This document shows, piece by piece, positions 1-64,000 of a stretch of 64,000 bases of DNA. Where the stretch lies: the NCBI GenBank assembly GCA_025558095.1, contig JAIVFI010000026.1, positions 124,001 to 188,000 on the forward strand. Reading direction: 5' to 3'. The notes beneath the pieces are model-generated. The model saw only the letters and a list, made by a program, of their open reading frames with translations, searched no databases and was not told the DNA's origin. Each line of letters opens with the position of its first letter. Position 1 is the first letter of the stretch. The translations under genes and the position numbers were made by a program. The DNA is from Hyaloraphidium curvatum SAG 235-1. Taxonomy: Eukaryota > Fungi > Monoblepharomycota.

Positions 1-339
1 GGCTTCGGCGGGCATCGGGTCGGTACGTGAGGGGCGGGCCGGTGTTGCGGAAGGGGAGCGGCGTGCGGGACGAGTTGCCGGAGCGCTAGGGCCGCGCGTC
101 GGTCCGCCTTGTGTGACTGGTCGGAGCAGCGCTGCCGGCCGGTCCCGCTTTTGTCCGCGGGATTTGCTGGGCCGCTACGTGTCAGGGGAAACGCGCAAGT
201 GGCACAGCATCGGCCACCATCCCCAGGCCGCACAGCCCGCAACCATCGCGCCCAATCGCGCCCGAGACTGGGGCTCCGATCGTCTGCAGCGTGCTCCTCG
301 TATGATTGCGTGGATGAGGCGATCACACCGGGCAGTCGC

Positions 340-895
340 TGCATGTGTCCTCAACTCCCTGTCCTCGGTCCAACTCCTCGACCTGCGCCCCGGCCTCCAT
401 CCCCACCATCCCCATCCTGGCCATCGTAATTCCTCGGCATGGATGCTTCTCCGAGCTCCCTGCGCCGGACCAGGGCGCTTCCAGTTTCCGTCCACATTCA
501 ACCCGATGCCTGGCACGCGCCGTCGATCTGGAAGGACTTGACAATGCCCGAGCTGATAAAGCGGCTGCCAGAGGTGGTGATGGCCCTTTTCCTGGCCAAG
601 GTGCAGGCTCCGGCGGGGGTTACTTGGGGTGAGGCCGGGCTGCTGCTTGCGATGAAGCAAGTCGAATCCCTCGGTGTCGTCCCGGACACATAGAGCCAGA
701 AGCTCGTGCCCTCGGCGTACTCCCTGCTGGCGTTCCCCGCAGTGTAGGTGTAATCGGTGCTCCCTGCGACGCGGAGGTCGGTGACCCGAGAGTGTCGAGC
801 GCCGTGGTCCCGTCGCCGTCCCCGATCTGCACCGCCGCCATCGGGCTGTAAGCCCCGCCGAGCCTCATGACGATCGTCGAGATCGTGCATTTGGC
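340..895 (-). pseudogene. Degenerate copy 1 of a secreted choice-of-anchor-R-like gene (3' part plus downstream flank)
   Basis: Minus strand reads CTISTIVMRLGGAYSPMAAVQI..LDTLGSPT, then after a frameshift TDYTYTAGNASREYAEGTSFWL...KSFQIDGACQASG* (stop at 498). Homologous to 4115-4820 and 20065-20735, including the 3' flank. Confidence 0.75.
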
Positions 896-1323
896 GAATT
901 CGGATTGTGTCCCGCCCGTTGGATTCGGTCGCGGTTGGGGAGGTGCAAGGCAGGCGGTCGATTGACGCTGGTGGCGGCGGGGGTGAGAAGCCGATGACAG
1001 GTCGGTCGGTTAGAGGCACAGTCCAACCTGGAATGACGGGATCGTCCGTCGCGAGCAAGACGGGAAGAAGGGAAAGGGGCAAGGGGATGGGCGGCGTCCG
1101 AGAAGCCCGGCCGTCCTCGGTCGGATGCTCCGGCAGGCCAGAGCCGCTCCCCAACGTCGCCTAAACGATGGTACGATTTGACGATGCATACCTGCCGAGC
1201 CCGGGTCGAGGGCGTAGTGTGTGTTGCGCGGCCCAACGAACGAAGGGGCAGGGACGCGGCGACGCGGACCGATTTGTTCCTGCCGCAGCCGCAGCCAGCC
1301 CGCCGCCCCGACGACCCTGCGCG

Positions 1324-3795
1324 ATGGCATCCCCCGCGGGCGAGGCGGACGACCCGCAGCTGTCGGCGGCGGGCGTGTCGGCGCTGCTGGCGGCGACCGA
1401 GGCGGCGGTGCCAGCGGGCTCGACGGCGCTCTCCGTGCCCGCGATGAAGGACGTCCTGAGCGTCCTCGGGCGGCTGCCGGGGGCCGCCCCGCCGCGGCCG
1501 GCCATCGACGCCCGCTTAGCCGCGCTCTACTCGGCCGACGTGCTCGTGGCCGGGCTGCTGTGGTTCGGCGCGCTCGGGCTGCTCGGCTCCGGCGCGTCGC
1601 CCCCGCCGCTGGGCGCGCTCCCCCTGGGCGAAGTCGCGGAGAAACTCGAGCGCAGGGTGGAGCGGCTGGTCGCAGGCGGCCTCGAGGCGTTCTGGGCACA
1701 GCACGGCGTCCCGCAACCCGGCGGGGACGGCGGGTCGCGCGGCGGCACCACCGCGGCCCCCGCAACACTCGCCCTGCTGTGGGCGCTGCTCGGCGTCTCG
1801 GCATTCGCCGACCTCGAGCTCTCGCGGCTGGCCGCCGCCCGCGCCGCGCTGGGCTCCATCATCGCCGTGCTCGCCGCCACCGGCGTGCCGCGGCACCGCA
1901 CGCCCGGCCCGGGCTACTCACTCGACGACCTGCTGCTGGCCGCCGTGCACATCGACGTGCTGTGGTCGGCCGCCGTGGCCGAGGCTTGGATGGCCATCGG
2001 CACCGGCACCCCGCTCGCCCTCGATCCCCCGCGCGACTTCCCCTCGGCGGGAATCAACATGCCCCTCGAGCGCCTGCAGGACCTGCCCCTGCCCTCGCAA
2101 CGCCCCCCTAACGGCCCCGTGCCGCCGGACCTCTGGAGCCCGCACGCGGAATTCACCGCCCGCGAGTGGCTCGGCTGGCTCGACCCGGAGCTGGACCCTC
2201 CCGTGGCCGACGGCGTCCGCGCGCGGGTGCTCCAGCTTTCCTTGGGGAACTTTTCGTCGTCGGGGATCGGGTACGTGATGACGCTGGCGGTCTACGCCGG
2301 GGCAAAGGTGGCCGGGTTCGCGTCGTGGCTGGCCGAGGAGGCGGGGCTGACGGTGCTCGAGGTCCTTCTGGCCGAGGAGATCGCCCACCGCACCGGAACC
2401 TATGCCCCGGACAGCCCCGCGGGGAACGGGCCGATGCCATGGGCCGCCGACATCGACCGCCGCTACGTCGAGGGCCTCTTCCTCAAGCCGCTGCTCGGGG
2501 AAGCCATCCGCCGCCACCGGCACTACCGCGCCGCCCTGGACGCCATCCACGCCGCCGTCGACCCCGCCGTCTCCGCGGCGGTGCTGGCCTCGGACCACGC
2601 CGCCTTTGCCGCCGCGGTGCCCCACCTCGACGGCGACAAGCAGCAGCTCCTCCTGGGGTGCCTGGCCAACCTCCGCCACGCGTCGATGATGCTGCTGTCG
2701 CCGGCGCCGTTCGAGGACCTGGACGGGTGGGGGCGTTCGATCCAGCAGGCCGCTGCTGCCGCCGCTGCCCTGGAACCCGGCGCCGCCTCCCCGACCCCCT
2801 CAAACCCTTCGTCCCCCCCCTCCCCACCCTCAACCCCGCGCTCCTCCCCCCCGGCATCCCCCTCCTCCCCTCCGCACGACCCCGAAGACGGCCCGGACGT
2901 GCTCCGCGCGGTCTGGTTCCGCTCCCCCCCCTTCCGCTCCGCCCTCTCCTCCGCCATCGCCGTCTCCTCCCTCTCCCGCCTCCTCGCACGGCACCACCCC
3001 GACGGCCTGCAGGCGAGCGTGTACACCCCGCTGGCGTGCCGCTCGGCGGTCGCGGCCGCGTGGCTGCACCTCCTGGTGCTGCGGCGGTTCAGGGGCATGG
3101 CGGCCTCGGCGGGGTGGAGGGAGCGGGCGGCGGCCGAGGGGGCGTACGAGGGGATGCTGGGGGACGTGGAGGCGTGCCTGGAGCTGCTCCGCGCTTCGGG
3201 CAAGCCCGCGTTCGCCGAGGTCGGGGTGCTTCTCGAGAGGCTGGCCGAGGACGACGGGGTCAGGCTGTCGAGGGGGGAGATCCAGCTGCTGAGGACGGCG
3301 AGGCGGAGGGCGGAGCGGTGCGGGCACGTGGAGGGGGGCGGGCACGAGCGGGGGGCGTGCTGGGTGTGCGCGGCGGCGAGGTCGAGGGGGGAGGAGACGC
3401 TCGATGGGGAGGACGTCGAGGGCGAGGGAGAGGCGGGGGGGGATCCCCTCGCCGAGAGTTTGCACCGCGTACGCGCCTTGGAGCCCGCGCGGACCAACTC
3501 GTTCGGGAGCACGGCGTCGGGCTCCGTCGCGGGGTATTCGGACGCGGACCGCGCGGGCGCCCGACGGCGCGGCAGGCGGGTGAGGTTCGCCAAGGCCGTG
3601 GAGGTGTTCGAGACGTGGGCGACGGAGGAGTACCCCGGGCGGTCGATGCACGCGCCGGACGGGCCGGAGGAGGGGGACGGGGACAGCGAGGTGTCGGTCC
3701 CGGGGTGGGCGGGGGCGCCGCCGCCGGTCGGGGAGTGGGACGGCGGGGAGACGCTGCGGATGATGCTGATGATGCGGGGGCTGATGGCCGAGTAG
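1324..3795 (+). CDS. Hypothetical helical protein with C-terminal PP1-docking-like motif
   Basis: Long single-exon ORF (ATG 1324, MASPAGEADD) with coding-like codon usage. C-terminal RRVRFAKAVEVFETWATEEYPGR resembles the RVxF...V.V.ET....Y.R signature of Bni4/spinophilin-type PP1 regulators. Confidence 0.7.
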   Translation: MASPAGEADDPQLSAAGVSALLAATEAAVPAGSTALSVPAMKDVLSVLGRLPGAAPPRPAIDARLAALYSADVLVAGLLWFGALGLLGSGASPPPLGALPLGEVAEKLERRVERLVAGGLEAFWAQHGVPQPGGDGGSRGGTTAAPATLALLWALLGVSAFADLELSRLAAARAALGSIIAVLAATGVPRHRTPGPGYSLDDLLLAAVHIDVLWSAAVAEAWMAIGTGTPLALDPPRDFPSAGINMPLERLQDLPLPSQRPPNGPVPPDLWSPHAEFTAREWLGWLDPELDPPVADGVRARVLQLSLGNFSSSGIGYVMTLAVYAGAKVAGFASWLAEEAGLTVLEVLLAEEIAHRTGTYAPDSPAGNGPMPWAADIDRRYVEGLFLKPLLGEAIRRHRHYRAALDAIHAAVDPAVSAAVLASDHAAFAAAVPHLDGDKQQLLLGCLANLRHASMMLLSPAPFEDLDGWGRSIQQAAAAAAALEPGAASPTPSNPSSPPSPPSTPRSSPPASPSSPPHDPEDGPDVLRAVWFRSPPFRSALSSAIAVSSLSRLLARHHPDGLQASVYTPLACRSAVAAAWLHLLVLRRFRGMAASAGWRERAAAEGAYEGMLGDVEACLELLRASGKPAFAEVGVLLERLAEDDGVRLSRGEIQLLRTARRRAERCGHVEGGGHERGACWVCAAARSRGEETLDGEDVEGEGEAGGDPLAESLHRVRALEPARTNSFGSTASGSVAGYSDADRAGARRRGRRVRFAKAVEVFETWATEEYPGRSMHAPDGPEEGDGDSEVSVPGWAGAPPPVGEWDGGETLRMMLMMRGLMAE

Positions 3796-4114
3796 CCGTT
3801 CCGGCCTTGTACGGTCTGACGTCCTTGGCTTCGGGCTACATACAGAGGCTGCCCGGCGCCCCGGCGCGATCGCTCATCCACCCCGACAGGTACGGACACT
3901 CGGATGCGGGACCGGCGGGTCGCGGATGGGCGCCGTGCTCGGGCTGGGCGGTGGATCGCGCGACCGTTGGTGGGGCGCTCCGTCGAGCGAACCCCGCGCG
4001 CTAGGATTGGCGACGACAAGCAAGAGACCCTTGGTCCCGGCTCGCCGCCCGAACCCGGGGAGCACGGCTACTGTCCGGTCCTCCCGGCCCTAAGGTCGCA
4101 TCAACCAGCGACGG

Positions 4115-4820
4115 CGGACGGCCCGATGCCTTCGGTGCAGGTCCGCGACGATGGCGAGCAACCCCGGATCCACGGTGCTCGACACTCTCGGGTCCCCGAA
4201 CCCCGCGCGGCAGGGCTCGGCAAACACGGACTACACCTACACCGCGGGGAATGCCAACACGGAGTACGCCCCAGGGGACGAGCTTCTGGGTCAGGGTCGA
4301 GGGCACCACCGACTCGGTCAACTTCCCCGCGAGCAGCGCGGCCATAGCCCGCCACCGGCGCCGGTGCCTTAGCTGGAAACAGGTTCACGTGCAACTAGGG
4401 CACCACCTGGGCACCGTCAACTCCTTCCCGATCAACGGCGCCTGCCAGGTATCGGGTTGAATGTAAACGGGTGGCGCCCTGGTCCATGAGGGCGCTCCAA
4501 AGTGCATCCAGCGCCACGTAGTGCGGTGGGAGGGATTCGACGGGGGATCTCTGTACAATCTCTTCTGTGTGTATGGCGGCAGTGTCGACGATTATGCCCG
4601 TACTGGTGCAAGGGCCTCGGCGAGGACACCGTGGGCAGCGAGGAGACCTCTGGCGGCGACCTGCTTCCTTCGTGAGCAAGGAGCTCGGAGAAGGACCAGG
4701 GCCCAGCGAATTGCGAATGTGGGTAGGGGGAAGGTCGTGATGGACGAGGCCGCAGTGAAGACGTCGGGGTCGAGAAGTGGGCACGACGGTGGCACCGCGA
4801 CTCGGTCGGGGTTCCGCGCG
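4115..4820 (+). pseudogene. Degenerate copy 2 of the choice-of-anchor-R-like gene (5'-truncated) with downstream flank
   Basis: ADGPMPSVQVRDDG / SNPGSTVLDTLGSPNPARQGSANTDYTYTAGNANTEYA / GTSFWVRV...NSFPINGACQVSG* (stop 4460), spread over three frames. Flank 4650-4820 matches 340-460 (inverted) and 20560-20735. Confidence 0.75.
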
Positions 4821-4983
4821 AGGGAGGCAAGCGAAAGAGAAAGGGGCACCCATGCATGCGCTGCGCCGCCAAACCCCCCCATCGCGTTTTCCGGCGTCCT
4901 ACCGGTGGCTTTGACCCCCCGTTGCTCCGGCGTCGCTTTGTTAACGGCCCTCACTCCCAACCCCACTCGACCCCTCCCGGCCG

Positions 4984-7427
4984 ATGCCATGGCGGCCCCC
5001 GGTGCCGCCGCTGCTCGTCCGCGCCGCGGCGCTTAGCCGCCCCCGCGTTCCAGCCGCCCTCTGCCCGCCAGTTCTGCCGCCGGCGATGGGCAGCGGGCCG
5101 GCCGCCGCGCGGCTGCGGCGCGACATGAACGGCGTGGGCAAAATGTGGGGAAAGGGCGGCAAGCACAAACAGGCGAACACGGCAAAGAAGGCCGCCCGTG
5201 CGGGCGTCGATGGACTGCCGGGGCTGGACTCGCCGGGGGCTCTCTTGGAGGAGAGGCAACTGCCGGCGGACAGCGCGCCCCCGGAGCCCTCTCCCGCGGA
5301 ACTCGATGCTGCAGACGAGGCAGCTGCCGGCCAGGTCGACGCTCCGCCAGGGGCCACACCGGCCCTTGAGGAGCTGTTCATCGCCCTCGGCCGGGAGGAC
5401 TCGCCGCCGCGCGAGGAGCCCCCCGAGAACGTCGACCGCGCCTCCCGCTACTTCCCCGCCGAGGCCACCACCCACACCCGCACTCCCTACGCCTCTCTCT
5501 TCGCCGACCTCTCGGACCCCTTCCGCCCTCCGGTCCCCGGCCCCCCCGTGAATTTGCAGGTGGACAACCGGGCCCCGTGGCTCCCCCCCGGCCTCGACCT
5601 CCCCGCCGACCGCGCCTCGGCCTTGGACATCGAGCTTCCGCACCTCGCTGCGTTCCTGCTCCCCGACGAGCGCGAGCACGGCGTGCGGCTCGACGCCCTC
5701 GAGCGGCTGGAAAAGGCCGCGGGCAAGGCGGCTGCCGGGTACGAGTTCCGCGCGGGGGGTTCGTTCATGGCCGCCACAGGGTCGTGGGACGCCGACCTGG
5801 ATTGCGTCGCGGTGCCGCGGGGCCACCGTGCCGGATCGGACGGCGAGGAGATGCCGGACAAGATGCTGCAGAGCAGGGCGCTCGGCAAGATCATGAAGAG
5901 GCTGCGGGTCGCGGGGTGGGAGGCCAAGCTCATTTCCCGGGCCAGGGTGCCCGTTCTCAAGGTATACCCTGCTTTAGCTCACTGAACCGAAATCTGTGGC
6001 TCACCGGGTGTTGCCCCGCCTGGCAGATCGTCGACCCCGACACCCAGCTCAGGATCGACCTCACCGCGCTCCAGCCCTCCCTCCTCCGCTCCCTCCTCGC
6101 CACCCGGCGCCTCCTCTCCGCCGTCCCCGGCGCCCACCCCGCCGCCGTCTTCCTGAAGCGCTTCCTCCGCCTGCGCGACCTGCACGAGCCCTTCGAGGGC
6201 GGCCTGGGTGGGTACGCCTCGGTGCTGCTGGCGTGCTGGGCGGCGCGGCGCAACCCCCACCTCGGACCCGGAGGCGCGCTCATCTCCCTTCTCCGCCTCC
6301 TGGCGGGCCAACCCGATCCCGACTCGGGGCGACCGCTGTACTCCTCGGAGCTCTCCCTCTCCCCCCACCCGCCGCACCGCCCCCTCTCCCGCCCCTCCCG
6401 CGGCCCCCCCGGCCTGCGCATCTCGGACCCCGCGGACCCGGCCAACGACGCCGCGCGCGCCTTCAGGCAGCTCGCTCCCCTCCGCCAGGCCGCGGCGCAG
6501 GCGCTGTCGCTGATCGCCGGGTCGGAGGGCAGCCCCGCCGCGAGCGTGGTGCCGTGGTCGGCCGGGGAGCACCGGCGGCGGGCGGCGATGGACCTCCGCG
6601 AGGCGAGGGGCGGGTGGGACGGGGACGAGGTGCTGGTCCGGCCGGCGAAGCACAGGCCGAATGCAAAGGAGAGGAGGAAGGCGGCGAGGGCGCTGGCGCG
6701 GGAGGCGGCGGGGAGGCAGGGCGGCAAGCGTGGGCTGAGGGAGATTTCGAGGGCGTTCGACGAGCTGGACGAGGAGGAGGATGTGGAGGGGGGCGGGAGG
6801 AGGTTCAAGAGGACCAAGAGGGGAAAGGAGGCGTGGGACGAGATCGAGGCCGCGGTGAGGGAGCTCGAGGAGGCCAAGGGGGCCGTTGCGCTCCTGCCTG
6901 ACGAGGACGGGGACTCGGTGCCGTCCTCGGACGACGAGGCCCGGCCGAGCTTCTCAGGGATCGGCGCCCCGCGCAAACAAGGGAAGCCCCCCCGCCCACC
7001 CCGTGATTCGGGCTCGGACTCCGACTCCCCCCGCACCCGCGCAAAGCGGCCCCGTGCCCCTCCTTCCTCCCGGCAGCGTTTCACCTTCCGCGCCGACGGC
7101 TTCGACACCTTCCTCGACGACGCCGGGGCCGACGTCGCGCTGCGGTCGCCGGGGTACCGCGGCGAGGCGGTGCGGTTCGAGCTGCGGGGTGAGCGCCTTC
7201 CGTCGCGGGAGACGACGGGGAAGGGAGGGATGGACAGGGGCGGAAAGAAGGGCAAGGGCGGGAAGAGGGGGAGGGGTTCGGGTGGCGATGGGGAAGGGTG
7301 GGAGGGGAGGGAGGTGCCTCGTGGGAAGGCCAAGGCGGGCAAGGGGAAGCAGGGCACGAAGTCCGGCAAAGGTTTGGCGCCGCCGGCTTGGTCGACCGAC
7401 AGGCGCAGCGTCGGACCGAGGTATTGA
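4984..7427 (+). CDS. Non-canonical poly(A) polymerase / terminal nucleotidyltransferase (Trf4/Cid-like)
   Basis: Pol-beta NTase motif GGSF..TGSWDADLD, then ARVPVLK, intron ~5962-6026, IVDPDTQLRIDLT, LRDLHEPFEGGLGGY and LRISDPADPANDAAR (PAP-associated). Charged, Lys/Gly-rich C-terminus. Confidence 0.8.
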
Positions 7428-7870
7428 TTCATTCAGTAGCCCGCGCCCTTGTCCTGGGGCATTCAATGTTACCATCCCATCGGGACCAATGTTCTCCGAC
7501 CTCTCTCGCTGCCGCAGAGATGGAATCTCCGGGAGCCTTCCATCTCCGAGTTCGGGAGGCTTCTTCGTCAGCCCCCCTCCTCGCGGGCCCTCTACATGAC
7601 TTCCGCACGCCACCGGCTTACGGCGGCCCTGGTGCGCGGCACAGAACCCATATTCCGACCCCGGGTCAGTCTTTGCGTTCGCGGTAACGGCGGCGGCTCT
7701 GCTGGAGGATTTCCGGACGGCCGGCCAGGACTCGGGATCGGGTTCGGTGCAGGGGGCGTCCACGGCGGCTGGGAGGGCGGCAGGGCGGCAAGTAGTCGGG
7801 TGGAGGGCACGGCTCGGTGGCTCTACGAGATGGAAGGGTAGATTTCGGGCGGCATGTATTGTTGCCGACG

Positions 7871-9217
7871 CTACTTCCTCGCCAGCAAGCCCTCCATGTA
7901 CAGCGCCTCGTATCCCTCCGCCATCCGCGCGATCGAAAACGCCTCCCTCACCCTCCCCGCCGCCTCCTTACCCATCCTCTCCCTCTCGCCCCTGTCCCCC
8001 AGCACCCTCTCCAGCGCGGCCTCCAGCGCCTCGGTCCCGTTCCCCCCGTGCTCGTACAGCACCCCGTCCCTGCCGTCCCTCACGAGCTCCGGGATCCCGT
8101 ACACCCGCGCGGCGACCTGCGGCACCCCCGCGGCCATCGTCTCCATGCACACGAGCGGCATCGACTCCTCGGCCGAGTTGAGCGCGTGCACGTCGGCGGC
8201 GCGCATCCACAGCCGGAGGAGGGCGGCGTCCGCGGTGCTGTTGACGACGGCGACGAGCGGGCCGAGGGGCGCGGCCTCCCGCTCCACGAGGTCCTCGTAC
8301 CACCGGATGTATTCGTGCCGCTCCGCGCCGACCAGGTACAGCCTCGCCGGGTCCCGCGCCTGGGCCCCCGACGCGCGGCGCCGCGCCACGACGCGGGCAA
8401 AGGCGCGCACGAGGCCCAGCTGGCCCTTGCGGGGGCACAGCGTGCCCAGCGACAGCACGGCCAGGCCGTCGGCGGGGATGCCGAGGCGGCGGCGGGCGTC
8501 GTCGCGCGGGATGCGGACGGCGGCGTCGAAGGGGCCGGGGTCGAGGCCGTAGCGGACCACGGGGGAGGGGAGCGAGGGGTGCAGCCAGCCGAGGGCGCGG
8601 TAGGCTTCGCGGGTCGAGTGCGCGCCGAACGCCGTGCGGGCCTGGGCGAAGGAGGCGGCGAGGACCGCCGGGGGGCACGAGGCGTTGAGTGCCAGGCCGG
8701 GGTGCGTGGGGTCGCTCTCGTGCACGGACCACACGGCGACGGCGTGCGCCAGCGGGCCGCCGGGGGCGTGCAGGTGCGCGTGGCACGTGAGCACGGTGTT
8801 GTGCTGCACCACGGCGTACGGCCGGCCGCGCGTGCGCAGCCAGCCGGCGACGTCCGCGTCCGGCGCCACGTGCACCGCGAAGCCGTCGGCCTCGAGCCGC
8901 GGCCGCAGCGGGCCGTCGCGCGGCGCGAGCACGTCGACGGTGCGCCAGCCGCGCGCGCGCAGGCCGGCCGCCAGCCGGTGCAGGAAGATCTGCGCGCCCT
9001 GATGCATGAGGTCGTGCGACACGAGGAGCACGGGCGCCGCGCGGCGCAGGGCGGCCAGCGCAGCCAGCGCGGGGGCGCCGCCGTCGCACGGCGGCCCGCC
9101 ACCCTCGCCCGGCGGCCCGCCCGGCCCGCCCCGCCCGCCCCGCCAGCGGATCGCCGCCGCGGCAGAGAGGAGGAGCGCGGCCGCGAGCAGCGCACGAAGC
9201 GCGGGGACGCGCGCCAT
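7871..9217 (-). CDS. Glycosyltransferase family 4 (GT-B) with N-terminal signal/anchor
   Basis: Intronless. Motifs VLLVSHDLMHQGAQ, LGTLCPRKGQ, ADVHALNSAEESMPLVCMETMAAGVPQVAARVYGIPELVRDGRDG. Hydrophobic N-terminus. Confidence 0.9.
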   Translation of the reverse strand: MARVPALRALLAAALLLSAAAAIRWRGGRGGPGGPPGEGGGPPCDGGAPALAALAALRRAAPVLLVSHDLMHQGAQIFLHRLAAGLRARGWRTVDVLAPRDGPLRPRLEADGFAVHVAPDADVAGWLRTRGRPYAVVQHNTVLTCHAHLHAPGGPLAHAVAVWSVHESDPTHPGLALNASCPPAVLAASFAQARTAFGAHSTREAYRALGWLHPSLPSPVVRYGLDPGPFDAAVRIPRDDARRRLGIPADGLAVLSLGTLCPRKGQLGLVRAFARVVARRRASGAQARDPARLYLVGAERHEYIRWYEDLVEREAAPLGPLVAVVNSTADAALLRLWMRAADVHALNSAEESMPLVCMETMAAGVPQVAARVYGIPELVRDGRDGVLYEHGGNGTEALEAALERVLGDRGERERMGKEAAGRVREAFSIARMAEGYEALYMEGLLARK

Positions 9218-9382
9218 GGATGGATGCCGGTGCCCAACCAACATATCAATTTAAGAGCAAGAGGGGTTTCGGGGATTCCGCCACCGTGTATCGCAGCAGC
9301 TCTTCGTTCCCTCCCTGGCGCTCATCTGGCTAGGGCTATGGCGCCGGCCCTGTCCAAGTGCTATTGTAGGGGGTCGTTTTTG

Positions 9383-10432
9383 CTACGCGCCCAGCGCCGC
9401 CCCCGCCCGCTTCCGGGCATCCTCGGCCGGCGCCGCCGCGCCCCCCTCGTCGTCCGACGACGCATCGGAGCTCCCCCAGGAGTCCCAGGCCCCGGGGGTC
9501 GTCGTGTCCCCGTCGTCCTGCCCCGGCAACGCGCCCTCCTCCATCTCCCGCACCGCCCTCGCGATCCCCTCCGCGAACCCCACCCGCGGCGCCCACCCTT
9601 CCGCCACCAGCTTCCCGCAGCTTATCCTCCCGTCCCTGACTTCCCACGCCGCCTCCGGCCCCCCGACGAACGGCACCGCCCGCCCCACCGCCTCCCCCAC
9701 GGCGCGCAGCACCTCCCCCACCGTCCTCGCCTCCCCGCTCCCGACGTTGTACACCCCCGCCAGCCCCTTGTCCAGCACGAGATCCACCGCCGAGAGCAGG
9801 TCGCTCAGGTGCAGGTAGTCCCTCGTCGCCGCCCCGTCCCCGCGCACCAGCACCGGGGACCCCTCGCCCCTCGCCGCCCTCGCCGCCCGCGGGACGAGGC
9901 CCTGCGGCCGCGCGGGGTCGGTGGCGAACCCGTACGGGTTGGCGATGCGCAGGATGCAGCACCTGATGCCCAGCCGCGGGCACGCCGACAGGAGCACGCC
10001 CTCGGCGGCGAGCTTGGCCCGCGCGTAGGCGCCCCGCGGCGCAGGGGCGTCCGGTTCACCTGCGGGCCGGCCGGGCGCGTCGCCGTGCACCGCCGCGGAG
10101 GAAAAGAACACCAGGTGCGGCGGGGACGGGCACGAGGCCAGCGCGGCGAGGAGGAGCGCGAGGAGGGCCAGGTCCGGGGCGCCGGCGGTGCGGGGGCACG
10201 ACTCGGCGGGGGAGGGGAGGGCGGACCACGCGAGGTGCAGCACGGCGCGGGCGGGCGCGGGGCCGCCGGGGGCGAGGAGGCCGGCGAGCGGGCGGAGGCC
10301 GTCGCCCGGGGTGCGCGAGAAGAGGGACGCGGCGTGCGGGCCGTGGCGCGCGCGGAGGTGCGCTGCGATCGGGCGCGCGAGGGCACCGCGGCCGCCGGTG
10401 ACGAAGACGGGCGGCGGGCCCGGGCTTGCCAT
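9383..10432 (-). CDS. NAD-dependent sugar epimerase/dehydratase (extended SDR)
   Basis: Intronless. Motifs VFVTGGRGALA (Rossmann), FFSSAAVHG, YARAK (YxxxK), LRIANPYG, RDYLHLSD, YNVGSG. Confidence 0.9.
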   Translation of the reverse strand: MASPGPPPVFVTGGRGALARPIAAHLRARHGPHAASLFSRTPGDGLRPLAGLLAPGGPAPARAVLHLAWSALPSPAESCPRTAGAPDLALLALLLAALASCPSPPHLVFFSSAAVHGDAPGRPAGEPDAPAPRGAYARAKLAAEGVLLSACPRLGIRCCILRIANPYGFATDPARPQGLVPRAARAARGEGSPVLVRGDGAATRDYLHLSDLLSAVDLVLDKGLAGVYNVGSGEARTVGEVLRAVGEAVGRAVPFVGGPEAAWEVRDGRISCGKLVAEGWAPRVGFAEGIARAVREMEEGALPGQDDGDTTTPGAWDSWGSSDASSDDEGGAAAPAEDARKRAGAALGA

Positions 10433-10948
10433 CGAAGCGCGGGTGATGGCGGGGGAAAGACCTTTTGGGGGATGGGATAAGGGATGGATATCTGACGGGT
10501 GGTTCGGTCTCCCGGGCCTGACTCGAGGGTCGCGCCAGGGTAAGACATCAGAGAGTGGGGCGAGGAGGAGAGAAAAAAGAGGAAGAGCGACGGCATGATT
10601 AGCAGGACAGTCACGTTGTTGGCTGTAGAAGAGAGGGAGTCCGGCGTCCTTCGCCTGAGGGACGCTACGTGGCTGAATCGGCTCGGCCCGAACCCGGGTC
10701 GGGACCACCGCGGCATCCGTACCTAACCATCCAGCGCCCACGTACCGTGGAGCTCCGATCCTCGTTTCCGGCGTGCAGAACACGCTGGTCAGCCCGGGGA
10801 AGTGCGCGAGTCCTTATCTTGACCGGGGATAGCGGTGCTTCCCGTGTGCATCTGTTCAGGATCCCCAATCCCCCCAAACAACATCAGGGGATCGGCGGCC
10901 CTGCGCAGGAACCGGCGCCGGCCCCAGGGACGGCCCCGGGGAACAGCC

Positions 10949-11947
10949 ATGAGCCGCGCACCGGCGCACGCGCTGCTGGCGGTGGTCGCCCTGGCGGCGC
11001 TGGCGCTGGTGGGCGCCGGCCGCCCCCGCGCGCCCCTCGTCGACCCGGCGTTCGCCCCGCCCGCCGCGGCCAACGGCTCGTGGGACCCCGCGTCCCTCGC
11101 CGCCGTGCCGTGCGCCGTCGTGCGGTTCCACGCCGCGCAGCGCAACGCGCTTGCCGCGCTGCTGCTCTCGCTCGCCGCCCAGGCGCACCCGAACCTGCAC
11201 GCCGTGGTGGTCGACACCGGCGAGCCGCGCTACCCCGGGCTGCGCGCGCTGCTGGACGCGGTCAACGCCGCCACCGGCCGCCGCTGGGTCTCGGCGTCCC
11301 CGCGGTCCCAGGCGGAGGTCCGCAAGATGTTCCCCGCCGCGACGGCGCCCGGCGGCCCCGCGGACCCGGACTTCGGCTACCTCGCCACCGACCTCGTCCT
11401 CGAGGACCTCCTCGCCCGTCCCCCGGGCGGCTCCGCGGAGCTCTGCACCGCGTTCCTCGCCACCAACGGGGACAACCTCTACTCCCCCCGCTTCCTCCCC
11501 TCCGTCCTGCCCCTCCTCGCCGGCGGCCACGACCTCGCCGGGACGCACTGGATCACGCACCATGCATGCCCGGCGCCCATCACCGCGACGTACGAGGAGC
11601 TGATGCGGCCGGGGGCGCAGGGGTGCGGGCACCTCCGGATGGGGGCCCACGGGGAGGTCGTGGCCCACGAGCGGTTCCTGGTGGGGTGCACGGACCTCGG
11701 TGCGGCCATGTTCTCGGCCCATGCCGTGCGCAGCTCGGGGCTGAGGTTCGGGATCGACGCCCTGCGGCGGGATCCGTCGGGGGCGGCGCTGGGGGCGACG
11801 ATGGTGGCGCACGTCCACGGGCCCAGGAAGTGCCCCGGGGGGCCCAACTTCTTCTTCTGCGCGGACGGGCATTTCCTCTCCAGGATGGCGGCGAGGCCGG
11901 GGGCGAGGACGGCGGTGGTGAGGGGGGCGATGCTGTACCACCAGTGA
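10949..11947 (+). CDS. Putative GT-A fold glycosyltransferase, type II membrane or secreted
   Basis: Intronless. N-terminal hydrophobic segment, VVVDT, DFGYLATD, TNGDNLY (DxD-like), DLGAAMF, ADGHF, C-terminal HQ. Confidence 0.65.
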   Translation: MSRAPAHALLAVVALAALALVGAGRPRAPLVDPAFAPPAAANGSWDPASLAAVPCAVVRFHAAQRNALAALLLSLAAQAHPNLHAVVVDTGEPRYPGLRALLDAVNAATGRRWVSASPRSQAEVRKMFPAATAPGGPADPDFGYLATDLVLEDLLARPPGGSAELCTAFLATNGDNLYSPRFLPSVLPLLAGGHDLAGTHWITHHACPAPITATYEELMRPGAQGCGHLRMGAHGEVVAHERFLVGCTDLGAAMFSAHAVRSSGLRFGIDALRRDPSGAALGATMVAHVHGPRKCPGGPNFFFCADGHFLSRMAARPGARTAVVRGAMLYHQ

Positions 11948-12673
11948 GGGGCCGGGGTGCCGGCCCGCGGAGGTCGGGGCACCCGCGTGGTCGACCGACA
12001 GGCGGAGCGTCGGGCCCAGGTACGGAGCCCAGCGACGTAATGATCTTCAAACGATCCATGACGCGACAGATTCGATCCCCTTTCAGTAGCCCGCCCGCTT
12101 GTACGGTGGCATCTTAGTATCCATCTGCCCCGTCACCACTCCTGGTGCGTGCCCCCGGGCTCGGTCCCGTAGGCCGGCGCCATGGGCGGCGGTGCCGCCT
12201 GCGCTCCGTGCTCCGGCGGTGCTGCCGATGCGTCTTACGCAGGTGATCGTGTGTGTCTCCTTCTTGTTCTTTTGCTGCGCACGACGCGGTCAGGGACGGA
12301 CGAGTGGCAGGGCTCTCCCAGACGCCGACCAAGCAAAAAAGCGGATCGTAAGCCCGACCTCGCCCTGTGCTGGATGGTTCGGTGGCACGGGCGATACAAC
12401 GTGTGGTAAAGAGACGTCCCGTTTGGCCAGCGTTGGGCGCCGCGTGGCTCGAAGCACCGCCCCGGGGACCCCACGAGGCGAGGCACGTGTCGTTCTTGTT
12501 AAACTTCACAATATGCTCGTCCTTTTCCTCGTGCGAATGCGCCCTTCAATTGGGGTTATCGGGTCGGGCCTTCGCGTGGCTGGCTGTGCTGGCTACTGGA
12601 CCCGCGGACAACCCACCGCCTCACGGCGGCCCGCGATCACGCCCCGTTGCCCCATCCTTCGCCCCCGCCCGCC

Positions 12674-13370
12674 ATGCGCACAGCCCTCCTCCTCGCCGCT
12701 GCCCTGCTCCTGTGTCCCGCGGCGCTCCGCACGCACGGCGGCGGCGCGGCTATCGTGCCCGTTGCGGGAGCGCTCGCGGCACCGCCGTTCCCGGTCTTTG
12801 GGATGCGGGCGGCGGGCGTGAGGCGCGGCCTGGAGAGGCGCGGTCCCAACAAGAAGAAGCCTGGCGCGAGAGTGGGCCCCGCGGACGGCCCGGCGCCCGG
12901 GGCCGCGCTGGCGGTGCCGCCACCAGGGCAACAAGCGCGCGCGGCCGTCCAAGAAGAAGAAGGATGAGGTCGATAGGCAGCCGGGGATTGAGGAGGGCTC
13001 GAAGCGGAGGGGCTGCAGGCCCGGGCCCATGCGCGAGGTGGGGAGATTCCTCCCCAACCCGCTGCCCAAGGTCGGCCCCTCTCCCGTCTCCCGTCGGCCG
13101 CGGCTGAGCCCAAGACCGCAGGCCTGCACCCTAAAGCTGCTGAAGGAATACTGCGACGCGCTCGTCGCCAAGGGCAAATCCGACCCGGCGTGCGTCAAGG
13201 CAAAGCCGTGCGTGGCAAACACCCCGGACGACGTGGGTTCCGTTCGTTCCGCCGGGCGCGGGCGTGCCGGCGACGGCGGCGACGACGACGATGAGGATGG
13301 AGCGGAGGCCGGAGACGAGGGCCATGATTCCGCCGACGACGAGACGACGGCCGACGGGGACGAGCGGTGA
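12674..13370 (+). pseudogene. Small secreted protein, apparently frameshifted
   Basis: Signal peptide MRTALLLAAALLLCPAA and an ERR site. Frame stops at 12967, but another frame continues KKKKDEVDRQPG..., intron ~13071-13120, CTLKLLKEYCDALVAKGKSDPAC, acidic tail. Confidence 0.45.
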
Positions 13371-13604
13371 AGGATGAGAGACGGAGGGTGCGTGGCAATA
13401 GTAAGCTCCTGTCGTGAGCATGGGTACTAGCGGGTGCGCATGCCGACGCGGACGGGCGTATCAACCATTAAAACCCCCGATGTGCGGATGTAGCGATTGT
13501 CGTCGACACGGGACCCGCGTCAGCAAGGGGTTGCCGTTTGCTGCGGCTAGTTCCGCACGGTCCGCGCAGGACGCAGCATGACTTGCCCGTCCCCGGGCCC
13601 CGCG

Positions 13605-15489
13605 ATGGGCCGCGGATCCTTCCTGCGGACGCTTCTCCTATGCTTTTTATTGCTATTTGAGTCGGGGCGGCCGGCGGCGGCGGCGTGGGTCGGCCGCCGG
13701 CAGCTCGCGCAGCTGCTCCCCCTCCTCGGCTGGGCGGCGCCGAAGCCGACGTCGCAGATGGGCCCCGAACTGCGCAACGCCTCGCGGGCGCCGGCCGCGC
13801 CGCTGCTGCCCAACGCCGGCTGCCCGTACAACCGCGCAGGGCTGGCGAACCTGTGCGCGTCGGCCGCCCCCTCCGCTTCTCCCGCCGACGTGGGCTCGCC
13901 CGACGGCGACTGGGCGTTCCTGATGGGCGACGGGCGTCCCCGCTTGGTGCAGTTTGTCGGCGGGCAGTGGCGCGTGCGGTGGCGCTCGCCCTTTGCCGTC
14001 GCCGCGACAGAGGGCTGCCCGCCGTTCGCCACCCGCTTCGATTCCAACGGGGACATTCTCTTCGTCTGCAACGGCGAGACGCGGGGCAGGCTGATCGCAA
14101 ACAACGGCGGTCGCCGCCCGCGCTCGCTTTCCATCGACAACGGCGGCAACGTGCGCTTCAGGGACGGCGACGGGCGGGTGGTGCTGTCGATCCTGCCCTC
14201 GGGCACCGCCGTGCCCCGCGCCGCGTACGCCCTGTCCGGTGCTGAAGGCACGTGATCCACCGACTTCCCTCGCTTCATCTGCTAACCGTCGCCCCCCTGT
14301 CGCAGAAGCACCGCCCACCGCCTCCCGCGTCCCCGTGCCCACCCCCGCCTCCCCCCCTCCCTCCCCGCCGCGCCCCATGGGCACCCCCTCCCTGCACCCC
14401 TCCAACACCATCCTTAAGGCCGGGTGCAGGTACATCCCCGTGCCGTACGAGCTGTCGCCCACGGGCGGCGGGCAGGACGAGGTGTTCAACATCGAGCTGG
14501 TGGGGTGCGGGACGACGGACGAGTACGACGAGCTGTTTGTTTCCGCCGCCCAGGTAAACCGCAGCGCTCCCCATCTTCCACCCGCCGGCTCACGCCCCGA
14601 ACCCGCAGCGCTGGATGTCCATCGTCACGGGCGACCTCACCGACTTTTCCGGAACCCTCGACCGCTGCGCCTCGGACGGCGAGGGCGGCGCGGTGCTGTC
14701 GTGCGGCCACGTGGACGACGTGATCATCGCGTTTGCGGTGCGGCAGATCGACGGCGCGGGGAACGTGCTGGGGAGCGCGGGGCCCGAGTACGTCCGGCCG
14801 CAGGTGGAGAGGGGGTCGGGGCTGCCGATTTCGGGGTTCATGCAGGTTCGTCGTCCCGTCGTGCGCCTCCGCCTTGCCGCTGACGTGCCGGATCCCCTTC
14901 CCGCCGTTTTGCCCCCCCCCCCCCCCCCCCCCCCCGGCAGTTCGACGAGGCCGACATGCGCTCCATGCTCTCCGCCGGCGTCGCCTCCTCCGTCGTGGAG
15001 CACGAGATGGGCCACGTCCTCGGCCTCGGCACCCTCTGGTCCCTGCGCTCGCTGCTGGACCCGGCCAACTGCGCGGAGCTCGCCGTCGCCCGCGAAACCT
15101 TCTCGGCGCGCTACACAGGCCCCCAAGGCATCCGCGCGCTGCCGGGGATCGGGTACACGGGCGACTCGCGGCCCCCCGTGGAGGACCAGGGCGGCGGCGG
15201 GACGGCGTGCGGGCACTGGAAGGAAGCCTCGCTGGGGAGCGAGCTGATGACGGGCTGGGTGTCCCGCGGCGCGCCGCTGTCGCGGCTGACGGCGTGGAGC
15301 CTGGCGGACCTGGGGTACGAGGTGGATTTCGGGAGCAGGGGGATCGATGCGTTCGATGTGGGGGCGGCGGCGCGCGCTTTGGGCGGGCCGGGGGCGGGGA
15401 TCGCGGAGCGCGTGAGGATGGTGGATTGCCAGCGCGGGTGGACGGGGGCCAAGGTGCCGCTGGTCGCGGAGGTCGTGGAGGGCGGGTAG
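13605..15489 (+). CDS. Secreted zinc metalloprotease (leishmanolysin/M8-like) with N-terminal bulb-lectin-like region
   Basis: Signal peptide. Beta-rich region SPDGDWAFLMGDG...SLSIDNGGNVRFRDGDGRVV. After introns (~14240-14305, 14554-14608, 14846-14940): IDGAGNVLGSAGP, VEHEMGHVLGLG (HExxH), GHWKE, ELMTG, SLADLGYEV. Confidence 0.85.
14912..14935 (+). repeat. Poly-C homopolymer (24 nt) in an intron pyrimidine tract
   Basis: Directly visible run of C just before the GGCAG acceptor at 14940. Confidence 0.9.
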
Positions 15490-15735
15490 CGGGCCGTGTG
15501 TACGGTGCCGGGTTGCCGGGCCGGGCAGCCTCGGAATGCATAGCTGGGGCTACACAGCGCCAACGCACACGATCTCCACATTCCCGGTTGATGGATCCCA
15601 GCAGGTGTTCGGTTTGGCCGTCCTCACCGGCGGCGTGACTTTGGCGATACGGTCCGTTCAAGCCCTCCCGGGAGTCCTTTCGCAACGCGTCGCTCCCACA
15701 ACCGCAACGTGTATATCCGATCGCACACCCATCCT

Positions 15736-17443
15736 TTACACCGGCACCGCCTCCACCTCCACCCCCTTCGTCTTCTTCGCGCTCCCCCCCTTGGCCGGCG
15801 CCGGCGTCGGCGGCGCCACCCTCGCATGCTGCGCGTCCGACGTGCCCGCCGCGAACGCGACGTGCGTCTTGGGCTTGGCGGCGGTGGAGGGGGCGGGGAG
15901 CTTCGGGGCGGGCTTGGGCGCGATCGAGGGCCGGGGGCCTGGGGACCAAGGTCAGCCGATGCGGTGGGTCGGCCACGACAAGCGCAGGGGGACCTACCAG
16001 CGGGCTTTGGCGCCATCGACGCGCGGGGAGCTTCGAACCGAACCGACGAGTCAGCGACGCACGGCGACTGCGCACCGCGTCGGGGGAACCCACCTCCGGG
16101 CTTGCCCGCCGGTCCCCTGCCCGAATCCACCCTCGCCGCGACCTTGGGCGCCTCGGGCTTCTTCGCCAGCGCGCCGCCGACCGACGGCCTTTCCATGGAA
16201 GGCTTGGGCGCGCCGGGGCGCGAGGGGACGGGGAGTGAGGAGGGGAGGGCGGCGGGGTGCAAGGAGGGTTTCCTGGATCGGGTGCGCCATCAGCACTGGC
16301 CGGCCGGCAAAGGAAAGGGGGAGACCACCCACCTGGCGGCGAACCCGACGGGAGGCTTGCCCACGGGCTTCACCCCCTCGGCCTTCTTCGTCCCGGTCTC
16401 CTTGGAGATCCCCATCTCGGCCAGCGCCCTCGCCACCTTTTCCTCCACCAGCCTCGCGATCCACTCCCTGTCCGCTTCATTGAGCGCCTCCTTCGTCGTC
16501 CCTGCGGCGGCTGCCTGCACGAGGGTGTCGGAGGGCGAGGCGGGGAAGGCGCCGGGTGCCTGGGCGGCGGGGAGCGCGGGGTACGTGGGGGCGGGCGAGG
16601 CGGGTGCGGGGGGGTCGATGGGGGTGGGTTCTGCGGATGGGAAGCGGCGGTGGGACAGAAGGCCATGTGAGTGGGAGAGGAGGTGAAGGCGGAGGAAGAG
16701 ACCGACCCTGGGTGCCCTCGGCCCTCGACGACGCATCGACGGCCAACATCCCCGACGCCGACCCCTCCTGCACCTGCCCCTCCTCCTTGCTCCCCTCACC
16801 CGGCAACCCGTCGTCGACCTTGCCCAGCTCCAGCTCCTCCTCCCCCTCGTCCCCCTCGGCGGGCGGGAACTCCTCCAGCAGCTTCCCAGCGTCCAGATCC
16901 CCGAACAGCCCCTTGCCCCCCGCCGACTTGGCCAGGCTCTTGAAGTGCTCCTCAAGGATCTCCACCATCTCGCCGGTTTTCTTGGAGCCGCCCTTGAGGC
17001 CGTACTTGCGGAGGAGGGCCTGGAGCTCGGGGCGCTTCAGCTGCGGGGGGTAGTGGGGTCAGCGCGGGTTCCTGCGCCGGGAGCGCGGTCGCTCCATATG
17101 AATGAGCGCGTTCCGACCGCGGAGACGCGGCCTGCTGCGCCCTGCACCGGGCCCTCGGGGAGGACGGGACGCGAGTCCCCTCGCTCCCCCGGCCCGGCCC
17201 TCCCCTCCGCCCCCTCTCCGCCCGCTCCGCCCCCTCCCACGCGCTCCGCGGCATTTTTCCTGCCCGCACCGCCCCGCGGGCCCGGGTCGGCCGCGTTCCG
17301 CACGGTGCGCGACCCCGCCCGTCCAAAGTGCCCCGTTTCCGCGGCCCGGTTCCCACCATGGAGAGCTGCCTGCCCTCCACCGTGGGCGTGGAGTGCGCGG
17401 TCGAGTAGCGCGGCGCGCGCGGGGCGTCGTCGTCGCTGTCCAT
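15736..17443 (-). CDS. SAP-like domain protein with Pro/Lys-rich tail (multi-exon)
   Basis: Exon 1 MDSDDDAPR...QLSM. After an intron ending ~17041: LKRPELQALLRKYGLKGGSKKTGEMVEILEEHF (SAP/NuSAP-like). Further low-complexity exons end at TAA 15736. Confidence 0.6.
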
Positions 17444-17864
17444 TGCGGCGGTGGGAGGTGTGGTGTTTGCGGTTGTGAGGAGGGCGCGGACGAGCCGCAG
17501 ACAAGCCGCGGGGCGCCTTCCCCTCGCGCACCAGGAGACTCGCAAACTCGGGGCAAACTAACGGACCGACTCGGATCAGGTAAATGAAATACGCCGGAAG
17601 CCGGTTCCACCTGATTCTGCCCAACTGCCGCGGAGGTGCTGGCTTCGAAACCAGGCAGGTGCTAAACGAAGAGCGCAAGCTCCACCAGCATTCAGAGGAA
17701 ATGCGGGCGGACAGTTCGCATGCAGAAGTTCTTCCTGCCGACGACGCCAGACCGCGAATCTACGTGTATGTCGAGCGCCGCCTCGCCTTCTGTGCCGGTC
17801 AACAAGTCAACACCGAATCCCTGCACTCCCCTCCCTCCGCCTCTTCCGGATCTCGGATCGCCCG

Positions 17865-19238
17865 ATGAGCGATGCCGACCCGCCGGCCGCTGCCCGCACC
17901 CCGGGCCCCCGCAGCGCCGAAAAACCCCGCGTCTCGACGTGCCCCTTCGCCGACCGCGCCGCAAACTGCGCCATCTCCTCCTTCCGCTCCTCCCTCGCCC
18001 TGCTCCCCCCGGACCTCCGCCTGCTCTTGGAATCGGGGCAGACCGTGCTTGCGGCGGTGCTTGCCACCGATTCCTCGGGAGGAATGGAGTGCCTCGCGTG
18101 GGGCTGCGGGACGCGGGTGCTCCCCGACTCAATGGTCGCGGCGGACACCGAAGGGACGCGGGTGGCGGACATGCACGCCGAAATCCTGGCGCGCAGGGCG
18201 TTTTCGCGGCTACTCATGGAGGAAACTTGCCAGTCGGTGGGCCCCGGGGTAAACGGGTCTCCAGGACACGGCACGCCGCTGCTCCTCCGCGACCCCTCGT
18301 CCCCCTTCCCCCGCCTGAATCCCGCCCTCGCATTCCACATCTACACCTCCTCCGCCCCCTGCGGCAACGCTTGCATCCGCCGCTGGGCCTCCCCCCTTCC
18401 CTCCCCCCCTTTGGACCTCCCCGAAACGGAGTGGCCCGCCGCGCGGCACCCCCCCTTCCACCCCGTCGGCAAGAAAGAGGGCCAGCTGGCCGTGCTCTGC
18501 AAATCCGACCCCACGCTCCCACCAGACCCCACCGCACCCCTGCGCCCGCCCTTCCCCCCGCCCGGCACCGCGCCCCGCGCCGCGGGGTGGGCATCCTCGC
18601 GGGCGAGCTGCAGCGACAAGCTGCTCCTTCGCTGCGCACTGGGGCTGCAAGGTGGCCTGGCGTCGTCGCTGCTCGCGCCGGGGGAGGCCGCGAGGCCGGC
18701 CAGCTTGGTGTGCGGGCGCAAGTTCCTGCGCCCGCATCTGGAGAGGGCCGTGTGCTGCCGCGCCTCGTCCTTCCTCTCAAAACATTCGCTCGCGCACCCG
18801 GTGGTGCTGTGCACGGCGGTGAAGCTCGACGGGGGGTTGTACGAAGCCGGCAGGGGCGCGGAGTTCGGCTTCGGGGCGGGGGTTTGGTACCGCGGGCTCG
18901 CGGAGCCCGAGGTCCTCGACGGCCGGACGGGGAAGGTGTTCACCACCGGGGTACAAGGCGAGGGAGGCGAGAGCGCCGTCAGCAGGGCCGCGATGCTCGC
19001 ATGCTGGGTCCGCGCGGCCTCCTGCCTCGGCCTAGTTGTGCCTCGCGCCGCGACAGATCCGCAACGGGGGTTCGCGGACCGGTATGCCGCGGCGAAGGGT
19101 ATGGCGGCGGGGTACGGGGAGGCGAAAGGGGAACTTCTCGTGGGGTGGATGCCGGACTGGCCGAGGCGGCGGGCTCGGGAAGGGGCAGAGGGGCAGCGCG
19201 TCGTCGGCCTCCCGCTCGATCCCCATGCCCCGAGCTGA
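17865..19238 (+). CDS. Adenosine deaminase (ADAT1/Tad1-like, A_deamin domain only)
   Basis: Zinc-binding motifs DMHAEILARRAF, SAPCGNA and SCSDK, plus GLQGGL. No dsRNA-binding domain. Intronless. Confidence 0.85.
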   Translation: MSDADPPAAARTPGPRSAEKPRVSTCPFADRAANCAISSFRSSLALLPPDLRLLLESGQTVLAAVLATDSSGGMECLAWGCGTRVLPDSMVAADTEGTRVADMHAEILARRAFSRLLMEETCQSVGPGVNGSPGHGTPLLLRDPSSPFPRLNPALAFHIYTSSAPCGNACIRRWASPLPSPPLDLPETEWPAARHPPFHPVGKKEGQLAVLCKSDPTLPPDPTAPLRPPFPPPGTAPRAAGWASSRASCSDKLLLRCALGLQGGLASSLLAPGEAARPASLVCGRKFLRPHLERAVCCRASSFLSKHSLAHPVVLCTAVKLDGGLYEAGRGAEFGFGAGVWYRGLAEPEVLDGRTGKVFTTGVQGEGGESAVSRAAMLACWVRAASCLGLVVPRAATDPQRGFADRYAAAKGMAAGYGEAKGELLVGWMPDWPRRRAREGAEGQRVVGLPLDPHAPS

Positions 19239-19620
19239 TGCGATGCTCTCCCGTCGCTGGCGGTACGACGCACCGGGCGTTCGGATGGGGCCGCACGGGG
19301 CCAGCGGGCGCGCGGCGGCAACGGGAGATCAACGCGGGTCCGGCGGCAGCAATGTCACATTCGGCGGTACGGGCGATGTATGCGCCACTGACGCGGTCTC
19401 GACCGGGAGAGCAAAGCGCATGTGGCGTTCCGAGCCGCGAGATTTCGTGCATGCTGCAGGCCGTGTCGGTTGCATTCATGCATGACGGGGCCCATAAGGT
19501 CTGGAACCTTGCGGTTGGCGGGCGGTCCGGCGGCGCGATTCGTGCCGCCACGGTCCCTTCAGCCAAGCCCTGGGCTCGCCGCCATCACCCCCCGCCGTCC
19601 TGTCGCCCGCCCGCGCCGCC

Positions 19621-20560
19621 ATGCTCCGTTCCACGCTCGCCGCGGTCCTCTTCCTCGCCCTCGCCGGGGGCGCCGCTGCCGGGTGGGTTTCGACGGCGGC
19701 GCCAAGACGCCGAGCCGAGCGCTGACCGCCCCGCCGACAGGCCCGTCGGCCGCGAGCACGTCGTCTTCTCCCGCTCGTGCGGAGCATGCAGCGAAGCGGC
19801 CTTCTGGTGGGACTGTCCCGCACGTCCGGGCGCCGCCGGCGATGCTGATCCCGGCGATCCTCCTTGCCCCTCCCGGATCCGGCAATGATCACCCCTGATC
19901 TCGCCCTCCCACCCCACGATCTCGCCCCGGCGCATCCTGGCCGGCCGTCGCTCGCAGCGAGTTCAACTACCCCGGCGCGCCCGAGGGGCACGTCGCCTGC
20001 GTCTCGCACCTCAAGAACGACCGACGCGGGCTGTACAGGCGCTACGATGCCCCGTGGACGCCCACCGTGATCCTCGGCAACCTGCCGCAGATCAACCAAG
20101 GCACGAGTAGCTTCCTGGGCCCCCTCGGCGCCAAGGCATTCAAGATCAACCTGAACGCCACCACCAGGTGCAGGATCTCGACCGTCGTCCTGAGGCTCGG
20201 CGGGGCGGACGGCCCTATGCCTTCGGTGCAGATCGCGACGACGGCGGGTCCAACCCGGGCTCCACGGTGCTCGACACTCTCGCGTCACCGACCCCCGCTC
20301 CGCAGGGCACGACAAACACCGACTGCACCTACGCTGCGGGGAACGCCAACACGGAGTACGCCGAGGGCACGAGCTTCTGGCTGCGGATCCGAACCAGCGG
20401 CGACAATGTGAATTTGAGCGCAAGCAGCCCGGGCGTAACTCCGACCGGCGCCGGTACCTTTGCCGCGAACAAGTTCTCCAACAGCGGTGGTAAACTCTGG
20501 AGCGACGGGAGCACTTTCAATTCGTTCCAGATTACCGGCGAGTGCCAGGTATCGGGTGGA
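19621..20560 (+). pseudogene. Near-complete copy 3: secreted choice-of-anchor-R-like protein, 3 exons, one frameshift and lost stop codon
   Basis: Exon 1 19621-19682 (signal peptide MLRSTLAAVLFLALAGGAAA), exon 2 19741-19806 and exon 3 from 19958 splice in phase. 1-nt frameshift at ~20235 relative to copy 2. TGA of the other copies is GGA at ~20558. Confidence 0.75.
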
Positions 20561-20834
20561 ACCCGGGCGGCGACCAGATTCCTTCGCAAGGAACGGAATC
20601 GGAGGAGGAACCAGACCCGACGAATTGCGAATTGGGGAGGGTGAAGGTCGTGATGGAGGCCGCGATGAAGGAGGGGTCGAGAAGGCGGACGGGACGGATG
20701 CACGGCTGGTTGCCGACTCGGTCGGGAAACGCCCCGATCGTGTCTTCTTGCGTCTTACCGGCTGCGTCAGAGCGCATGGGCCTGTTGTAAAGCGGGAGTG
20801 TGAAGGTCGAGGTCGCGGTAGTCTTTGATTTGGG

Positions 20835-21191
20835 CGTGTCCCCAAATCAAGGAGCAGGATATGCGCGCACTTGGATCCGAGGTTGCAGATGCCCATCTAA
20901 AGCAACTGCTGATGCCACGATCACCTGGCGCGGAGCCTACAAGACGCACCCGCGCTCCCCTCTCCGGCGGGATTATTGTCGGCGCTGTCGTCTACGCCCG
21001 CTCCTGTGGGGAGTGCAGCGAAGTGGCCTTCGGGTGGGACCCGCCCCGCACGTCCGGGGCCGCCGCCGATGCTGATCCCGGCGGATGCCCAGATCAAAGA
21101 GCAGGATATACGCGCGCAGGCAGAGCGGAGATGGGAACCTATGATGTTGAACCTCCGATGCGATTGCTCGACAGGGAGAGAAGAAAAGTGA
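20835..21191 (+). repeat. Fragmentary duplications: exon 2/intron 2 of the 19621 gene plus a short direct repeat
   Basis: 20985-21083 matches 19760-19857 (VVYARSCGECSEVAF vs VVFSRSCGACSEAAF, plus intron start). ATCAAGGAGCAGGATATGCGCGCA (~20846) matches ATCAAAGAGCAGGATATACGCGCG (~21093). Confidence 0.7.
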
Positions 21192-21503
21192 ACGTGAAGC
21201 CCTCCCTCCACCCCATTCGTCACTTGGCACGGCGGGCGAGCCAGGAGGTCCCAGAGGGCGATATCAACCAGCCTTGTGTTCAACCATCAGGCTGCCTAGG
21301 GAAACCGGTGGTTCGGCGCGGCGGCCAAGTCTGGCTGTGCCATCCCCGAAGTCTCCCCAGCCGCCCGGGCCGCCGTCGCCGCCGGCGCGGGCGGTGCCGT
21401 TCAGGCGCGGGCGGTGCTGACTTTCCGCCGTGCCCCGCTGACTTCCGGCCTCGAATCGACTTTCGCCGGGATCCCCGGTGGATTCCGGGGTGTTCCGGGC
21501 GGA

Positions 21504-24500
21504 ATGCGTGTCTCGGCGTGCGCCGCCATCGCGCTCGCGGCGGCGCTGCTCGCGGCGGCCCGGCCGGCCGCTGCCCACTCCTGGATCGTCTGCACGGATT
21601 ATCGCGAAGAGGTGGGCCGCTACGGTGTCCCTCCGTGCCATTGGGGCGGATTCCGACGCGTTCATGCCCTCCGGCCTCGCTCGCCCGGGTCGCCCGGCCT
21701 TCTCATTCCGGTCACCAGAACGGCTACCTCTGGAACCAGACAAAGTGCGCCGCGTGGCCGCGCGATGCCGCAAACTACGTGTACAACAAGCCTTTCGGCG
21801 CGTCGCTCGGCTACAACCAGCAGAGTGGGTCGCGAGCTGCCGGCGGCCGAGTGACCGCGCTGACCGCGTGCCGCTCCGCAGGCCCCGTGTGCAGGCCGAG
21901 AGATGGCGTCACCGACTGGCCCAAGGCGACCTACCGCCCCGGTCAGCGTGTTTGCCTCGTCTGTGGGTCGCGGCCACCCCCGCTCTCTCCACCCGCCCGC
22001 CTGACCCGCGACGTCCAGGGCCCTCGATGAACCACGTCAACTGCAACATCACCGGCTGCAACCAGTGGCTCTGGGACAACGGCAACCACGTCGAAGCGTC
22101 GCCGTACGAGCTGCCCGACCCGCAGGGCGTCTACGGCACCTGGCCCATCAAGGTCGCCGACATGGGCATCTCGTCGCGCGGGTACGCTTTCACCCCCGAG
22201 TTCCCGCGGCCGGGGTTCCAAAACTGCCCCAATTTTGATCCGTCGGGGGTCGGGAGGGTGTTTCCGGTGGGGGACCAGAGCGGCACCGCGTTCTGCTCGA
22301 ACTGCTTCGAGGTGCCGACCAACATGTCCGAAGGCCTCTACGTCTTCAGGTGATGCTCCCCTCCCCCGAACGTGTCCATTTCCTCTAACCGTGACGCCGC
22401 AGATGGCACTGGGAGTTCAACCCTGGCGAACATTACTACTCATGTTGGGACGCCAAGATCGAAGCCGGCACCCCTCCTCCCGCTCCCACCACCTACACCC
22501 TCCCCAGCACCGCCGCCCCAACCACCACGGTCCCGCCTCCCGCGCCTCCACTAGCCACGGGAGCGACCACCACGGCCGCGCCGGCGGCGCCGACGAGCTT
22601 CCCGGCCAGGTTCAGGTGGCTGCAGTACGGCACCTCGGGATCCAGCGTCAACGGGGAGGTCGAGGTGCTCCCGCTGACGCAGTCGCTGAACGGGTTCACC
22701 GTCGTGTTTGACGTTATCCCCGGCTTCACGGTGCGTCGCTCCGCCCGCGGATCCAGAGGGCGAAAAGCTGACCTCTGCGCTCCGCCTCAGATCGCCACCT
22801 CTAGCATATACAACTGCGGCTCCGTCTCGGCCTCGGGCAGCACAATCAGCTGCGTGCTCAACCCCGGCTCCTGGAACGGCCAGATCGCCGTCAACGCCGT
22901 CGGGCGGGCCTTCGGCTTCTGGGCGCAGCGTAGTTTCACGGGTTCCGGCAGCGTGACTTACCTCCGCGAGGCGGCAACCAACTGGCGCCTCGTGATCGGC
23001 GGCGTCACCTACCCGGTGCCGATGGTAGACCCGAACGATCCCCTCGTACCGACGTTGATGCCGTCGGCGACCGCGGGCACTGGGGGCGCGGCGGTGCCGA
23101 CAACCACGGCGGCGGCGGGAGGGACGGCGCCGACGGGGACTGCGTCGGTGCCGCCGATCAGGCCGGGCAAGTTCGTCGGGGTCAGGGGGACCGAGTTCGT
23201 CATCGACGGCTGCCCGTTCTCCTTTGCCGGCGCCGGTGCCTGTGAGCCCTCCGCGATTTAAAGCCTCGCCCGGCAAGATTTCTGACCCGCGTCCCACCGA
23301 CAGACTACTTCAACTACCAGCCCCCCGCGGTCATCGACGCCGCCCTCGACCTCGCCGTAACCTCCAACCTGCGGGTCATCCGCACCTGGGCCTTTCGGGA
23401 GGAAGCCTGGTTGTCCGCCGCGCCGGGCGGCGGCCTGCGTGTGGACAACTCGACGACGAACGGGGTGGGGGTGCTCGATTACGGGATCAAGGCTGCGAGG
23501 GACAGGAACGTGAGGCTGGTCATGGTGCTGACCAACAACTGGAAGGATTTTGGGGGCTGCGACGTGTGGACCGCGGCCTGTGGGTCTCTGCCGATGGCGC
23601 GCTCCTCCGCCGCCGAAAGCTGATCGGATGCGCGCCGGGTAGATGGCGGCACCACCCACGCGGACTTCTACACCCGCACGCAGGTCAAGGAGGCATTCAA
23701 GGGCTATATCGACATCGTCGTCAACCGCGTCAACTCCCTCACCGGCGTCGCGTACAAGGACGACCCGACCATCATGGCTTGGGTGGGCTCGTCTCCTGCG
23801 CGCCTCTCTGCGTCAGCAGCTCACTGCCCGTCGTCCCGCTCAGGAACTAATGAACGAGCCCCGGTGCCAGAACGGCGGCTCGCTGGGCTTCTCGGCCACG
23901 TGCAACGCAGCGACCATCACAGCCTGGGTCGCCGAGATGTCGGCCTACCTCAAGTCGCGCGTGCCGAACCAGCTCGTGGCCGTGGGCGACGAGGGGTTCT
24001 ACAACGGCGCCGGGACGCTGCCGTACGCGTACCAGAACAACGACGGGGTGGATACCGAGGCGTACCTGGCCCTCAGCTCGATCGACTTTGGTTGGCCCCC
24101 TCCTCCGGCGGGCGGCGCCATCCTCGGCTGACTCCGAATCCGCGCCAGGAACCTTCCACATGTATCCCGCCCCCTGGGGCTCCGGCGCCAACGAGGGCCC
24201 GTGGGGCGTCGACTGGATCCGCGCGCACGGCGCGACGGGCCTGCGGTTCGGCAAGCCGATGCTGTTCGAGGAGTACGGGAGCAAGGACCGCACGCAGAGG
24301 GCGGGGTGGTACGCGAGCTGGATGGCCGAGGTGGAGGCGCAGCCGGCGGTGGCGGGGGATCTGTTCTGGATGATCTCGGGAGGGAACTTCCCCGACTGTT
24401 GGTTCGCACCGACTGCGGAGAGATGGGCCGCTGACGATCTTGGTTCGCGACAGACGACGGGTACACGCTCATGGGCGCCGAGGTCACGACCCTCTTTGCC

Positions 24501-25600
24501 GCCCACGGCGCGCGGATGCTCGCCCGCGGGGCGTGCCTCAACACCACCACCACCTCGACGGCGACCCCGGGCCCGACGGCCACCGGCCCGACCACGACTT
24601 GGGAAACGTCCACCTCCCGCTCACGCACCCGCACGTGGACCCGCACGACGACCACGTCCGGCCCGCCCGCGCGACTCTCGTGGCTGCAGTACTCGGCGGG
24701 CACGACCAACGTCAACGGCGAGGTGCGCCTGGAGAACATCGGCACCACCCCGATCGACGGCTACACCGTGACCTGGACCGTCGACCCCGGGTGGGAGGTC
24801 CGCCCCGAGTGGGTGAGCAACTGCGGCACGTTTTCGCCGCCGGCGGGGACCAACAGGACGGCGGTATGCACGGTCAACGCGGGGGCGTGGAACAGCGGGG
24901 TGCCGGTGGGAGGGATCAACAGGCCCATGAACCTGTTCATGCAGAGGATCGGGTCGGGGAACGGGGCGACGTCGTTCCTGAGGCAGGGTGGGTGGCGGCG
25001 TCGCGGCGCAGCTCGTGGCAGATTGCTCATCCGCGACCTGCAGCCGGGTACGACTGGACGGTCATCGTGGGCGGGGTCAGCTACCCGGCCCAGATGGTGG
25101 ACCCCAACGATCCCGGCGGGCCGGCGGGGCCTGCAACCACGGCGGCACCCCCGGCTCCGCCTCCGCCTCCGCCGCCGACCTCGACTCGCGTCACCACGGC
25201 GGTCCCGACGAGCACGCAGGCCCCGACGACGACGCCGGCTCCCACGACCAGGCCGCCGACGACGACCGTGGCGCCGGCGCCTGCGACAACCACCGTTCCC
25301 GCGGCGGTACCCACCACGGAGCAAGCGTCGACCACCCTCCCCCCTCCGATCACCCTCCTCCGCCGCAGCACCACCATTCGCGCCACCACTACCGTCTCTG
25401 CGACGTGCCCCGACCTCTCCCCCACCCGCGTCCCCGGCCCCGCATCTGTGGAATGCGATCTCTTCGCCGCCGACTGCACGCGGTTCGCTGCGGCGTGCTC
25501 GGCTCGTGCGACGGCAGGGGTGCCGGCTGTTTCGGCGGAGCGTTGCGCGTGGCTGGCGGACTTCTGCGCGGGGTTGGCGGCGAGCTGCCCGATAGCTTGA
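21504..25600 (+). CDS. Secreted multimodular polysaccharide-active enzyme: LPMO-like domain, CBM2-like, GH5 beta-mannanase, CBM2-like, Cys-rich tail
   Basis: Signal peptide ending PAAA then His. About 10 introns. GH5_7-like motifs RVIRTWAF, LTNNWKDFGG, YKDDPTIMAW/ELMNEPRC (acid/base), TFHMYP, KPMLFEEYG (nucleophile). Thr/Pro linkers separate the modules. Confidence 0.85.
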
Positions 25601-25989
25601 GCGGGGTTGGACGGGGATGCGGATGAGGCATAGATGGGCATTTGGGCAGTCCGCGGCAATTGGATTGGACTCGGTCAAAAGAGGCTTATGGCGACAATAC
25701 TGTCTTGGGTCGAGCGTCTCCTTGGGTGAAGATCCGTGGTCCATTCTCGGTCGGAGTTTTCGCGATGAGGTTCTGGAGCGCCCAAAGCTTGGCGGGGAGT
25801 CCCTGTATCGCGGACTGAAGGCCGACTGCTAATGCCGGGGCGGGACAGGCGCAAGACCCCGCTGCCGTCGGATTCGTAGGAGGAAGCGTGTGCGGGACAC
25901 TCGCTTTTGACTACTGTCCAATCTTGATTCCAACACGGCGGACATGCAGACACGGCAAACAGTCATCCCACTCCGACCCTCCAAGCCAC

Positions 25990-27202
25990 CTAGTACCCGC
26001 TCGGCAGCTTCCCCTCCTTGGTGAAGCTCTTCTCCGTCCTCGCCCTCAGCCACTCCCCCGCCGTGAGCACCTTGTCCGCCGGCGCCATGGCGTCCCTGCT
26101 CGCGCCGCTGGCATCCTCGCCCAGCATCGGGCTCGGGATCGGGGACAGCGGGACGTCGAAGCCGGGGCGCAGGAAGTAGCCCACCGAGAAGCGCCGGCGC
26201 TCGGCGTTGCCGGGGATGGGGGACGGGACGACGCGGTGCAGCGTGGAGCGGAGGTAGCCCTGCGTCCAGAACTGTTGCGAGCAGGAGAACAAGGTCAGGT
26301 ACCGCGATGCCGACCCGGGACGAACCCCTCACTTGAAGGATGTCGCCCAGGTTCACGATGCACCCGCCCTCGACCGGCGGCACGTCGACCCATTTCCCGC
26401 CGGGCCGCTGGATCTGCAGGCCCCCCGTGCCGTCCTGGAACAGGCACGTCACGCTGCCCCAGTCGGTGTGCGCGCCGATCCGGATGCCGCGCTCGGCCGC
26501 GCTGCGGGGCTGGCCGGGGGTGCCGGATTCGGGGGGGTAGTGCAGGATGCGGAGGGTGTCGCCGCTGGGGACGGGGTAGGCGTGCATGGGGTCGAAGTAG
26601 AGGTGGCCGCCGGCGGACTCGGGGATCCTGTTCCGGGGCGAGGAAGGTCAGAATGGAGCAGGGCGGCGAGTTGGGCGGACTACCCACTCCATGCCCAGCG
26701 CAATGATCCTCAGCAGCCGCCTCCCCAGCTCATGCATCTCTCGGCTGGCCCTCTCGACCAGCGCCTTCTTGCGGTCCAGGATCTCGGGCAGCGGCCGGTC
26801 GCTACCGGGCTCCCCGGGGACGAACTTGGCAAAGTTGAAGAGCTCCTTGTTGTCCGAAATGCCGCTCGGGTCGAGCGTCTGGCCGCCCACGCCCATGTAC
26901 CCGATGTGCTCGTGGCCCATCGTGTACGGTTTCTTCTGGGTATCGAAGTCCGCGCCGAGGTAGTACTCCTCGGCCAGGGCGAACATGCCCTCGAGCGCCT
27001 CCTTGGACACGCCGTGGCCCTTGACGTAGAGGAACCCCGTCTCGGTGGAAGCGTTGAGGACGCGGCGCGCGATCTCGCGGGCCTTGGCGGGGTCCCTCGC
27101 GGGGTCGAAGGCGGCGATGTCGACGAGCGCCAGCGGGAGGTTGTCGCCCGGAGAGGGCGCGGAGACGTGCGCGGCAACCTGCGCGACGCGGGCGGCGGCC
27201 AT
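25990..27202 (-). CDS. 2-oxoglutarate/Fe(II) dioxygenase (IPNS/DIOX-like)
   Basis: [38 protein letters not shown] (HxD), [22 protein letters not shown]. Two introns. Confidence 0.9.
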
Positions 27203-27563
27203 GGCGGCGGAGGAGGGCGCAGTGGCGGAGGGCGGGGCGGCGCGGGAGGAGTCGGCACTCGTGCCCCGGGGCAAAGCGACGCCGCAGCAGACAATAAAGA
27301 CTGCCCGCGGGTCCGCCGGAACGGAGGGCGCGCTGGGGTGGAGCTCAAGAGCTTGGGAGACGCGGAGGCAAGGTGGCCGCGAGCTAAGCAGAGGGTGGGG
27401 GCAAAGCCAGCGCCACCTGGAGGCGTGGACCAGGAGACAGACAGGGTGTGGCAAGGAGCTCGTGTCCCGTCTCGAAGATGCTCGATCCAGGACATGGACT
27501 GGCAAGGATCTGGGTTCCCGCTCTAGATGGTCTATCTCCAAAGAACTACCTCCTTGCCCCGCC

Positions 27564-28884
27564 TCACAGCGTGTGCTTCGCCTTGCCCGTGTAGCCCACG
27601 CTCTGCAGGCTCCTCCGCACCCCCTCCTCGCCCGCCAGCACGCGGTTCCACAGCGGCGACGAGTCCGGCTTGGCCCGCTTCTCGGCCTCGGGGTCGAAGA
27701 AGGGCCGCTCGCCGAGCACCGTTGCACGGTAGCCGGTGCGCACGTGCGGGAAGAAGTCGTTGTGCGCCGAGTGCCAGACGACGCGGTGGTCGAAGATGAC
27801 GACGGTGTTGGGGCCGCCCCACGCGACGCTGAGCTGCGCCTCGTAAGTCTCCTGCAGACGGCGGCGACGATCAGAAGGTGCGGACACTGCGACGACCAGG
27901 CAGCCGGCTACCAACCTTGATGTGGTCGTACAGCAGCTTGAGGATCTTGTCCGACTCGTCCTTGCGCACGCCGGCGATGTGCGAGGTGAAGGTCGGGTTG
28001 ACGTACAGGTACGACCGGCCGGTGATCGGGTGCGTGGCGACCACGGGGTGCTCGACCGGCAGCGGCGCGTCCAGCTCCGTCGAGGCGATGTCGACCGACA
28101 GCGGGAACCGGACCCTGTTGAGCCCGTACCCGGTGACGCCCTTGGTGCTCTGCGGCACGGGGATGCCGAAATCGTGCAGGCGCTGCTTGGTCGCGGTGTA
28201 GCCAAAGGTGTGGAGGCCCGAGTGCACGGCCTTGAGCGACTTGGCGAGCTGCTTGAGCGGCGGCGAGAGCTTGTCGTAGGCCGTCTGCACGTTGACGAAG
28301 TTGGTGTTGCCGCCGACGGGGGGCGTGGTCTCCATGCGCAGGATGCTGCGGGTGTGCGGCAGTGGGCGGCGAGTCCTGCTCGCCGTCGCGGCCGTGCACC
28401 CACGAGATCTTCGGCGGCTCCTCGAGGAACGTCACGTCCGCGTGCCACCCCTCCGCCGTCTGCGCATTGTCCCCGTCCGCGTGCACGACCAGGACCTCGG
28501 GCGAGAAGTCGGCAAACTGCGCGGCATGGTGGACGTGCAGTTTCCCGAAACGCCGGCCGAACTCGAGCTGCTGCTCCACGGTGATGTGCTGGTCGCGGAG
28601 GACGACAACGCCGCGGGTGGCCAGCAGCTGCTCGAGCTCCTTGATGTCTGCGGGGGAGGAGCGCATGAGCCTGAGGTTCGGGCAAACCGGGCGCCGCCGC
28701 CCCCACCATCGTCCGACAGCGCCGGGATCTTGACGCGCGGGTCGAGGATCTCCACGCCGAGGAAGCCGCTCAGGTTCTTCTTCTCCGCCAGGCGCACGCT
28801 GATGGCCGGCTTCGGGCGGGCCGCCGAGGCGGAGGTGGCGCCGAGGGCGGGGAGGTGCGACGAGGGGACGGTCTGGACCGACAT
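27564..28884 (-). CDS. TauD/TfdA family alpha-ketoglutarate-dependent dioxygenase
   Basis: RGVVVLRDQ, GWHADVTFLEEPP (HxD), PPVGGNTNF, EHPVVATHPITGRSYLYVNPTFT, IFDHRVVWHSA. Three introns. Confidence 0.9.
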
Positions 28885-29256
28885 GCCGGGCGTCGCGGGG
28901 GGTGTTTGGCGGGGAGCTTGGGGGTGGAGCAGCGCCGGCGGTCGGAAATGCAACCAAGTTTCGCCGGGAGTGGCCGCGCTTTTGTTTACCGGGTTTCGCG
29001 GCGATTCTCGCGATGGTGCGGTCCGGCCGGCCGGTGGCGCGAGATTGTCGGATGGCGTGATATCCCCGAATCAGCCACACACGCGGTCGCGGGCGGGGTG
29101 CCCCGGCCAGGAAATAACGCACATATACAGGCCAAGCACGTCATCCGACAAAAACCCGCTTCAAAAGGACGACCCCAGCGCCACCGCAACACCACCGAAG
29201 CCCCGAGTCGCCGCCTGCCGCCGCCGCCGCCGGACGCAACACCAGCATCCCGCGCA

Positions 29257-31336
29257 ATGGCAACGTTCCAGAACCCCACCGAGGGCACCGTGCCCGCGGC
29301 CGAGCTACCCGCTGCCGCCGAACTGCCCGTGGTCCCCGTCCTCGACAACGGGGCGGTGGTGCTGCAGGAGAAGAAGGACCCCGACGCCGAGCTCGAAGCG
29401 GGGCCGGGTAGCAAGTTCGATGCGGACCGGTACAGCGACGACACCTACGAGTACGACCTCAAGAACGTCGGTGGGTGGTGGGCCGGCCCGCACGCTTCGG
29501 ATTCGTGCTCATGGACGTCTGCAGACCCCAACACGCCCGGATGGGTGCCCGACCTGACCTGGACCGCGGAGGAGGAGAAGGAGATCCGCAAGCACTTCGA
29601 CTACAGGATCCTGGTGAGTGTGCCACCCGGCATACCCCTCCCGCTGCCTCAGACACCTTCCGCGCCGCAGCCCTTCATCATTTTCCAATTCATTTTCCTC
29701 AACCTCGACCGCTTCAACGTCTCGAACGCCCTCACCGGCGGCCTCATGCAGAGCATCGGCGCCACCCTCGACAACATCAACATGGGCGCCACCCTGCTCC
29801 TCATCGGCTTCTGCGTCTTCGAGATCCCGTCCAACATGATCATCATGAAGGTCGGCGCTCACGTGGGTTCCTCGCGGGCGGGACGTTGTCGTGCGCGCGC
29901 TTACTCCCGTCAACAGCGCTGGCTGCCCTCACTCATGATCGGCTGGGGTCTCGTCTCCACCTTCCAAGCATTCATCACCAACGTCGCCGGCTTCTACGCG
30001 ACCCGCTTTCTCATCGGCGCCTTTGAGGCCGGCTGGATTCCCGGCGTGGTGCGCACCGTCGCATGCGCCTCCACATGCACGCACCCTGATGCACGCTCCC
30101 CCGCAGGTCCTGTACTTCTCGTTCCACTACACCCGCGGCGAGCTCGCCACCCGCCTCGCCATCTTCTGGGGCTGCAACCAGGTCTCGGCCGCCATCTCCG
30201 GCATCCTCGCCTACGGCATCCTGCGCATGAACGGGCTCGCTGGCCTCAAGGGCTGGCAGTGGTGCGTCCCCCTCGCGCCGGTCTTGACACCGCAGTCCTG
30301 ACGATTCTCCCCGCGCAGGCTCTTCCTCCTCGAAGGTGCGGCCACCGTCCTCGTCGGCATCGTCGTGTTCTTCTTCCTGCCCGACCGCCCGTACAACAAC
30401 ACACACCTCACCGAGCGCCAGCGCCAGATTGCCGTCACCCGGCTCATCAAGGACGACCCCCACAAGGGCGGCAACCCCAAGGCTATCGTGCCCCTGGCCG
30501 AAGTCTGGGCGGCGCTGTCGGACTGGAACGTGTACCCCAACCTCATCTTCGCGTTCCTCGTGCAAATCACCACCGCCGGCTACGGACTCTACCTGCCGCT
30601 CATCATCCAGTCGTTCGGCTTCGACGCCTTGCTCTCCAACCTGCTCACCGTGAGTTCGCCGTGCCCGCTCCCGCGCCTGCATCGCGCTGACTCCCTTTCG
30701 CCCCGCAGGTCCCCAACCAAATGTTCGCCTTAGCCATTGGCCTCGCCTCCGGCTTCCTGGCGGATCGGTACAAGACCCGCTGGCCCATCATCCTTTTCGG
30801 CATGGGCGGCCTCATCCTCGGCTACGTGCTCAACCTGGTCGTGCCCGCGTCGACCTCCCGCGCCGGCGCCTACGTCGCATCCATCATCACCGTCGGCTTC
30901 TTCCTTCCCTGGCACGCGGTCAACGCCTCGTGGCAGGCGGCCAACGTTGCGCCCGCGGGCAAGCGCGCGATCATCTTCAGGTGGGCCCGGCTGCCCTCGC
31001 TTCGATCGAACCCTGCTGACCTGATTCGTATCCAGCATGTACATCATCTCGGTCAACATCGCCGGCGCCCTCGGTGTCTGGCTGTACCGCGACGACGACC
31101 GCCCGCTGTTCCGCCGCGCGCTCTCGACCTCGATCGCCATCGTCGCCGTCGCCTTCATCATCGTCGTCCTCCGCCGGTTCCAGCTCGTGTACCTCAACAA
31201 GCTGCGGGACCGCAAGTGGAGCGCACTGTCGCAGGACGAGAAGGAGGAGTACTCGAAGGGCGAGGCGCGCAAGAAGGGCGATCGCTCGCTCAACTTCCGC
31301 TACACCATCGGCGACTGGGGGGAGAAGACCAACTAA
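29257..31336 (+). CDS. MFS transporter, Dal5/allantoate (anion:cation symporter) family
   Basis: WTAEEEKEIRKHFDYRIL, NLDRFNVSNA, FEIPSNM, TRFLIGAFEAGWIPG, GLKGWQWLFLLEG, LNFRYT. Several short introns. Confidence 0.9.
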
Positions 31337-31503
31337 TTGGGCTAGATCTAGAGAGCTGGTAGGCCGGCTGTGTGAGCCTTTGGTCAGCAGATTATTCGAT
31401 CATCGTTTTGGCTCCAGAGTTGGCTTCGGGTCGTTTCGGCGCGGCGGCTGCGCGGCTGTCCCGCCCCGCGGTGGCCGCCAACACGTCCAGTCTCGCTCGC
31501 GAT

Positions 31504-33936
31504 ATGGACCCGCGCACGGCCGTGGAACCGAATCCTGAGCTGTTTTTAGCGCCACCTGAGGAGACTGCGCCGGCGGAGGCCGCGATTCACTCGGTGCGGT
31601 CCGCCGAGGCGGCTCCGCCGGCCAATGGGGCGGCGACGGCAGACGGCGCTACGGACGCCCTGTTTCTGCCGTACTCGGACGACTATGCCTTTTCGCTGAC
31701 GGCGGAGCAGCTGGCGTCCGTCGGGCGGCCGGCAAAGACCGACGGCGGCACGGCCCTGCTCCGCTTCTCCGTGCGTGCCGCGCTCCGGGCCGTGGTCGGA
31801 AGCGACGACATTGAGGGCGACGACGACGACGGCCACGCGGAAGAACAAACATTGGATCCAGAGCGGCCCTTGGAAGCGGTGTCCGTGGGGGAGCCAAAGG
31901 CCAACGCGCGGACGGTCGTTACTGAGGACTTCAAATGGGCACCCCTTCTTGCCCACATGGAACTCCGACGAATCCAGCGCTTGAGGACGGGCTATGCCGT
32001 GGCGCCGGACCAGAACACCACGCTGTTCCTCCTGCTCGTCGTCATCGCGATGCTTTTTACCCTGTTCACCTTGGCCGACAGATTTGCCGTCCTCAACATC
32101 TCCCAGGCCTTTTCGTTCGAGATCTGGGCCTGGGTCATCATGGGCTTCGTCCTCTTCCCGGGCGTGCTCATCCTGCGGTTCACCGTGCCGCCGTACGTGC
32201 GGCTCTCGTGGCTTTGGCTCTCGTGCGGGTTCATCGCCGGCCTCATCGCCTGGCTTGACGCGTCGCGGAAGCTGGTCGACCTCGTCTATCCGCCGGGACC
32301 GTGCCAGGACATTGGGGGCGGCACCGTTTCGGACCAGTGCGAGGCCGCGGCGGAGGCTCTCCTGGACAAGGTCCTGACGGTGATCATAGTCATGTGTTCC
32401 CTCGGCGGCGCATTGGCGCTCGCGACAATTATTATCTCGCTCCTGCGGAACCGGATCTACGGCTTCTTCATCGGGAGACACTCGAACGATCCCGCTTTCC
32501 TGACCCGCTTCTTTTCGGTCCGGCCGGCGCCGGATCGAAAGGCGGTTTTCGCGTGCACTTTCGTCCGCCCCTTCCCGCTTTCTTTCAAGCAAAAGCGACA
32601 GACCTTCGTGTACACGGGCGGCGTGGACTCGGCCGGCTTCGCCTCGGGCTACGGCCGCGTGAACGACACGGGTGGGGAGGTCCTCGAAGGCTTCTTCGAG
32701 AAGGGTCTCCCCTCGGCCCCGTACGTGTCCCAGGAGCGCGCGCGGTTCAGTGCCTTCGATGCGCGGAGGGTGGGCACCTGTGGCGCCACCGGGCCCGGTG
32801 ACAAATGGTCTCGCAGTGGCACCGTGCGCGACCCTGCGGGCCTGTTTTGGGGCGTGGCGGCGGTGGAGGTCTCCGCGGCGGGCCGGTTCTTCCGGAACCT
32901 GCCGGCCCGGAAACTGGTGCTCCGCCCCTGCGTGGCTCCCGGGGACTTTGGCACCCACCTGCGGGCGACGGTGCTCCCTTCCCTGCGCGCCGGGATCCCG
33001 GACTCGGTCCACGGCCGCGGCGGCGACCCCGGGGAGGCGATCATCTACGTGCACGGGCTGAAGCAGTCGCTCGCGTCGGCGTGCTGCAAGCTCGTCCAGC
33101 TTTTGGCGCTGACCTCCTTGCCGGGCACCAAGTACTCGCTCTGGTGCTTCGACTGGCCGGCGGGGAGCGTGTTCACCTTTTCCAAGACCCGCATGGAGAG
33201 CGCGAGCGAGCAGACGGAGCTCGAGTTCGGGCGGTTTCTGGACGGGCTCGCGGCGGCCGGGTACCGGCGGTTCCACATCATCGGCCACAGGTGAAGGTCA
33301 TTCTGGCACGTGTGAAACGTCACTCATTGCCCCTCCACTTATCAGCATGGGATGCCGGGTCTCTACCAACCTCGCCAGGAACGACGGGCAGGGCCTCGCC
33401 AGGTTGTTCAGACCATGTCGGGGTGTGCCGGGCGCCGCAAAGGACGCTGGCAAGGCCGAGCTGGCGTCCCTCATGTTGGTCCATCGCGGGTTCCTATTCA
33501 TCCTTGGCTCATCCCTCCGTCCCACAGACTGATCAACCCCGAGATCCTGCTCGAAGACTTCATCGCAAACCGCTTCCCCGCCCTGCACCGCTTCTGCCCC
33601 TCCATCACCGTCTACGCGGATAAGTCTGACCGCGCGCTCAAGATCGCCGAGCTCATCGGCGGCGAGCCCACTCTGGGCCGCAACCCGGACCTGGTCATGG
33701 ACCGCGACGCCGAGGGCCGGCCCCGGTACCTCGACGTGGACATCGTCGACAACACCCACCTCGTCGCCAACATCAATTCGATCAGACATTCGTATTTCAG
33801 CCTGAACAGCATGCTGGTGGACGACATCAAGTCGATCGTGGAGGAGCGGCTACTGCGGGCGCGCGACCGGCGGACGCTGCGGTCAAAGGGCGGAAACGTC
33901 TTCGGGTTCCTTGTAGCGCCCAGCTTCGCATCCTAG
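31504..33936 (+). CDS. Membrane protein with C-terminal DUF900-like alpha/beta hydrolase
   Basis: About 4 TM helices, then AIIYVHG, CFDWPAG, nucleophile elbow IIGHSMG (split by intron 33291-33345), ITVYADKSDRAL, and HSYF. Confidence 0.8.
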
Positions 33937-34289
33937 GCGAGATCAGTAGGCACTAAGATACAATGGCCCCCATGCGAACATTTCGCCCGCTGCCGGCCAG
34001 GGTCTCGGTCACAGTTCTCACCAGCCCTCGGTGGCCGCACCTCCCGGTCCGGGGCGCTGCTGGATGCCAAACCGCGCCGAGCATCGGGACCAAAAACAGC
34101 TCGAGGCTCCAGTTGTCTGCATCGAGGAGGTGGGCGGTCTGGAACTCCATTGCTGCTGCGACTTGGTTGGCGGTGACGCAATGTGGCTTGGGTTCTCAGA
34201 CGTCCTTGACTCAATGACCGGGGGTTACGAGCCAAAATTCTGTCCCTCACGTCGACGTTCGTCATCTCGTCGTTCACTGCGCTCGAAAA

Positions 34290-35136
34290 ATGAACCGCGC
34301 CCTGCTCTTCTTCACTGGTGAGGCCCCTTTCGCCCGCCTCCCTCGCCAGACATTGAACCCCCGGCCCAGCGCTCGCGCTCCTCGTCGCCGGGAGCGCCGC
34401 GGCCTCCACCGCGCCCGCCAAGCTCGCCCCCCGTTCCATCCTTACCGACAACTACGACTGCATCTGCCGCACCAAGTGTGACTACAGCCTCTTCTCCTGG
34501 TTTCAGAAGTGGTGCGAGACCCCCACGGGCTGCGGGAAGAAGGAGTCCCCCCTCATCGGCAACTCGTACTGGTGGGATTACTGCGACCAGGGCAAGACGG
34601 ACACCCCCCGGCCGTCGACACCCAGCACCTCCTCCGGATCTTCCTCTGGGGGATCTTCCTCGTCCTCGGGCGGATCATCCTCGTCCTCCGGGGCATCAAC
34701 CGCATCGCAAGCACCCCCGGCAACTCAAGGCTCCGGATCTCTCGCCGTCTACGGAAGCTCCGGCTGCTCGGACCCCCCCGCCTACCGCTTCGACCTACAG
34801 GCCTGCATCCCTGTCAAGGGCTTGATGGGACTCGTCCCCCTGGGTTCGGTGCGGGTCAGCTGCACGGGCCAGGGCGACTACTCCGTCTCCATCTACGGCA
34901 TCGACACGGGCTGCTCCGGCAACCGCCTGACGGACTTCACGGTGCCGTCGTACCAGAGTGCCTGCTACACCCTGCCCGGGCAGTTGAGCGGGTGGTCGCT
35001 CGGCCTCGCCGGGTGCCAGGCCCAGCCGCAGCCCCAGCAGGCTCCGATGAGGTCGGGAGCCGGCGCTGCGGGATCGGTCGGGAAGACGATCGGCGCAGCG
35101 GCGGTCGTCGTGGCCGCCGCCGCCCTTGCCGTGTGA
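34290..35136 (+). CDS. Small secreted, probably GPI-anchored Cys-rich protein
   Basis: Signal peptide split by intron ~34318-34370. Domain CICRTKC..KWCETPTGCG..WWDYC, Ser/Gly linker, second Cys domain, hydrophobic C-terminus after SGA. Confidence 0.7.
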
Positions 35137-35496
35137 TCCTCAAGTGATCTAAGACCGCCAAGGCAGAACCAGGACGGTGGAAGGTGGATTCCGGTGGAAG
35201 GAAGCAACTGCCTGAAGCAGACATTCTTTACTTAGAGTGTACAGCAAGAACCGTGCGCCTCTTCGTCGTTTCACTCCGCGATTCGGCCCGGACCACCATG
35301 ATGTCGCCGTCGAGAATAACCTCGTCCGCGTCACCGGTCCTTCACATCCGCTCCCTCGTGGTGGAACCTGCGCTATTCGATCGAAAGGCGCGAGCCGTGT
35401 GGACACTGTGGCCGGACGGCCATTGGCGGTGGCTGTGTTGTTTGTCGGCGCCCGTCGCCACATCTCGAGTCGCGGGAGACATCTGCAGCCAAAGAG

Positions 35497-36416
35497 ATGG
35501 GGCACCTCGGCAGCACGGTCCTCTTTGCGCTGACGCGCGGCGCTGCGGGACGCGAGGTAAACTCCCAAAGACGCCATGTTCGCGGAGCCGCGCTGACGTC
35601 TCCCGGTCCAACGTCGACCAGGACGAGTTCGAAGACTGGTGCGAACCATTCCGCCGCACTCCTGGTTCCCGAATGACCTACTGTCTTCCTTTTCTAGGTA
35701 TCAGACCCAGCACCTCGTCGACGTCACCAAGTTCGACGGCGTGCACGACGGGCAGCGCTACAAGCTCGCGGATGCCTTTGCCGGGACCTTCCCCGCCGAC
35801 ACCCTCGCATTCTACACTCTCGAACCCGACAACGGCATCGCGCGGTTCGGGGCTGCCGCGGCCAAGGCCGTCGCGGGAAACGCCGAGGCGGCAAAGACCG
35901 GGGCCGTGCCCCCGATGCGCATGACGGATTCGATCGACGGCGGCAAGACGGAGACGTTCATGTGCGAGGCTGCGACGGAGGAGCTCTGGAATCCCGCGGC
36001 CGACAAGGGGGCCAAGGCGGTGTCCCTGTTCGCCGCCCTGAGTGGGTACACCCAAATCCGCACCGCGGCGGATCGGAGAGCTGACGGCTGCCTCCCCAGC
36101 CAACGCGCTGCCGGGCCAGGAAGCCGTCTTTGCCAAATGGTACGACGCGGTGCACATCCAGGAGGTCGTCGCGATCCCCGGCTTCCTTTCCGCACGGCGG
36201 TACCACACCAAGGGCGGCGTCGACGGCAAGCCCAGCACCCACGCCTCGCTCGCCCTTTACACTTGCTCGGTGTCGCCCGAGGAGGCCAAGAAGGCGCTGC
36301 TGGCCGCCGCGCCAAAGTTCACAATGGAGAACGCGGGGATCGACGGGGCGGCGACGAGGGCGTCGTGGTGGGTGCCGACGGGTGGACCGAAGGTCACCAA
36401 GGGAGAGAGTGATTAG
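35497..36416 (+). CDS. Tandem EthD/DUF4286-like dimeric alpha-beta barrel protein
   Basis: After splicing three introns, two similar halves: EDEFEDWYQTQHLVDVTKFDGVHDGQRY and EAVFAKWYDAVHIQEVVAIPGFLSARRY. Confidence 0.75.
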
Positions 36417-36532
36417 GTGCAGTTGAACTGGATGATGTCGTGGTGTGAGTAGAGCATGGTCAATCAATCAATCCTTTCTTAGCATGTACATAACACCGAC
36501 AAGAACCGTGCATCAGTTTACATACTCCTCGT

Positions 36533-39500
36533 TCAGTCCGACGACTCGGCCCGGATGACCGTGTTGCCCGCGCCGAAATCATCGTCCGCCCTTCCCCCCT
36601 TCACGTCCGCCCCCTCGTGGCCGACTTCGCCCCCCACGACCTCCTCAATCAGGCTGAGGGCTTCCGCGTTCGCCGGCCCGCCCGGCGGGATGACGCCCGA
36701 GTCCAGGCCGAGGAGGTACTTTTCCAGCGCGGAGCGGAACCGCGGGAACGTGAGCGGCTTGGTCAGGTAGTCCGTCATTCCCGCCTCGAGGCACTTTTCC
36801 CGGTCCCCCCGCATGGCGTGGGCAGTGAGCGCGATGATGGGCACACCAGGGTCGCCGGCCTCCCCCGCCCGGATCCTCCGCGTGGCCTCGAGCCCGTCCA
36901 TGACCGGCATCTGCACGTCCATCATCACCAGGTCGAACGTCCTGGCGCGCAGCAGCTCCAGGGCCTCGGCACCGTTGTGCGCCGCCTCCCCCCTGGCGCC
37001 GGCCTTGCGGAGCAGACCCTGGGCGACCTGCTGGTTGACCGGGTTGTCCTCCACCACGAGCACCACGAAACCCGCCAGCGCGGCCTTTCGCGCGGCCTCC
37101 TCTGCGTCCTCGGGGCGGTGCTTCCTCGACGGCGGTGGCGTCCCCGACACCGGGCTGCCCCTGCCGTCGCCGACCAGGTGCGCCGTGCAGTCCTGCAGGT
37201 GGATCTGGCTCACGGGCCGCGGCAGGACCGCCGTCACCGCCACGCCGGGCACCGTGGGCGGCGGTTCCCTGAGCGTCACCGGCCTCACCAGCACGATCTC
37301 GGGCCTCCCCACCCTCCCGGCCTTGCCCGCAATCGCGCGGAGAAACTCCATCCCCACCCTGTCGGGCGCCGTGTCCTCGACCACCACCATGCTGAACGGA
37401 TCCCGCGCCCTGCGCGCCTCGACCAGCGCCGCCACCGCGTCCGCCGGCGACCCCGCCCACGCCGATCGCAGCCCCAGCGACGCCAGGATCTCGGTCGCCG
37501 CCTCGCGCTGCGGCTCGGACCGCTCGAGGAGGAGCACCCTCGCCGCCCTGTCCGACACCCCCGCCCCCGCGGCCCCCTCGTCGGGCCGGGCCGCGACCCG
37601 CACCTCGAACTCGAACAGCGAGCCGACCCCCTCCTCGCTCTCGAGGCGGATGCTGCCCCCCATGAGCTCCACCAGCTCCCTGCATATCGCCAGGCCGAGC
37701 CCCGACCCGCCGTACCGCCGCGTGACCGACGCGTCGACCTGAACAAACTGGTTGAACAGCTTGTCCCTCGCCCGCTCCGGGATCCCGATCCCCGTGTCCC
37801 TCACTTGGAACCTCAGCCCCCCCGGCGCCGGGAACGCCCTCACGCTCACCTCCCCCCGCTCGGTGAACTTGATCCCGTTGGCCACGAGGTTGGCGAGCAC
37901 CTGCCTCAGCCGGCCGGGATCGCCGTGCAGCTTCCTCGGCGCGTCGGGGGCTGCGGAACACGAGAGCTCGATGCCCTTGTTGTGCGCGCGCGGGGCGAAG
38001 GAGGCCGCGAGGTCCGAGAGGAGGGTGGGGAGGTCAAAGTCCAGGCGCTCGAGCTCGACCTTGCCGGCCTGGACCTTGGAGAGGTCGAGGACGTCGTTGA
38101 TGAGGGCGAGGAGGGATTCGGCCGAGGCGCGGACGGTGTCGGCGAGCTGGGTCTGCTCGGGGGAGAGGTCGGTGTCGAGGAGGAGGCCCGAGAGGCCGAT
38201 GACGCCGTTGAGGGGGGTGCGGATCTCGTGCGACTGGAAAGAGGGGAACGTGAGGCGAGCTCGGGCATCGGGGCGGCCGCGACGAACCATGTTTGCGAGG
38301 AACTCGGCCTTGGCCTTGGCCGACGCCTCTGCCGCCGTGGCCGCCGCCTCGGCCTTCTTCCTCGCCTCCTCCAGCATCTCCTCGTACCGCTGTTGCGCCG
38401 TCGCGTCCCTCGTCGTGGTCAGGAGCACCCTGTGCCCCTCGAGGCGGAAGCTCGACGCCGTGCTCTCGCCCCAGAACTCGGACCCGTCGCGGCGGCGGTG
38501 CCGCGCGCGGAAAACCTGCAGGCATCCATCCGTGCGGACGAGCTCGAGGAAGCGGCGGGTGTCCTCGTCGGAGGAGAAAAAGTTGCCGGCGACCTCGCGG
38601 AAGGGGCGGCCGAGGACCTGGTCCCGCGGCAGGCCGGCGAGCCGCTCGAAGCCCGAGTTGACCTCGAGCACGGTGCCGAGCACGAGGTCCACCAAGTAGA
38701 TCGCATCGGTCGAGGCCTCGAAGGCCAGCGTGAACTTTTGCCGGCTGGCGGCGAGCTGCGCGCGGATGTGGCGGTGGCGGAGGGTCTTGCCGTATCTGGG
38801 GGTGCGGCACGTGGTAAGAAAGTCGGACCCGGCGATCTCGAAGGACGTACGCGACGACGGCGACGGCGCCCCAGAGGAGGGCGAAGAAGGCGGCGTTGAT
38901 GAGTGCCGGGGAGAGCGCCGAGGCGGCGTAGGTGACGGCAAAGGTGACGGCGACACCGATGGCCCAGGTGGCGAGGATCACGGGCAGGTCGAGCACGTTT
39001 GCGGCGAGCACGCAGGGGGCGGCTGCCATGGTGATGAACGCCGCCGAGACGGGCTGCAGCGTTTGGTACATGATGCCCGAGGCGATGACAGCCGCGCAGC
39101 CTGGCCACATGAGCGTGTACGGGCCGAGGGTGCTGCGGGTGAGCAGCCACAGCGTGGCGGTCGAGGCCAGCAGCGCGACGGCGACGGTGGGCCACAGGCG
39201 CTGGCCTGGAGGAGCCATGGCGACCATGACCACGACTGCGGCCGAGGCGCAGGTGCCGACCACCACGGCGGCCAGCCGCAGGATTGCCTTTGCTCCATCG
39301 TCGAAGATCGACTGCCCCAGCTCGCCGAACGGGGAGTTGGGGTCGTCCGAGGGCAGCGCCGGCGTGGGCGGCCCGGTGCCGATCAGGGTCAGGCTCCTGT
39401 CCACCCGCTCGCCGAGGTACGCGACGCCGGGGTGCGAGGGGCGGCGGTGCGAAGGCGAGGCGTCGGCGGCTGCGGCGGAGGCGTCCAGGTTGTGCGGCCG

Positions 39501-39791
39501 GTTGGGCACGCCGGCGTCGGGGAGCCGCAGCGCGCGGCGGGCCCGCAGCCCCGGCCGCCCCGGCTGGGCAGGCGGCTTCTCCTCCCTCTGCACGTCCCAA
39601 ATGCCCTCGGAGGTCTCAGCAGCTCCGGCGGCGTCCATCGGCGGCAGCGGTTGCGCCCCGCCGCCGCCGCCCTCCGCCTCCCCGCCGGCCGCGTCCCCCG
39701 CGCCGCCGCCGCCCATCACGCCGCCCGCTGCTTCCGACGCCCGTGTGAAGCGGATTTTCACGCCGTCCCCGGGCCCCGGTCCGTCGGGCAT
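36533..39791 (-). CDS. Membrane-bound hybrid histidine kinase (TM, PAS, HisKA, HATPase, pseudo-REC, REC)
   Basis: FLANM/SHEIRTPLNG (H-box, intron 38234-38287), LVANGIKFT, DTGIGI, GGSGLGL, VVEDNPVNQ...MMDVQMP...TKP. PAS domain DAIYLVD..VNSGFERLAG..RRDGSEFW. Confidence 0.92.
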
Positions 39792-40063
39792 CGCGGGGCG
39801 CGCGTCCGACGGAAGGGTCGATGACGGGCACAGCCAATTATAGGGGACGCCCTGGACGAGGCCCCGAGCCACTCGACTACCATCCGAAGATAAACTGTTC
39901 CGGCGACTTCCGCATACATAGGCGGACTCCACTGTTCCAATTGCCGGGGTTCCGGCGCCCTTTTTCGACACTCCATAAGCGATAGACACAGCTCGTGCTG
40001 CCGTACCAACTCGAGATAAGGACGATACGTAGGCTTGAGGCACGTTGTGCCAGATGTAGACAA

Positions 40064-42435
40064 TCAGATGCCGAAGCAGACCGCGTTGGGGTTGCAGATG
40101 CCCTTGAAGCAGCACTGCGGCGCACGGCAAGTCAGTCTCTCCGCACCTCGCCCCGCGACGTCGACCCACCCCGCTGGCGCACTCGTTCCCGCTGGCCGTG
40201 CACGACGCACCCAGCTCCTTCCGCGACCCCGCGAAGCACGAGTTGGCGGGGGAGCAGGTGCCGCCGAGGCAGCATCCGGAGGCGCACTGCCGCGGGTCTG
40301 AGGCGGTACAGGCGGCGCCGTCCGCGCCGCCGGGGAAGCAGGTCGTGTGGGGGGCTGCCGAACGCGGTCAGCGGATGCGGATACGGATGGAATGGTGCGC
40401 GGGAAGAAACCCACAGCAGGTGCCTTGGTAGCAGCATCCCGTGCCGGGGCACTGCTGGATGCTGGATTCCGTGCACGGGGGCGACGGAGGCCGCACGGAC
40501 GAGGTCACCGTGGCCGTCGCGGTGGCCGTGGCGGTGGTCTGCGTCGCCGTGGCGGTCACGGTCGCGGTGGTGGTCGTGGATGCGGCGATCTGGGCCTGCA
40601 GCCGGAGGTCGCTAAGGTCCTGCCCCAGCGCGACGCCGGCCGGCCTCGGGTCTGCATCACGAACAAGTCAGCAACGCAGTCGGATCCGCCCGCCGTGCGA
40701 CCTACCAGGCAGCTGAGACTGCGGCAGCACGCTCCCCGTCCCGTTCCTCGCAAAGTACTGCACCTGCCCGCCCACCCCGGCCTGCCTCTTTGTGATGTTC
40801 GCCGGCACGAACCGCGGCCAGGGCTCCCCCCCGCGCGCAAACACCCCCCACGCGTCCTGCACGAGCTTCTGCGTCGCGTTCTCCTCCGCCGTCCTGACCG
40901 CCGCGTAGCCGTCGAACACGAACGGGATCTCGGCCGAGTGGTACGCCCCGAGGCTAAGGTTCCCCAGCCCCAGGGCGGCCTGGATGCCGCGCTCGACGAT
41001 GCCGACGTAGCTGTTGAACCTGTACAGGTAGATGGGCGCGCCGACGTCCGAGGTGAAGGTCTGCGTGGGGGCCTCGAAGACGCCGTCGGTCACGGAGGCC
41101 GCGGCCTTGTAGAACGGGCCCGAGATGTTGCTGTAGACGGCCGTGACGGGCTGCGGGTACAGCGGGCCGAAGTTCGCGGCCCAGAACTCCTGCAGGGACT
41201 CGTTGGTGGTGATCTTGCCCAGGCCGCCGCCGACAAAGATCGTCCCTTCGTCCTGATTGGTGCCAATCATGACGGCCTCGAGCGGCGGGCGCGGTTTCGC
41301 CTGGGTCTGCACGCGGGGGTAGTCCTTCACGACGATACCGTCGATCATCGGCAGGGCGCCGCCGAAATCCTTGGTCATGTTGGTGCCGACGAAGAAGGCG
41401 CCGTCGATGGCGATGGTCGGGAGGGCCTTCATGGTGGCGACCTGCTGCGCGGCGCTGAGGCCCGTGAGGTTGAGGAACCGGGTCATCTGGCCGTAGTAGC
41501 TGTTGGCGATGACCGAGTTGATGGCGGCGAGGGTCTCGGCGGTGCCAGACTCCATGATGGCGCGGTTGAACGCCGGCGTTGGCCTGTCGGGCGGCAGGTC
41601 AGCGACCACCTGGTCTGGCGCGCCGCGCCACAACCCTACCAGTTGAGGATGAGGTAGCCGATGGTGATGCTGCCCGCCGACTCGCCAAACACGGTGATCT
41701 TGCTCGGGTCCCCGCCGAACGCAGCGATGTTGTTCTTGACCCAGGTCAGCCCGGCCCTGGCGTCCTGGAACCCGTAGTTGGTCCCGCTGCCGTTGGAGGC
41801 GGCGAGGAACGCCGACCCGGGCGGGAACCCGTACGGCCCGAGGCGGTAGTTGATGGCGGCCACGGTCACATTTTGGGCGTTTGCGAGCTGCGCGCCGTTG
41901 TAGGCCGATTCCATGGCCGAGCCGCTGACGAGCGAGCCGCCGTGGATCCAGACCATGACGGGGCATCCGGCGGCGGGGCAGCGGCCCTGCGGCGGGGCGA
42001 ACACGTTGACCTGCAGGCATTGCTCGGAGATGGGGATCGAGGTACCGCACTCGCTCGTCGCTTGTTTGGGCTGCTCGCAGCAGACGCCGGGGCCGGTGGC
42101 GTTGAGCGTGCCATTGAAGGACGGGTTGGGGACCGGGGCCTCCCAGCGGTTGGCGGTCGCATACGGGATGCCGATGAAGCTGCGGTGCACCTGTCAGCGG
42201 GGGAGGGTGACTCAGGTGGCGCACCGCACCTCCTGCCCAGCGGCGACGACGATCCAACGACAGTGCCCTGCGGGAGCGTGACCGTCGCGTTGGCGCCCTG
42301 CCGCGCGGCCAGGTGGTGCGCCGGCGGGAACGGGTCGAGCCCCGGCGGGAACGGCACGGCGAGCGGCTGCATGAGCGCCGCGGCCGCGGGCGACGCCGCC
42401 GCCGCAATCAGCGCGGCAAATATGAACAGCTTCAT
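40064..42435 (-). CDS. Secreted type-B carboxylesterase with Thr linker and three Cys-rich repeats
   Basis: Signal peptide, FIGIPYA, SEQCLQVNV, WIHGGS, FGGDPSKITVFGESAG (Ser), DEGTIF (Glu), AYHSAEI (His). Tail exons 40064-40650 encode the Cys repeats. Confidence 0.85.
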
Positions 42436-43085
42436 GGCGCGGCGGGGCGCGATGGACGGCGCGGCGGGGGATGTCGCGGTTGGGAGACGATGGGCCCCGA
42501 GAATCCGAGCCCTGAAGTCGTCACTACTCGTCCCCTGTCGCACCCCGACCGTCCTTGACGCCCATCGCACCATCGGACAAAGACTTCGACGATGGAGTTG
42601 CATTAAAGTGAACGTTTCGTATTGGATCCGCCCACTCCGCTTGTATCTTCGGGGGGCTGCGGTGAACATTTCGCCGAGCGGTTCGTGCTGGCGCGAGGGT
42701 ATAAAGTTCGTTCGGGTTCTACAAACAGAAGATCCATCTTTCTACCGGAAACCGCCTGGAGGCACGTCCCTTTCCGATCGTGTTCCTCAGCCGGCGGTGC
42801 TCGCCATCGTGTATCGCACCAGCGCACTCGACGGAAAATCCCGAACCACCTGCGATTGAGATGTTTCGAAAGCATCCTTTCGGATCGGATCGAGGTCGCG
42901 GGCAAACATCTTCGGATCATTGGGATCCGCCGCCCCCGCGTGATAGCGCCGTGGCGATCGGCGTCGCGTCGGCGCGTCGGCGCCGACTCGCCAAAACCCG
43001 TTCGTCTATAGTCCCCGACCTCCCGAAGGCCCCGAGGCGCCTTCTTTTCACCAGCCGTACCTTCCTGCCCTTTCAAAACTCCACG

Positions 43086-44579
43086 ATGGCGGAGCAGAGC
43101 GGCTCCGATGAAGTGCCCAAGATGACGGCGAGCCGCGGCTGTCCCCCACCGCCGACGCGTCTCTGACGCGATTCCCCGGTGCAGTATGCCCGTCTGGGCA
43201 AAACCGGGCTCGAAGTCTCGCGGGTGTGCCTCGGGATGATGAGCTACGGGTCGTCCAAGTGGGCGCCGTGGGTTCTGGAGCCCGAGGAGTCGCTGCCGCT
43301 TATCAAATACGCCTGGGACCGGGTCGGTGCCTCCCGAGACCTTCCCCTTCCTCCTCTCATCGATTCGAAATCTCCAGGGCATCAACTTTTGGGACACGGC
43401 GAACGTTGGCCTTCTCCTGGCCTTCCTCGTCCGTTTGGTCGCTGACTTGCGGTTTGCCGGCCAGGTGTACTCGAACGGCGATTCGGAGCGGGTCTGCGCG
43501 GCGGCGATCAAGAAGTACAACATTCCTCGCGAGCGCCTGGTGCTGGCCACCAAGGTTAACGGCCGCGTGTACGACGGGCAACCCGAGAAGCGCAACTTCG
43601 AGAAGCAGACCGCCAACGCGCCGCTGGACGACGTGAACAGGGGCGGGCTGAGCAGGAAGACCATCATGCAGGTCCGTGGGCCAAGCCCGCAGCGGAGGCC
43701 CGTCGTGACCGTCTTTCCACGGGCAGGAAGTCGAGGCCAGCCTGAAGAGGCTCGAGACGGACTACATCGACCTGTACCAGATCCACCGCTGGGACTGTGG
43801 GTTAACGTGACACCCCGTCCTCCTGATCGGACCTGACCTCCCAAACAGACAACACCCCCATCGAGGAGACCATGCGCACCCTCGACGACCTGGTCCGCAG
43901 CGGCAAGGTCCGCTACATCGGCGCCTCGTCGATGTGGGCGTGGCAGTTCAGCAAGGCGCAGTACACGGCCAAGCTCAACGGCTGGACGCCCTTCGTGTCG
44001 ATGCAGAACCTTCACAACCTTCGTGGGTCTCTGCTCTGCCTATTAACAGTCCGAACTGACCACAATGGCCTTGCCAGTGTACCGCGAGGAAGAGCGCGAC
44101 ATGATGCCGCTGTGCCAGGACTGGGGTGTCGGCGTGATCCCGTGGTCGCCGCTCGCAGCCGGCCTCCTGGGCGGGCTGAACCGCAACACCGTGAGGGAAA
44201 AGACCAACATGTTCGCGCGGATGTTGGAGATGCCGGACGTGAACGCGATCATCGACGCGGTGGAGAAGATCGCGGGCGAGAGGAAGGTGGGTTCCTGGGA
44301 CCGGGTAGAATGGGCGGGACTGACAAGGGAGCAGACCAAGCCGGCCACCATCGCGATCGCGTGGGAGCTCAGCAAGCCGTGGATGACGTCGCCCATCGTG
44401 GGGTGTTCCAAGACTTCGTACATCGACGTGGGTGCTTTTGGATCCCGCAGCAGCCGGCTTGCCGCTCACCGGCCTACGCACAGGACGCGGTCAAGGCGAC
44501 GGCGATCCAGCTGACGGCGGAGGAGATCAAGAGCCTGGAGGAGCCGTACAAGCCCAAGGCGGTCGTCGGGTTCACCTAA
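43086..44579 (+). CDS. Aldo/keto reductase (aryl-alcohol dehydrogenase-like)
   Basis: [76 protein letters not shown]. About 7 introns, the first GC-AG. Confidence 0.92.
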
Positions 44580-45165
44580 AGGGCCGGTGGCGCGGGGCTT
44601 CTAGTTTTCGGCTTCTTCTGTACTACTCGAGTCTCCATCCTTTGGGCCTCAAGGAGATGACGGCCGCAGGCACCGCCTTCGCCAGCGTGTACTCGTTCGC
44701 GCCGGAACGCCGCAGGCGGGACAAGGCCACTTGGGTGGAGAGGCGTGCTCCAGTGCTTCGTTCGCTACGCGGAGAAGAAAGAGGGGAGCTTCCTGGCTGC
44801 AATCGATCTCGGCGCCTTTTGCAGAGAATTTGACTGGGGCCCGGTGGACTGTAGGTGCAGGCGCAAGCAGTGAAGCGAATGCGGACCAATTGCGGTGCTC
44901 GACCGCATAGACAGATGCCGATATTGTCTTTCGTATAAGACGGCGAGGAGGATGAGCGGATGTTGTGCCTCCGGTCGCGCAATCCGCCTCCCCGCCTGGA
45001 ACGTCTCCCGCGACGAATCCCGGCCACGGCAACGTCCTCTCCAGCTAGCCTAGTTGCGACTCCCCCATTTGAACGTCCGGCGCGCGCCGCGCCTGTCTTT
45101 GGAAGCTCCTGAACCTCCGCGGCGGCGCGTCCCTTCCCGCGTCGGGGACCGCTCTCTCGGCCGCG

Positions 45166-47470
45166 ATGGCCCCGTCGTGGCCGATTCCCCTCCCCTCGGA
45201 CCGCCTTCCCGACTCTGCCGGCGGCGGCCCGCGATTCGTCTACAACGCCATCGACGCCGTCGAAGCGGACGCCCGGGACCTGGCCACGATCAAGCGCGGC
45301 GAGCGGCTCGTCTCCCTGCAGCTCGAACGCTGGAGCCAGGGCAAGTTCCACATCCTCGAGTTCATGCTGGACTGGCTCACTGTGAAGCCCGAGGCGGAGT
45401 GCCTGTGGTTCCGCAGGAGGACGTACTCGTACCGCGAAGTGAACCAGATATCGAACCGCATCTTCCACTATTCGAGGGACGTCCTGGGGCTCCAGAAGAA
45501 CGGCATTGCCGGGATGCTGCTTCAGAACTGCCCCGAGTTTGTGTTTCTCCAGGTCGGATTGGCCAAGCTGAAAGGTGGGCAGCGGCGACGCGGGAAAGTA
45601 GTCACGGCTGACCAGACACCACCCAGTCGCCCAAGCCTGGCTCAACTACAACTTGAGGGGGGCCAGCTTCCTAGGATGCCTCGCAATCGCTGCCCCGCCC
45701 GTCCTCTTCTTCGAGACCGCGACCGCCGGCCACATCATCGAGGCCATGGACGGCCTCCTCGCCGCGAAACCGCCCGTGAGGCTGGTCCTGTTTGACAACG
45801 AGGACGGGGCCGCGAGGATCGTGCCCGAGATCGAGAAGCGCGGAGGCAAGGTGGACGTGATCACGGAGCGGTCGCTGGAGGCCTATTCGGACAGCGAGCC
45901 CGACCCCGAGATCAGGAGGAAGGGGACGACGGCCAACGACCTCAACGCCCTCATCTGTGAGACAAGTTGCTTCCTCCCGGTTGGCGGAGACTGACGAGAG
46001 TTACAGATACTTCGGGGACGACTGGGCTGCCCAAGGCTACTCGCTCCCGCTTCTCCAGCGGAGGTGCCGCAGCCTTGTCGTGGTGCCTGACCGGGTACCT
46101 GAACGAGCGGGATCGGTTCTACCAGCCGCTTCCTCTTTTCCACGCCAGCGGCCAGATTGGCCTCGCTACCTCCTTCATCCTCGGGATCCCCTTCATCAGT
46201 GAGTAGTATCGACTGGGCGCGCCGCCCCGTTCCTGATCCCATCACTTTCAGTCGCCCGCAAGTTCTCCACGAGCGGCTTCTTCCCGGAAGCAATCGAAAG
46301 CCGTGCCACCGCCTTTCAGTACATTGGCGAAGGTTGGTCCCGCGCTTCCTCTTTCCCACCGCGAAGCTGAAACTCCTCCTAAGTCAACCGCTACCTCTAC
46401 GCCCTCCCCCCTTCGCCCAACGACCGCGCCCACAAGATCCGGACCGCCATCGGCAACGGCATGAGGCCCGACATCTTTGCCGGCTTCAAGGAGCGCTTCG
46501 GCATCGACACCATCCTGGAGTTCTGTGGGTCATCATGCTCCTCATTTGGCCGTCCCTGACGATGTCCGTTTTTGCAGACGGCGCCTCGGACGGCAACGTC
46601 CTCACCCAGATCCTCCACACCCCCACTTCCCCGCCCGAAGCCCTCGGCGCCGTCGGCTTCTACGGCCCGCTGTACGACCAGCTCGTCGGCGCCGTCCGGA
46701 TCGTCAAGTTCGACGTGCAGAGCGAGATGCCCGTGCGGGACGCTGACGGGTTCTGCATCCCGTGCGCGTGGGGGGAGACGGGGGAGGTGCTGGGAAGGCT
46801 GCTGTACAAGGACGATCCGGCGAACAAGCTCGGGGTGGAGGGGTTCGGGGGCTACGAGGGGAACAAGTCCGCGTCGGACAAGAAGGTTGGTGTTCTCGGA
46901 TTTGGCATCTTGGCTGGTCTTTGAAGCGCGCGACGTCCGCAGATACTCCACGACTGCTTTGCTAAAGGCGACCGGTGGCTGCGGATGGGCGACCTGCTCA
47001 GGAGAGACTACCCTGGCTGGCTCTACTTCGTCGACAGGATCGGCGACACGTTCCGCTGGAAGGGCGAGAACGTCAGCACGCAGGAGGTCGGCAACGTGGT
47101 GGCCTCCCACCCCGCCGTGCTGGACGCCAACGTGTACGGCGTCCAGGTGCCCAGCATGGACGGGCGGGCCGGGATGGCGCTGCTCGTGGTCGACCCCGGC
47201 AAGAAGGGCCTCGAGGCGACGCTGGAGGACCTCGGGCGGTTCGTGGACGAGCGGCTGCCGCACTACGCGGTGCCCAAGTTCCTGCGGGTGGCGCCCGAGA
47301 TCGAGCTCACGGCGACGTTCAAGAACCGCAAGGTCGAGTACCAGAAGGAGGGCTTCGACCCGCAGATCGTCGGGGATCCGATGTTCTGGTTCGACCCGGA
47401 TCGCAAGACCTACGTCCGGTTCGGGGAGCGCGAGCACGCGTTGGTGGCCGGTGGAAAGGCTAGATTGTGA
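45166..47470 (+). CDS. Very-long-chain acyl-CoA synthetase / fatty acid transport protein (FATP-like)
   Basis: I/YTSGTTGLPKA AMP-binding motif, PLPLFHASG, AIGNGMRPDI, YFVDRIGDTFRWKGENVSTQEV, DGRAGMA. Multiple introns. Confidence 0.92.
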
Positions 47471-47612
47471 TGCATCATGGAAACATGATAGATTGGTGCC
47501 GCTCGGGGACGAGGAGAGTCAGATGCCGCAAGGACGGCGGCAGCATAGCACCCGGCGTTGCCCCGCTGTCTTTGCAGGGTTCCGCGCCCGCCAACTCTTC
47601 AACTCCGCCACG

Positions 47613-49316
47613 ATGGGAGCTCGTTCCCTGCTGCTAGTCGTCGCTTCAACCCTTTTCGTTGCGTTCGCGGGCGCGATTGCCCCTCCCGCCGCGCGCGGTG
47701 CGCCAGCGGAGGTCGGGGGGCCATTTCTTGCGCCAGACGACACCTCTTCTCTCGCGGCGGCAGGAGACGGCGTGACGCTCCGGAACTTTGTTGCTGACGG
47801 ACCTCGCGAGCCGCTGTTAGCGGCGGAGCCTCCCGACGGGGCGCTGGCCCGCCGACAGCTCGCCCCGACGCGCACCGTCTTCCGCACAAAGACGGTGTTC
47901 CGCACAAAGACGGCGACGCTGCGGACGTGCACCGCGACCGTGCGGAAGACAATTACGCGCACGCTGTCGCGGACGACCCGGACGCTCGTCTCGACAAAGA
48001 CCGTAGTCAGCACCTCGATGGCCACCTCGACCCTCCTGAGCACTTCCGTGTCGACCACGACCAAGACGGTCGTTGCAAGTCCCACCTCTACATCCACTGG
48101 CCCCCCTTTCCCGACCGGAAACGTCGTCTTCTTCCACCCCGACGGAATGGGCGCCAACACTTGGACCGCCGTCCGGTTGCTGCACCGCGGCCCGGACAAC
48201 CGCACCAACTGGGACCTCATGCCCGCCACCGCGCTCTACTCGGGCCACCTGAAGGACTCGATTGCCTCCACGTCCCACGGCGGCGCGACGGCCCACGCGT
48301 ACGGCATCCGCGTCGCCGCCGACTCGTTCGGGATGGACGGCGGGACGCCGATCAGGCAGCTCGGCGGCGGGGAGGGCGGGATCGCAGCCGAGGCGATGCG
48401 GCGCGGGCGCTGGGTCGGCCTCGTGCAGTCCGGCGCTGCGTACGAGCCCGGTACCGCCGCGCACGTGGCTTCCGTGGCGAGCAGAAGCAACTACGACCTG
48501 ATCACGGCGCAGGTCGTCGCATCGGGGGTGAGGGTGCACATGGCGGGCGGCGAGAAGCACTACCTGCCCAACAACGCGCCGGGGAGGTTCGGCGTGGGGA
48601 GGAGGCAGGACGGCCGCAACCTGACCAACGAGCTGGTGCAGGCCGGGTACACGATCGTCTACACCAAGTCAGAGCTGGATGCTCTGCCGCCGGACGTGAC
48701 TAAAGTCTGGGGGATCTTTGCCCGCGACCATACCTTCTTTGCCAACACAGAGGCCGCAAACGCGGCGGCAGGCATCACCGACCTGTACCTCCCCACGGCC
48801 CCCACGATCGGCGAGATGTGCGCCGCCGCTTTACGGATCCTCTCACGCGCCCCCGCGGGCTTCTTCCTCGTCGCGGAGGAGGAGGGCACGGACAACTTCG
48901 CCAACGCGAACCACGCCTCCGGCACCCTCGAGGCCGGGAGGCGCGCCGACCTCGCGCTCGGAGTGCTGCGCGAGCATGCGGAGCGGACGGGGGACACGCT
49001 GGTGATCACCACCTCGGACTCGGATGCGGGGGGCATGCTAGTGATGCCGTCGGGGGCGGGGGTGGTTCCCGCGACCGAGGGCAACGGGGCACCGATGGAC
49101 GGCGTGGCGGGGGCGGGGAGCACGGCGTTCCTGGCGGCGCCGGATGCTGCAGGGAGGAGGCATTCGTTTGCCATCTCTTGGGCTGGGTTCGGCGACGGTG
49201 CGGGAGGGGTGCTGGTGCGCGCCGCGGGATTCAACAGCTGGTTGGTGCAAGGCGTGGTCGACAACATCGGGGTGTACAAGATCATGTACAGGACGATGTT
49301 GGGCGTGGATATTTAA
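47613..49316 (+). CDS. Secreted alkaline phosphatase with Thr-rich N-terminal linker
   Basis: Intronless. Signal peptide, Thr-rich stalk, GNVVFFHPDG, STSHGGATAHAYG, EPGTAAH, FFLVAEEEGTDNFANANH, VITTSDSDAGG. Confidence 0.85.
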   Translation: MGARSLLLVVASTLFVAFAGAIAPPAARGAPAEVGGPFLAPDDTSSLAAAGDGVTLRNFVADGPREPLLAAEPPDGALARRQLAPTRTVFRTKTVFRTKTATLRTCTATVRKTITRTLSRTTRTLVSTKTVVSTSMATSTLLSTSVSTTTKTVVASPTSTSTGPPFPTGNVVFFHPDGMGANTWTAVRLLHRGPDNRTNWDLMPATALYSGHLKDSIASTSHGGATAHAYGIRVAADSFGMDGGTPIRQLGGGEGGIAAEAMRRGRWVGLVQSGAAYEPGTAAHVASVASRSNYDLITAQVVASGVRVHMAGGEKHYLPNNAPGRFGVGRRQDGRNLTNELVQAGYTIVYTKSELDALPPDVTKVWGIFARDHTFFANTEAANAAAGITDLYLPTAPTIGEMCAAALRILSRAPAGFFLVAEEEGTDNFANANHASGTLEAGRRADLALGVLREHAERTGDTLVITTSDSDAGGMLVMPSGAGVVPATEGNGAPMDGVAGAGSTAFLAAPDAAGRRHSFAISWAGFGDGAGGVLVRAAGFNSWLVQGVVDNIGVYKIMYRTMLGVDI

Positions 49317-49624
49317 AAGACTGCTGCATGGATGAGGGTGGGGCCGGTTGCGACGGATCTCGTTTTCCTTTCGCGAGCCTCGGATGCTTTGCCTTCCATG
49401 TAGGCGCCGCGAAAAGGCAGAATGGGGGAAGCCACGAGATCGATGTCAGAGAGACGTTGCTACCCTCAACCTGGGAGGGAAACTGTCCAATCCTGCTTCA
49501 TCCAGCTTGAAAGTCCTGCCCGGCTGCTGGACTGACGGGATCGAGATTGGACTGGCCATCTCAACCCGTACGGGCCCTCACTCCTTTTGAGAGCACACTC
49601 TCACTCAACACTGTAGACGCCGCG

Positions 49625-52354
49625 ATGGACCTCATGCCGCCGCCGGACCCGTTCGACTTTACGGACGACGAGGACGACGCCGTGGCGGACGACGACGTGT
49701 CGACGGACGACGAGGCGCTCGACGAGGCGCCGCTCGCGCCGCCGGCCCCCCCGACGTCGTCGGCGTTTCCCCGGCCGCCGCAGCCCGTCGCGCTCGCCGC
49801 GCCCGCGCCGCAGCCGGGCGGCCTGCTGAGACTGCCGCCGGAGCTGCTCTGCCGCGCCGCGGGATGGCTGGGGCCGCGGTGCTCAAATAGGGACAGGGGC
49901 TGGTCTGCGATCGAGTTCTTCGCGGCGTGCAGGCAGCTGTACGCCCTGTCGAAGGATGCTCTGTTGAGGTCGTCTTTTCTTGTTGGCAGTTTTGGGGCCC
50001 AGGACGCCGTGCTGGGCATCGGTTTCTGGCTCGGCCTGGCGTCGCCCGAGGTCTTCACGGCCGTGGCGTCGGTGGCCACGTCCTCGGGCACGGTGCCGCG
50101 GTTCCTGCTTCAGCGGCTCATCCGCCGCCTCGGGACCACCGGACGCACCGACCTGCTCCCCGCCGCCGCGTCGCTGCTGAACGAACTGTACCCGGCCGGC
50201 CCCGTTTCCCGGCAGCCGCGCGACTACCTCTCCCAGACCGACGACGAACTCATGCGGGCCATGATCCGGGACCCGCGCTGCGTGGTGCCCGAGCTCGTGC
50301 TGGACGCCGTTGCGGGCGGCTGGGCCGTCGAGGACGACCCGGTGCTCTCGTCTCTCCTGACGCTCAAGCACAAGTACGGTCTCCGCCCCTCGGTTCCCCC
50401 CGGCGGGCTCAGCTCCGCGGCGGTCAAGGCCACGGGCCACCGCAGCACGCGCCGCATGTACCTCTACGCCGAGGCGCCGCAGACCAAGCTCGTCAAGGAC
50501 CTGCTCGTGCCCGGCCTGGACGCCAACCACGACCTGCTCCTCGAGTGCGTCAGGAGGAAGGAGGTTCGCAACGTGGAGCGGCTGCTCCGGTTCGGGGTGT
50601 CAACTTCGGCGGCCGACCACCGGCATGGGTGGCTGTGGGACGCGGCCCGCGAGATCGGCCTCTGGGACGACTCGGCCACCGTCGTCGCACAGGCCGCGGA
50701 CCCGGACCTCGCCGCCGCCCCCGACCGCGAGCGCCGCCGACGCCGCACGCTCGCGCTGTCATACATCCTCGGCCCCTCCTTCTCCCCCGACGGCACCGCA
50801 CCCTTTTCTGCCGCCCCGCCCCATCTCCAGCCGGGCGACGCCGTTCCCGGCTGGAAGCTCGAGCGGCTCATCCGGGCGCACCACTCTGCCTCCCCCTCGC
50901 CATCGTACCACAGCGACGAAGCGCTGATCGGCGACGCGGCCGAAGCCGCGCTGCGGACGCGGGATCCAGGGATGGCGAGGCTGCTGCTGGGCCACGAGCA
51001 CGAGGCCAGGGACAGGTGGAGGACGGCCGAGGGGGACGCGATGCTGGCGAGGTGGCAGAAGGCGCTGGCGGACAGCATCGAGCTCTACGTCATCGTGAGC
51101 TCCTACAGGGTGGGGTGCGAGAGGGATAGGGTGAGTTTCGACGGCATTGCCTTTGTCTGCATGATTGGAGGCTCACGGGATCTCCTGTTGACAGTCGGTC
51201 GACCTGCTGGCCGCGATCGTGCAGAACAACGAGGCCGTTGCCAAGTCGCTCGTGGATGACGGGATCGCCCTCACGGTTTCGCAAATGGTGGGTGTCCCAA
51301 TAGCACGTGTCGGCATTGTGGCCAACGCCTCCGATCCTGCCACCAGGTCTCGATCCTTGGCAACAACATCCTCGGGGCGCCTGTTCACACCCTGGCCATC
51401 CGTCTTGTGCCTCTGCAGCCAAAGCAGATCGAGGAGGTCCTCGGCCTCCTCCTCAACCAGCGGCACATCCACCCCTTCGCCCCGCTCTTCCCCCCTTTCG
51501 ACGGCCCCGCCGACGCCGACCACCACCCCGGCGCCACCCTCCTCCTCCGCGCGTACCAGGCGCTCTGGGCCAAGCCGCTGGCGCGGGCCATGCTGCTCCG
51601 GCTGTTCTCGGGGGAGCGCGAGGGGAGGTCCTCGTCCAACGATTGCACGAGGAGGGCGCTGAGGCCGTACCTGGGGGAGCGGAGCGAGCACGCGGCGACA
51701 AGTGCGGTGCTGCGGTGGGACCTTTACCACGCCATTCGGACGGATGACGTTGAGGTGGGCTCGCACGCCATCAGCGGGATGCGAGAAGCCCTGATCGCCG
51801 TTTCACCCTCCCTGCAGACCGCACGCGAACTCATCGGACTTGGGGTCCGCCGCACCGAGAGCTTCATCCACGCGTGGTACCTCCCCGGCATGTCCGACGC
51901 CATGGCACGCCTGCTCCTCGATTCCGGCGCCGCCCCCTCGCGCGGGCACGCCGCGTCGCTCCGCTCGGCGGTTTCAAGGGGCAACGCGACGGTGGCCATG
52001 ATGATCGTGGAGGAGTGCGGCCGGCGCGGGGCAGACGCGGCGGTGCAGAGGCCCGACATCGTGAGGGCGTGCGTGCCGCACCGTCCGCCGAGGGAGGAGC
52101 ATGCGGCGGGGCTGCTGGGGGTCTTCAGGAGGGCGCTGGAGGTGTTTGGGGAGGGGTCGGGGGACGAGGGGCTGCTGAGGATGTGCGCTAGGGCGGCGGG
52201 GGAGGCGTGGGTGGGTGTGCTGGATGCGCATGTGGCGAGGAGGGTAGAGGCGAGCGGCGCGATTGAAGTCGCGGCGGTGGTGGAGGGCGGGCTGCCGGCA
52301 TACCCCACGGCCGAGCTGCCGCAGCTAGAGGGCTTCGCGGCCGACGCATTGTAG
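49625..52354 (+). CDS. F-box-like protein with ankyrin-like helical repeats
   Basis: LLRLPPELLCRAAGWL (F-box-like) and segments such as LLECVRRKEVRNVERLLRFG and SLRSAVSRGNATVAMMIVE. Introns ~51131-51194, ~51288-51346, 51755-51817. Confidence 0.65.
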
Positions 52355-52476
52355 CCAGCATGGCCGGGTCGTCCAGCAATCGCAGAAGCGCGCTCCACAA
52401 CTTCGGGGTTCCGTTCACAGCAGACACCGCGTGTCCATCTGGGCTATAAGATAAACTGTATTAGACAGCACTCGGT

Positions 52477-53256
52477 TCACAGCGCTTTCCCCGTGGCGCG
52501 GTAGAGTAGGAACAGCATCGAGACCTGGCCGGTCATGAAGAGAAGACTCCGAACGAGGTCGATGTCGGCGACGTAGGCGAGGGCGTAGGCGACGCGCACG
52601 GTCAGATAGATCGCCAGGTACCTTGGAGGCTCCGAGCATCAGTCTTGCGAAGTCCCACCGAAGAGAAGGAACCTACTTCTGCCTTTCCTGTTCTGCGACC
52701 CTTCCCTCGCTCGAGAGGGCGGCAACGACAAAGAGGGACACGACCTCGAGAGCGTTCTCGCGAATCCCGGCGATCCGGCGAATCGAGGGACTCAGCTGCG
52801 CGCCCTGGTGGTCAGACTGCGTGCGGGGGTTCTGAGGAACAAAGGGGAAGGAGGTCAACGGGGTTGAGGACGGCGAACACGCTGACGTGTGGCCGCACCT
52901 TGTTGTCGCGTCCGCCAGGATAGCCGGCAGCCTGGGCGACGGAGACCACAGTCGTGACTATAATGAACGTGAAGAGGAAGTAGATGAATATGATCCCGGC
53001 GGAGATGCTGTCGGCTGCCAGTCCCGTCCGTCCGTGGGCACACAAATCGGAGTCCGTCAGTGAGCAGACGCGTCGGAGCGCTTGCCGCGGGGCACCAACG
53101 GAAGTAGCGCCGCGCGACGGCGAGGCTCGGCGCGGCCAGGTGGGACCCGAGGTTCCGCACAATGGCGAACGCGATGCCGTACAGGATGGGGACCGAGACC
53201 ACCAATGGGCCCGGGCCGACGGTGCCCTTGACCACGGAGGCGGAGCTGGAGGCCAT
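52477..53256 (-). CDS. MAPEG family membrane protein
   Basis: Spliced product contains GRDNK/NPR, RIAGIRENALE and VRVAYALAYVADIDLVRSLLF, with multiple TM helices. Confidence 0.7.
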
Positions 53257-53402
53257 TCCAGACGGGATTCGCGGCAGGGAGCGGTGGGGGACGTTTCCGG
53301 AGATTCTGCGAAGTTCCGCGCTTGTAGCCGCCCGGCCGGCCCACTCATTCGCTGACCTGTCGCTACGGTCACATCAACTGGAACCGCCACGCCTCATCGG
53401 AG

Positions 53403-55025
53403 ATGGACAGTTCACTTTCCGAAGACGCGAGCGTCGGCACTCCGGACTTTGCCGCCGGCCTGGCGGTGCCGCGATGGCAACGGCGCCTGTGGGACTTCTT
53501 CCCTCCCTGGCCTCCGCGCGGACCCGACGTTGCAAACTTAGGGGGCGTCAAGCTGCCGCCGGAGATCTTGACAATGATATTTCGGTAAGGGACATTTCTC
53601 CCTGGTCTGGGGGCTGCATCGAACGTCTCCTGCGCAGGTTTGCCCTCCCGCGCTGCCGCTTCCTGGACGAGACCGTCGTCCATGAGCCACTCTGCACCTG
53701 TGAAATCTGTCTCTCCTCTTGCTGGTCCACGAGGGGCTTGGCCGCAAAGCTCTGCCGCGTCTCGTCGCTCTTGTGTGTGGAGCTGCCGGGAAGTTGACCC
53801 GGCCGAAACCACGTGGCGAGCCCTGCGCGTGACAATTGCCAACCACTTTGATGCCGATACCGAGATGACGAGCCATACGCTGGGAATGCTGCGGAATGTC
53901 GCCGTGCGCTTCGGCAGGATGGACCCATTTTCGGAGAGGACGAGCGGGCGTTGGACTCCCTGTCCGCGGCCATTGCGGAGAAAAAGACGCTCCAACACCT
54001 TCAGCTGACAGGTATCCTGTCGTCGGAACAGGGGACGGCGTCCGAAAGGCTCCTCAGGGCCGCGCGCGGGGCACGCCTCAGATCGCTCACGTGCCAGGGG
54101 TTCGGTGTGACGTACGGCGTGCTTCGGAGCTGCCTCCGAACGTCGAGCGTCACGGCGTTGGACATTTCTGGTTTCGCGGTCGAACGGGAGGACATGATGG
54201 ACGCGATCGCGGACTGCCTGCCGACCTCGCTCCAGAGTCTTTCGATCAACTCCGGCTACGTACACGAGCCCGGCGACGAGGACCCCTGGCCGATTTCGTG
54301 TTTTCGAGACCACCATCTCTGTGCTGTGGCTTCGAAAGCTCTGGGTTTGAAGGTCCTCTCGCTGACCATGTGCCCGGACCTGACCGACGCCTCGGTCGGA
54401 CCCGCCTTGGCGGCGCTTTCGGAGCTCCAAAGTCTGAACATTTCCTACTGCGACAGTACGACCGACATCGGGCTTTCCGCCGTCGCCAGTCGTGACCTCA
54501 GGCACCTGAAGTTAGACGGTTTGCCTTTCATCACGGACGAATCCGTCGACGCGATCCTCGCCCGCAACCGCAGTCTCTTCTCGATCGACCTACGCGATAC
54601 CCAAGTTTCCGTGAGCCTCGCAGCCCTTTAGGCGGAGAACAGATCTGACCTTGTGACCATCGCAGGATGCGATCATTCCCCGAATCCTGGATCTCCGCGC
54701 AAGGTTGACCTCCCTCGTTGTCTCCCGCACTGCAGTCACCTGGCCCGGACTCCGCCTCCTTTTCAACCCTCCCAACACGAAACTCATCTGTCTGGGGATC
54801 AGCTACCTCGCCGGCGCCCAGGACGACGTCGCCCACGCCGTCCCCTGCCTTGGCGAACTCCGCGTCATGGGCCACGTCGGATCGGTCTCGGAGAATCTGA
54901 TCGGCGCCGTGACGAGGCTGCGCGGCACGCTGCGGACGCTCACGGCGGAATCCGCCGTCCTCGTCCAGAAGGTGCTGGAGCTGCTGGTCGGGGACGGAGT
55001 GCTTACCCTCTCGACGGTATACTGA
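53403..55025 (+). pseudogene. F-box/LRR (RNI-like) gene with two apparent frameshifts
   Basis: KLPPEILTMIFR, then intron. Frame changes at ~53765 and ~53945 lack intron signals. LRRs LKVLSLTMCPDLTD, LQSLNISYCDSTTD, LRHLKLDGL. Confidence 0.65.
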
Positions 55026-55300
55026 ATGCTGGCCGCACCAAGATGAGGACGGATTGCGCGCCGGACTTTGAATCAGCGACACTTTCAAGCTCCTATGGCC
55101 CTCTTTTGATCTCCGTGATTGGGAGCTTCGGTCCGTCTGCGGGCGGCCTCCCCCGCGACGACCCAGCGATTTTCCGCCACAGCGTCACAGCACCTTCCAC
55201 CATCAGAACCTCGGCCATCACAGCTCCGTGCAGACCTTCCGCGGTCGTAGGACCAAGCTACCTCCAGACCGTTCATTCTGCAGGCAGTTCAGCCGGCGCC

Positions 55301-56356
55301 ATGGCGCGATTGGCCCTCCTCCTCGCGTTTCTCGCCGTCGCGGCGTCGCTCCCTCCCCCTGCGTCCGCCGCCCCCACGCTGGCCGGCTACGTCTACGCGG
55401 ACTCCAAGTCCCGTGTCGGCGCGTACCAGCCGGGTGCGCGGTGGAACTGGAACTCGGCCGGCGGCGCCAACACCGTCAACCGCACCTCGGCCGGCCGGTA
55501 CACCGTGCGGTTCCCCGGCTTGGGCGCAGGGGCCTTCCGCGGCGCCGTGATGGTCACCGCCTACGGTTCCGTCCACCGGTGGTGCAAGGCGGCCGGCTAC
55601 TCATTCTCCGCGGGCGACGCCGTGCTCCGGGTGGCCTGCGGCGACGCGGCAAACTACCCCAAGGATGCCGAGTTCACGGCCAGCTTCAGCAACGGCGACG
55701 GCGCCGCGGCGGGCTACGCGCACGTATATGCCGACAGGCCGTCGATGATGACCTATACGCCTGCTGTGCAGAAGGTGCCGACCGCGCTGAAGGCCTACAT
55801 CGTGCGGACCGCCCCCGGCCGCTACACCGTCTCGCTCCCAGGCTTCTCCCCCGGCGGCCAGACCGGCACCGTCAAGGTCACCGCGGTGGGCGGCGGAAAC
55901 GCCCTTTGCCGCACCCTGGGCTGGGGCGGCGCGCTGCTGCAGGTCACCGTCGCGTGCCACAGCGGCGGCGTCGCCGTCGACTCGGCCTTTTCCTTGGTCT
56001 ACGCCTACCGCAGGGCCATTACGGGCGTGCCGTCGGGTATGCGGTTCGCCTACGCCCTCGCGGACAAGCTCTCCACCCCCTCCTACACGCCGACGGCGGC
56101 GTACCAGTTCAACTCGGCGACCAACCTGGCCACCACCAACACCGTGCAGCGGCTCGGCGTGGGGCGGTACCGCCTCACCCACGGGCTCGTTGCGCCGGCG
56201 GGGGCCAAGATCGGCGTGCCGCACGTGTCGGCGCACGGGTCGGGCACGGACAGGTGCCAGATTTTCGTCTACTCGCCCGGGTCGGTGGACGTTTGGTGCT
56301 TCACGAGGGACGGGGTGCCGGTGGACGCCAGGTTCACGCTGCAGTTCGCCCTCTGA
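55301..56356 (+). CDS. Secreted protein with three ~100-aa beta-rich repeats, bacterial-like
   Basis: Intronless. Signal peptide MARLALLLAFLAVAA. Each repeat contains YVYAD..Y.P..NS....N.V.R...GRY.V...G....V.A.G....C......V.C.......D..F. Confidence 0.8.
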   Translation: MARLALLLAFLAVAASLPPPASAAPTLAGYVYADSKSRVGAYQPGARWNWNSAGGANTVNRTSAGRYTVRFPGLGAGAFRGAVMVTAYGSVHRWCKAAGYSFSAGDAVLRVACGDAANYPKDAEFTASFSNGDGAAAGYAHVYADRPSMMTYTPAVQKVPTALKAYIVRTAPGRYTVSLPGFSPGGQTGTVKVTAVGGGNALCRTLGWGGALLQVTVACHSGGVAVDSAFSLVYAYRRAITGVPSGMRFAYALADKLSTPSYTPTAAYQFNSATNLATTNTVQRLGVGRYRLTHGLVAPAGAKIGVPHVSAHGSGTDRCQIFVYSPGSVDVWCFTRDGVPVDARFTLQFAL

Positions 56357-56558
56357 TTGCGGGCGTTGGAAGAAAAAGGCTTTGTCGATTCAGTGTTGTG
56401 GAATTGAGGTTGTTTCGGTTCCACTTCGCGGCGACCAGCTTCTGCTCTCGTTGACGAGGAGCTGTTCCCGGACGGGACCAACATCTCGGCCCGTGCGATC
56501 CGAACAAAGGGTATCTTCGGCTCCCGCACTCAGCGCGCTCTCCGACATCGCGCTTGAT

Positions 56559-57169
56559 TCAGAGGTCCAGCTCCAGCTCGTCGTCCGAGTCGTCCGCCCT
56601 CCGCCGCGCGTAGACGATCTTCTTCTCCTCTGCGCCCCCGGACATGCCCTCCAGCATACCGATCAGATCCTTCTCCGATACCCGCCCGCGAAGCTGGCCC
56701 GAGCGCGCGAGGTTGAGGAGGTGGGATTCCAGCGCGGCGGCCTTGTCGGGCTGTCGGAGGCGAGTCAGAGACCCGAACACGAACGCGACGGCCAAAAGGA
56801 GGCACCTTGGCGATTGCAACACGTCCCACTGATGTCCGCAACAAGCAATTGCGGGTATGTAGGGCGGAACGCGTGAGATTGGGCCCAGTTGGGCGACCCA
56901 GGGAACTCACGCCGCTCCCTGGCCTGCGGATCCAAGATCTGGCTCAGCATCGCCCTCCTCGCCTCATCCTGACTGTTTTCCCGTCAATTACCATGAACTT
57001 TGGTTGATTTCGGGCGGCCCACGGACCTCCGCTTCTCCTCGTCGTCGCCGGATTTCGCTGTCGAGAACCCCGGCGGCAGCTTCGGCGCGGCGCCGCCCGA
57101 GCCGCCCGAGGCGCCGCGCAGCTCGGCAAGGCGCTTAGCGCGGAGCGCGGCGAGATCATCGTCGTCCAT
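56559..57169 (-). CDS. PDCD5: Programmed cell death 5 / Sdd2-like protein
   Basis: MDDDDLAALRAKRLAEL, MLSQILDPQARERL, GRVAIAK/PDKAAALESHLLNLARSGQLRGRVSEKDLIGML, IVYARRR..DSDD. Three introns. Confidence 0.9.
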
Positions 57170-57502
57170 CGCGGCCGAATGGAGCAGGAGAGAGCCCCGC
57201 GAAGGTGCCGACGTGTGGGCTGCAATCCCTTCGCCTGCTCCAAGCTCCTCAACCTGTCTGCTAGAGCACAGAGGGAGAGCCTAGGACCGCTTCGCACCGG
57301 GCGTCGAGGCGCTCCGTAGGCCGGCAAGGTCGGGCCGTGGTGCAGCCGGGCGTAAATCGCCGCGGTTCCACCGTTTTCGGCCGCCTTCGCCGGCGGGCTC
57401 CCTCCCTACGCAACCTCCCTCTGCCCCTCTCCACGGGCTCCTAGTGCCCCCGATACCCCATCTTTCCCACCTATATCCTTCTCTCTGTGTTTTGCTACCA
57501 AA

Positions 57503-58005
57503 ATGTCGGGAACGGGCATCGCAATCAAGTTCTGCTCGGAGTGCAACAACCTGCTCTACCCGAAGGAGGAAAAGGCACGCTTGCCCCCGCCACTCGCTCC
57601 CTTTCCCTCTGATCTTTGTTCCCCCTTCCAGTCGGAAGACGGCGACTCCTACCTCGCCTACTCCTGCCGGCACTGCTCCCACTCGGAGCCCGGCGACCCC
57701 GCCGTCCCCATCCACCGCGCGCTGGTCGCGCAGCAGGCCGCCGAGGCGACGCTGGTCATGACGGACCTGGCGAGCGACCCGACGCTGCCGCGGACGACGC
57801 TGGAAGAGTGCGGCAAATGCCACGGGTACGACGCGGTGTTCTTCTTGTCGGGGGCGAGGAAGAAGGGGGACTCGGACATGCGCCTGTACTATGCCTGTGG
57901 GTTCCGTGCCGGGCGCGCTGCTTCGGTGCCTCACTGACGGTGGGCCTCGCAGGCGCGAACAAGTCCTGCGGGAATCGCTGGGTCAAGACCGTGGACGGCG
58001 CTTGA
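57503..58005 (+). CDS. RPB9: RNA polymerase II subunit RPB9
   Basis: IKFCSECNNLLYPKE, YSCRHCSH, DLASDPTLPRT, CGKCHGYDAVFF, MRLYYAC/CGNRW. Introns 57575-57631 (GC-AG) and ~57897-57952. Confidence 0.92.
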
Positions 58006-58087
58006 TGGGCGGCTTCCGCTGCGGGACGTTGCGAGCGGCAAATGTATTGCCAGTTGATTCGTAATCCGTACCGCGGCGCTATCCATC

Positions 58088-59323
58088 TCAAATCCAGTCC
58101 GGGTATTCCACGGAGAGCTTTCCGTCCGGCGAGAGCGCCTCCAAGGCTTCCGCAAACTCCGCCGACCACAACGGTTCCTCCGGAATCCTGATCTTCACCA
58201 GCGTCGCGCGCAAAAGATAAACCAAGCGGAAGAGCGTCTCGATATTGCTGATCTCGGCGTTTCCGATTTTGAGCACCTCCAGTTTTGGGCAGACGTCCGC
58301 GATCTGCGGGAGGGTCTCGTCGTTGATCCCACCCGCAAAGTCAATGTAGAGGCGCCTCAGATTCGGGCACGGCTGCCGTATGAGCGACCAGAGGCCGTCC
58401 CAGGTGGCACCGGAAAGCTTGACGTCTTCCAGGGTAGGTGTGGATTGTGCCAAGGTCGGAATCACCGGATCCTGCAGGACAATTTGAGTCCGTGCATCTC
58501 CAAGTGGGTCCGAGGCACCTACCAAATCATCAATGAACTGTAAGCCGACCGATCGCAGCTGATGGTTGCCGCCCAAAACAGCGGTCACCGACGTGTCCGA
58601 GACGCTTTCTAGCCCATCCAGCTTCAAAAACTCCAAGCACCGGCTCGCGATGCTCCCGACAGCAGCATCTGTCAGATCCTGGCAATATGAAAGGTCCAAC
58701 CCCACGAGTTGGTCGTACTTGGCCACCGCAGGGCGGACAGCTAGGTCCGAGAGCTCGTGGCACGAAATGAGCTCCATAATCTTCAGGCTGCGCACGCGCT
58801 CGGCTATCCCCATCAAGTGACTATCTGAAAGCCCAGCTACTAGTGATCGTTGATCCTCGAGGTCAATCGTGAGCTTTTGAAGGGACGGAGGGGCCGAATC
58901 CGCAGTTGCTTCGAAAGCAGACGTGTCCGGCCCGACGCGACGCAACACAAGGCTTTTTACTGCGTCCGATCGCCGCAAGAACTTGGCCAAGTCGTCCCTC
59001 GCAACCCTGGTCCCATCAAGCTTGAGGCTCAAAAAGCCCTGACCGCTCGCAGCTCGAATCAGGGGCCCGAAATCCAAAGGTCGCTCTCGGTTGAGCTCCG
59101 CGAGCTCCATGTGCTTCGGATTCGTCGCGGCCAAGGTCGCGGCGGCCGCCTCCAGGTACCGCTCGTCCATCCCGGACACGGCGCGGAAGACGAAGCTGCG
59201 AACGTGGCCCAGGACTACCTCACGCCGCCAAGGTACCCGTCGAATGCTCTCCAAGGCCGCTAAGACGAGCTTGTGCGGTCCGCCGCCACCGATGAGCAGG
59301 CAGCTCCACACGCGGGGCGGCAA
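58088..59323 (-). CDS. LRR (RNI-like) protein, paralog of 53403-55025; 5' end unclear, possibly truncated
   Basis: LKIMELISCHELSD, LVGLDLSYCQDLTD, LEFLKLDGL. Intron 58472-58522 lies at the equivalent position to the paralog's intron. In-frame TAA just upstream of the TTG, and no clear initiator ATG. Confidence 0.65.
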   Translation of the reverse strand: MPPRVWSCLLIGGGGPHKLVLAALESIRRVPWRREVVLGHVRSFVFRAVSGMDERYLEAAAATLAATNPKHMELAELNRERPLDFGPLIRAASGQGFLSLKLDGTRVARDDLAKFLRRSDAVKSLVLRRVGPDTSAFEATADSAPPSLQKLTIDLEDQRSLVAGLSDSHLMGIAERVRSLKIMELISCHELSDLAVRPAVAKYDQLVGLDLSYCQDLTDAAVGSIASRCLEFLKLDGLESVSDTSVTAVLGGNHQLRSVGLQFIDDLVGASDPLGDARTQIVLQDPVIPTLAQSTPTLEDVKLSGATWDGLWSLIRQPCPNLRRLYIDFAGGINDETLPQIADVCPKLEVLKIGNAEISNIETLFRLVYLLRATLVKIRIPEEPLWSAEFAEALEALSPDGKLSVEYPDWI

Positions 59324-59381
59324 TTGTTAAAGTGTTGCTGCTCCTAGAGCCCTCTGTCGCCCGAGACGCACGGCGGAAGTG

Positions 59382-60732
59382 ATGGAAGATGACTCGATTG
59401 ATCGCTGACGGTGCGCCGCCTCGTCGGACCCGAAGGCTTCCTTGCTCCGAGAATACGACAAGCTCCCCTCCTGCAATCAGAGACCCTTTTGACCAGCTTC
59501 TGTACTCGGCGGGACGCAGTGACGCCCACGTGGGACAATTTCCGGCTCGACGACTTCGTGGACTTCATCTCGGGCCAGTTCATCTCCTTCGCGCGCTCAG
59601 TCACAGACGTGCTCAATGCACCGGCAAGCGGACCTCGATTGGTGACCCGCGCTATGGAGAATTCGACGCAGAGCGCCGCCGAGGCAGCCGAGGCCGCCAG
59701 GTACCACTGTTTGGCCCTCTCGCACCCGCACGAGCTGCCGGAGGACCTGTTGTTCCTGGGCCGGTTCTTCCCGCGCGATTTCGGCGGCCGGATCCCAGAG
59801 GAGGGGGACACCATGCCGCTGGTGGGCAGGATGTTCCTGCAGCTCTTCCTTCGGCACTACCCTGCGCTGCGCAAGCTGGTTCTGGCCTACTCCGATCCGG
59901 GCCGTCTAGAAGCCTGGGGCGTCCGCCCAGTGTCCGGCAACGGCAAGAAGGCGGTCACGCCGGCCGTGGATCCTGGCGGCGTCAACTCGAAGCTGTTCGG
60001 CAGATTCATGACGTGCTTCAGCTTCTTCCTGACCAGCATGGCCCTCAACTCGTCGCACCACTGGCGTACCGTTTGGGGGATGATCCGGACTTTCTCGATG
60101 CCTGGGCGTGCTTCCCGCTGACCCTGCCCGCTCTCGTCAACCTGCCCAAGACCGACTGGACCTCGTCACGGGACGTCGAGGCCGTCGGGGTGGCCGCCGG
60201 AGACCTTGAAACCGCCCTTTGCGGGATCTCGGCCGTGCTCTGCTTCAACTCCAAGCCCTGGAGATCCGCATCTTCCCTGAGGCGCTTCGACAATCCAGAT
60301 CCCACCGCACCCCGGATCTTGTTGATGAATGCGGACGGGCCCGTTTCCGGCGTGAACAGGCTGACGACCGCGGCGTTCACGATCCGTTCCAAGGCTTCGG
60401 AATCTGTGCCCATTCGGTCGTTTCACCACGTGGAAATGATGGGAGGATTTGCGGATGACATGATGTCTCACCTGACTGGCAGCTACGCACAGGAGCACGG
60501 GAGCAGGATGAAGGACCGCGAGAGCTACATCCGGATTGGCGACGACTGCGACGGGTGCGGCAAGGAGGCTGTGGCCGGGGAGAAGCTGCGCAAGTGCTCG
60601 CGATGCAAGGTCGCGCACTACTGTTCGGCCGAGTGCCAGGTCGCGGCGTGGAAGCGGAAGGAGGGGGGACACAAGGCGGACTGCTTCGTCAACGGTCAAT
60701 CGGATGCGGGGGAGCTAGCCCGGGGAGAATGA
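59382..60732 (+). pseudogene. MYND zinc-finger protein, frameshifted
   Basis: C-terminal CDGC...KLRKCSRCKVAHYCSAECQVAAWK..GHKADC. The upstream coding frame (59411-60080) switches at the G-run near 60075, and the 5' end is also disrupted. Confidence 0.75.
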
Positions 60733-60770
60733 ATAGATTGCACTGCCTGTAGAATCACGAATCCCACCTG
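60664..60770 (+). repeat. Left arm of ~105-bp imperfect inverted repeat (MYND gene 3' end and UTR)
   Basis: CACAAGGCGGACTGCTTCGTCAACGGTCAATCGGATGCGGGGGAGCTAGCCCGGGGAGAATGAATAGA is almost exactly the reverse complement of 62623-62725. Confidence 0.9.
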
Positions 60771-60888
60771 CCGGAGCAAGGCAAGCTCGCTGGGAGACAG
60801 TCCCTTGGCCGCCCCAAACAGCCAAACAGCAGGGAGTCCGGCTACTGGGGTCGACTGCCATTGCCTCTCTCGGATAGATTTTCCTTCA

Positions 60889-62427
60889 ATGGAATCGGTC
60901 GAAGGCACCGCGGTGGCGGAGGGCGCCCCGGCGGCCCGCGCCCCGACTCGCCTCGCCGAAATCGACGAACTCGTTGCTCACATCCTCGGTTATCTCGTCG
61001 GCGACAAGCCGCGGCACATCCTGACTGCGATGCTCGCGTGCCGGGCCTTCTTCCGGCTGGGCGCGCCGTTCCTGTACCGCGACGTGCGCCTGTTTGGGCG
61101 TGCCGGAGCCAAAGGACGCGCCCTTCTCGAGACGCCCCCGCCGCTGTCGACGCACCTCGCCGGCAAGCCGCCCTCGCAATTCGTGCGGAGCCTCCTCGTG
61201 GCACCTGGGATGCCCCCGCCGTTGGATGTCCTCACTGAAGTGGCCCCGCGCCTTTCGCGCCTCGAGCTTATGCTGCCTTCGCGGCAGTACGAGGAGGCAG
61301 CCTGGCCCATCATACGCGGTGCAAATACCTTGCGCAAGCTCTCATTGGAATGGCGCGAGCCGCCGGCGAGCATGCCGGACGGCGACCGGGCCCTGCCGGA
61401 GAACCTGCGCGAGATCGACCTTTTCATACGGCACATGTGTCGTCTCGAGCCGTTTCTTGCCGCCATGGCTGCCCTCCCCGAGCTCCGCAAGTGGACCCTC
61501 ATCTCGCCCCCGTGGACCAGCGCGAAGCCTCTGTACCTCGAAAATCCCGCGCTGCTCGCGAAATGCGCCGACCTCACGCTGACCCATTTTGCGCTCTACT
61601 CGATGCTCAGCGAGCTCGGCCCGTCGCACCCCTTCCGGCCGGTCAAGCTGACCATCTATTGCCCCCCGAGTCACCCCGCCTGGCCGGCCTCGAGCAGCCC
61701 CGGGCCAGACCTGCCCCACTCCCTCGAAACCATCCGCGTTGACATGATCTCCCGTGCTTCCCCGCCCTGGCCCCTGTACGAGCGCATCGCCGCGCTCCCC
61801 AACGTGCGCGAGCTCATCTTCGTGCCCCCGGCGGAATGCCCCTACTCGGACGTGCTCGCGCGCCTTCCCGCGCTCGCGCCGGCCGTCAAGGTGGTCCGCG
61901 CGGAGGCAGACGACCTGCACCGGCTCGCCGCGGTGCCCGGCCTGCGGCCCAGGACGCTGATCGTCGCTCCGCCGGCCGCCGCCGTCGACGAAGGGCTCCT
62001 CTCGCGCGCGTGGGGGGCGATCTCGGCCTGGCCCGTCGACCACGCCGCGTTCCGACACGGCTTCCCGACGTCGCTCTTGGCCTCGGCCGCCCTCCCGAGA
62101 TCCGTCAGGCACATTGCCATCGAAGCTCCGCGCTTCGACGCCGGTTCCTCGGCCTTTCCCCGCATCCGTGCGGCGCTCTCGGGCGTGCGCGCGATCGATG
62201 TGGTAGTAGAGAAACCGACCGACGGGAGCACGCTGAACGAGACGGAGAAGGAGGAGCGGGCGCTATGGAAGACGATGCTGAACGTAAGGTGGAGGGAGGT
62301 GCCGACGGAGTGCGCGCAAGGGCACCACCATCACCATGGGCATCATCACCACGGGCATCATCATCATCAACAGCCGCAGCAGGGGGGGCAGCAGCAGCAG
62401 CAGGCGGGGCCTGGGGCGGACGGGTGA
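60889..62427 (+). CDS. F-box-like/degenerate LRR protein with His/Gln-rich tail
   Basis: Intronless. RLAEIDELVAHILGYL...AMLACRAFFRLGAPFLYRDVRL is a fungal F-box-like start. Tail GHHHHHGHHHHGHHHHQQPQQGGQQQQQ. Confidence 0.75.
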   Translation: MESVEGTAVAEGAPAARAPTRLAEIDELVAHILGYLVGDKPRHILTAMLACRAFFRLGAPFLYRDVRLFGRAGAKGRALLETPPPLSTHLAGKPPSQFVRSLLVAPGMPPPLDVLTEVAPRLSRLELMLPSRQYEEAAWPIIRGANTLRKLSLEWREPPASMPDGDRALPENLREIDLFIRHMCRLEPFLAAMAALPELRKWTLISPPWTSAKPLYLENPALLAKCADLTLTHFALYSMLSELGPSHPFRPVKLTIYCPPSHPAWPASSSPGPDLPHSLETIRVDMISRASPPWPLYERIAALPNVRELIFVPPAECPYSDVLARLPALAPAVKVVRAEADDLHRLAAVPGLRPRTLIVAPPAAAVDEGLLSRAWGAISAWPVDHAAFRHGFPTSLLASAALPRSVRHIAIEAPRFDAGSSAFPRIRAALSGVRAIDVVVEKPTDGSTLNETEKEERALWKTMLNVRWREVPTECAQGHHHHHGHHHHGHHHHQQPQQGGQQQQQAGPGADG

Positions 62428-62622
62428 CGCGGGGCGTGGAGTAGGGCTTGGGGGCTGGTTCTATCAAGAGACGGCACTTGTCTTCACGTTAGCAGAACAG
62501 TAGTATGGATCGTATGAGGACGAGTCGAGTTCCTTCTGGTATGGATCCGATTGCTTCGGTTCCTCGAAATGGAGGCGCGGAAGAAAGGGGGCGGCTGCTC
62601 TGGCGAATCTTGGGACAAGCCC

Positions 62623-62725
62623 CAGGTCGGATTCGCGATTCTCCGGTGCATTCTATTCATTCTCCCCGCGCCAGCTCCCCCGCATCCGATTGGCCGTTGA
62701 CGAAGCAGTCCGCCTTGTGCCCTCC
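62623..62725 (-). repeat. Right arm of inverted repeat (orphan MYND 3' end)
   Basis: Minus strand reads GGHKADCFVNGQSDAGELARGE*, the same peptide as the end of the MYND gene at 60732. Confidence 0.9.
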
Positions 62726-63140
62726 GGCCGCGCGTCCGCCGCGTTCCAGCGCGTTTTTCGGGCCACGGCGTCGCTGCTTGATCCGACCGCGGAGGACGAC
62801 GTCGACTGGCTGTTCCGCCACGGCGCCGTGCCGCGGGGCCGGGCGGCGGAAGGGGAGGGCGCTCGCGCGGCGCTGGAGATCTTCCGCGCGGGATGAGCAG
62901 GTCCCCATCCATCCCCTTTGCGTGCCCCGATGCCTCCCGCGCGCTCTTCCTGCCGCTGATCGAGAACCCCAATCAGTGGTCGGAACACTGCACCTCGATC
63001 CGGCAGCGCACGGGGACCTCCCCGGGGGAAATCCTCCTGGCGGCCTCCGCCAAGCTCTCCGAGGAGGTGGCGCGCTGCGGCTGGTGGACGCCCGAGGGGC
63101 GAGATCGCGCGCGCACGGACATCGAGAGTTCAGGGGATCG
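62726..63140 (+). pseudogene. Gene remnant abutting the inverted MYND fragment
   Basis: Coding-like text (AAFQRVFRATASLLDPTAEDDVDWLFRHG; RALFLPLIENPNQWSEHC...RCGWWTPEG) broken by a stop and frameshift at ~62895, with no start. Confidence 0.45.
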
Positions 63141-63499
63141 TGCTGACCTCGCTGCTGCCCGAGTTGACGGCCGCGGCGAACGTCCCGGTGCCCGAGCGGA
63201 TGACGGCGATGGGGAGCATCCCCGGGGTGCGACAGGTGCGGGGCCGAGGTGGACAGGCTGCTGGGCTGCATTGCTGGTTGCCAGAAGGCGGCGTGGCCGA
63301 CCACAGGGCGGTCTGCAGCGAGTGGTCGTGATGGGGTCGCGGACAATGCCCTGTCGGATTCGGGAGCAATCGTACCTGAAGAACGAGAATCTATTCGTGA
63401 ACTGGGTTTCCCGGCTCCGACAGTTCCCTCGAACTCGCAGTCCCAAAGCCGGTCTAAATTCGCTTGCTCACCAGCAGGGGTTGGATCCCAGCCGGTGCA

Positions 63500-64000
63500 T
63501 CACGGAGGCGAAAACCCGGCCACCGAAAGGTTGTAGCTGAAGATGGCCCCCCACTCGACCTCTTGCCGCACTACCGTCCCGCTGCTCAAGGCAATATCCG
63601 CCATGTAGCGAGCCGCCGCCCCGTACAGCACCCCGCCCGGCCCCTGCATAAGGGCGACCCTGGGCTCCCACGCCTCGTCTTTCCGGAAGTTATGCAGGAT
63701 GGTGACGCTTCCGGCCGTCGTGACGCGGAACAAGAAACCCCCGTTGTTCGCCCCGCCGATCTGCGAAACCCCGTACAGCGCCCCATCCCAGCCGACGGTG
63801 AGCTGCACCGGCACGCTGGCGGCTTGGACGTTCGTGGCGATGATGGCCACCTTCGACACGTGACCGGAACCGATGTCGTACTTCCAGACGACGACTTCGT
63901 TGAGGAATTCGTACGACCCATCCCCGTATTGGAAGATGCGCCATATGCCGGTTCCGTAGAGGGCGCAATCCGGCCCGGACACGATGCCGCCGTCGCTGTA
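63500..64000 (-). CDS. 3' end of a bacterial-type beta-propeller repeat protein (GloVer-like), running off the window
   Basis: Repeats GPDCALYGT, GWDGALYGVSQIGGANNGGFLFRVTTAGSVTILHNF and LMQGPGGVLYG. Stop at 63500. Confidence 0.7.
   Translation of the reverse strand, partial: YSDGGIVSGPDCALYGTGIWRIFQYGDGSYEFLNEVVVWKYDIGSGHVSKVAIIATNVQAASVPVQLTVGWDGALYGVSQIGGANNGGFLFRVTTAGSVTILHNFRKDEAWEPRVALMQGPGGVLYGAAARYMADIALSSGTVVRQEVEWGAIFSYNLSVAGFSPP

Follow-up and report, generated by a model that had tools for sequence, protein, structure and literature searches.

In the window, meaning the whole stretch of 64,000 nucleotides analysed here, positions 21504-22460 hold five exons joined by GT-AG splicing, which encode a signal peptide, a histidine directly after it, and then a domain of ~204 residues. 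Taken as a whole, the results are best explained if this domain is the N-terminal copper LPMO module of a secreted enzyme, fused to CBM2-like modules and a GH5 mannanase, and we consider this probable. The domain is a member of a family of LPMO fold that is widespread in eukaryotes and without experimental characterisation, here called the H-S-W family after its conserved start. Judged by its sequence, the domain fits none of the characterised AA families. The LPMO-like interpretation given in the original prediction is supported.

Gene model and domain architecture

The ATG at 21504 is the first of its frame by direct reading. All introns between exons 1 and 5 showed GT..AG borders and lengths of 53-107 nt, and three of these four carried a CTRAY branch motif 18-22 nt upstream of the AG. 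The intron phases are consistent, and the split junction codons encode S, W, and R. Each of the five exons alone matched the profile of 72 homologs, and the matches were colinear and contiguous, giving a summed score of ~126 bits. The genome holds three conserved copies of the H-S-W family, and differences in intron presence or absence among them keep the frame. Contigs C5 and C17 of the same genome carry paralogs, 55-60% identical to the window copy in exon 4, whose frames run uninterrupted across window junctions 2, 3, and 4. The hidden five-exon domain of the original prediction was thus recovered with its GT-AG introns, phases, profile order, and bridging paralog frames, and the spliced model of 21504-22460 is confirmed at the sequence level. 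All of the motifs quoted for it were found, namely HSWIVCTDYREE, NGYLWNQTKC, YRPGQRVCLV-W-PSMNH, GFQNCP, CSNCFEVP, and GLYVF-R-WHWEFNPGEHYYSCWDAKI. The domain itself was therefore borne out, but not as a separate gene, since it forms the N-terminal module of a gene of 12 exons that extends to 25600 and encodes 1135 aa. The CDS of 3408 nt contains no internal stop. The order of the domains is LPMO-like, CBM2-like, GH5 mannanase, CBM2-like, and Cys-rich tail, with the following features in window coordinates:

21504..21575, + strand: signal peptide of 24 codons, predicted cleavage after A-A-A (direct reading; -3/-1 rule)
21504..21611, + strand: exon 1 (family profile positions 5-29; the following intron is shared in position with both paralogs)
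21576..21578, + strand: codon CAC of His1, predicted N-terminal copper ligand (conserved H-S-W start; structural alignment)
21719..21824, + strand: exon 2 (family profile positions 34-65; GT-AG borders)
21882..21962, + strand: exon 3 (family profile positions 85-101; the C5 paralog has one open frame over exons 2, 3, and 4)
22019..22349, + strand: exon 4, the domain core (family profile positions 103-193, 41 bits)
22033..22035, + strand: second His, His80 of the mature protein, in the motif P-S-M-N-H (aligned to the His of the family K-N-H)
22403..22460, + strand: 5' part of exon 5, the last strands of the domain (WHWEFNPGEHYYSCWDAKI; family profile positions 195-227)
22428..22436, + strand: codons of Glu194-His195-Tyr196, with the predicted second-sphere Glu and the predicted axial Tyr (the latter placed on Tyr140 of 4mah)
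22461..22604, + strand: Pro/Thr-rich linker (direct reading)
22605..23042, + strand: CBM2-like module 1, with the intron 22731-22790 inside (repeats the second copy)
23160..24520, + strand: GH5 endo-beta-1,4-mannanase domain, exons 6-11 (assigned from the PDB match of exon 9 and from motifs)
24669..25114, + strand: CBM2-like module 2, with the intron 24988-25043 inside (Pfam CBM_2, PF00553)
25115..25600, + strand: Pro/Thr linker, Cys-rich C-terminal tail, and stop codon (direct reading)

The presequence consists of an n-region (MRVS), an Ala/Leu core whose Kyte-Doolittle hydropathy over 9 residues peaks at 2.77, and a c-region that closes with A-A-A. By a rule-based reading, A-A-A/H-S-W is a canonical (-3,-1) site, which agrees with the earlier claim that cleavage leaves His as residue 1. 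The same check in homologs gave H-x-W in 95 of 107 Met-starting sequences at a median position of 19, with A, G, S, or C at position -1 in 93 of those 95. The second His and the late aromatic strand of the original prediction were found as well. His80 of the window aligns with a family His that is conserved in 71/71 rows. The late strand reads E194-H-Y196-Y-S-C199 and holds the pattern E194-x-Y196-x-x-C199, of which the Tyr is present in 68/70 family rows and was aligned by HMMER to Tyr140 of AoAA11.

The downstream domain is, on the evidence of its matches and motifs, a GH5 endo-beta-1,4-mannanase. Against the PDB, exon 9 gave 12 matches, all of them GH5 mannanases, among them the endo-beta-mannanase 4qp0 (E 1.1e-21). 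The Pfam Cellulase model gave weak matches to the GH5 exons, in the right order. A NEP acid/base motif (in ELMNEPR) lies at ~23853-23861 and a FEEYG nucleophile motif at ~24264-24278, both positions being counted by hand. CBM2-like module 2 showed a score of 21.5 bits (E 3e-4) with Pfam CBM_2, below the cut-off of 24, and the intron-split module 1 showed no match to this model.

Fold and reach of the H-S-W family

The fold was modelled by AlphaFold2 on P0010, a homolog ~40% identical to the window domain, with an alignment of 72 rows. The model showed a pLDDT of 92.7 and a pTM of 0.88. In a Foldseek search against the PDB (E <= 1e-3), all of the matches listed were LPMO or LPMO-like proteins except the copper protein PmoD. 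Alignment of the model by VIA-align gave a Z of 11.7 with AA10 (rmsd 2.8 Å over 139-140 residues), followed by AA15 (10.4), AA13 (10.3), AA11 (10.1-10.4), AA9 (9.3-10.3), X325 (8.5), AA16 (8.1), and AA14 (7.7). The values therefore lie at 7.7-11.7 across every structurally known LPMO family searched, compared with Z <= 6.6 for unrelated Ig-like folds. The AA16 structure is deposited as 'LPMO-like'. In nearly every row, His19 of the P0010 model falls on the N-terminal His (chain residue 1) of the solved LPMOs, and the identity in these structural alignments is 10-20%. As modelled, P0010 is an LPMO beta-sandwich with its His superposed on His1 of solved LPMOs. The AlphaFold and Foldseek check proposed with the original prediction, carried out on this homolog, gave LPMOs only as top matches.

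More than 200 relatives were found in chytrids, Mucoromycota, amoebae (Amoebozoa), heteroloboseans, oomycetes, ochrophyte algae, and one bryozoan, and in nearly all of them the N-terminus is a signal peptide followed by H-S-W. The family signature is H-S-W...K-N-H...W-x-W-x-F-N...Y-x-x-C-[WFY]-[DE]. In the 72-row family alignment the H-S-W start with His1 is conserved in 68/69 rows, the second His in 71/71, and the Tyr of Y-x-x-C in 68/70. The second-sphere Glu is conserved in only part of the family, with Glu or Gln lacking one fixed position family-wide. The window clade deviates from the consensus at three places: M replaces the invariant K of K-N-H, W-D replaces I-P-D, and an inserted DPSG..GDQS loop stands in place of a near-invariant Cys. 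When exon 4 was searched against 1.84 billion representatives, P0001 and P0006 were the only true relatives. The other matches (bacterial HYR, Ig-repeat, and T9SS proteins and one low-complexity repeat protein) were rejected as spurious because each consisted of 4-19 short stretches and the Pfam domains, where present, were unrelated.

Proposed function and alternative explanations

For the LPMO-like module we infer copper binding, oxidative activity, and a polysaccharide substrate. Cleavage of the signal peptide would expose His1, whose amino group and side chain would form a copper histidine brace together with His80, with Tyr196 nearby, on a beta-sandwich of ~200 residues. Most probably, the reduced Cu(I) would then use O2 or H2O2 to oxidise a cell-wall polysaccharide at C1 or C4. 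Both CBM2-like modules may hold the enzyme on this polysaccharide, and the GH5 endo-mannanase of the same chain may cut the exposed mannan. The context is typical of LPMOs, with CBM1 on several family members and CBM2-like modules plus a GH5 mannanase in the window gene. A bolder proposal, which we put forward tentatively and hold to be somewhat doubtful, is that the H-S-W family is catalytically active and merits its own CAZy AA number, and that the gene encodes a single-chain LPMO-mannanase oxidising beta-mannan, glucomannan, or carrier cellulose in cis with the GH5 domain. We know of no described LPMO that acts mainly on mannan.

The domain may instead have the LPMO fold and bind copper, but serve in copper handling or as a redox helper or binding module, like X325/Bim1 or the weakly active AA16. 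Some proteins with the histidine brace and LPMO fold, e.g. X325/Bim1, oxidise polysaccharides little or not at all, and examples of His-brace proteins inactive on polysaccharides have been documented (PMC13353379). X325 (6ibh, Z 8.5) and AA16 (7ze9, Z 8.1) are both among the structural matches of the P0010 model. The second-sphere residue is variable in the H-S-W family, and no member has been assayed in the literature found. However, X325 proteins use an additional Asp as ligand and are GPI-anchored instead of bearing CBMs. The H-S-W family retains the axial Tyr (68/70), and CBM1 or CBM2-like modules are found on its members, joined in the window gene by a GH5 mannanase; enzymes that degrade cell walls are built in this way. 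We therefore regard this alternative as unlikely, though deserving of weight.

It is improbable that the domain is a very divergent member of AA11 or AA10 and represents no new family. The sole sequence link of the family profile to solved structures is the C-terminal strand of AA11, where it matched chain residues ~104-169 at E 1e-5 to 4e-4 (best scores: 7p3u, E 1.1e-5; 4mah, E 2.7e-4). In this match HMMER placed the family Y-x-x-C on Y140-x-x-C143 of AoAA11 and the window Glu on E138. Significant matches to AA11 only, the best structural Z scores for AA10, and the name 'Chitin-binding type-4 domain-containing protein' automatically given to some relatives in the ESM Atlas all point toward membership in these families. 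Against it, the AA11 match spans only ~45-55 C-terminal residues, and AA11 has ~65 residues beyond the aligned part, the P0010 model aligning to residues 1-149 of 186 in 4mah. The identity to any solved LPMO is only 10-20%, and the Z values are about equal (8-12) for all families.

The Pfam searches also argue against an AA10 assignment. AA9 (PF03443) and LPMO_10 (PF03067) matched neither the window exons scored singly nor any of seven family members, and a scan of the five domain exons one by one gave no relevant or convincing match to any Pfam model. With the family profile, the PDB AA9 chains reached E values of only 0.02-0.2, in the last strands, and none of the solved AA13, AA14, AA15, AA16, and AA17 chains appeared at E < 0.1 (AA16 7ze9, E 0.2). 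AA17 was considered, one homolog being named 'oomycete secretome protein', and was dropped because chains with this title appeared in neither the sequence nor the fold match lists. AA18, which we take to be bacterial CelOCE, was likewise set aside as unrelated to the H-S-W family.

The nearest Pfam model is DUF7492 (PF24320), the only one matched by four of the seven family members scanned, at least one of them above its cut-off. P0009, P0089, and P0039 scored 41.4, 39, and 27.6 bits, respectively, against a gathering score of 27, and the matches run from the N-terminal His (profile position 2) to the C-terminal strands. Homologs above this score, P0009 among them, are thus part of the family that the window exons match with ~126 bits. 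The window exons scored singly did not match DUF7492, and many members of the window clade have no Pfam annotation at all; this clade therefore appears to be a remote branch beyond the reach of the model. An Ascomycota DUF7492 cluster showed a TM of 0.62 to the P0010 model. For Mucoromycota relatives the automatic cluster name in the ESM Atlas is 'lytic polysaccharide monooxygenase'. Literature on DUF7492 and the LPMO families yielded no published description of the H-S-W family or of DUF7492 function. Of the expected 'divergent or unnamed family', divergence holds, there being no strong match to a characterised family that would remove the novelty, while 'unnamed' holds only in part, as the family falls partly in DUF7492 and carries LPMO names in the ESM Atlas.

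It is scarcely credible that the splicing was modelled wrongly, or that the gene is a pseudogene, with motifs present by chance. The lack of single-exon Pfam matches speaks for this view, but stands against the colinear profile matches over five exons, the three conserved copies with their frame-keeping intron differences, and the stop-free CDS.

A copper LPMO module within a secreted mannanase thus remains the preferred reading. With the covalent link to a GH5 mannanase and to two modules of cellulose-binding type, the hypothesis for the substrate is a plant or algal wall rich in mannan. The DUF7492, AA9, and LPMO_10 models searched exon by exon against the organism's own genome gave no match, a weak negative because two of these three models did not detect their controls either. 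From the missing AA9 and LPMO_10 matches, the three H-S-W copies may be a large part of the oxidative cell-wall machinery of this genome. Each of the new LPMO families AA13 to AA17 widened the known substrates and roles, and biomass processing makes use of several of them. The H-S-W family has a broad eukaryotic reach, yet databases file it under domains without a known function.

Comparison with known systems

The AA11 enzymes (AoAA11, 4mah/4mai; AfAA11B, 7p3u and 9exj) have in common with the H-S-W family the N-terminal His after a signal peptide. Their strand G-x-Y-T-x-x-W-x-W-F-N...E-x-Y-x-x-C aligns residue for residue, including Tyr140 and Glu138, and their beta-sandwich superposes on the P0010 model with a Z of 10.1-10.4 and an rmsd of 2.8-2.9 Å at 16-20% identity. 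The sequences are alike only in this last stretch, and the extra C-terminal residues of AA11 have no counterpart. His1 and His2 lie 79 residues apart in the window and 89 apart in P0010, compared with 59 in AoAA11. In the profile search, no AA11 chain was aligned to the H-S-W start, K-N-H, or G-F-Q-N-C-P of the family. Chitin is the substrate of the known AA11s.

The AA10 proteins (CBP21, 2bem; Lmo2467, 5l2v; BtLPMO10A, 5wsz) gave the best structural matches, with Z values of 11.2-11.7 and an rmsd of 2.8-2.9 Å over 139-141 residues, starting from His1. They resemble the H-S-W family in the acidic residue after the late Cys position (C-x-D), and the His1-His2 spacing of 86 in CBP21 is similar. 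The identity is only 10-15%, with no Pfam LPMO_10 match. AA10s have an H-G start and, for the most part, an axial Phe, whereas the H-S-W family has H-S-W and Tyr. The departure from the usual HG- starts that the original prediction had pointed out is shared by nearly all of the family.

X325/Bim1-like proteins (6ibh) have the LPMO fold and an N-terminal His brace. They differ from the H-S-W family in their Asp ligand and GPI anchor, in place of which the family has the Tyr, CBMs, and a glycoside hydrolase partner.

Five exons encoding the LPMO-like domain

The window has a G+C content of ~68% and lies in a eukaryotic assembly of 32 Mb in 55 contigs. The original prediction placed an LPMO-like histidine-brace domain across five exons at 21504-22460. 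The exons were scored one by one against a family profile built from 72 homologs (alignment A2).

Features of the LPMO-like domain in the window
21504, + strand: start ATG opening the frame of the domain (direct reading)
from 21504, + strand: signal-like presequence of 24 residues (MRVS, Ala/Leu core, R-P-A-A-A)
21576-21578, + strand: His codon right after the presequence (direct reading)
21504-21611, + strand: exon 1, profile positions 5-29, 21.9 bits
21719-21824, + strand: exon 2, profile positions 34-65, 22.6 bits
21882-21962, + strand: exon 3, profile positions 85-101, 12.3 bits
22019-22349, + strand: exon 4, profile positions 103-193, 40.8 bits
22403 onward, + strand: exon 5, profile positions 195-227, 27.8 bits

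With each exon scored alone, the matches were colinear and abutting, and profile positions 102 and 194 were taken by single junction residues. The intervening introns are GT..AG throughout (53-107 nt), most have a CTRAY branch motif 18-23 nt upstream of the AG, and their phases give Ser, Trp and Arg as junction codons. Three loci of this family, which starts His-Ser-Trp (H-S-W) after the signal peptide, were found in the genome: the window gene and two paralogs.

Paralogs in the same genome
contig C5, about 25800-26600, minus strand: H-S-W family copy (L002/L009)
contig C17, about 191240-192120, plus strand: H-S-W family copy (L003/L008)

Both paralogs repeat the window layout of signal peptide, H-S-W domain, Pro-rich linker and CBM2-like module, and have in common an intron after H-S-W-x-x-C-T-D-Y-x-E-x. 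In the C5 paralog a single open frame covers what is split into exons 2, 3 and 4 in the window. Y-V-F-R-W-R-W is uninterrupted in both, the fourth intron of the window being absent there, and both have an intron within the D-P-S-G-T-G loop that the window copy lacks. Introns have been gained and lost here without disturbing the frame, which strongly supports the spliced reading. Splice sites, phases, colinear profile matches and paralog frames agree with the five predicted exons, and every motif originally quoted is present in the translated single exons. The gene is real and intron-split. An exon-level search of the genome with Pfam AA9 and LPMO_10 gave no match, which is a weak negative.

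The whole gene has 12 exons and a stop at 25598-25600, with a CDS of 3408 nt (1135 codons plus stop) and no internal stops. It encodes, in order, the LPMO-like domain, a Pro/Thr linker, a ~125-residue module, a GH5 domain, a second module copy, a long Pro/Thr linker and a Cys-rich tail. Exon 9 (E-L-M-N-E-P-R) matched the Rhizomucor endo-beta-mannanase 4qp0 in the PDB (E 1.1e-21), and all 12 of its PDB matches were GH5 mannanases.

Modules flanking GH5
22605-23042, + strand: ~125-residue module, copy 1, N-terminal side
24669-25114, + strand: ~125-residue module, copy 2, C-terminal side

Copy 2 scored just under the Pfam CBM_2 cut-off (E 3e-4), and each copy is interrupted by one intron, at an identical position (between L-R-E/Q and A). 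In both paralogs, too, the LPMO-like domain is succeeded by this CBM2-like module, and no GH5 domain could be seen beyond the C17 copy. The tail (25400-25597), preceded by the long linker, has ~65 residues with six Cys and no Pfam match. The partners of the LPMO-like module are those typical of cell-wall-degrading enzymes.

Family spread and predicted copper-site residues

Pfam gave no match on single window exons. Searching exon 4 against 1.84 billion cluster representatives returned two genuine relatives. One, P0001, is a fragment (66% identity) in a public run assembly; the other, P0006, is an incomplete chytrid (Nowakowskiella) protein that ends in a CBM1. The exon-4 phmmer matches (residues ~47-105, window 22021-22347) to long bacterial proteins and a low-complexity repeat protein were rejected. 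Each consists of 4-19 short stretches, with E-values reaching 1.5e-17, and some of the bacterial proteins contain T9SS sorting domains and HYR-like 4-Cys or Ig-like repeats. We take these matches as probably reflecting a likeness in composition or Cys spacing to the G-F-Q-N-C...C-S-N-C-F segment.

An iterated alignment search gave 209 proteins (E <= 1e-3), extending the family to Ceratiomyxa (Amoebozoa), Naegleria, Willaertia and Acrasis (Heterolobosea), Aphanomyces (oomycete), the ochrophyte algae Heterococcus and Phaeothamnion, and the bryozoan Watersipora. Among the 120 of 209 matches listed, Pfam DUF7492 is present in about two dozen, PF27624 in others and CBM1 in seven. The family proteins P0009, P0089 and P0039 exceeded the DUF7492 cut-off. 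No full-text paper naming DUF7492 was found.

The His directly after the signal peptide, read in the window, recurs in the homologs: 95 of 107 Met-starting proteins have H-x-W-x(1,2)-C in their first 60 residues, as H-S-W in 93. This His has a median position of 19, follows a hydrophobic core, and is preceded at -1 by A, G, S or C in 93/95; the other 12 are mostly fragments missing the N-terminal part. Conservation in A2 is 68/69 for His1, 71/71 for the K-N-H His, 68/70 for the Tyr and 67/67 for the Cys at Tyr+3, which [WFY]-[DE] directly follows. In mature numbering the window has His1, His80 and Tyr196 (E-H-Y-Y-S-C), with Glu194 two residues ahead of the Tyr, so both the second His and the predicted late-strand aromatic copper neighbour are in place. 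The window clade has Met for the invariant Lys of K-N-H and a D-P-S-G...G-D-Q-S insertion in place of a near-invariant Cys; for this reason it may behave differently from most family members. A gene fragment in a 7.7-kb contig of public run assembly SRR26194948 (L007:1467-1832), 66% identical to window exons 4-5, shares the insertion. It is the sole other member of this subclade found and probably comes from a related organism.

Predicted fold

A model of the full-length homolog P0010 from Ceratiomyxa (215 aa), built with A2, had mean pLDDT 92.7 and pTM 0.88. Foldseek returned 42 PDB matches (E <= 1e-3), those listed being LPMOs or LPMO-like with one exception, the copper protein PmoD. In VIA-align of the Foldseek matches, every one of the top 50 was an LPMO or an LPMO-family protein with an older designation (CBM33, chitin-binding domains, fusolins). 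An independent VIA-align scan of 48,161 chains had only LPMOs or LPMO-like proteins in its top 23.

VIA-align comparison with the P0010 model
AA10: Z up to 11.7 (rmsd 2.8 A, 139-140 residues)
AA15: Z 10.4
AA13: Z 10.3
AA11: Z 10.1-10.4
AA9: Z 9.3-10.3
X325: Z 8.5
AA16: Z 8.1
AA14: Z 7.7
Magnaporthe effector NIS1: Z 7.6
Phytophthora 'Oxidoreductase B': Z 6.8
unrelated Ig-like folds: Z 6.6 or less

Nearly all of these alignments begin with P0010 His19, which pairs with mature LPMO residue 1 (His28 in CBP21 numbering), and identity is 10-20% throughout. From this ranking, the His19 position and the uniformly low identity, the predicted fold is clearly that of an LPMO, and no known family stands out clearly as nearest to the model. 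The proposed structure-prediction and Foldseek check, run on this homolog, returned the expected fold, with the His aligned to residue 1 of LPMOs. The nearest ESM Atlas structure clusters (TM 0.78 and 0.74) are Mucoromycota proteins that lack Pfam domains and bear the automatic names 'Lytic polysaccharide monooxygenase' and 'Chitin-binding type-4 domain-containing protein'; an Ascomycota DUF7492 cluster had TM 0.62.

Function and relation to known LPMO families

The N-terminal module belongs to a large LPMO-fold family with an invariant N-terminal His, second His and Tyr. We infer that it binds copper in a histidine brace and oxidatively cleaves polysaccharide. The main rival is an LPMO-like protein that binds copper without cleaving, as X325/Bim1 does (PMC13353379); the retained Tyr, the CBMs and the hydrolase partner make it less likely. 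For the cleaving enzyme, the CBM2-like and CBM1 modules together with the fused mannanase make cellulose or mannan-containing walls our best guess at the substrate.

As of mid-2026 the literature lists LPMO families AA9-11 and AA13-18. None of those with solved structures claims the domain by sequence. The predicted divergence stood; the domain is not wholly unnamed, being known in databases, but only as a DUF or under automatic names. AA18 is the bacterial CelOCE and is unrelated. The family is not categorically new; it is an uncharacterised LPMO-fold family, here joined to a mannanase in an unusual single chain.

When the family profile was searched against the PDB, AA11 structures alone were significant (7p3u 1.1e-5, 9exj, 4mah 2.7e-4), followed by AA9 and AA16 chains with non-significant E-values. 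The likeness lies in the last two strands, where the family G-x-Y-T-F-x-W-Y-W-x-F-N ... Y-T-x-C corresponds to G-K-Y-T-L-A-W-T-W-F-N-R ... E138-M-Y140-M-N-C143 of AoAA11. Tyr140 is the axial Tyr of AoAA11, and E-H-Y-Y-S-C of the window fits the E138-C143 pattern. The domain was not assigned to AA11, because nothing beyond these two strands of the profile aligned with AA11 structures, and AA11 proteins have a shorter His-His spacing and ~65 additional C-terminal residues.

Follow-up and report, generated by a model that had tools for sequence, protein, structure and literature searches.

A secreted 1135-residue protein of Hyaloraphidium curvatum joins a predicted LPMO-like domain of an unclassified family to a GH5 mannanase

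The gene occupying positions 21504-25600 on the plus strand of the window (the whole stretch of 64,000 nucleotides of Hyaloraphidium curvatum DNA analysed here) encodes a secreted CAZyme of 1135 residues with two catalytic modules, secretion being assigned via a predicted signal peptide. Its N-terminal domain, which starts with the residues HSW, is a member of an unclassified family found eukaryote-wide, related to the Pfam family DUF7492 and, according to fold modelling of a homologue, LPMO-like, with AA10 and AA11 as the nearest relatives among solved structures. Regarding the function, we lean, if only slightly, towards a tethered pair of LPMO-like oxidase and mannanase equipped with CBM2-like modules, whose intramolecular synergy would serve saprotroph nutrition.

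Three-frame translation combined with splice-site reading resolved the locus into 12 exons and 11 introns, all 11 of GT-AG type and 53-107 nt long, giving a CDS of 3408 nt with no internal stops (Table 1). Transcription was assessed using a public run, presumed to be RNA and available in the form of assembled contigs. One contig of 3000 letters aligned to 21541-25185 without a single mismatch and with uniform depth; all 11 introns are spliced out of it, the junctions coincide exactly with the predicted ones, and it includes both the N-terminal domain and the second CBM, together with every module boundary in between. Another contig corresponds to 25254-25685 and comprises the Cys tail, stop codon and 3′ UTR, while the gap between the two (25185-25254) falls in linker 4, sequencing adapters being present at contig ends. 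The fusion is independent of any splice choice, as two exons each bridge two modules: linker 1 shares exon 5 with the final strand of the His domain and the beginning of the first CBM2-like module (CBM-A), and linker 2 shares exon 6 with the end of CBM-A and the beginning of GH5. The architecture proposed by the earlier note, in which one continuous spliced frame leads from an LPMO-like domain with a putative His brace through a first CBM-like module to the GH5 mannanase and on through a second CBM-like module to the Cys tail, is transcribed as one spliced RNA, and an in-frame stop between the modules, searched for in the entire 1135-aa frame, was not found. An artefact merging two adjacent genes (one for the His domain with a CBM, the other for GH5 with a CBM) via read-through or a chimeric contig appears highly improbable. 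It is true that assembly can in principle join neighbours and that the two H. curvatum paralogues end after one CBM; however, the stop-free run of 1135 codons, the confinement of linkers 1 and 2 each to one exon and the uniform zero-mismatch contig over all module boundaries and 11 splice junctions speak against it, as do the lack of any Met with signal peptide ahead of the GH5 domain in frame translations of the gene and an independent metagenomic relative with the same order, His domain then GH5, in an intronless gene.

Table 1. Exons, modules and selected motifs of the H. curvatum gene (positions within the window)
Feature	Position	Strand	Remark
Exons 1-4	21504-21611, 21719-21824, 21882-21962, 22019-22349	+	
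Exons 5-8	22403-22730, 22791-23241, 23304-23579, 23643-23782	+	
Exons 9-12	23844-24090, 24149-24397, 24454-24987, 25044-25600	+	
Start codon and signal peptide, 24 residues	21504..21575	+	predicted cleavage between AAA and H
HSW domain, predicted LPMO-like, aa 25-231, ~207 aa	21576..22469	+	exons 1-5; family alignment, homologue model
Introns inside HSW domain	21612-21718, 21825-21881, 21963-22018, 22350-22402	+	confirmed by RNA contig
Mature N-terminal His1 (HSW...)	21576-21578	+	
Second invariant His, within MNHV	22027-22038	+	
E-x-Y..C motif of HSW domain	22428-22445	+	
Linker 1, 43 aa, 88% T/P/S/A	22470..22598	+	inside exon 5
CBM2-like module A, aa 275-402	22599..23042	+	intron 22731-22790
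Linker 2, 41 aa	23043..23165	+	inside exon 6
GH5 endo-beta-1,4-mannanase domain, aa 444-796	23166..24524	+	exons 6-11; PDB phmmer per exon
GH5 acid/base, NEP	23853-23861	+	
GH5 nucleophile, in FEEYG	24265-24279	+	
Linker 3, 48 aa, T/S/R-rich	24525..24668	+	
CBM2-like module B, aa 845-974	24669..25114	+	intron 24988-25043
Linker 4, 97 aa, T/P/A-rich	25115..25405	+	
Cys-rich C-terminal tail, 64 aa, and TGA stop	25406..25600	+	

Attribution of the hydrolase as a mannanase, already made from the letters of the gene, was corroborated by phmmer searches of PDB carried out per exon: among solved structures the GH5 exons match solely endo-beta-1,4-mannanases (12 of 12 matches for each exon, E-values from 7e-21 to 1e-6), among them 4qp0 (7e-21), 8gf3 (1.7e-13) and 6tn6 (6.6e-9). 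Pfam PF00150 gives a weak match on GH5 fragments. The H. curvatum mannanase is of fungal type, and we take the matched enzymes to represent subfamily GH5_7. Both catalytic glutamates are in place, the motifs NEP and EEYG being intact and, together with F-H-x-Y-P, common to RmMan5B (4qp0), Trichoderma Man5A (1qno) and the H. curvatum domain. GH5 of this type is present in the genome as a single copy. As far as is known, fungal GH5 mannanases are single-domain proteins or carry CBM1; in contrast, the H. curvatum mannanase has a CBM2-like module on either side and the LPMO-like domain ahead of it.

The two CBM-like modules are paralogous to each other (BLASTP E=2e-10), and CBM-A was also recovered in the family search of the organism's own genome. 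For the second module (CBM-B), the Pfam CBM_2 profile gives E=4.4e-4 and 21 bits, which is under the cut-off of 24; the best PDB matches are CBM2 modules with E=0.008 (1exg, Cex CBM2a) and 0.035, and by Atlas features 18 of the 30 top clusters are CBM_2 (score 0.90, 172-179 features in common). From these comparisons, both modules are probably divergent CBM2.

For the N-terminal domain, Pfam returned no match on exon pieces, phmmer of exon 4 against PDB yielded only spurious repeats (designed "Cake" proteins), and a word search with exon 4 among candidates restricted to 167-530 aa gave nothing. Its relatives form a sparse family distributed eukaryote-wide, with 81 matches among 1.84 billion (1.84e9) representatives and members in chytrids, oomycetes, Heterolobosea, ochrophytes, tunicates and bryozoans. 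In each of the 42 complete homologues the HSW motif is close to the N-terminus, at residues 10-82 and mostly at 14-31, and its histidine, His1, is invariant (42/42), as are the second His within (K/M)NHV (43/43) and the Tyr of Y-x-x-C (45/45); the position two residues before this Tyr is D, E or Q in 30 homologues out of 45 and E in the H. curvatum protein. Partner modules found in the family are CBM1, CBM49 or CBM2, with one member carrying a GH5 cellulase. A 5-sequence HSW alignment retrieved eight metagenomic loci, and GH5 was encountered in the flanks of none of them. Many members share with X325 proteins an end made up of a Ser-rich stretch and a hydrophobic C-terminus resembling a GPI signal; such an end is absent from the H. 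curvatum protein and its two paralogues, all three of which have CBM2-like modules. The uncharacterised, mostly ascomycete DUF7492 (PF24320) is matched by 22 of 56 HSW-family proteins (best E=6.2e-9) and represents the nearest cluster to the HSW domain by language-model features, but the H. curvatum exon and the paralogue pieces stay below its cut-off of 27 bits, the best value being 13.8 for the C-terminal piece of the paralogue C5. When the genome was searched in six frames with PF24320, neither this profile nor the controls gave a match, which makes the outcome uninformative; the literature search revealed no paper on DUF7492.

The fold was modelled for a homologous segment (residues 14-210 of the metagenomic protein P0001, 38-42% identical) standing in for the H. 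curvatum domain. The model is confident (pLDDT 88.9, pTM 0.88), and in an exhaustive structure search with it ranks 1-24 are all occupied by LPMO or LPMO-like proteins, the next one, at 6.7, having an unrelated fold; this supports for the family the LPMO-like character assumed for the domain before any fold was available. Over two structure searches Z ranges from 11.4 to 7.6 against every LPMO family represented. In the exhaustive search it is 11.1 for AA10, 10.5 for AA11, 9.5 for both AA15 and AA9, 9.4 for X325, 9.3 for AA13, 8.4 for AA14 and 7.6 for AA16. Structural alignments start with residue 1 of the model and, in most rows, with the first residue of the matched chain, which we take to be the copper-binding His1 of the mature enzyme (e.g., His28 of CBP21 or His35 of ScLPMO10C). 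When a profile of 46 HSW-family sequences was compared with PDB, it aligned only with AA11 chains (E=8.7e-4 to 0.02, about 38 C-terminal residues), and both the second His and the Tyr are inside the aligned stretches, presumably corresponding to the copper-site residues of AA11. The family appears to combine a predicted LPMO fold, an immunoglobulin-like beta-sandwich, with strictly conserved His1, second His and Tyr, and we infer that the two His and Tyr, residues 25, 104 and 220 of the H. curvatum precursor, may form a copper histidine brace.

Resemblance to AA11 LPMOs (AoAA11, 4mah/4mai; AfAA11, 7p3u and 9exj) extends to the N-terminal His, the second His after the Y-x-x-G-Q strand, the D-x-G turn and the C-terminal pattern G-x-Y-x-x-W-x-W...E-x-Y-x-x-C, and the folds match with Z of 10.2-11.0 and rmsd 2.6-3.3 over 128-136 residues at 15-18% identity. 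However, the sequence match covers the roughly 38 C-terminal residues and not the full length, the HSW family has a start (HSW...CTDY) and a motif (GFQNCP) of its own, and known AA11s are chitin-active. A review names X278, not GH5, as a module associated with AA11 (PMC10154629). AA10 LPMOs give the best fold scores (Z 11.1-11.4), but their sequence similarity is undetectable with the family profile. LaX325 (6ibh) shares the LPMO-like fold and the N-terminal His (Z 9.4, rmsd 2.7, 120 residues), whereas X325 proteins have a GPI anchor and an extra Asp ligand and are devoid of CBMs and of polysaccharide activity (PMC13353379); the H. curvatum protein departs from the X325/BIM1 profile by its two CBM2-like modules, GH5, predicted Cys-rich hairpin end and absence of an anchor signal. 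AA18 was considered as a home for the HSW domain and rejected as a different, bacterial enzyme type, which we take to be CelOCE; in the literature searched, no instance of "AA19" mentioned together with LPMO was found.

Among full-length relatives, two metagenomic proteins, P0001 and P0082, of 641 and 696 aa and named "endoglucanase" in their source, come closest to the N-terminal domain, with identities of 38% to exon 4 and 42% to the C5 paralogue. They repeat the order of signal peptide, HSW domain, S/T linker, GH5, S/T linker and a tail with C-x6-C-x6-C. Nevertheless, their GH5 is of cellulase type (the PDB endoglucanases 5hpc, 2.8e-83, and 1gzj, 2e-78) and unrelated at subfamily level to the H. 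curvatum mannanase, CBM2-like modules are lacking, and the genes are called as uninterrupted ORFs on metagenomic contigs; BLAST gave no alignment between the H. curvatum tail and that of P0001, the likeness being restricted to Cys spacing. Among characterised systems, Jd1381 of Jonesia denitrificans (AA10-CBM5-GH18), whose full-length form is more efficient than the separate domains, follows a similar logic of N-terminal LPMO, CBM and hydrolase, differing in its bacterial origin, chitinase partner and LPMO family; only one bicatalytic LPMO-hydrolase, bacterial, had been characterised by 2023, and AA10-CBM2 is a common bacterial pairing (PMC10154629). The opinion of the earlier note that eukaryotic LPMOs are usually stand-alone or carry only CBMs is weakened by AA15 fusions with GH9 or GH18 in eukaryotes (PMC8615602); given these precedents, the architecture counts as rare.

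The favoured mode of action may be envisaged as follows. Removal of the signal peptide would turn the His of the ~207-residue beta-sandwich domain into the N-terminus of a chain in which T/P-rich linkers join the HSW domain, a CBM2-like module, the GH5 mannanase, the second CBM2-like module and the helical hairpin. With two His and Tyr acting as a copper histidine brace, the HSW domain could oxidatively nick the surface of an insoluble beta-1,4-glycan, candidates being glucomannan-coated cellulose microfibrils or the crystalline mannan that occurs in detritus from algae or plants. Kept on this surface by its CBM2-like modules, the enzyme would bring its second activity to bear: the tethered mannanase would hydrolyse the loosened chains, the outcome being intramolecular LPMO-hydrolase synergy serving saprotroph nutrition. 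A benefit of tethering has its precedent in Jd1381. To our knowledge, no LPMO is active on pure or crystalline mannan. The mannanase had been proposed as a pointer to the substrate of the N-terminal domain, and it does hint at it, albeit weakly: because the same domain is elsewhere joined to GH5 cellulase, CBM1 or CBM49, the presence of GH5 does not settle what the substrate is. A bolder version, that HSW constitutes a new copper-LPMO AA family across eukaryotes which in this protein is tethered with GH5 on crystalline mannan or mannan-coated cellulose, is offered only tentatively; if true, eukaryotes would have in this protein their first natural bicatalytic enzyme of LPMO and mannanase, which might also be the first mannan-acting LPMO.

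It is also conceivable that the protein is a modular beta-mannanase whose HSW domain is LPMO-like and non-catalytic, being engaged in copper binding or scavenging of X325/Bim1 type or in targeting by means of surface binding or disruption. The Z of LaX325 trails those of the best LPMOs by about 2 at most, many family members combine GPI-signal-like C-termini with the lack of CBM, our literature search found no activity data for any HSW-family member, and, according to a review, polysaccharide oxidation cannot be deduced from a histidine brace (PMC13353379). We nevertheless hold a non-catalytic role to be rather unlikely, given that the H. curvatum protein and its two paralogues possess CBM2-like modules and no GPI-like end, that relatives carry CBM1, CBM49 and in one case a GH5 cellulase while X325 proteins are free of CBMs (PMC13353379), and that at sequence level it is AA11, not X325, with which the family profile aligns, E/Q-x-Y..C being part of the match.

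Activity towards the fungus's own wall or a developmental structure, i.e., remodelling instead of degradation of food polysaccharides, was among the options raised earlier and has lost much of its appeal: since H. curvatum is a monoblepharid fungus, not an alga, such a role is less likely for a beta-1,4-mannanase, and we know of no fungal wall in which beta-1,4-mannan is a structural polymer. As to the organism, an HSP70 exon shows 100% identity to H. curvatum, with Gonapodya following at 92%, and a green alga, to which high GC and short introns had pointed, was rejected on this ground. Moreover, GH5 is most like secreted mannanases degrading plant mannan, the presence of CBM2-like modules points to crystalline beta-glycans as binding targets, and the protein has no membrane anchor. 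These considerations make own-wall remodelling distinctly improbable, even though the GPI-like anchors of family members speak for roles at the cell surface, the Cys-rich tail could serve as an attachment element, and fungal LPMOs with wall-integrity roles are reported for Cryptococcus (PMC10166503).

With its fusion of modules, the protein lends itself, as found in nature, to testing whether the HSW domain stands for a new LPMO family. LPMO families were mostly discovered singly, and each broadened the known substrate range; the HSW family is uncharacterised, yet at the level of sequence it lacks none of the hallmarks of a copper site, and its fusions to mannanase, cellulase, CBM1, CBM2 and CBM49 provide hints to natural substrates. 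Activity, if it were demonstrated, would support a new AA family and would provide biomass conversion with a compact design that unites oxidase and hydrolase. The protein also bears on the feeding of early-diverging aquatic fungi on algal and plant wall debris.

As for the C-terminal tail, no second copy of it was found in the genome. It contains seven Cys with the core spacing C-x6-C-x6-C-x15-C-x6-C-x6-C, and in a single-sequence AF2 model it adopts a helix-loop-helix shape with helices of pLDDT >90, which predicts a disulfide-stapled helical hairpin.

The window gene lies in a region of ~64-74% G+C where coding segments of the + strand switch frames in three-frame translation, and splice-site reading resolves it into 12 exons separated by 11 GT..AG introns of 53-107 nt each. 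Its coding sequence (3408 nt, 1135 codons) runs to a terminal TGA and contains no in-frame stop, neither between the modules, where the earlier note had proposed to look for one in the splice form, nor elsewhere. The joined exons were used for the frame check and coordinate mapping; searches, family scans and folds took single exons or homologues from databases as input. Transcript data came from assembled contigs of the only public run that includes this stretch, its kind guessed as RNA, examined over 20900-26100. A 3000-letter contig matches the gene with 0 mismatches, and each of the 11 introns is missing from it precisely at the predicted splice sites; since a genomic read could not skip introns, spliced cDNA of this gene is present in the run. 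The same contig bridges each module boundary as far as the second CBM2-like module (CBM-B), while another one takes in Cys tail, stop codon and 3′ UTR; the gap between them corresponds to the T/P-rich linker 4, and the contig ends carry adapter sequence. Linker 1 lies within exon 5, flanked there by the final strand of the N-terminal domain and the beginning of the first CBM2-like module (CBM-A), and linker 2 lies within exon 6, between the last part of CBM-A and the first GH5 strand, so that modules are joined inside single exons whatever the splicing. The continuous frame linking the His domain to GH5, as initially read from the sequence, is thus confirmed; its division into two separate genes is very unlikely, and an artefact of the gene model is a minor alternative. 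Over the downstream neighbour gene, RNA-derived contig depth reaches ~184, far above that of the window gene, contig depth being no gauge of expression.

Coordinates of the window gene products, transcript contigs and related or neighboring loci
Feature	Sequence	Position	Strand
3000-letter transcript contig	window	21541-25185	
Second transcript contig	window	25254-25685	
Cys tail	window	25406-25597	+
Stop codon TGA	window	25598-25600	+
Signal of downstream neighbour	window	25946-26100	
Long ORF, hybrid histidine kinase (PAS, HisKA, HATPase_c, receiver domain)	window	36536-38956	-
Long ORF, alkaline-phosphatase domain protein	window	46572-49313	+
Paralogue L006	G000:C5	~25.0-26.7 kb	-
Paralogue L007	G000:C17	~191.1-192.9 kb	+
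L020, tandem CBM2-like modules	G000:C33:106500-116000	~4260-5115	-

The N-terminal domain, starting with HSW in the predicted mature form, gave no real match when its exons were searched against Pfam and PDB sequences or by words. A full HMMER search over 1.84 billion cluster representatives, with the longest stop-free piece of an HSW paralogue as query, returned 81 proteins at E<=1e-3 (top identity 42%). Members of this family begin with H-S-W-[VIL]-x-C-[TA]-D-Y near the N-terminus behind a short leader, share internal motifs K-N-H-V with invariant His and G-F-Q-N-C-P, and end in W-x-W-x-F-N...Y-x-x-C-W-[ED]-A. His1 (42/42), the second His (43/43) and Tyr (45/45) are invariant; two residues before the Tyr, 30 of 45 sequences have D, E or Q, and the window protein, which retains all nearly invariant positions, has E. 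E/Q-x-Y is the second-sphere and axial-Tyr motif of AA9 and AA11. AA11 chains were the sole matches of the family profile at the sequence level (E=8.7e-4 to 0.02), the alignment taking in the second-His stretch and the C-terminal E-x-Y..C motif. Uncharacterised Pfam DUF7492 is matched by 22 of 56 members, and no paper was found on DUF7492, on the HSW family or on LPMOs of this fungal class. Named sources comprise two chytrids, an oomycete, Acrasis, an ochrophyte alga, a tunicate and a bryozoan; two metagenome contigs with an HSW gene (Ga0209770_10000239, JGI25922J50271_10000679; 21-23% G+C, one of 32.7 kb) belong to a very AT-rich organism or possibly a large virus.

For fold assignment, residues 14-210 of metagenomic P0001, the closest full-length homologue of the window domain, were modelled by AlphaFold2 from a 46-row alignment with confident scores (pLDDT 88.9, pTM 0.88). 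Top PDB matches found by Foldseek were all LPMOs, aligned by VIA-align with Z 11.4-9.2 and rmsd ~3 Å over 130-150 residues. These alignments start at residue 1 of the model, and most of them also at the first residue of the chain, which we take to be the copper-binding His1 of mature LPMO. Exhaustive search over 48,161 representative chains placed only LPMO or LPMO-like proteins at ranks 1-24 (Z for AA10 11.1, AA11 10.5, AA15 9.5, AA9 9.5, X325 9.4, AA13 9.3, fusolin 8.9, AA14 8.4, NIS1 8.0, AA16 7.6), below which Z falls to 6.7. Based on these fold matches of the homologue and the AA11-limited profile matches, the domain is predicted to have the LPMO fold and to belong to an unclassified family, which is nearest to AA11 and AA10 and qualifies for membership in neither; the LPMO-like character ascribed to it earlier is supported via this homologue.

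The GH5 domain proved to be the mannanase anticipated in the earlier note, with both catalytic glutamates (acid/base in NEP, nucleophile in FEEYG) intact and PDB matches of exons 7, 9 and 10 limited to endo-beta-1,4-mannanases (best exon-wise 4qp0 7e-21, 8gf3 1.7e-13, 6tn6 6.6e-9); exon 9 has no second genomic copy, and no other mannanase of this type occurs in the genome. CBM-A and CBM-B, ~128 aa each and mutually paralogous, look like divergent CBM2 by sequence: the Pfam CBM_2 score is 21 bits, under the cut-off of 24, top PDB sequence matches are CBM2 modules, and 18 of the 30 nearest Atlas clusters are CBM_2 (score 0.90). Such modules form a small family within the genome. The L020 gene carries two in tandem, 46-50% identical to module B, preceded by a Cys/Trp-rich secreted N-terminal domain and a very long S/T linker. 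The Cys tail (C-x6-C-x6-C-x15-C-x6-C-x6-C) is modelled from single sequence as helix-loop-helix with helices of pLDDT >90, where Cys residues of each helix would share one face.

Both genomic paralogues consist of signal peptide, HSW domain, linker and one CBM2-like module, directly past which the C5 copy ends; their intron positions differ from those of the window gene in the HSW domain and are common in the CBM. Metagenomic P0001 and P0082, labelled "endoglucanase" at source, combine HSW domain, S/T linker, GH5, S/T linker and 6-Cys tail, but their GH5 is of cellulase type (2.8e-83 to endoglucanases), unlike the window mannanase, with which it is alignable at the NEP motif and nowhere further. 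Two different GH5 subfamilies have become joined to the HSW domain. Tails of both independent fusions have C-x6-C-x6-C spacing, and BLAST detected no similarity between the window tail and the P0001 C-terminus. Since no GH5 occurs in the flanks of eight metagenomic HSW loci, the fusion is rare. Other family members bear CBM1, CBM49, CBM2 or TSP1/EGF-like modules. Many C-termini have a Ser-rich stretch followed by a hydrophobic end resembling a GPI signal (P0005, P0011, P0016, P0020, P0030, P0073 and others), which suggests a cell-surface subgroup beside the CBM-bearing secreted one.

The most likely working model combines oxidase and mannanase: CBM2-like modules would anchor the secreted enzyme to insoluble beta-1,4-glycan, the putative copper domain would nick its surface oxidatively, and the tethered mannanase would hydrolyse mannan or glucomannan thus exposed. 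By established LPMO chemistry (PMC10952591), an LPMO domain functions only at the N-terminus, the free amino group of His1 being a copper ligand; the HSW domain of the window protein is N-terminal. The main rival, in which the HSW domain is a copper or binding module akin to X325 and has no catalytic role, seems less likely to us. Remodelling of the fungus's own wall is a minor alternative to the oxidase-plus-mannanase model. In the one characterised bicatalytic LPMO, AA10-CBM5-GH18, the full-length enzyme beats its separate parts in efficiency (PMC10154629). The idea that the GH5 partner points to the HSW substrate is weakened: because relatives pair HSW with cellulase and cellulose-type CBMs, we consider cellulose or mannan-coated cellulose at least as likely a target as pure mannan.

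LPMO-hydrolase fusions are already known in bacteria, as the earlier note held; eukaryotic LPMOs, in its view usually stand-alone or CBM-only, include AA15 fused to GH9 or GH18 (PMC8615602). Fold family and GH5 mannanase are likewise known kinds, and what is new is the combination of an unclassified LPMO-like family with mannanase and CBM2-like modules in a fungus. The source, formerly taken for a colourless alga, is a monoblepharid, an early-diverging fungus with a genome of 31.9 Mb in 55 contigs; an HSP70 exon elsewhere in it is 100% identical to the Hyaloraphidium curvatum hsp71-like protein, after which Gonapodya prolifera (92% identical) is nearest.
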